NCBI GenBank assembly: GCA_000388065.2 | Contig: KB932233.1 | Reading direction: 5' to 3' (one strand) | DNA: 17,637 nucleotides | Source: Fonticula alba ATCC 38817 | Taxonomy: Eukaryota > Protista > Nucleariida | In this document: positions 1-17,637 of the stretch, one piece after another | Position numbering within the stretch: the first letter of the stretch is position 1 | Layout of the letters: each line of letters starts with the position of its first letter | The notes under the pieces: model-generated | Seen by the model: the letters and a program-made list of their open reading frames with translations, nothing else | What the model was told of the DNA's origin: nothing | Databases searched by the model: none | Translations under genes and position numbers: made by a program

Positions 1-48
1 GAAGGGAAAGACAGAAGAAGGGAAAGACAGAAGAAGGGAAAGACAGAA
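1..48. repeat. 16-bp tandem repeat (GAAGGGAAAGACAGAA)x3 inside a carboxylesterase intron; it may extend past the window edge.
   Basis: Three exact copies at 1-16, 17-32 and 33-48. Confidence 0.9.
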
Positions 49-63
49 GGAGGCAAAACATAC

Positions 64-1439
64 CGCTCGCCAAAGGCCAGGGCCTGCTCATGCGTGGTGC
101 AGATGATGGAGCTAGGGTCCGAGTGAATGATGGCCCGGTGGAAGAGCCCAGCCGAGCCGCTGGAGGTCATGTGCACGGAGACCGACCGGCCACCGGCCGA
201 CTGACCGAAGAGGGTGACATTGTTGGGGTCGCCGCCGAAGGCCGCGATGTTGCGCTGGACCCACCGCAGGGCATCACGCTGATCCTCGATACCGATGTTG
301 TTGACGGCACCACCATCCAGGGCGTCGGCCACCAGGAAGCCCATGACACCGAGACGGTATTGCACGGTCACAACAATGGCGTGGGCCGCCTCGGCCAGGA
401 ACATGCCATCATACAGGGTGTTCGCGGCGCCAGTCAGGAAGTTACCACCATGGAAGTACACCATCACCGGCAGGGTGCTGTTGGTCTGGTCGACAGGCGG
501 GGTGTAAACATCTGGGCGCGGAGAGCGACCAAGGAGGAGAGGCCGTCAGAGCTTGGAAACCAACCAGGACGCGGTGGCGCAGCTGGTCGAGGGGGCGGGG
601 GAAATGGTGAAGCACCAATGCGCATATGACGCACTGAGGAACAGGCAATCCTCGCTAATCTGGAAGGGGCAGGTGTGGAGGGGGAGAGTGACACCATCCT
701 CGCAGATCTGCGGGCAAGCGGCGCGGTAGTCGCGCGCGAAGTAGGGAACAGAGCTGCCGAAAGGGGGCCCAAGCGAGGACAGGCGGGGGAGTCGAGGGAG
801 GGCGGTTAGGGGGATGCCATCCAGTCATCAAGGGCCAGGAGTGGCTGGGCAAATGAGGGAGGCGGGAAAGACGCACCCCCAGGGCTTGGCAGGGCGGGCG
901 GGCTTCCAGCGGCCCTCCTTGCCGACGGGCGGCATAGCGTAGGGGATCTTTCCGGGCGCACGCGCGCGCGCGAGAGAGGGAGAGAGAGAGAGAGAGAGAG
1001 GCGGAAGGGGAAAGAGAAAGGGCGAGGGAGGAGGTGAGCCGGCGTGACCCGAGGATAAACAGCAAAAGATGATGGCGGTGCAGGACGCACACCACGGAAG
1101 GTACGGCCATACTCGTTGGTGAGACCAACAATGCTGTTTACGGCGGGGGAAGGGGAGGGGGCAAGAGAACGGCAAGTCAGAACGTCAGCAAGGCGAAGCA
1201 TACAGTATCGTGCAGTGAGGAGGCCCTCGAAGGGAAGGGCGAGAAAGGGAGAGGGGGAGGAGGAAGGAAAAAGAAAAAACAACATACGGGCCGGTCTCAA
1301 TCAGGACCTGGTCGGTGCCGAAGTCGGGCCCGGCATAGGTGCCGGCCGTGGCGGTCGCGGTCGAGGCGCTGCCGTAGGAGAACAGCATCACCAGGAGCGC
1401 CAGCGCCAGCGCCAGCGGCTGGAAGGACGAGGAGCGCAT
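64..1439 (-). CDS. Secreted type-B carboxylesterase/lipase (alpha/beta hydrolase, COesterase family), 5' part only. Exons 1288-1439, 1091-1133, 877-947, 635-753, 64-511; the gene continues past the left edge (intron donor GTATGT at 63).
   Basis: Manual splicing gives a signal peptide MRSSSFQPLALALALLVMLFSYGSA, then IETGPIVG, TFRGIPYAMPPVG..GRWKP, ACPQIC, SEDCLFLNVYTP, LPVMVYFHGGNF (oxyanion loop), VVTVQYRLGVMGFL, DQRDALRWVQRNIAAFGGDPNNVTLFGQSAGG (nucleophile elbow GxSxG). All introns are GT..AG and the frame is kept across junctions. Confidence 0.93.
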
Positions 1440-2744
1440 GGTGCGTCGATGGCGAAGGAGGGAGGAGGGAGCGACGAGCAGCAGAAGATGACGCGGGCAG
1501 CAGGAGGGAGCGCAGGACAGAGCGGGTGGGGGGGGGGGGGGGGCGACAATTGAGTGGGTGTGGAGCCGGCCGATCTTTTGGCGGGGGTGTGGTCTCGGAA
1601 AAAGGCCTCACCCTCCGGGGGGGGGGGTTCAGCCCGGGCCATTCACCCCCCGCCCAAACACCCGGCCTCCCGGCGGGGCCATAATGCCGAGGCCCCTCGG
1701 GTCCTCGGTGCTCCGCGCCCACGCGCCGGTGGTGGGGGGCGAGGCCCGGGCGGCCGGGGCAGGGGGCAGGATGAACGGAAGGGGCCATCTGCAAGGTCCC
1801 ATTCATGTGACCCCACCGAGCACGGAAACTGGCCCTGGCCAACCGTGCTCGCCTGGGAGGGGAGGGGGGGGGGAGCCGGCCAGGGGGGCATGAGAGGGGT
1901 TTCGACATGGGCGCCCCCCTCCGCCCGGCCAGGCCGACCTGAAGAAGGGGTGGGAACGCATACTTCGGGCAAGACTCATGTCCCCAGAGAACAGCCAGCT
2001 ATGTGTTTTTTTTTTCCCCCGCCCTCTCCTCCTCCGTTGGGCCACGGGCCGGACCATGCAGGGGCGCCAGCCCAGCCGGATGATATCCCCTCCCCCCCCC
2101 CCCCCCCCGGGCCCATGCATGCATGCGGGCAACAACAATAACAACAATAACAACCGCCAGGGGACGCCCGCCCAGCCACGCGCACAGGCATTTGCATGCT
2201 CCCTTTAGGCCTCCACATCTCGAGGTGCGGCAACTCGCCTCGGACACAGCGCAGGCATATGCCCAATCACACGGCGCCAAGATGACGGAAACAACATGCC
2301 GGCTGGCGTGCCGCGGGGATTTTGTCATTCCCCGCCACCGGCCTTGCCGCATCCTCCACCGACCGTTGGCCAACGCATGTGGGGCCTTTCTCAACCTCAC
2401 AAAGAGCGAGGAGAGGGAAACAGAGAGATAGGGAGAGAGAGAGAGAGAGACAGACACACACACTCGGTGGTCGTGTCCACGAGACGACAGGGCGCACCCC
2501 CATACATGAAACTACCCACACGCAGGCAAGAAAGACCGAGGCGCAGGAAAAACTGTCCCCCCCCCCCCCCCCGTGGTCAGGGGAATGGGCACTTCCCAGT
2601 TGGTTGATAAACAACCGACACTGGGCCGCGCGCCAGGTCCGGCACGCTGCCGCCCGCGCCGCCTCCCCTCCGCCTGGCCCCCGAAACGCGGACCGCCACC
2701 AAAAGCCGGCGCCGAGGCAGCCGTTCGCCCTCAGACGCTAACTT

Positions 2745-2835
2745 TACGGGGAGCGTTAATTCGGCCTTTGTAATTGATATATGATGTGTGTTAATCGTGG
2801 TTTGGGGAATGGGTGTATTCTAATCCAGCTAATGG
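2745..2835 (-). terminator. AT-rich island about 200-280 nt downstream of the RNR stop; possible 3'-end/polyadenylation region.
   Basis: A local AT-rich patch (ttaattcggcctttgtaattgatatatgatgtgtgttaat) in otherwise very GC-rich DNA. The position fits a 3' UTR end, but no canonical AATAAA is seen. Confidence 0.3.
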
Positions 2836-3026
2836 GAACGGCATCGAAGGAGGCCCCACTGGTCTGAGCGCATGATGGCCTTGCCAGGAAGGGGGAAGGA
2901 AGAGCCCTCCCCCATCGCCGATGGAGGTGAGGCTGGCCGGCCGGGGGGGGGGGGGGGGGGGGGATGGGCCACCGCCACCAGGCCTGGCGGCCAGTGCTTG
3001 CCTGTGCGCATGCGCTCCTGGACACA

Positions 3027-6000
3027 TTACCGCGGGATGGCACAGGTGTCCGTTTCGCAAAAGAGGTCCGGCATTTGCTCGAGGAAGGCATGGTCATCGC
3101 CGCCGGTGGCATCTCTCGGCCTGGGAGTGGCGGCGCCGGCGGCGGGCGGATTGTTGGCAGCATGCTGTGCGGCTAGCGGCACGGCCGGGGCATCCTCCCC
3201 CCCGAGGGTCGTGGCCACCAGACGCTCCGAGGGGGAAACCCCCCCGACACCGGCCAGGCCTGGCACCCCGCGCGGGATGTCGATCGGCCGGATCCGGGCC
3301 ACCCGGCTTTGATACTCCTCGGGCGAGATGCGCTCGTACGGCATCTGCGGGTAGGCCCCGGCGTCGATGCGCGGCAGGAAGCTAATGCCCTTCAGCTGGT
3401 ACTGGTAGTAGTTCAGGGCAAAGGGGATTTGCGCCCGCTCACTGGGGGCCACGGTCACCGTACAGCTAACCTGATTGTCGGCCCAGTGCCGCTGAAGGAA
3501 GGCCGCCAAGGCCAACTGCTCCCACATCGTCACGTCGTCCAGCGACCGCATGATGGTGCTCGGCTGCTCGTGCTGCGGCGGCGGCGGCGGCGGCTGCTGC
3601 TCCTGCGGCTGGTTCCCCGGCACATTGGCCGGCATGCCAACCGACCCCATGTCAACCGGGAACTCCACGACGCAGGTGGATCCCGGAGCCTCGACGGCCG
3701 GCTCCACCGGGTAGCCGGCCCGCATCAGTGCCAGCACCAAGTCCGAAGGAGGCGGCGCGGCGGGATCGCGGTTGGGCGTGTCCAGTGGCGGTCCAGACGG
3801 GATGCGCACCCGCCGGATGCAGTACCGCGACTCGGGGTAGTGAAGACCGGGAGTGGCTGAGACGGAGGTAAGGTAGGGTGGATATTGGGGAATCGCGAGA
3901 TTAGCAACAGAGAGAGAGAGAGGGGGGGGGGAGGGAGGGAGGGAGAGAGAGAGAGAGAAGGAGAAAGAGAGAGGGAGAGAAAGAAAGAGAGAGGGAGAGA
4001 AAGAAAGAGAGAGGGAGAGAGAGAGAGAGAAGGAGAGAAGGAGAAAGAGAGAGGGAGAGAGAGAGAGAGAGAGAAGGAGAGAAGGAGAAAGAGTTACGCA
4101 CCACCAGCCAGCAGAGAAACCGTGCCGCTGGGCTTGATGGACGTCAGCTTGATGGACTTGCGGATGGCGAAACGCTCGGAAAAGCTGTCGACCGGCAGGA
4201 GACAGATGAAGAAAGGAGAGTTAGAGAGGAGAGAGGAGCAAGACTTCAGGCATGCGGAGTGGAACGCCTGAGAAGAGGACTAGACAGAGGAACGAGGCAC
4301 GCACAGCTCATCATATTTCTTGACCGCCGCATAACCCTCGTCACACCAGACGCGCAGAGCCTCAAGACCTGAGATGGGCAGACGGCGTGCGTGGATGTGT
4401 ATGTATGAGTGTAGGTTGGGTTTTTTTTGGGGGGGGGGGGTGCGTTCGTGCGCGTGCATGTGCGTGAGAAAGGGAGGGGGGGAAAGGAAAGAAGAAGAGA
4501 ATGGCAGCCAGTGTACGCGGCGAAACCGGCCAAAGCGGCCGGCATAAACGACCAGCAAAAGCGACCAGCAAAAGGCGGCAGGATCTAAACGCACCCTGGG
4601 ACTCGACAAGCTGCGCGATGCCGCTCATGGAGCAGCCCACACGCCGGTTGCGAAGCATGGCCCGGTTGGTGGCCGGCCAGTGCGTGTTGGCCAGGGTCAC
4701 GGTCTTGGCATAGAGCATCGCACTACGCAGAGTGCGTTCGACGAACAGACGCCGGGGGGCATCCCCGGCGCCGCCGCCAGCGGCCGACCCGATGCTCTGG
4801 CCGCCCAGGTGCCGGAAGGGGAATGTCTCCACCAGGCAACACAGCTCAAAGGACTCGAGGGTCTGCTCGAGACAGGGATTGGCCCCGGCCGCCCGGATGT
4901 CAGCCCAATCCGCCGGGTCCACCAGGCGACCAAACTCACGGGCGGTGTCCAGGAAGAAGAGCCCGGGCTCGCCGTTTTCCGCCAAATGCCGAATGACCCG
5001 CGGGCCGTCGATGGCCGCCAGCTGGCCCAAATGCGCGGTGTTCTCATCCCCCGGGGCCGGGGCGCGGCCAGGCAAGCCGGCACTCGGGCGCCAGGGATAC
5101 TCCAAGCGCCGGGAGTAGTCCACCCCGACCGGCGCCACCACCGAGTTGTTGGATGTCCAGCCGAAGGCCATGCGGTGCGAGTTGTCAGTGAGGGGGGCCT
5201 CCCCCGGGCCGGGGCTTCCATCGGGGCCTTCCCCCTCGGCCGAGGGGGCATACTGCTTGAGAGCCGCATAGGCCGGGTCATGCGGCGATCCGAGGGCCAA
5301 CTCGGCCGTCGCTCGGACGCCCCCGGAGACAATGCACTTGCCAATGATATTCATGATGTCCACCACGGTGGTGGAGGTCATCCGGCCGACCGCCGGCCGA
5401 GTGGAGGCATGGCGATCGTCGACCGGGTGCGAAGCCCCCGGCTCCAGGGGAATCCCACGCCACTCGGTGCCGGCCGCCGCGGCCGACAAAATGCCCCGAA
5501 GCTCGGCGTGCAGGCGCCGCAGCGGATCCGGCCCGAGGGCCTTCCCCCCGAAGCCCCGCACCGGCGCCCCGGCCGGGCGGATGTCCCCATAGTCGAAGCG
5601 CACCGCCGGCGATCCCGGGATCAGGTACGAGTCCACCAGCAGGGCCACCGACTCGACCCAGCCCAGGCGCGAGTCCGGCACCCGGAAGAGGAAAGTCTCT
5701 CCCGGGGCCTCGGCCTGGGGGGAGGCAACGTTGTGGGTGTCGGAGCCAGCCACGGCGCGGCCTTGGCGGCGCTCCGGATCGAAGACCGCCACCAGCCGGT
5801 CGGTCGCCCGGTGAGCTTCGGTGGCCGGGGTGTCAGGAGTGCCGGCCGGCGGGGCGGGATACGCGGCGGCCGTGTCAAACCCGATGCCCACGCCGAGCAT
5901 GGCCCCGTCCATCAGGAAGGAGAATGGGCGCGAGGGCCGGGTTTCGGATCCGGCATCGGCCAGCAAGTCGCCCATGGACCGGGGCCCACGCCGCCAGGCC

Positions 6001-7093
6001 GGCTGCCAGGGAGAGGACCCGGCGCCGGGGACCGGCGCTCGCGCGACCAGGCCATCGGCGTCGGTCTCCCCCGAGGCATCGGCCCACGGCGCCGGGACCG
6101 TCCAACAATGGTCCAGCAGGGACCGCGTCGAGACGAACCCACAATTGAAGAGAGCCGCTTGGGCATCGGCGCGCCGGGCCGGGTTCTCTGTCAGCTCGGA
6201 CCCCATGGCCCAGAGCCCACGACCGGGCGGGAGAAAGCGCATGTGGAACATGGCGTCATACATTTCCGTGGCCTCGGCCAGGGCCTGGGGTCGCGGAGCC
6301 GCGACAGGGAGCCAAAAGCGCCGGCATGAACAGAGAGACAGGGGGGGGGGGGACAAAGAAAAAAAGAGGACGAAGGAGGACCGAGAGGTTAGCATGCGGA
6401 ACAGGGGCCAGCGGGCGCCATGGCTTGGGAGGGACACTCCCGGGGGGGGGGGGGGGGAAGGAAGCCCGACGCCCGACGCACCTGGGACTCATCCCAGCCA
6501 ATGTGATGCGCACGGCACCAGCGCTCCTGCATGCGGAAGGTGCCGGTCACCACGCGAGCAACGGTCTCCCACCATTGCTCATACTGACCGACACCGGCGT
6601 CGGGATTGTCCCCGCCCTCGACCTCGCCGTACAGGCAGACCGCCAGCGAGTCGGGCGTCTTCACCCGGGAGTAGGTCCGATGGAAAACCACATGCCCGAG
6701 CCCATTGAAGCCAAAGGGCACCGGCCGGCCGGCATATGTCCGGAGAAAGTCCACCGGCAGGCGGAAGGATGCCAAGCCGTCGAAGTACGACGGCTCGCGT
6801 AGGGACCCGGCAGGCGGCGGGACCGCGGCCGTGGCGGCGCCGGCACAGGCGGTGGTGGAAAACATGGCACGCTGCCAAGAGGCACCGGGGCCCTGGTGGA
6901 GGTACAGCGCCGAAAGTGGGGCTCCGCCAATCGAACCACCCACCGGACCAGGGCCCGGAGTGCGAGCAGTCAACGTCTCGGCCGGACCCGAAGGGGAAAA
7001 CAACTGCCGGATGGCAAGATGCGGGGCACGCCGGGCGGCGCTGATGGCGGCGCTCCGCGTGGAAAGGGGGCCGGCCAGGGCGCGTCCCAACAT
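3027..7093 (-). CDS. nrdJ: Monomeric class II (adenosylcobalamin-dependent) ribonucleoside-triphosphate reductase (NrdJ/RTPR type) with an N-terminal extension. Exons 6482-7093, 4595-6284, 4305-4368, 4102-4184, 3027-3856; 3279 nt, 1092 aa.
   Basis: Motifs seen after splicing: FGFNGLGHVVFHRTYSR, EQWWETVARVV, MFHMRFLPPGRGLWAMG, ALFNCGFVS (C119-equivalent), LMDGAMLGVGIGFD, VPDSRLGWVES, GANPCLEQTLESFELCCLVE (NPCxE thiyl-radical Cys, with the resolving Cys 11 residues later), RNRRVGCSMSG, LTSIKPSGTVSLLAGATPGLHYP, HWADNQVSCTVT, LKGISFLP, YPQMPYERI, and C-terminal CETDTC (CxxxxC shuttle pair as in Lactobacillus leichmannii RTPR). All four donors are GTGCGT and the joined length is a multiple of 3. 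Confidence 0.95.
3908..4092. repeat. Imperfect (GA)n purine microsatellite in RNR intron 4. Similar tracts lie near 970-1030, 9570-9630, 10130-10260 and 15465-15500.
   Basis: Directly visible GA/GAGA/GAAA arrays. On the sense (minus) strand they are CT tracts upstream of 3' splice sites. Confidence 0.85.
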
Positions 7094-7285
7094 GCGAGTG
7101 GAGAGAGAAAACAAATGGAGAAACACGGAGGGGAAGGAGGAGGAGGAGGAAGGCAAGGCAACGCAGGGGCGTGTTTCCGGCGGGGGGAGAAGAGCGGGGG
7201 GAGGAGCGGGGGGAAGATGTCGGCGCGATCTCGCGCCGCCAGAGGTCCCCTGGGCTGGCAAAAAATCCACCGCCCCACATGCCCT

Positions 7286-7303
7286 CCCCCCCCCCCCCCT
7301 CCC

Positions 7304-7350
<47 letters not shown>

Positions 7351-7359
7351 ACCCCCCCA
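7286..7359. repeat. Near-pure poly-C tract (poly-G on the minus strand) upstream of the RNR start codon.
   Basis: Directly visible homopolymer with a few interruptions. Confidence 0.85.
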
Positions 7360-7956
7360 CCAGCCACCCACCAACAAACAACAGGGACCCCCCCCCCCCC
7401 CCCATGGAGACTCGGAGGGGCCGAGCGAGGGACGGGGGTAGGTGCACGGCTGCCCGCCTCACCAGTCGCGCCACCAGCAGGCCGATCAGCTCCTCCAGCG
7501 TCAGAGATGTCACGTGAGAATGGCACGGTCAGATCGCCTATCGCCCCTCGTCATCACTGCGGCTGCCGCGCGAAGTTTGCCGGAGACAAGAGCGCCCCTG
7601 TGGCGCGGGGTGGGGGAGAGCCGCCCTGCTGTGCTCTCCCCCCTCCTGTGTATTTGCCCCCCCGCCTTTGCCCTCGCCTCCTCCACCCCATGCTGCCCTC
7701 CGCCTTGGTATGTCTCCCCCTCGCTCCCTCTCTCTCTACCTCACTGCCACTCCCTGCGGCCTCCGGTGTCCGGGCGCGTGCCTGTGTATTTTTTGGTGGG
7801 ATTCCCTCTCGTCCTGTGGCGCACAAGCGCCCCTCCGGCCGCACATAGGCAACCATTGCGGCACGAAGAAGGGAGCAGGGGGGGGGGGGGGGGACAGCCT
7901 CCTAGCTAAGGGCCCATCGGGAAACAGGGGCAACGGGCGTCACAAAGCATGCTCGG

Positions 7957-10221
7957 CTACTGCGCGGGCTGCTGCTCGTGCTCCATTTCCTGCTCGGACT
8001 GCTCGTCGATGTCCTCGCCAGGGGCCTCGCGCATGCGGACACGCGCGCGTGCCATCGGACCCCAGCCGGCCGGCAGAACAGCAAAGCGGGTGAGCCCCAC
8101 CCGACGCGAGTGCGGCTCCGCCTCCGGATGCAGGTCGAAGTTGACCGGGCGCCAGGGCTCGGCCAGCTGCGCCTCCAACCGGCTAACCAGCCCCTGGGAG
8201 TCGTCCATGTGGAAGCGCGCCAGGCGGGCCTTCTCCGCGCGGAGGGCCTCCTCCAGCCGGGCACGGTACTCCTGCTCCTCCTCCTCCTCGGTGGGAACAC
8301 GCTCGGTCTCGATGGCAGTGGCCCGCGAGGACACCGAGCTGACAGCCTGGCCGGCCTCCTGGCGCTCGGCCAGGCGGGCCAGCTTCTGGGCCCGGGCCTC
8401 GGCCGCCTGCTCATTGGCCAGGGCCGCCTTGGCCACCGCCTCCTGGTCGATGCGTGCCATGAGCAGCGCGCGCGTGGGCTTCCCGCGGCTGGCCTTCGAG
8501 AAGCGCACCTTGTAATGGTGCCGGGCCCAGGCGCGCACCGTGCGCCAGATGAATTCCTGGGGAGCGTCGGTCTTGAGGGCATCGCGGGCCGCATGCGAGC
8601 CGGACACCCGGTACCCGGCATTCAGAAGGGCCGAGCTGTGGGGGAGAGGGGGGGGGGGGCAAATATGCAAGAGTGTCAGAAGAAGGCACATCCGACGGGA
8701 GACACGAAGAGGGGGGAGGGACTCCATGGACACAGGGAGAATGACCAGGACACGGAGGGGGGGGGGGGGGGGGCCACCCCCAGAATGCGAGAAGGAGAAT
8801 GGGGGCCACGTACCGGGCCAGAGTCATCGGCAAGCCAGATACGCTGACCGTGCCGAGGATGTCCGAGAGAGTGTAGTACAGGGGCACGTCGGGCAGCTCC
8901 TCGAGGGCCATGTTCAGCATGCCGATGATGCGCTCGCGCGTGCGCAGCGGCTTGGCAAAGGAGGTGATCGGGAGCTCGGGCTCCGGAGTCGAGGGGGTGC
9001 CGGTGCCGGCATCGGTCGCCGCATTGGCCTGAGCAGCCGCCGGGGCATCGGTGGCGTCTGGCACTGGCTCGACGTAGGGGGGCGTGGCCTCCACGATGGC
9101 CAGCATGGCGTGGATGAAATCCTGATTGTGCAGGGGACCGGTCCAAATCGGGCCGCCGACCTGAGGTGGAGCGCCGGGTCGCCGGGAGCAAGGGCAAGCA
9201 GGGACAGGCCGGGCGTGCGAGAAGAGACGGAGGAAAGGGTACTCGGTCAGTCACAAGCACCACACGTAAAGAGACAGGAGGAGGGTGGCAACGGGGAAGC
9301 AGCGAAGCAGGGCAGAGACAAGGAACGCACATGCGCCGGGCGCCCGCAGGACTCGCAGAAGGACTGGTCGCCGGTCGGCGGCCGGGCGGCACCATAGCGC
9401 ACGACCTGGCCGTGCTTGTTGGACAGCGGCCGAGCGTTCGGGGCCGTATGGAAGCTAGGGCAGGCAGAGCACTGGTAGATGGAAGAGGAGTTCCTGTGTG
9501 TGGGGGGGGGGATGCGCATAGGTGTGTGGGGGTGAGGAGAAAAGAGGGGAAGGAAAGGAATGGATAGAGAGGTAGATAGAGAGAGAGAGAGAGAGGGGGG
9601 AGGGAGAGGGGGAGAGAGGGAGAGAAAGAGAGAGGCGGATTGGCATCAGGTCGGACACAGGCACCAGCCAGGGGCACAAGCACAAGAAGAAGCAGGGCGC
9701 AAGGGGAGAAGACGAAATGCCCCTCGCGGAGGGACGCACTGTGCAACCAGCTTCACCTCGGAGGCGCTACGGAAGACGCGGATGAAGACACGGATGTAGA
9801 AGTCGATGCTCAGGGACACCAGCGGCACGATGTACCGGCGATGCTTGGCCGCATAGGCGCTCAGCGAGTCCAGCAGGATGCGCAAGGCCAGCTCATGGCA
9901 ATACCGGCCATTAACCGGCATGGTGCCGTACTTGCTGTAGCAAGAGTCCGGATTGGAGCCAGCCAGCACGGCCATATCCGTGCAAGTGACCAGCATCATG
10001 CCACCCGACTCGATGGCCCCCATGGCCGCGTCCAGGAAGGGGATGGCTGTGCCATAGGGATCCAGATCGACGATGGTGAAGCCATCACTGGCATGCTTCT
10101 GCATGACGACACTGCGCAGGAGGGGCAGAGGGAGGGAGAGAGAGAGAGAGGGAGAGAGAGAGAGAGAGAGGGGGGGAGAGAGGGACAGAGGGACAGAGGG
10201 AGAGAGGGAGAGAGGGAGAGA

Positions 10222-10259
<38 letters not shown>

Positions 10260-11180
10260 GGCAGGGTAAGCTTCGGAGGGCAGGAAGAACACAAAACATA
10301 GCCCACTTCAGATGGGGTCTGTTTGCGCATGAAACATGGCGAGAGAGGAAGAAAGAGAGAGGGGCAAGCGGGAAACGGAGGCGCACTTCGCGTCGCCCAG
10401 GTTCGAGGACACCAGATGCTCGACGCGGTTGTGCGCGATGTTCCGATCAATGGAGAGGACCGCATCGCGGGAGAGGTCGTTGGCCACGATGCGCGTGAGC
10501 CCGGGGATTTCGCGCGCATATCGGGCAGCCCGCAGGCCACTGGCACTCAGGGCCTCGAGCACGGTGACCGGGCCCTCGCCGCCGGCGACTAGCCCCTCGA
10601 GGGCGGCCAGCCGCCCGGCCTGGCCCGACTCCGGCGCCACCTCGGCCAGGGTTTGGGTAATGCGCTTCAGGCGGTCGGCCTGTGCCGGCAGGACGTCCGC
10701 CATCAGGCCGGCACCGCACTTGGCCTGGTCGCGCTCCTCCATCCGGCGCAGGGCCACAAAAGTCCGGATGGCCGAGATGGAGATATCCCGGTTGATGACC
10801 TGCGCCGGGTTGTAGAACACCTCGGCCGCCGTGGGGAAAAGAACCGTGGCCGACCCCTCGGTGATGGGGACCAGCTCGGCCGCCGGGGTGATGTAGTCCC
10901 CGATGGCAGGGGACGGTGTCGGAGGGCTGGCAGAAGACGCGGCGTCCATGGCAGGGATGGAAGCACGCGGGCGGCGCACAGAGGAAAGCGGGGCCGATGA
11001 AGAGAAAAACCGCTGGGGGGACACCGGAGACGAGGCGCCGGCAGGGAGGGGGGTGGCGGTGGCGACGGCGGCGACAGCGGCAGCGGCGGACGGCCGGGAA
11101 AAGGCAAGGGCGAGGGCGGGCGAGAGGCAAGTGGAGGACGAGGAACGAGCGACACGGAGAAGTGCAACACGGAGGAACAT
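7957..11180 (-). CDS. TRM1: tRNA (guanine26-N2,N2)-dimethyltransferase Trm1 with an N-terminal mitochondrial-presequence-like extension. Exons 10387-11180, 9740-10111, 9331-9493, 8814-9160, 7957-8635; 2355 nt, 784 aa.
   Basis: Motifs: ITEGSATV..EVFYNPAQVINRDISI, VLEALSASGLRAARYAREIPG..IVANDLS, GDANVVM, VDLDPYGTAIPFLDAA, GGMMLVTCTDMAVLAG, CYSKYG, YCHELALRILL, PLVSLSIDFYIRVFIRV, Cys pairs YQCSAC and FCESCG, VGGPIWTGPLHN, ELPDVPLYYTL, ALLNAGYRVSGSHA, LKTDAP, RF..GWGPMARA. The frame is kept across all GT..AG junctions. Confidence 0.95.
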
Positions 11181-12512
11181 GTGCGGGAGCGCGCGGCGGG
11201 AGGGACAAGCAGCGGGTGCGAGGAGGAGAGGGGGAGGGGGGACGGAGGGCGATCTGGCGCTCGGCCCGCGGCCGCCTCCCCGGCTGACATGAAGCCGGAA
11301 AAATGCCTACCGCACAGGCCGCGCCTCGGCCCCGACCCGCACCTCTGGGAGAGGGTCTCCACCTTGCGCCGCCCCCCCTGCCCTGAAGCGCACGAGAGTC
11401 GACCCGGGGAGAGCATGGAAAAATGGGGAGGCCAGCCAAGATCCTACTGCCTGGCGTCGGGCCTCCCCCGAGGCCAGGGTCGCGCAGGTCGGACAGCACA
11501 ACGCGCGGCCGGCTGCCAACCCATTGACAGAAGGGAGAGTCGGAGCCACGTGCGTCGGCGCGCCCAGCCGAGAATGCCATACGCCACAAGGGCAGCACCA
11601 ACGGATAGGATATGCCGCGAGAGGCGCGCGCGCTCGCTCCCGGGACCGGGGGGGGACGCAGCAAGGAGCGGAAAAGGCAGTACACCGGGGGGGAGGGGGG
11701 GAAGGGGGGTGTATTTTCTCCCTCGCACAGGAGGAGGAGAGAAAGGAAACAACAGTGCGTGTGTGTGCGTGCGTGCGGGACACACGGCACGCGCTTTTCC
11801 TCTTGGTCGAGGGGGGGGCGCGCGCGCAGAGCGCGTGACAGGCACACGGGCGGCACACGCGCAGGGGAGAGGGATATGAAATAATGTACAGAGTATGTGT
11901 GTGTAGGGTTTTCAGCAAGGACAGGAGGGGGTGGGGGGGAGGCGCGGAGGCCGGACCGCACATGGGAGGGGGTGGGGGAGGCAGGGGAGTGGAGAGAAGG
12001 GAACAGAAGAAGCGCGGATAGCAGCGCAGGACAGGGGAAGAGAGAAGGGGGAGGGTGGTAGAGGAGAAAGGGGGTGCCTTCGCCTGGCCACGGGCGAATT
12101 GACTGGGGCGCGCGTGGCCGGGGAGGGGGGGCGGGTGTGGAAGGGGGAGAATGCTGCTCGCCGAGCTGCGACTCTCCAGCCCTTCTTTTCCTTGTGGGTC
12201 CGGCATATCATCCCCTTTGGGCCTCTCGCGCGTGCACATATGTGCGCGTCTGCCGGCGTCGGGTGGCAAAAGCGCGTGGAGGGCGCATCTGCCCATCACC
12301 GCCCGCCTCGCGCCGATGACCCACGCTCGCATCTGGGACGCGCGCGTCCTCCCCCATCTCTCTGGCCGGCCCCCTTCCCCCACATCGCCTTTTTTTTTGA
12401 GGGGGAGGGGCGCGCACGCACGCAGGCACGCACGCGCGGCCGAAGACGCGGCCAACTGCCTGCGCGCCGGTCGGCGGCCCCTCACACTCTCCCCCAGCCG
12501 GCACATTTTGCT

Positions 12513-15500
12513 TTAGAAGCGCATGGTCGGCCCGTCGAGCGCACGACCGCTGGATGAGGAAAAGAGCGACTGCACCATGGGCAGCAGCTCGCGACCGCCG
12601 TAGCGAGTGAAGAGCATGTACGACAGCTGGGCCCCCTTGTAGAAAATGTAACCGAAGACACCGAGCAGGCCAGACCCGATGGTCAGCAGCGACACGCGCT
12701 GGGCAAGGCGCGTCAGCCCGGGCCGGCCAGCGAAGAGGCTGAGCACGCCGCCGGTGGTGGCCGAGGCCACGGCTGCCAGGGACCCGGCCGGACGGCCTCC
12801 CCGGCGGGGATTCTGAATGCCCGGGATCAGGGTCCGGAAGATGATGGACGGGTCGAAGGCCGACGTGGAGTCCAGGATCAGCGGGCTGGCCAGGCGGAAG
12901 CGGCGGACCACCTCACGCACCCGGGCCTCGAAGGGGCATGGCCCGGTGGCCGGCTGCGGGGCCAGATTCACGCCGACCAGCACGATGTAGGCCTGGTCGC
13001 CGAGAGTGGGCAGGGCGCTGGCCAGGTACTCGAAGGACTCGCGATCATGCGTGTCATAGCAGAGGATGAAGGCGTCACCGGTGTTGTCCAGGTGGGCCAG
13101 CTGCTCGGGGGTCAGGCCCTCGAGCGGGTGCTGGCGGCCCCCCTCGGCCGGCCGCTCCAAATAGTGCAAGGCCAGGACCTTGTTGTTGAGGGGCTCCGGC
13201 GAGGGGGTCAGCTCGCGGCTACCGGCGGAGAAGGGCGCCGCCGAGGTGGAAATATAGGCGTCCGAGTGCATGGGCAGGCCGAGGTGCGCGCGGAACAGCG
13301 GCTGCGAGATGGTGTCCGACGAGGCCAGCACATAGGCCAGGAGGACATTCCGATCGTTGCGGCCGATGCTGGCATCGTCCTGACGCGAGCGAGTCTGCTG
13401 GAAGACCCGCTTGTGCGAGGGGGGAATCCCCAAGTAGGCCAGGTAGTTGCAGGCAGCCTCCAGGTCCACAGCCAACAGGGCACTATAGGAGGAGGGGTGG
13501 CGGGAGGGAGGGGAGGGAGAAGTGTGAGCGGGAGGGGGGTAGAGAGGGAGAGGGAGAGACCAAAAGGAGGAAGGGCAAGGGGGCAAAAGAGGGAGAGAGG
13601 GGGAATGTTGAGGCTGGTTAAAACCACTTGGCCACGGGAGAGGGACCAAGCAGGAGTCATCCAACCCAACTGGATCTGGCCGCGCTCCGTAACTGGCCAC
13701 GGTCGCAGCGTGGAAAGAGAGAGGCGCAGGTGGTGAAAAGGTGGCCAGGGCCTGGAGGAACACATCTGCCGGATGCGCGGGCACGAGGCGCGAGGCGCGG
13801 AGCGCGAGCACGCGCATGTACACATGGACGCGGGAGACCCCCGCCCCGGTGCATCAGAGGGGCCAACGCCCCGGCCCCGGAGCCCTGCCTGCCGATTGCC
13901 CCCTCCCTTGGGACCCCGCCCATCATGTGCCCCACTCTCCACCACGCCGCCGTACATGCATGTAGGGCACGCCAAGAGCACGCACGCGCTCACACGCCTC
14001 CCGAGCAAGAAGCACGAAAGGGAGAACACACACATGCCTAAGAGCACCATACACGCACGCGGAGGCGAGGAGAAGAGCGAGAATGGGAAGGAAGAAAGGG
14101 GGAAACCAAACAAGAGGAGGGGAGAGGAGAAGGAGACTCCCCCCTGATGCGGGAGGGGGACCTCTCACACCCACATTGTGCACACGCGACGCACACACAC
14201 GCCCATGCACGCGCCCCCGGCAAATGCGTACCCCATGCCCGGACCCCACCTGCTTGACTGCGACCGTGGTGCTGACGGCGTATGGAGAGAGAGAGGGGGG
14301 GGGGAGGAAAGGAGAGGAACAGAGGGGAGGGGAGACGCGCGTGCGGCGAGCTACGCGCAGACACATGCGCATGCTACACCACACACACGAAGGGAGAAAA
14401 GGACGCACGACCAGTAGGCCAGCCAGCCATACACCGACAGCCAGCCCTTCTCATTGGTGTTGACCGTGGAGGGCAGCAGGAAGTCTTGGAAAATCGGCCG
14501 CGGGGCCGTCTCAAACAGCTGGAGCAGCTCCTCCGGCGTCAGATACCCCTCCTGGGTGCGGGAAAACCGGTTGAACAGCCGGAGCAGGATGACCAGCGAG
14601 TCGCGGCTGAACTCGTAGGAGCACCCCTGCGACAGGGGGAAGAAGGGCCGCAAGTACTCCGGCGAGAAGTTGAACGAATGGTCGAAGCCAAACCCATTGA
14701 GGGCCATCCACACCAGATCATGGCGGGACCCCTGGCACAGGAGGTTGAACTTGTCCAACAAATCCGGCAACGACAGACGCTCCATATTGGACACATGGCC
14801 AATGGTCCACAGGGTCTGGAGGAAGACATTCGGCCCGAGCAGCTGGTCGTAGCACCGGCGCTGGAGCTCGGCCAGCTCATTGCGATTGAGGTACCCATCG
14901 TTGTCCAGGTCCGACAGGCGGAACATGGAAATCAGGGCCTGCCGCGCCTTGGGCTTAAACTCCCGAGTGTAGACATTGTACAACGGCGACAGCGGGTAGA
15001 TGACCGACCGGGTGGCATGCTCGAAGACCGAGCTGACATTGAAGAGATTCAGCGCCGAGCAGGTGACCGACGACTCGATCAGCGAAAACTTCTCCATGAT
15101 CTCCAGCACCTCGGTCTCGTAGTCGACCGAGCTGTCCAGCAGGTCCATCTTGGCGCAGACCAGGATCACCGGCAGGTCGTAGCTGGTGGCCAGCGGGATC
15201 CACCGGTTCCGGGCATTGGCCAGACTCTCCGGCACATCCGGGCTGAAAAGGACGCACGCCACGCTAGCCGCGCGAAGCTGGCTCTCGATGGCCGCCATGT
15301 CATTGGCGTTTGTGTCCACCAGGTAGGTGACCACATTGTTGGTGATCTGCGGGGTGAAGACAAACTCCGGGCAAACATCCTCAACCTGGTGAGGAAAGGG
15401 GGAAGCGCGAGAGGAGGGACGGGAGAGGCGCGGTGGTGTCAGAGGAGCGAAGGCGAAAGGGAGGAGGCGGAGAGAGAGAGAGAGGGAGAGAGAGCGCGAG

Positions 15501-16117
15501 AGAGGCGCTGTTCCGGGAGAGGGTGACACGTGGAGAGGCGGCCCCCTGTGCAGAGGAGCACAGGGAGAGAAATGCCTCGGCCAGTGCACGAGGCACCGGG
15601 CCACGCGCCGCGCCCTGCCGGATCCGGGAGGGCCCTCCGCCCGCCGGCCCCCTCGCCCCCTCCCCCCCCGTAAGAGGAGAGAGAGAGAGAGAGGGAGACC
15701 GAGGGCGGAAGAGACACCCGGACTGATCTTTCCCCCCTGTGAAACCTACGAGCGACTGTCTGAACATCCGCAGGCCAAAAAGAGGGAGTGTGGTGCGCCA
15801 CGCGGTGGCACAGTCCAAGGGAAAAAAGGCAGAGCAAGGGGGAGGGAGCCCCACAGGACGGGCCAGGGAAAGCACGTACCGACTCGGCGAACTCATTGTT
15901 GACGACGGCCCATGAGAGGGCGGACTTCCCGGTCCCGGCTGGAGGAGGGGAGGGGGGAGGAACGAAGAGAAGGCGGCAACACAACCGAGCAGCATGTTAG
16001 ACAGCAGGCCATGGTGCAAAGGAAGAGAAGCCGGCGAAAATGGGCCCGGAGCCATGGAGCGAAGGGGGCACACGCACTGTCACCGAGGAGGACGATCCGC
16101 AGGGAGCTGGGGAACAT
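12513..16117 (-). CDS. GEM1: Mitochondrial Rho GTPase Miro/Gem1 (N-terminal GTPase, two EF-hand regions, C-terminal GTPase-like domain, transmembrane anchor). Exons 16078-16117, 15880-15938, 14409-15385, 12513-13482; 2046 nt, 681 aa.
   Basis: Spliced P-loop LRIVLLGDTGTGKSAL, then LPVILVCAKMDL, IESSVTCSA..NVSSVFEHATRSVIYPLSPLY, ALISMFRLSDLDNDGYLNRNE (EF-hand), WMALNGFGFDHSFNFSPEYLRP, WLAYWSALLAVDLEAACNYLAYLG, RNDRNV, and a hydrophobic C-terminal segment VSLLTIGSGLLGVFGYIFY. This is the characteristic Miro domain order. Confidence 0.92.
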
Positions 16118-16510
16118 GTCGGCGCACACTCAGGGGGAGGGGGGAGGGGCGACTGCGAAGGGAGAAAGGCAGACAAGAGACGAGGATGAGCGGCAGGAGC
16201 AGGGGAGCCGAAGACAGACAGGAGCGAGGGGGGGGGGAGGGGAGGGGGACGGCGACGGGGGAAGAAGGACGCAGTCTCTCTCGCTCACACACACACACAC
16301 ACACTCGCTCTCACTTGGCAGAGCGGGGAGGGGGAGAGGACAGGAAGGAGGGACACGGGGGGGAGAGGGGGGAGGGGCGCACAGCGAGGGGGGACCGTGG
16401 CGGTGTGGCTGGCCACCCGGAGGGCCCGGCCCCGGGGCCCGTCCTGCCGGTGCCTTTTAGTGCCCTGCCGTTACGAGTGGCCCGGCCCCGGGCCCATATG
16501 TGCCGCGGTC

Positions 16511-16511
<1 letters not shown>

Positions 16512-16587
<76 letters not shown>
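16512..16587. repeat. Poly-C homopolymer (76 nt) abutting the assembly gap.
   Basis: Directly visible. Its true length is unreliable because it runs into Ns. Confidence 0.8.
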
Positions 16588-16882
16588 NNNNNNNNNNNNN
16601 NNNNNNNNNNNNNNNNNNNNNNNNNNNNNNNNNNNNNNNNNNNNNNNNNNNNNNNNNNNNNNNNNNNNNNNNNNNNNNNNNNNNNNNNNNNNNNNNNNNN
16701 NNNNNNNNNNNNNNNNNNNNNNNNNNNNNNNNNNNNNNNNNNNNNNNNNNNNNNNNNNNNNNNNNNNNNNNNNNNNNNNNNNNNNNNNNNNNNNNNNNNN
16801 NNNNNNNNNNNNNNNNNNNNNNNNNNNNNNNNNNNNNNNNNNNNNNNNNNNNNNNNNNNNNNNNNNNNNNNNNNNNNNNNNN
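16588..16882. other. Assembly gap (295 N).
   Basis: Run of n characters. Confidence 0.99.
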
Positions 16883-16886
16883 CCCC

Positions 16887-16932
16887 CACACACACACACA
16901 CACACACACGCACGTACGTACGTACGTACGTA
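16887..16932. repeat. (CA)n followed by (TACG)n microsatellite.
   Basis: cacacaca...cacg cacgtacgtacgtacgtacgta, directly visible. Confidence 0.85.
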
Positions 16933-17637
16933 TGCGCACACGGGTACACTTTCCGGCCCCCACGGCAAACGGACCTGGACGTCACCGGCACCGGGACGCG
17001 CACACGCCCGCCCGCATGCCCCCCAGCCACATGCACACGCGCGGTGGGCGAGGCGAACTGCCTCACACCCAGGCTCGCCGCACCGCTCGGTGGCGCAGGC
17101 ACGTTGTGGTGGCCCCGAGAAAGATGACCCTACAAAGCAGCTGGCCAGGGAGGAACACCCGAGGTGGGGAATATTCCGACTCATGCCAGACGTGCGGCGA
17201 GCGCACGCACGAGCGCGCGCACGGCCCAGGTGCGTGCGCAGTTCCGCCCCCGGCGGGGGGGTCGGGGTGACGCGCGCGCGGGCGCGCCGCGCCCACTTAG
17301 CCCAGGCCCCCGCTCAAGTCTGACTAATTAGCCCATAAAAATGAGACCAGAATATGTGAATATCTATGAGAGCTGATTTGTCCCCCCCCCCCCCTCCCGG
17401 CTACATGCCTCGCCGGACACGCAGCTGTGGGCTTCCCTGCCGGCTGCGGCACAGGGAACACTCTGGGCCCGCGGCAACGGGCGGCCCAACCGGCCCGGCT
17501 CGGGGGTGCAGATGATATCGCCAGGGATTTTCCCCCCCCCCCGCGCCGAACCCGCCTGGCGCCAAAGCACGCATACATGCACGCCCGTGCGAGAGACACG
17601 TCCACCAAACGCCAGTGATCCGGCGCCAGCCCCAGGC

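What the first reader, a model, noticed from the sequence alone, without database searches (positions are those of the whole stretch)
6866..7093. B12-dependent class II ribonucleotide reductase with a mitochondrial-presequence-like N-terminus
Seen in sequence: the RNR begins MLGRALAGPLSTRSAAISAARRAPHLAIRQLFS, with 5 Arg, many Ala/Ser/Leu and no acidic residue before Glu39. About 100 residues precede the first conserved RNR block (FRL..FL..Y...VPFGFNGLG). Established: bacterial RTPRs lack such an extension. Adenosylcobalamin in eukaryotes is made in mitochondria (MMAB/cblB, for methylmalonyl-CoA mutase), and mitochondrial dNTPs normally come from import or salvage. Eukaryotic class II RNRs are known (for example Euglena and Dictyostelium), but I do not know of one shown to be mitochondrial. 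Inference: this could be an oxygen-independent, B12-powered de novo dNTP supply inside the mitochondrion, using the organelle's own AdoCbl pool.
Basis: partly seen in the sequence, partly recalled or inferred. Interest (0 to 1): 0.85.

Follow-up and report, generated by a model that had tools for sequence, protein, structure and literature searches.

The report
B12 DNA-precursor enzyme with mitochondrial-style leader
The amoeba Fonticula alba makes a vitamin-B12-dependent enzyme for DNA building blocks that starts with a leader resembling a mitochondrial import signal; similar leaders occur on the same enzyme in many unrelated microbial eukaryotes, so it may work inside mitochondria, but nobody has tested this.

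Summary
The minus-strand gene (3027-7093, five exons) encodes a 1092-aa monomeric class II ribonucleotide reductase (RTPR) of Fonticula alba (GenBank H696_06226). RNA contigs confirm all four introns. They reach 110-114 nt upstream of ATG1 (7093), which is the first AUG in that stretch.

Residues 1-33 look like a mitochondrial presequence: 5 Arg, no acidic residue before E39, an amphipathic stretch and two Tom20-type motifs. About 2% of chance ORFs from this GC-rich window match this. Protein-language-model neighbours of residues 1-60 are organelle-imported precursors; an off-frame control from the same DNA finds none.

The strongest evidence is comparative. Bacterial-length RTPRs have no extension. 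About 30 eukaryotic or eukaryote-like homologues have one, including fungi, Creolimax, Diphylleia, Filamoeba, Percolomonas and Aphanomyces. Most start basic and acid-poor, with no sequence similarity to each other.

Import itself is untested. No targeting predictor was available here, and I could not establish whether Fonticula has a class I RNR. The papers I found call eukaryotic class II RNR cytosolic or "enigmatic".

Verdict: a known enzyme with a plausible new localisation, about 55% likely. The same scan also noted this gene's introns and its dual-start layout on this window.

The parts
7094..7207 (-). 5' UTR of the RTPR mRNA (at least 110-114 nt). It contains no ATG in any frame.
   Evidence: RNA contigs from four runs end at 7203-7207, and depth is zero from 7209 to 7700. 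ATG scan.
6995..7093 (-). Codons 1-33, the presequence-like core (MLGRALAGPLSTRSAAISAARRAPHLAIRQLFS). ATG1 is at 7093-7091 in the weak context CGCATGT. Tom20-like motifs are LGRAL (2-6) and IRQLF (28-32). The amphipathic stretch is roughly residues 14-32. A possible processing site lies near R29-Q30-L31-F32.
   Evidence: Codon-usage score for codons 1-38 favours frame 0 (0.49, against about 0 in the other frames and negative values in UTR and introns). Language-model neighbours are organelle precursors, and the off-frame control finds none.
6866..6994 (-). Codons 34-76, a Gly/Pro/Ala-rich low-complexity linker with a weak coding signal.
6863..6865 (-). In-frame ATG for Met77, in context GCCATGT (-3 G). 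It is the only other ATG in any frame between 7210 and 6850 and is a possible second start.
6767..6862 (-). Codons 78-109, the rest of the extension before the first conserved block. GC3 here is coding-like (0.84 over codons 77-125).
6482..7093 (-). Exon 1 (204 codons), containing the start of the RNR_Alpha domain. FRLPVDF is at 6766-6746 and PFGFNGLG at 6718-6695.
6285..6481 (-). Intron 1, with a GTGCGT donor.
   Evidence: spliced joint in RNA contigs of all four runs.
4595..6284 (-). Exon 2, the catalytic core. It holds the C119 equivalent in LFNCGF (6152-6135), the insertion domain, the thiyl-radical Cys in NPCLEQ (4880-4863) and the C419 equivalent in ELCCLVE (4847-4827).
4369..4594 (-). 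Intron 2, with a GTGCGT donor.
4305..4368 (-). Exon 3.
4185..4304 (-). Intron 3, with a GTGCGT donor.
4102..4184 (-). Exon 4.
3857..4101 (-). Intron 4, with a GTGCGT donor and a CT-rich repeat.
3027..3856 (-). Exon 5, with the C-terminal redox tail CETDTC (3059-3042) and the TAA stop codon.

Best explanation
The gene encodes an intact monomeric adenosylcobalamin-dependent ribonucleoside-triphosphate reductase of the Lactobacillus leichmannii type. Translation from the first AUG of the mRNA adds about 109 residues to the N-terminus. The first 30 or so act as a matrix-targeting presequence: positively charged, free of acidic residues, amphipathic, with Tom20-type motifs. The rest is a disordered linker. 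This isoform would be imported into the mitochondrial matrix and the presequence removed near R29-F32. In the matrix it would reduce NTPs directly to dNTPs for mitochondrial DNA, without oxygen or a diiron-tyrosyl subunit. It would use AdoCbl from the mitochondrial adenosyltransferase and electrons from a thioredoxin-type system via its C-terminal CxxxxC tail. Shown here: enzyme identity, intact catalytic residues, gene structure, a transcript that contains AUG1 as its first AUG, the presequence-like physicochemistry, and its recurrence in homologues. Inferred: initiation at AUG1, import, processing, the cofactor and reductant sources, and the role in mtDNA supply.
For: Enzyme identity: Pfam RNR_Alpha and RNR-II_ins_dom; PDB 1L1L at 8.6e-36, with the C119, C408 and C419 equivalents, the Asn and Glu of the NPC.E motif aligned; C-terminal CETDTC. 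Transcript: contigs from four runs splice all four introns and extend to 7203-7207, and no ATG lies upstream of ATG1 within that stretch. Coding signal: frame 0 is preferred over codons 1-38. Presequence features: 5 Arg, no acidic residue before E39, hydrophobic moment 0.67 and two phi-x-x-phi-phi motifs; the charge and amphipathicity features together occur in 2% of 97 composition-matched ORFs, and two or more motifs also in 2%. Language-model feature search: residues 1-60 are nearest to small imported precursors (IATP, COX5B, ATP synthase subunits, RbcS, CP12). The TRM1 neighbour's N-terminus behaves similarly, and an off-frame peptide from the same DNA hits no named family. Comparative: 22 of 29 homologues in which the PFGF block starts at residue 55 or later (the window's protein among them) have net charge of +3 or more and at most 1 acidic residue in their first 30 residues. 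Among the 20 with extensions of at least 50 aa, the first 25 residues are more basic than the rest of the extension (0.13 against 0.01 net charge per residue, Wilcoxon p=3e-4). These lie scattered across the eukaryote-containing part of the tree and include transcriptome-derived sequences from Diphylleia, Percolomonas and Filamoeba, and proteins from AT-rich organisms. [quoted passage not shown]
Against: No dedicated targeting predictor or experiment was available. The genome is about 70% GC, so Arg/Ala-rich, acid-poor N-termini arise by chance in about 9% of ORFs. Codons 39-76 have flat GC3 and a weak frame preference. AUG1 has a weak context (-3 C, +4 U), while Met77 has -3 G. The putative MPP site does not fit the canonical R-2, R-3 or R-10 motifs cleanly. 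Several eukaryotic homologues have no extension or a non-basic one: most oomycetes, Umbelopsis, Catenaria, Calcarisporiella and Parvularia. A preprint states that algal RNR II is cytosolic with no consistent targeting prediction, so AdoCbl enzymes need not be mitochondrial. If Fonticula lacks a class I RNR, an exclusively mitochondrial enzyme would be implausible; this was not checked.
Confidence: 0.55

Rival explanations
1. The enzyme is purely cytosolic. The N-terminal 109 residues would be a non-targeting disordered tail of the kind this GC-rich genome adds throughout the protein, or mostly 5' leader with translation starting mainly at Met77. The presequence-like look would then be a composition artefact.
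For: About 9% of chance ORFs in the window share the charge pattern. The Fonticula protein is inflated with low-complexity inserts elsewhere: 1092 aa against about 660-780 in relatives, with a long tree branch. Codons 39-76 lack a GC3 signal. AUG1 has a weak context and Met77 has -3 G. The papers found treat eukaryotic RNR II as cytosolic.
Against: AUG1 is the first AUG of the assembled transcript. Codons 1-38 prefer frame 0. The combined features are rare in the null set, at 2%. The off-frame control peptide does not resemble transit peptides in the feature search, while the real N-terminus does. The same kind of N-terminus recurs in homologues from AT-rich and GC-neutral organisms and in transcriptomes.
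Confidence: 0.33
2. Dual localisation from one mRNA, a sub-variant of the main explanation. Ribosomes that initiate at the weak AUG1 make the mitochondrial precursor. Ribosomes that scan past it initiate at Met77 and make a cytosolic enzyme for nuclear DNA synthesis. This is the arrangement known for yeast TRM1.
For: No ATG occurs in any frame between AUG1 and Met77 over 228 nt. AUG1 sits in CGCAUGU and Met77 in GCCAUGU. The adjacent TRM1 gene has the same layout: weak AUG1, no ATG for 77 codons, then GCCAUGG at codon 78. From general knowledge, TRM1 is a classic two-start mitochondrial and nuclear protein in yeast.
Against: By my rough estimate (not a tool result), a 228-nt ATG-free stretch is expected by chance in about 1 case in 6 at this base composition. 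The Kozak preference of Fonticula is unknown. Allomyces and Blastocladiella homologues have no internal Met before the catalytic domain, so a second start is not a general feature. No isoform data exist.
Confidence: 0.25
3. The extension targets another compartment (ER or secretory pathway, or peroxisome via PTS2), or it is a regulatory domain such as an ATP-cone.
For: None specific. It is considered only because N-terminal extensions can have these roles.
Against: By inspection of residues 1-33, there is no uninterrupted hydrophobic core of 7-8 residues or more, and no R-[LVIQ]-x5-[HQ]-[LA] PTS2 pattern. Pfam and NCBIfam find nothing in residues 1-125. From general knowledge, Fonticula has no plastid.
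Confidence: 0.04

Closest known systems
Lactobacillus leichmannii ribonucleoside-triphosphate reductase (RTPR, PDB 1L1L), monomeric class II RNR
   Same: Same family. The C119, C408 and C419 equivalents, the NPC.E finger loop, the dimer-mimicking insertion domain and the C-terminal CxxxxC tail are all present.
   Different: The Fonticula protein has a 109-residue N-terminal extension and several internal low-complexity inserts. Its gene has four spliceosomal introns. It scores below the NCBIfam equivalog cut-off (281 against 340 bits).
Eukaryotic monomeric class II RNRs: Dictyostelium discoideum NrdJ (PMC3605638), Euglena and Phytophthora (PMC3019208), early-diverging fungi (PMC8085122)
   Same: Same enzyme clade. 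Fonticula RNR II is already included in the published fungal B12 phylogeny. Dictyostelium has it alongside a class I RNR, and the authors call its role 'enigmatic'.
   Different: None of the papers I found discusses an N-terminal presequence or a mitochondrial location. One preprint states the algal enzyme is cytosolic.
Mitochondrial AdoCbl system of animals (MMAB adenosyltransferase, MMAA, methylmalonyl-CoA mutase)
   Same: It would share the compartment and the cofactor. Fonticula is reported to have MeaB/MMAA, CblD, the mutase and the epimerase. An unchecked earlier scan note reports an adenosyltransferase gene.
   Different: From general knowledge, the mutase is the only AdoCbl enzyme known in mitochondria. 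A reductase client would be new.
Yeast TRM1-type two-AUG mitochondrial and nuclear dual targeting
   Same: Weak first AUG, a presequence, and a second in-frame AUG in better context. The neighbouring Fonticula TRM1 gene shows the same layout.
   Different: This is unproven for either Fonticula gene, and other RTPR homologues do not share the second start.
Mitochondrial dNTP supply in yeast and mammals (carrier import, TK2/dGK salvage, cytosolic R1/p53R2)
   Same: It would serve the same need, dNTPs for mtDNA.
   Different: From general knowledge, those systems have no accepted matrix RNR. Here de novo reduction would take place inside the organelle.

Membership tests
Monomeric class II RNR (RTPR, EC 1.17.4.2) | Thiyl-radical cysteine on the finger loop (C408 in the N-P-C-x-E motif) | tested here: met
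   ANPCLEQ aligns to TNPCGEI of 1L1L. It covers residues 673-678, window 4880-4863.
Monomeric class II RNR (RTPR, EC 1.17.4.2) | Redox-active cysteine pair (C119 and C419) | tested here: met
   LFNCGF aligns to LNNCWF, and ELCCLVE aligns to EPCNLFE with the same 11-residue spacing from the thiyl Cys.
Monomeric class II RNR (RTPR, EC 1.17.4.2) | [quoted passage not shown] | tested here: met
   Pfam PF21995 RNR-II_ins_dom at 1e-10, above the gathering score.
Monomeric class II RNR (RTPR, EC 1.17.4.2) | C-terminal CxxxxC tail that accepts electrons from thioredoxin | tested here: met
   CETDTC at residues 1083-1088. The fungal homologues have equivalent tails.
Monomeric class II RNR (RTPR, EC 1.17.4.2) | Score above the curated equivalog cut-off (NCBIfam TIGR02505) | tested here: not met
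   281.5 bits against a cut-off of 340, E=1.3e-83. The test used the GenBank model, which wrongly removes 110 residues of exon 2, and the protein is divergent with inserts. The family-level match is unambiguous.
Monomeric class II RNR (RTPR, EC 1.17.4.2) | AdoCbl-dependent NTP reduction | not testable with these tools
   This needs an enzyme assay.
Mitochondrial matrix-targeting presequence | N-terminal stretch of 15-60 residues with net positive charge and almost no acidic residues | tested here: met
   5 Arg and no Asp or Glu in residues 1-38. This occurs in 9% of composition-matched ORFs.
Mitochondrial matrix-targeting presequence | Amphipathic helix potential and a Tom20 phi-x-x-phi-phi motif | tested here: met
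   The maximum hydrophobic moment is 0.67, about the 90th percentile of the null. LGRAL and IRQLF are present; two or more such motifs occur in 2% of null ORFs. These are home-made measures, not a validated predictor.
Mitochondrial matrix-targeting presequence | MPP cleavage motif (R-2, R-3 or R-10) | tested here: inconclusive
   R29-Q30-L31-F32-S33 is only an approximate R-3 or R-2 site, and there is no R-10 match.
Mitochondrial matrix-targeting presequence | Positive call by trained predictors (TargetP2, MitoFates, DeepLoc) | not testable with these tools
   These predictors are not installed. The nearest substitute was the language-model feature search with controls, which counts only as a lead.
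Mitochondrial matrix-targeting presequence | Demonstrated import and processing | not testable with these tools
   This needs a reporter fusion or organelle proteomics.

The most novel reading that the evidence does not exclude
The monomeric B12-dependent RNR is a widespread mitochondrial-matrix enzyme of eukaryotes, possibly ancestral to the eukaryotic clade. It would occur in Fonticula, blastoclads, chytrids, kickxellid fungi, ichthyosporeans, Diphylleia, amoebozoans, heteroloboseans and some oomycetes. It would sit next to the organelle's AdoCbl-making machinery and give mitochondria their own oxygen-independent, hydroxyurea-insensitive de novo dNTP supply. That would explain why organisms with a class I RNR also keep a class II enzyme whose role has been called 'enigmatic'.
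Probability: 0.35. Interest if true: 0.85.

Novelty: new variant of a known kind. Interest (0 to 1): 0.62.

Why it matters
From general knowledge, mitochondria are thought to get dNTPs by import and salvage, and no matrix ribonucleotide reductase is accepted in any eukaryote. Methylmalonyl-CoA mutase is the only AdoCbl enzyme known in the organelle. A matrix RTPR would add a second client for mitochondrial B12. It would give mtDNA replication an autonomous precursor supply that works without oxygen. It would also offer a concrete, testable answer to why eukaryotes with a class I RNR retain a class II enzyme, a question left open for Dictyostelium (PMC3605638). The same N-terminal signature appears in many lineages, including culturable ones such as Allomyces, Blastocladiella and Creolimax, so the idea can be tested outside Fonticula.

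Tried and rejected
1. Raw-read evidence for the transcription start: the four 2026 RNA runs offered under the same species label (X12, X13, X17, X18) laid no reads and evidently do not contain this organism. Only assembled contigs of the 2012 runs were usable, so start-site heterogeneity could not be measured.

2. A second homologue search seeded with P0108 was meant to recover named amoebozoan sequences such as Dictyostelium. It returned mostly bacterial-length metagenomic proteins and no Dictyostelium entry, though it added nine more extended N-termini, eight of them basic and acid-poor.

3. Class I RNR and the adenosyltransferase of Fonticula: no tool could search this genome by family, and no query sequence was available by reference. 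The scan's notes hold no RNR entry, and only the title of an unchecked note mentions the adenosyltransferase. This remains unresolved.

4. Signal peptide, PTS2, ATP-cone or any other domain in residues 1-125: rejected by inspection and by empty Pfam and NCBIfam results.

5. GC3 periodicity as proof that codons 1-76 are coding: ambiguous. Codons 1-38 give 0.79, but the whole stretch is flat at 0.71. A codon-usage score gave a clearer but still modest preference for frame 0.

6. Literature searches for any report of a mitochondrial class II RNR found none. The library lacks most subscription-journal papers, for example the 2006 Euglena paper, which I know of only from memory.

Full report
**What is there**

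The finding lies on the minus strand. Four GTGCGT donors define five exons: 7093-6482, 6284-4595, 4368-4305, 4184-4102 and 3856-3027. Together they give a 3279-nt CDS and a 1092-aa protein.

Logan contigs from four 2012 RNA runs splice all four introns exactly as inferred. No contig covers 7209-7700.

The best database hit, P0001, is Fonticula alba H696_06226. It has the same Met1, but its 982-aa model removes three exon-2 segments (44, 32 and 34 residues) that the RNA contigs retain. This confirms the organism named in earlier scan notes.

**Enzyme identity**

- Pfam finds RNR_Alpha and the class II insertion domain.
- PDB 1L1L, the L. leichmannii RTPR, matches at 8.6e-36. C119, C408 (in NPCLEQ) and C419 all align.
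- The C-terminus carries a CETDTC redox tail.
- NCBIfam TIGR02505 matches at 1.3e-83 but scores 281 bits, below its 340-bit equivalog cut-off. This fits a divergent, insert-rich protein with a long tree branch (0.83).
- No domain is detected in residues 1-125.

**Is the N-terminus translated?**

- The RNA contigs from all four runs stop at 7203-7207, giving a leader of about 110 nt that contains no ATG. ATG1 is therefore the first AUG in the assembled transcript.
- ATG1 has a weak context (CGCAUGU). The only other ATG in any frame between 7210 and 6850 is in-frame Met77, in context GCCAUGU.
- A codon-usage log-likelihood trained on the enzyme body prefers frame 0 over codons 1-38 (0.49 against about 0). 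The preference is weaker over codons 39-76 (0.39 against 0.20 and 0.05). The 5' UTR and the introns score negative.
- GC3 is 0.79 for codons 1-38, about 0.63 by difference for codons 39-76, and 0.84 for codons 77-125.
- Taken together, use of ATG1 is likely but not proven.

**Is it presequence-like beyond chance?**

Residues 1-38 hold 5 Arg and no acidic residue. The maximal 11-residue hydrophobic moment is 0.67, over residues 19-31. There are two Tom20-type motifs, LGRAL (2-6) and IRQLF (28-32).

| Feature | Share of 97 Met-initiated six-frame ORFs from the window |
|---|---|
| Charge pattern alone | 9% |
| Charge pattern plus hydrophobic moment | 2% |
| Two or more Tom20-type motifs | 2% |

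The MPP site is only approximate, around R29-Q-L-F-S.

A language-model feature search of residues 1-60 returned small imported precursors as its nearest named clusters: mitochondrial IATP, COX5B and ATP synthase subunits, and plastid RbcS and CP12. Scores were low, 0.5-0.64. An off-frame Arg-rich peptide from the same DNA hit no named family. The N-terminus of the neighbouring TRM1 gene gave the same transit-peptide-type neighbours. These results are leads, not predictions.

**Comparative evidence (the strongest line)**

Among the 120 best homologues, bacterial-length proteins (about 656-670 aa) reach the RTYSR motif by residue 28-36. About 30 eukaryotic or eukaryote-like proteins carry 20-290 extra N-terminal residues.

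Named examples with basic, acid-poor starts are:
- Fungi: Blastocladiella, Allomyces, Cladochytrium, Gonapodya, Coemansia and Kickxella.
- Other eukaryotes: Creolimax, Diphylleia, Filamoeba and Percolomonas, and Aphanomyces stellatus.

The numbers are as follows.
- 22 of the 29 sequences in which the PFGF block starts at residue 55 or later (28 homologues plus the window's own protein) have net charge of +3 or more and at most one acidic residue in their first 30 residues.
- Among the 20 with extensions of at least 50 residues, the first 25 residues are more basic than the rest of the same extension (0.13 against 0.01 net charge per residue, p=3e-4). They are also less acidic (0.036 against 0.10, p=7e-4).

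The N-termini share no sequence similarity. They come from AT-rich as well as GC-rich organisms, and several come from transcriptomes. On a FastTree they are scattered through the eukaryote-containing part of the tree. Most oomycetes and Umbelopsis lack an extension. Catenaria, Calcarisporiella and Parvularia have non-basic ones. The rows are not phylogenetically independent, so the p-values are descriptive only.

**Literature**

- Fonticula's RNR II is already in the fungal B12 phylogeny, together with its MeaB, CblD, MetH and MM-CoA mutase. The supplement also lists its epimerase (PMC8085122). That paper does not discuss where RNR II is located.
- Crona et al. call the role of Dictyostelium class II RNR "enigmatic" and do not consider a mitochondrial location (PMC3605638).
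- A 2023 preprint states that algal RNR II is cytosolic and finds no consistent targeting signal (10.1101/2023.06.07.544158).
- Seven searches found no report of a mitochondrial class II RNR. The library is incomplete.

**Interpretation**

The most likely reading, at about 55%, is that the AUG1 product is imported into the matrix. A single-chain NTP reductase suits an organelle: it needs no radical-generating subunit and no nucleoside-diphosphate kinase step. From general knowledge of the mammalian pathway, AdoCbl is made in mitochondria.

The main rival, at about 33%, is a cytosolic enzyme whose tail is a by-product of GC-rich composition, or which is translated from Met77.

A dual-start variant is attractive. 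The adjacent TRM1 gene (7957-11180) has the same layout: a weak AUG1, 77 ATG-free codons, then GCCAUGG. From general knowledge, TRM1 is a classic two-start mitochondrial and nuclear protein in yeast. However, fungal RTPR homologues lack a second Met before the domain.

**Unresolved**

I could not establish whether Fonticula has a class I RNR, whether its adenosyltransferase is mitochondrial, where translation actually initiates, or whether the protein is imported.

**Verdict**

The enzyme is known, including in this species. The putative localisation, and above all its recurrence across eukaryotes, was not described in the papers I could search, and it is readily testable.

Noticed in passing
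window 7957-11180 (-): The upstream neighbour is a multi-exon TRM1 gene (tRNA N2,N2-dimethylguanosine methyltransferase, Pfam TRM). Its N-terminus is also presequence-like (MFLRVALLRVARSSSS...). It has a weak AUG1 (CACATGT), no ATG in any frame for 77 codons, and then a strong in-frame AUG at codon 78 (GCCATGG). This is the same layout as the RTPR gene and resembles the two-start arrangement known for yeast TRM1.
   Followed up: partly
window 4595-6284 (-), compared with P0001: The GenBank model H696_06226 (982 aa) splices out three in-frame segments of exon 2 (44, 32 and 34 residues) that the RNA contigs retain. The annotated protein is therefore 110 residues too short.
   Followed up: yes
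window 12513-15604 (-): A Miro/Gem1-like gene (mitochondrial Rho GTPase) with Ras, EF-hand and EF_assoc_1/2 domains and a hydrophobic C-terminal tail lies further upstream.
   Followed up: partly
window 7275-7410, 2930-2975 and about 16500-17000: There are very long homopolymer C/G tracts, including about 60 nt between the RTPR and TRM1 genes and one just beyond the RTPR stop codon. An assembly gap (a run of N) near 16580-16870 is flanked by poly-C. The introns contain long CT-rich repeats.
   Followed up: no
window 6481, 4594, 4304, 4101 (-): All four introns of this gene start with GTGCGT. This matches the GT-[A/G]-C-G-T donor type that another scan note links to an altered U1 snRNA in this genome.
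   Followed up: partly
P0015, P0088, P0112 (homologues): Several metagenomic RTPR homologues appear to carry inteins, judged from large insertions and, in one, a LAGLIDADG domain. In P0015 and P0112 the insertion follows the PFGFNGLG block; in P0088 it lies near the NNC motif.
   Followed up: no
P0153 and P0174 (Aphanomyces homologues): The A. stellatus RTPR model has a 50-residue basic N-terminus upstream of the acidic segment where the A. euteiches model starts. At least some oomycete RTPRs may therefore also have a presequence that gene models truncate.
   Followed up: no

What the first reader, a model, noticed from the sequence alone, without database searches (positions are those of the whole stretch)
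6860..11185. Two adjacent genes share one dual-start layout (weak AUG1 plus presequence, strong in-frame AUG at codon 77/78)
Seen in sequence: the RNR first AUG (7093) has context cgcATGT and the TRM1 first AUG (11180) has cacATGT, both with a pyrimidine at -3. In each gene the very next AUG in any frame is in-frame and has gccATG context: RNR Met77 at 6865 and TRM1 Met78 at 10949 (gccATGG). The other two genes have a purine at -3 (accATG at 1439, gacATG at 16117), which acts as an internal control. Established: yeast TRM1 makes mitochondrial and nuclear forms from alternative AUGs. Inference: leaky scanning gives a long mitochondrial isoform and a short cytosolic/nuclear isoform of both enzymes, so the class II RNR could serve both compartments.
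Basis: partly seen in the sequence, partly recalled or inferred. Interest (0 to 1): 0.7.

Follow-up and report, generated by a model that had tools for sequence, protein, structure and literature searches.

The report
Two neighbour genes with mitochondrial-type leaders
In the amoeba Fonticula alba, a vitamin-B12-dependent DNA-building-block enzyme and a tRNA-modifying enzyme each start with a probable mitochondrial import signal followed by a second in-frame start, but the shared layout is mostly explained by base composition and production of two protein forms is unproven.

Summary
Every sequence fact in the finding checks out. The RNR gene has AUG 7093 (cgcATGt), and the next AUG in any frame is the in-frame gccATGt at 6865 (codon 77). 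TRM1 has AUG 11180 (cacATGt), followed by the in-frame gccATGg at 10949 (codon 78). The two control genes have a purine at -3.

The layout is not statistically remarkable. Both extensions are A-poor, and shuffles give no intervening ATG in 19-97% of trials. Other frames are open too.

The long forms are probably real:
- GenBank models start at AUG1.
- A pyrimidine leader abuts AUG1 in all four genes.
- Frame 0 has the best codon score.
- 26 of 42 eukaryote-type class II RNRs carry N-terminal extensions, many presequence-like.

The dual-start design is not conserved. Eight of 11 homologs have a strong AUG1, and most have out-of-frame ATGs before any internal Met.

Both yeasts make their two Trm1 forms from alternative transcription starts, not by leaky scanning. 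An earlier scan note reports the same on other DNA of this genome (NatD).

Verdict: probable mitochondrial presequences on both genes. A second TRM1 form is likely and a second RNR form is doubtful. The most interesting lead is a mitochondrial role for eukaryotic class II RNR.

The parts
3027..7093 (-). Class II (adenosylcobalamin, monomeric type) ribonucleotide reductase gene, H696_06226, 982 aa, with at least 8 exon blocks
   Evidence: Pfam RNR_Alpha plus RNR-II_ins_dom. P0001 is identical to the translated exon blocks.
6866..7093 (-). RNR N-terminal extension of 76 codons, from AUG1 (cgcATGt) up to Met77. It looks like a presequence: 7 Arg, 1 Glu, no Asp or Lys.
   Evidence: Sequence. Codon log-odds are +0.22 in frame 0 against -0.31 and -0.50 in the other frames. 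Composition switches from leader-like to coding-like exactly at AUG1.
6863..6865 (-). RNR second in-frame AUG (codon 77, gccATGt), 48 residues before the conserved PFGFNG motif. Bacterial homologs start about 20 residues before that motif.
7094..7221 (-). Pyrimidine-rich (80-85% C+T) leader immediately upstream of RNR AUG1
   Evidence: The same kind of tract abuts the start codons of the Miro and esterase genes.
7278..7280 (-). Upstream out-of-frame ATG (G at -3, open for 233 codons). If transcribed it would interfere with both RNR starts, so the transcription start probably lies downstream of it.
   Evidence: inference about the transcription start
7957..11180 (-). TRM1 (tRNA m2,2G26 methyltransferase) gene; the annotated product is 784 aa
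   Evidence: Pfam PF02005 on four exon pieces.
10950..11180 (-). TRM1 N-terminal extension of 77 codons, from AUG1 (cacATGt) up to Met78: 8 Arg, no acidic residue, only 3% A in the DNA
   Evidence: Sequence. Frame 0 has the best codon score, but weakly (-0.15 against -0.45 and -0.61), and the composition resembles the pyrimidine leaders.
10947..10949 (-). TRM1 second in-frame AUG (codon 78, gccATGg), about 23 residues before the start of the TRM domain match
11181..11250 (-). Pyrimidine-rich leader immediately upstream of TRM1 AUG1
11288..11290 (-). Upstream out-of-frame ATG (T at -3, open for 195 codons)
16115..16117 (-). Control start codon of the Miro GTPase gene (gacATGt). The GTPase domain begins within the first few residues, so this start is secure.
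1437..1439 (-). Control start codon of the secreted-type esterase gene (accATGc), followed by a signal-peptide-like N-terminus

Best explanation
Both genes carry a genuine N-terminal mitochondrial presequence that begins at AUG1, so each makes a long, imported form.

The shared 'layout' has no special design behind it. An ATG-free stretch of about 230 nt ending at an in-frame Met is largely a by-product of presequence codons, which are A-poor (rich in Ala, Ser, Leu, Arg and Pro, with no Met, Asp, Glu or Lys) in a genome with 65-70% G+C. The two 5' regions are not homologous to each other.

TRM1 very probably also makes a short nuclear/cytosolic form from Met78, as its yeast orthologs do. The mechanism is more likely a second transcription start inside the pyrimidine-rich extension. 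Leaky scanning past the weak AUG1 could contribute on the long mRNA.

The class II RNR is chiefly a mitochondrial enzyme, like the presequence-bearing class II RNRs of many other eukaryotes. It would make dNTPs directly from NTPs in the matrix, where adenosylcobalamin is produced. A short cytosolic form from Met77 is possible but optional.

What is shown: the sequence facts, the gene identities, the compositional nulls and the recurrence of extensions in the RNR family. What is inferred: import, the use of either AUG, and the mechanism that makes two forms.
For: - GenBank models begin at AUG1 for both genes.
- In all four genes of the window an 80-85% pyrimidine tract of about 70-160 nt ends exactly at the annotated start. 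In the RNR gene, composition flips to coding-like at AUG1, not at AUG2.
- Frame 0 has the best codon log-odds in both extensions, while the upstream flanks show no frame preference.
- The first 30 residues from each AUG1 are acid-free, have 4-5 Arg and are rich in Ala, Leu and Ser. Only 0.15% of noncoding 30-codon windows match this; the thresholds were set post hoc.
- In the eukaryote-type RNR clade, 26 of 42 proteins have 45 or more residues before the PFGFNG motif, against 3 of 64 on the bacterial side. Many of these extensions are acid-free and basic, in Blastocladiella, Allomyces, Cladochytrium, Coemansia, Diphylleia, Filamoeba and others.
- Eight of 11 homologs have a purine at -3 of AUG1.
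- Yeast Trm1 isoforms and their alternative transcription starts are documented in PMC4152349 and PMC10652106.
- There is no similarity between the two 5' regions.
Against:
- The TRM1 extension is compositionally indistinguishable from a pyrimidine leader (3% A), shows no GC3 periodicity and has a negative codon score.
- 9.4% of noncoding 76-codon windows are open, acid-poor and Arg-rich, so a crude 'presequence look' is cheap in this genome.
- The nearest sequenced relative, Parvularia, has an RNR N-terminus that does not look like a presequence.
- No validated targeting predictor was available.
- I could not establish whether Fonticula has a class I RNR. If it lacks one, a cytosolic class II form would be required.
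Confidence: 0.5

Rival explanations
1. A single mRNA per gene carries both AUGs, and scanning ribosomes partly skip the weak AUG1 (C at -3, T at +4) and start at the stronger AUG2. Both enzymes are then made as a long mitochondrial form and a short cytosolic/nuclear form.
For: - AUG1 has a pyrimidine at -3 in both genes, and AUG2 has G at -3 (plus G at +4 in TRM1).
- There is no intervening ATG in any frame.
- The two control genes have a purine at -3 although they sit in leaders that are 80% pyrimidine.
- Coemansia sp. RSA 1972 shows a similar RNR layout: a weak AUG1, no out-of-frame ATG, and in-frame Met28 and Met39.
- Yeast MOD5 is an established leaky-scanning case (reviewed in PMC10275265).
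Against: - ATG-free stretches are expected from composition, with P between 0.19 and 0.97.
- The context pattern has a chance probability of about 0.06 and was selected post hoc.
- Eight of 11 RNR homologs have a strong AUG1, and most have out-of-frame ATGs that would block leaky scanning.
- TRM1 in both yeasts uses alternative transcription starts.
- An earlier scan note on NatD in this genome reported two mRNAs rather than leaky scanning (not checked here).
- The start-context preference of Fonticula is known here from only two genes.
Confidence: 0.2
2. Annotation over-extension. Met77 and Met78 are the only real starts. The AUG1 regions are 5' leader, or lie upstream of the transcription start, and happen to be open and Arg-rich because the DNA is A-poor.
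For: - AUG2 has the better context in both genes.
- Neither extension has GC3 periodicity (0.71/0.71/0.71 and 0.66/0.73/0.71, against 0.83-0.87 downstream).
- The TRM1 extension has the same composition as the pyrimidine leaders.
- The other frames are open too, and they also give acid-free, Arg-rich peptides.
- 9.4% of noncoding windows pass a crude presequence filter.
Against: - Frame 0 scores best in both extensions, and positively for the RNR.
- The pyrimidine leader ends at AUG1 in the RNR gene, as it does at the secure Miro start.
- Presequence-like extensions recur in RNR homologs from genomes with ordinary composition.
- TRM1 needs a mitochondrial form in the other eukaryotes studied.
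- If AUG1 lies in the mRNA, it is in frame with no stop, so it would yield the long protein anyway.
Confidence: 0.15
3. Only the long form is made from each gene. A single product is shared between compartments, for example by inefficient import, or by a nuclear signal competing with the presequence in TRM1. Met77 and Met78 are ordinary internal residues.
For: - Several RNR homologs (Blastocladiella, Allomyces, Diphylleia and others) have a presequence-like extension and no internal Met before the core.
- According to PMC10652106, human TRMT1 carries one N-terminal targeting sequence and serves both compartments.
Against: - The weak AUG1 context and the good AUG2 context in both genes make some initiation at AUG2 likely if the standard scanning rules hold.
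- In both yeasts the long Trm1 form is exclusively mitochondrial.
Confidence: 0.15

Closest known systems
Trm1 of S. cerevisiae (Trm1-I / Trm1-II) and S. pombe (M1 / M24)
   Same: It is the same enzyme family (PF02005). Two in-frame AUGs flank an N-terminal mitochondrial targeting extension. The long form is mitochondrial and the short form mainly nuclear (PMC4152349, PMC10652106).
   Different: The yeast extensions are 16 and 23 residues, against 77 here. The yeast isoforms come from alternate transcription start sites, whereas the mechanism in Fonticula is unknown.
Yeast MOD5 (tRNA isopentenyltransferase), with alternative AUG selection on one mRNA
   Different: It is a different enzyme. Start usage was shown experimentally for MOD5, and nothing has been shown here.
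Monomeric class II RNR (NrdJm / RTPR) of Lactobacillus leichmannii, and of eukaryotes such as Dictyostelium, Euglena, oomycetes and early-branching fungi
   Same: It has the same domains (RNR_Alpha plus the dimer-mimicking insertion domain). Fonticula's copy is already listed in the literature as sister to the fungal ones (PMC8085122).
   Different: The papers I read do not discuss localisation, and the Dictyostelium paper calls the role of its enzyme 'enigmatic' (PMC3605638). The Fonticula protein has a 76-residue presequence-like extension and long internal inserts (982 aa against about 660 in bacteria). Oomycete and Umbelopsis homologs have no extension.
NAA40/NatD of Fonticula alba (earlier scan note s1-065862)
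   Same: It is in the same genome and has an in-frame, presequence-like upstream extension of about 108 codons in a 'leaky-scanning layout'.
   Different: According to that note, RNA data pointed to two separate mRNAs. I did not check this.

Membership tests
Monomeric adenosylcobalamin-dependent class II ribonucleotide reductase | N-terminal RNR_Alpha domain and RNR-II insertion (dimer-mimic) domain | tested here: met
   PF17975 at E 1.4e-16 and PF21995 at E 1.1e-10. There are 547 homologs, with the best non-self hits at about 38% identity.
Monomeric adenosylcobalamin-dependent class II ribonucleotide reductase | Catalytic cysteines, B12 binding and enzyme activity | not tested
   I did not inspect the residues, and activity needs an assay.
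TRM1 tRNA (guanine26-N2)-dimethyltransferase | TRM domain (PF02005) along the protein | tested here: met
   Four exon pieces match profile positions 10-109, 112-233, 297-337 and 331-375.
Mitochondrial matrix presequence | N-terminal, free of acidic residues, Arg-rich, Ala/Leu/Ser-rich, able to form an amphipathic helix | tested here: inconclusive
   The composition criteria are met by both extensions. However, 9-13% of random noncoding translations in this A-poor DNA pass the crude criteria. No validated predictor was available.
Mitochondrial matrix presequence | Import into mitochondria and cleavage | not testable with these tools
   This needs reporter fusions or organelle proteomics.
Dual targeting by leaky scanning (MOD5 type) | Two in-frame AUGs flanking the targeting signal, with no AUG in any frame between them | tested here: met
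   This is expected from composition.
Dual targeting by leaky scanning (MOD5 type) | AUG1 in a context that is suboptimal for this organism | tested here: inconclusive
   C at -3 and T at +4 in both genes. The organism's preference is seen only in two control genes, and no genome-wide logo was possible.
Dual targeting by leaky scanning (MOD5 type) | One mRNA species carrying both AUGs, and two protein N-termini | not testable with these tools
No transcript-derived fragments were found.
Dual targeting by alternative transcription starts (yeast TRM1 type) | A second transcription start between AUG1 and AUG2 | not testable with these tools
   The only hint is that the TRM1 extension keeps the pyrimidine-leader composition up to AUG2, whereas the RNR extension does not.

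The most novel reading that the evidence does not exclude
Eukaryotic monomeric class II RNRs are, in many lineages including Fonticula, mitochondrial matrix enzymes. They would reduce NTPs to dNTPs inside the organelle, using adenosylcobalamin made there. This would provide an in-organelle de novo dNTP source for mtDNA and explain the 'enigmatic' retention of class II alongside class I RNR. Fonticula may in addition release a cytosolic form from Met77.
Probability: 0.35. Interest if true: 0.75.

Novelty: new member of a known kind. Interest (0 to 1): 0.42.

Why it matters
Dual localisation of TRM1 through two starts is textbook biology. Finding the layout in Fonticula only extends it to the sister lineage of fungi.

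The RNR side matters more. De novo dNTP synthesis is regarded as cytosolic, and the role of class II RNR in eukaryotes is called enigmatic in PMC3605638. Presequence-like extensions recur on these enzymes across Holomycota, Holozoa, Amoebozoa, CRuMs and Heterolobosea. That suggests a testable hypothesis: a B12-dependent dNTP supply inside mitochondria. None of the papers found in the held library discusses this.

The check also gives a practical warning for this genome. Its A-poor DNA makes open, Arg-rich, ATG-free 'presequences' cheap by chance.

Tried and rejected
2. Transcript-derived protein fragments. A search with RNR exon 1 for fragments that might reveal the 5' extent gave only two distant hits.
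3. Shared origin of the two 5' regions. There is no DNA or peptide similarity beyond low-complexity matches, so duplication is rejected.
4. The upstream in-frame ATG at 7405 as an even longer RNR start. I rejected it because the frame runs through a G-rich tract of about 120 nt, the codon scores there are negative, and the strong out-of-frame ATG at 7280 would intervene.
5. Genome-wide start-codon logo. This was not possible, because only this contig of the genome could be reached.
6. Class I RNR in Fonticula. I found nothing in the scan notes or in the text and supplements of PMC8085122.
7. My first amphipathic-moment threshold did not fit even the two test peptides, so I dropped it.
8. The FastTree placement of Fonticula beside P0015, an intein-bearing and probably prokaryotic protein, is a long-branch placement and was not used.
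9. Joined spliced proteins were not built. TRM1 was analysed exon by exon only, and the full-length Fonticula TRM1 protein was not searched.
Full report
**What the window is.** The window is a G+C-rich (60-72%) eukaryotic contig. The best protein hit and an exact look-up place it on Fonticula alba GCA_000388065.2, contig KB932233.1. Four genes lie on the minus strand:
- an esterase, 1439 to 66
- a class II ribonucleotide reductase, H696_06226, 982 aa, 7093 to 3027
- TRM1, 784 aa, 11180 to 7957
- a Miro GTPase, 16117 to 12513

Pfam confirms the two genes of the finding: RNR_Alpha plus the RNR-II insertion domain for one, and PF02005 for the other. The RNR protein P0001 maps back onto eight exon blocks, and exon 1 is contiguous from 7093 to 6482.

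- RNR AUG1 at 7093 has context cgcATGt. The next ATG in any frame is the in-frame gccATGt at 6865, codon 77.
- TRM1 AUG1 at 11180 has context cacATGt. The next ATG is the in-frame gccATGg at 10949, codon 78.
- The esterase start is accATGc and the Miro start is gacATGt.
- GenBank starts both models at AUG1.
For the layout to work, transcription must start downstream of them.

**Is it more than chance? Mostly not.**
- The extensions are A-poor: 9% A in the RNR extension and 3% in the TRM1 extension.
- Dinucleotide-preserving shuffles leave no ATG in 19% (RNR) and 60% (TRM1) of trials. Shuffling codon order leaves none in 62% and 97%.
- Once the peptide has no Met, the statement 'the next AUG in any frame is in frame' is therefore nearly automatic.
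- A-poor DNA cannot encode stops, Asp, Glu or Lys. All three frames of the TRM1 extension and two frames of the RNR extension are open, and the off-frames are also Arg-rich and acid-free.
- 9.4% of noncoding 76-codon windows on this strand are open, with at most one acidic and at least six basic residues.
- 47% of all minus-strand ATGs have a purine at -3, so the four-site context pattern has a chance probability of about 0.06 before allowing for post hoc selection.
- The two 5' regions share no sequence, so the common layout is not a duplication.

**Are the extensions translated? Probably, and more surely for the RNR.**
- All four genes have an 80-85% pyrimidine tract that ends exactly at the annotated start. 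The Miro start is secure, because its GTPase domain begins within a few residues.
- In the RNR gene the composition flips to coding-like at AUG1. In TRM1 the pyrimidine richness continues to AUG2.
- Codon log-odds favour frame 0 in both extensions: RNR +0.22 against -0.31 and -0.50, and TRM1 -0.15 against -0.45 and -0.61. The upstream flanks show no frame preference.
- Neither extension has the GC3 periodicity of the downstream exons.
- The first 30 residues from each AUG1 are acid-free, have 4-5 Arg, are rich in Ala, Leu and Ser, and have few Pro, Gly or Cys. Only 0.15% of noncoding windows match this, although the thresholds were set post hoc.

**Comparative evidence for the RNR.**
- Among 110 homologs with the PFGFNG motif, the prokaryote-type proteins (about 656-664 aa) start about 20 residues before it.
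- 33 homologs have 45 or more residues before the motif.
- On a quick tree, 26 of the 42 proteins in the eukaryote-type clade carry such an extension, against 3 of 64 on the other side.
- Many extensions are acid-free and basic. Examples are Blastocladiella, Allomyces, Cladochytrium, Coemansia, Creolimax, Diphylleia, Filamoeba and Percolomonas.
- Oomycete and Umbelopsis copies have no extension, and neither does the nucleariid Parvularia in any convincing form.
- A presequence is therefore a recurrent feature of eukaryotic class II RNRs, including those in genomes of ordinary composition. This argues that the Fonticula extension is real.

**Is the dual-start design conserved? No.** I fetched the DNA of 11 homologs with extensions and read the start contexts.
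- Eight have a purine at -3 of AUG1; for example Blastocladiella and Allomyces both have acc before the ATG.
- Most have out-of-frame ATGs before any internal Met, which would stop leaky scanning.
- About half of the extended homologs have no internal Met before the core at all.
- Blastocladiella (71% G+C) is ATG-free for 104 codons without any second start, which shows again that ATG-free presequences come with the composition.
- Only Coemansia sp. RSA 1972 resembles the Fonticula layout.
- The family pattern is a dedicated long form. A short cytosolic RNR in Fonticula is possible but not expected.

**TRM1 precedent.** Yeast Trm1 has two forms. Trm1-I, from the first AUG, is exclusively mitochondrial. 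Trm1-II, from the second AUG, is about 90% nuclear (PMC4152349). In both S. cerevisiae and S. pombe (M1 and M24), the forms arise from alternate transcription start sites (PMC10652106). The leader-like composition of the whole TRM1 extension would fit a second transcription start inside it. The RNR extension shows no such internal leader.

**Literature on RNR localisation.** The Fonticula class II RNR is already known as sister to those of early-branching fungi, all of which also have class I (PMC8085122). The Dictyostelium study calls the class II role 'enigmatic' and does not consider targeting (PMC3605638). The survey of RNR transfer does not discuss it either (PMC3019208). Searches combining class II RNR with mitochondrial targeting found nothing. 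From established knowledge, adenosylcobalamin is made in the mitochondrial matrix in animals, and this RNR type reduces triphosphates. By inference, a matrix location would give it both cofactor and substrate.

**What could not be done.**
The analyses of TRM1 stayed in 10390-11180 and upstream.
- A search for transcript-derived fragments of RNR exon 1 found none.
- A genome-wide start-context logo and a check for class I RNR in Fonticula were out of reach.
- Spliced proteins were not joined. The full-length TRM1 protein was not searched.

**Verdict.** My estimates are:
- about 0.75 that the RNR is made from AUG1 with a mitochondrial presequence, and about 0.65 for TRM1
- about 0.7 that TRM1 also has a short form, with alternative transcription starts at least as likely as leaky scanning
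- about 0.35 that the RNR has a functional short form

The layout itself is a new member of a known kind. The more interesting lead is that eukaryotic class II RNRs may be mitochondrial enzymes.

Noticed in passing
window 7284-7403 (minus strand reads G; plus strand C): An almost pure G tract of about 120 nt lies in the intergenic space between the end of TRM1 and the RNR leader, on the sense strand of both genes. It could be a G-quadruplex-forming promoter or terminator element, or a stretch that was hard to assemble.
   Followed up: no
window 1440-1560, 7094-7221, 11181-11250, 16118-16280: All four genes have an 80-85% pyrimidine (C/T) tract of roughly 70-160 nt ending exactly at the annotated start codon. 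It is a candidate leader or core-promoter signature of this genome and could help call starts.
   Followed up: partly
window 12513-16117, 7957-11180, 3027-7093: Three consecutive same-strand genes all have mitochondrial links: the Miro outer-membrane GTPase, TRM1 and the presequence-bearing RNR. This is probably coincidence, and I know of no evidence for co-regulation.
   Followed up: no
window about 16290-16310: A (GT)n microsatellite lies about 180 nt upstream of the Miro start codon.
   Followed up: no
window 4362-6437: A 691-codon open frame runs through four annotated introns of the RNR gene without a stop. In this G+C-rich DNA, long ORFs are not evidence of uninterrupted exons.
   Followed up: partly
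P0015 (Logan contig, 941 aa): This class II RNR homolog has an intein-like insertion right after the conserved GLG motif near its N-terminus. FastTree joined it to the long Fonticula branch, probably as an artefact.
   Followed up: no
P0147/P0148 (Filamoeba) and P0108/P0125 (unnamed eukaryote): Public protein sets hold both a long form, which starts with a basic extension, and a short form, which starts at the internal Met just before the core, for the same class II RNR. These are annotation variants rather than evidence of isoforms, but they show that the start is ambiguous in several lineages.
   Followed up: partly
P0001 versus bacterial homologs: The Fonticula RNR is about 320 residues longer than bacterial homologs, because of several low-complexity inserts rich in Ala, Pro and Gly, plus a long C-terminal tail.
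   Followed up: no
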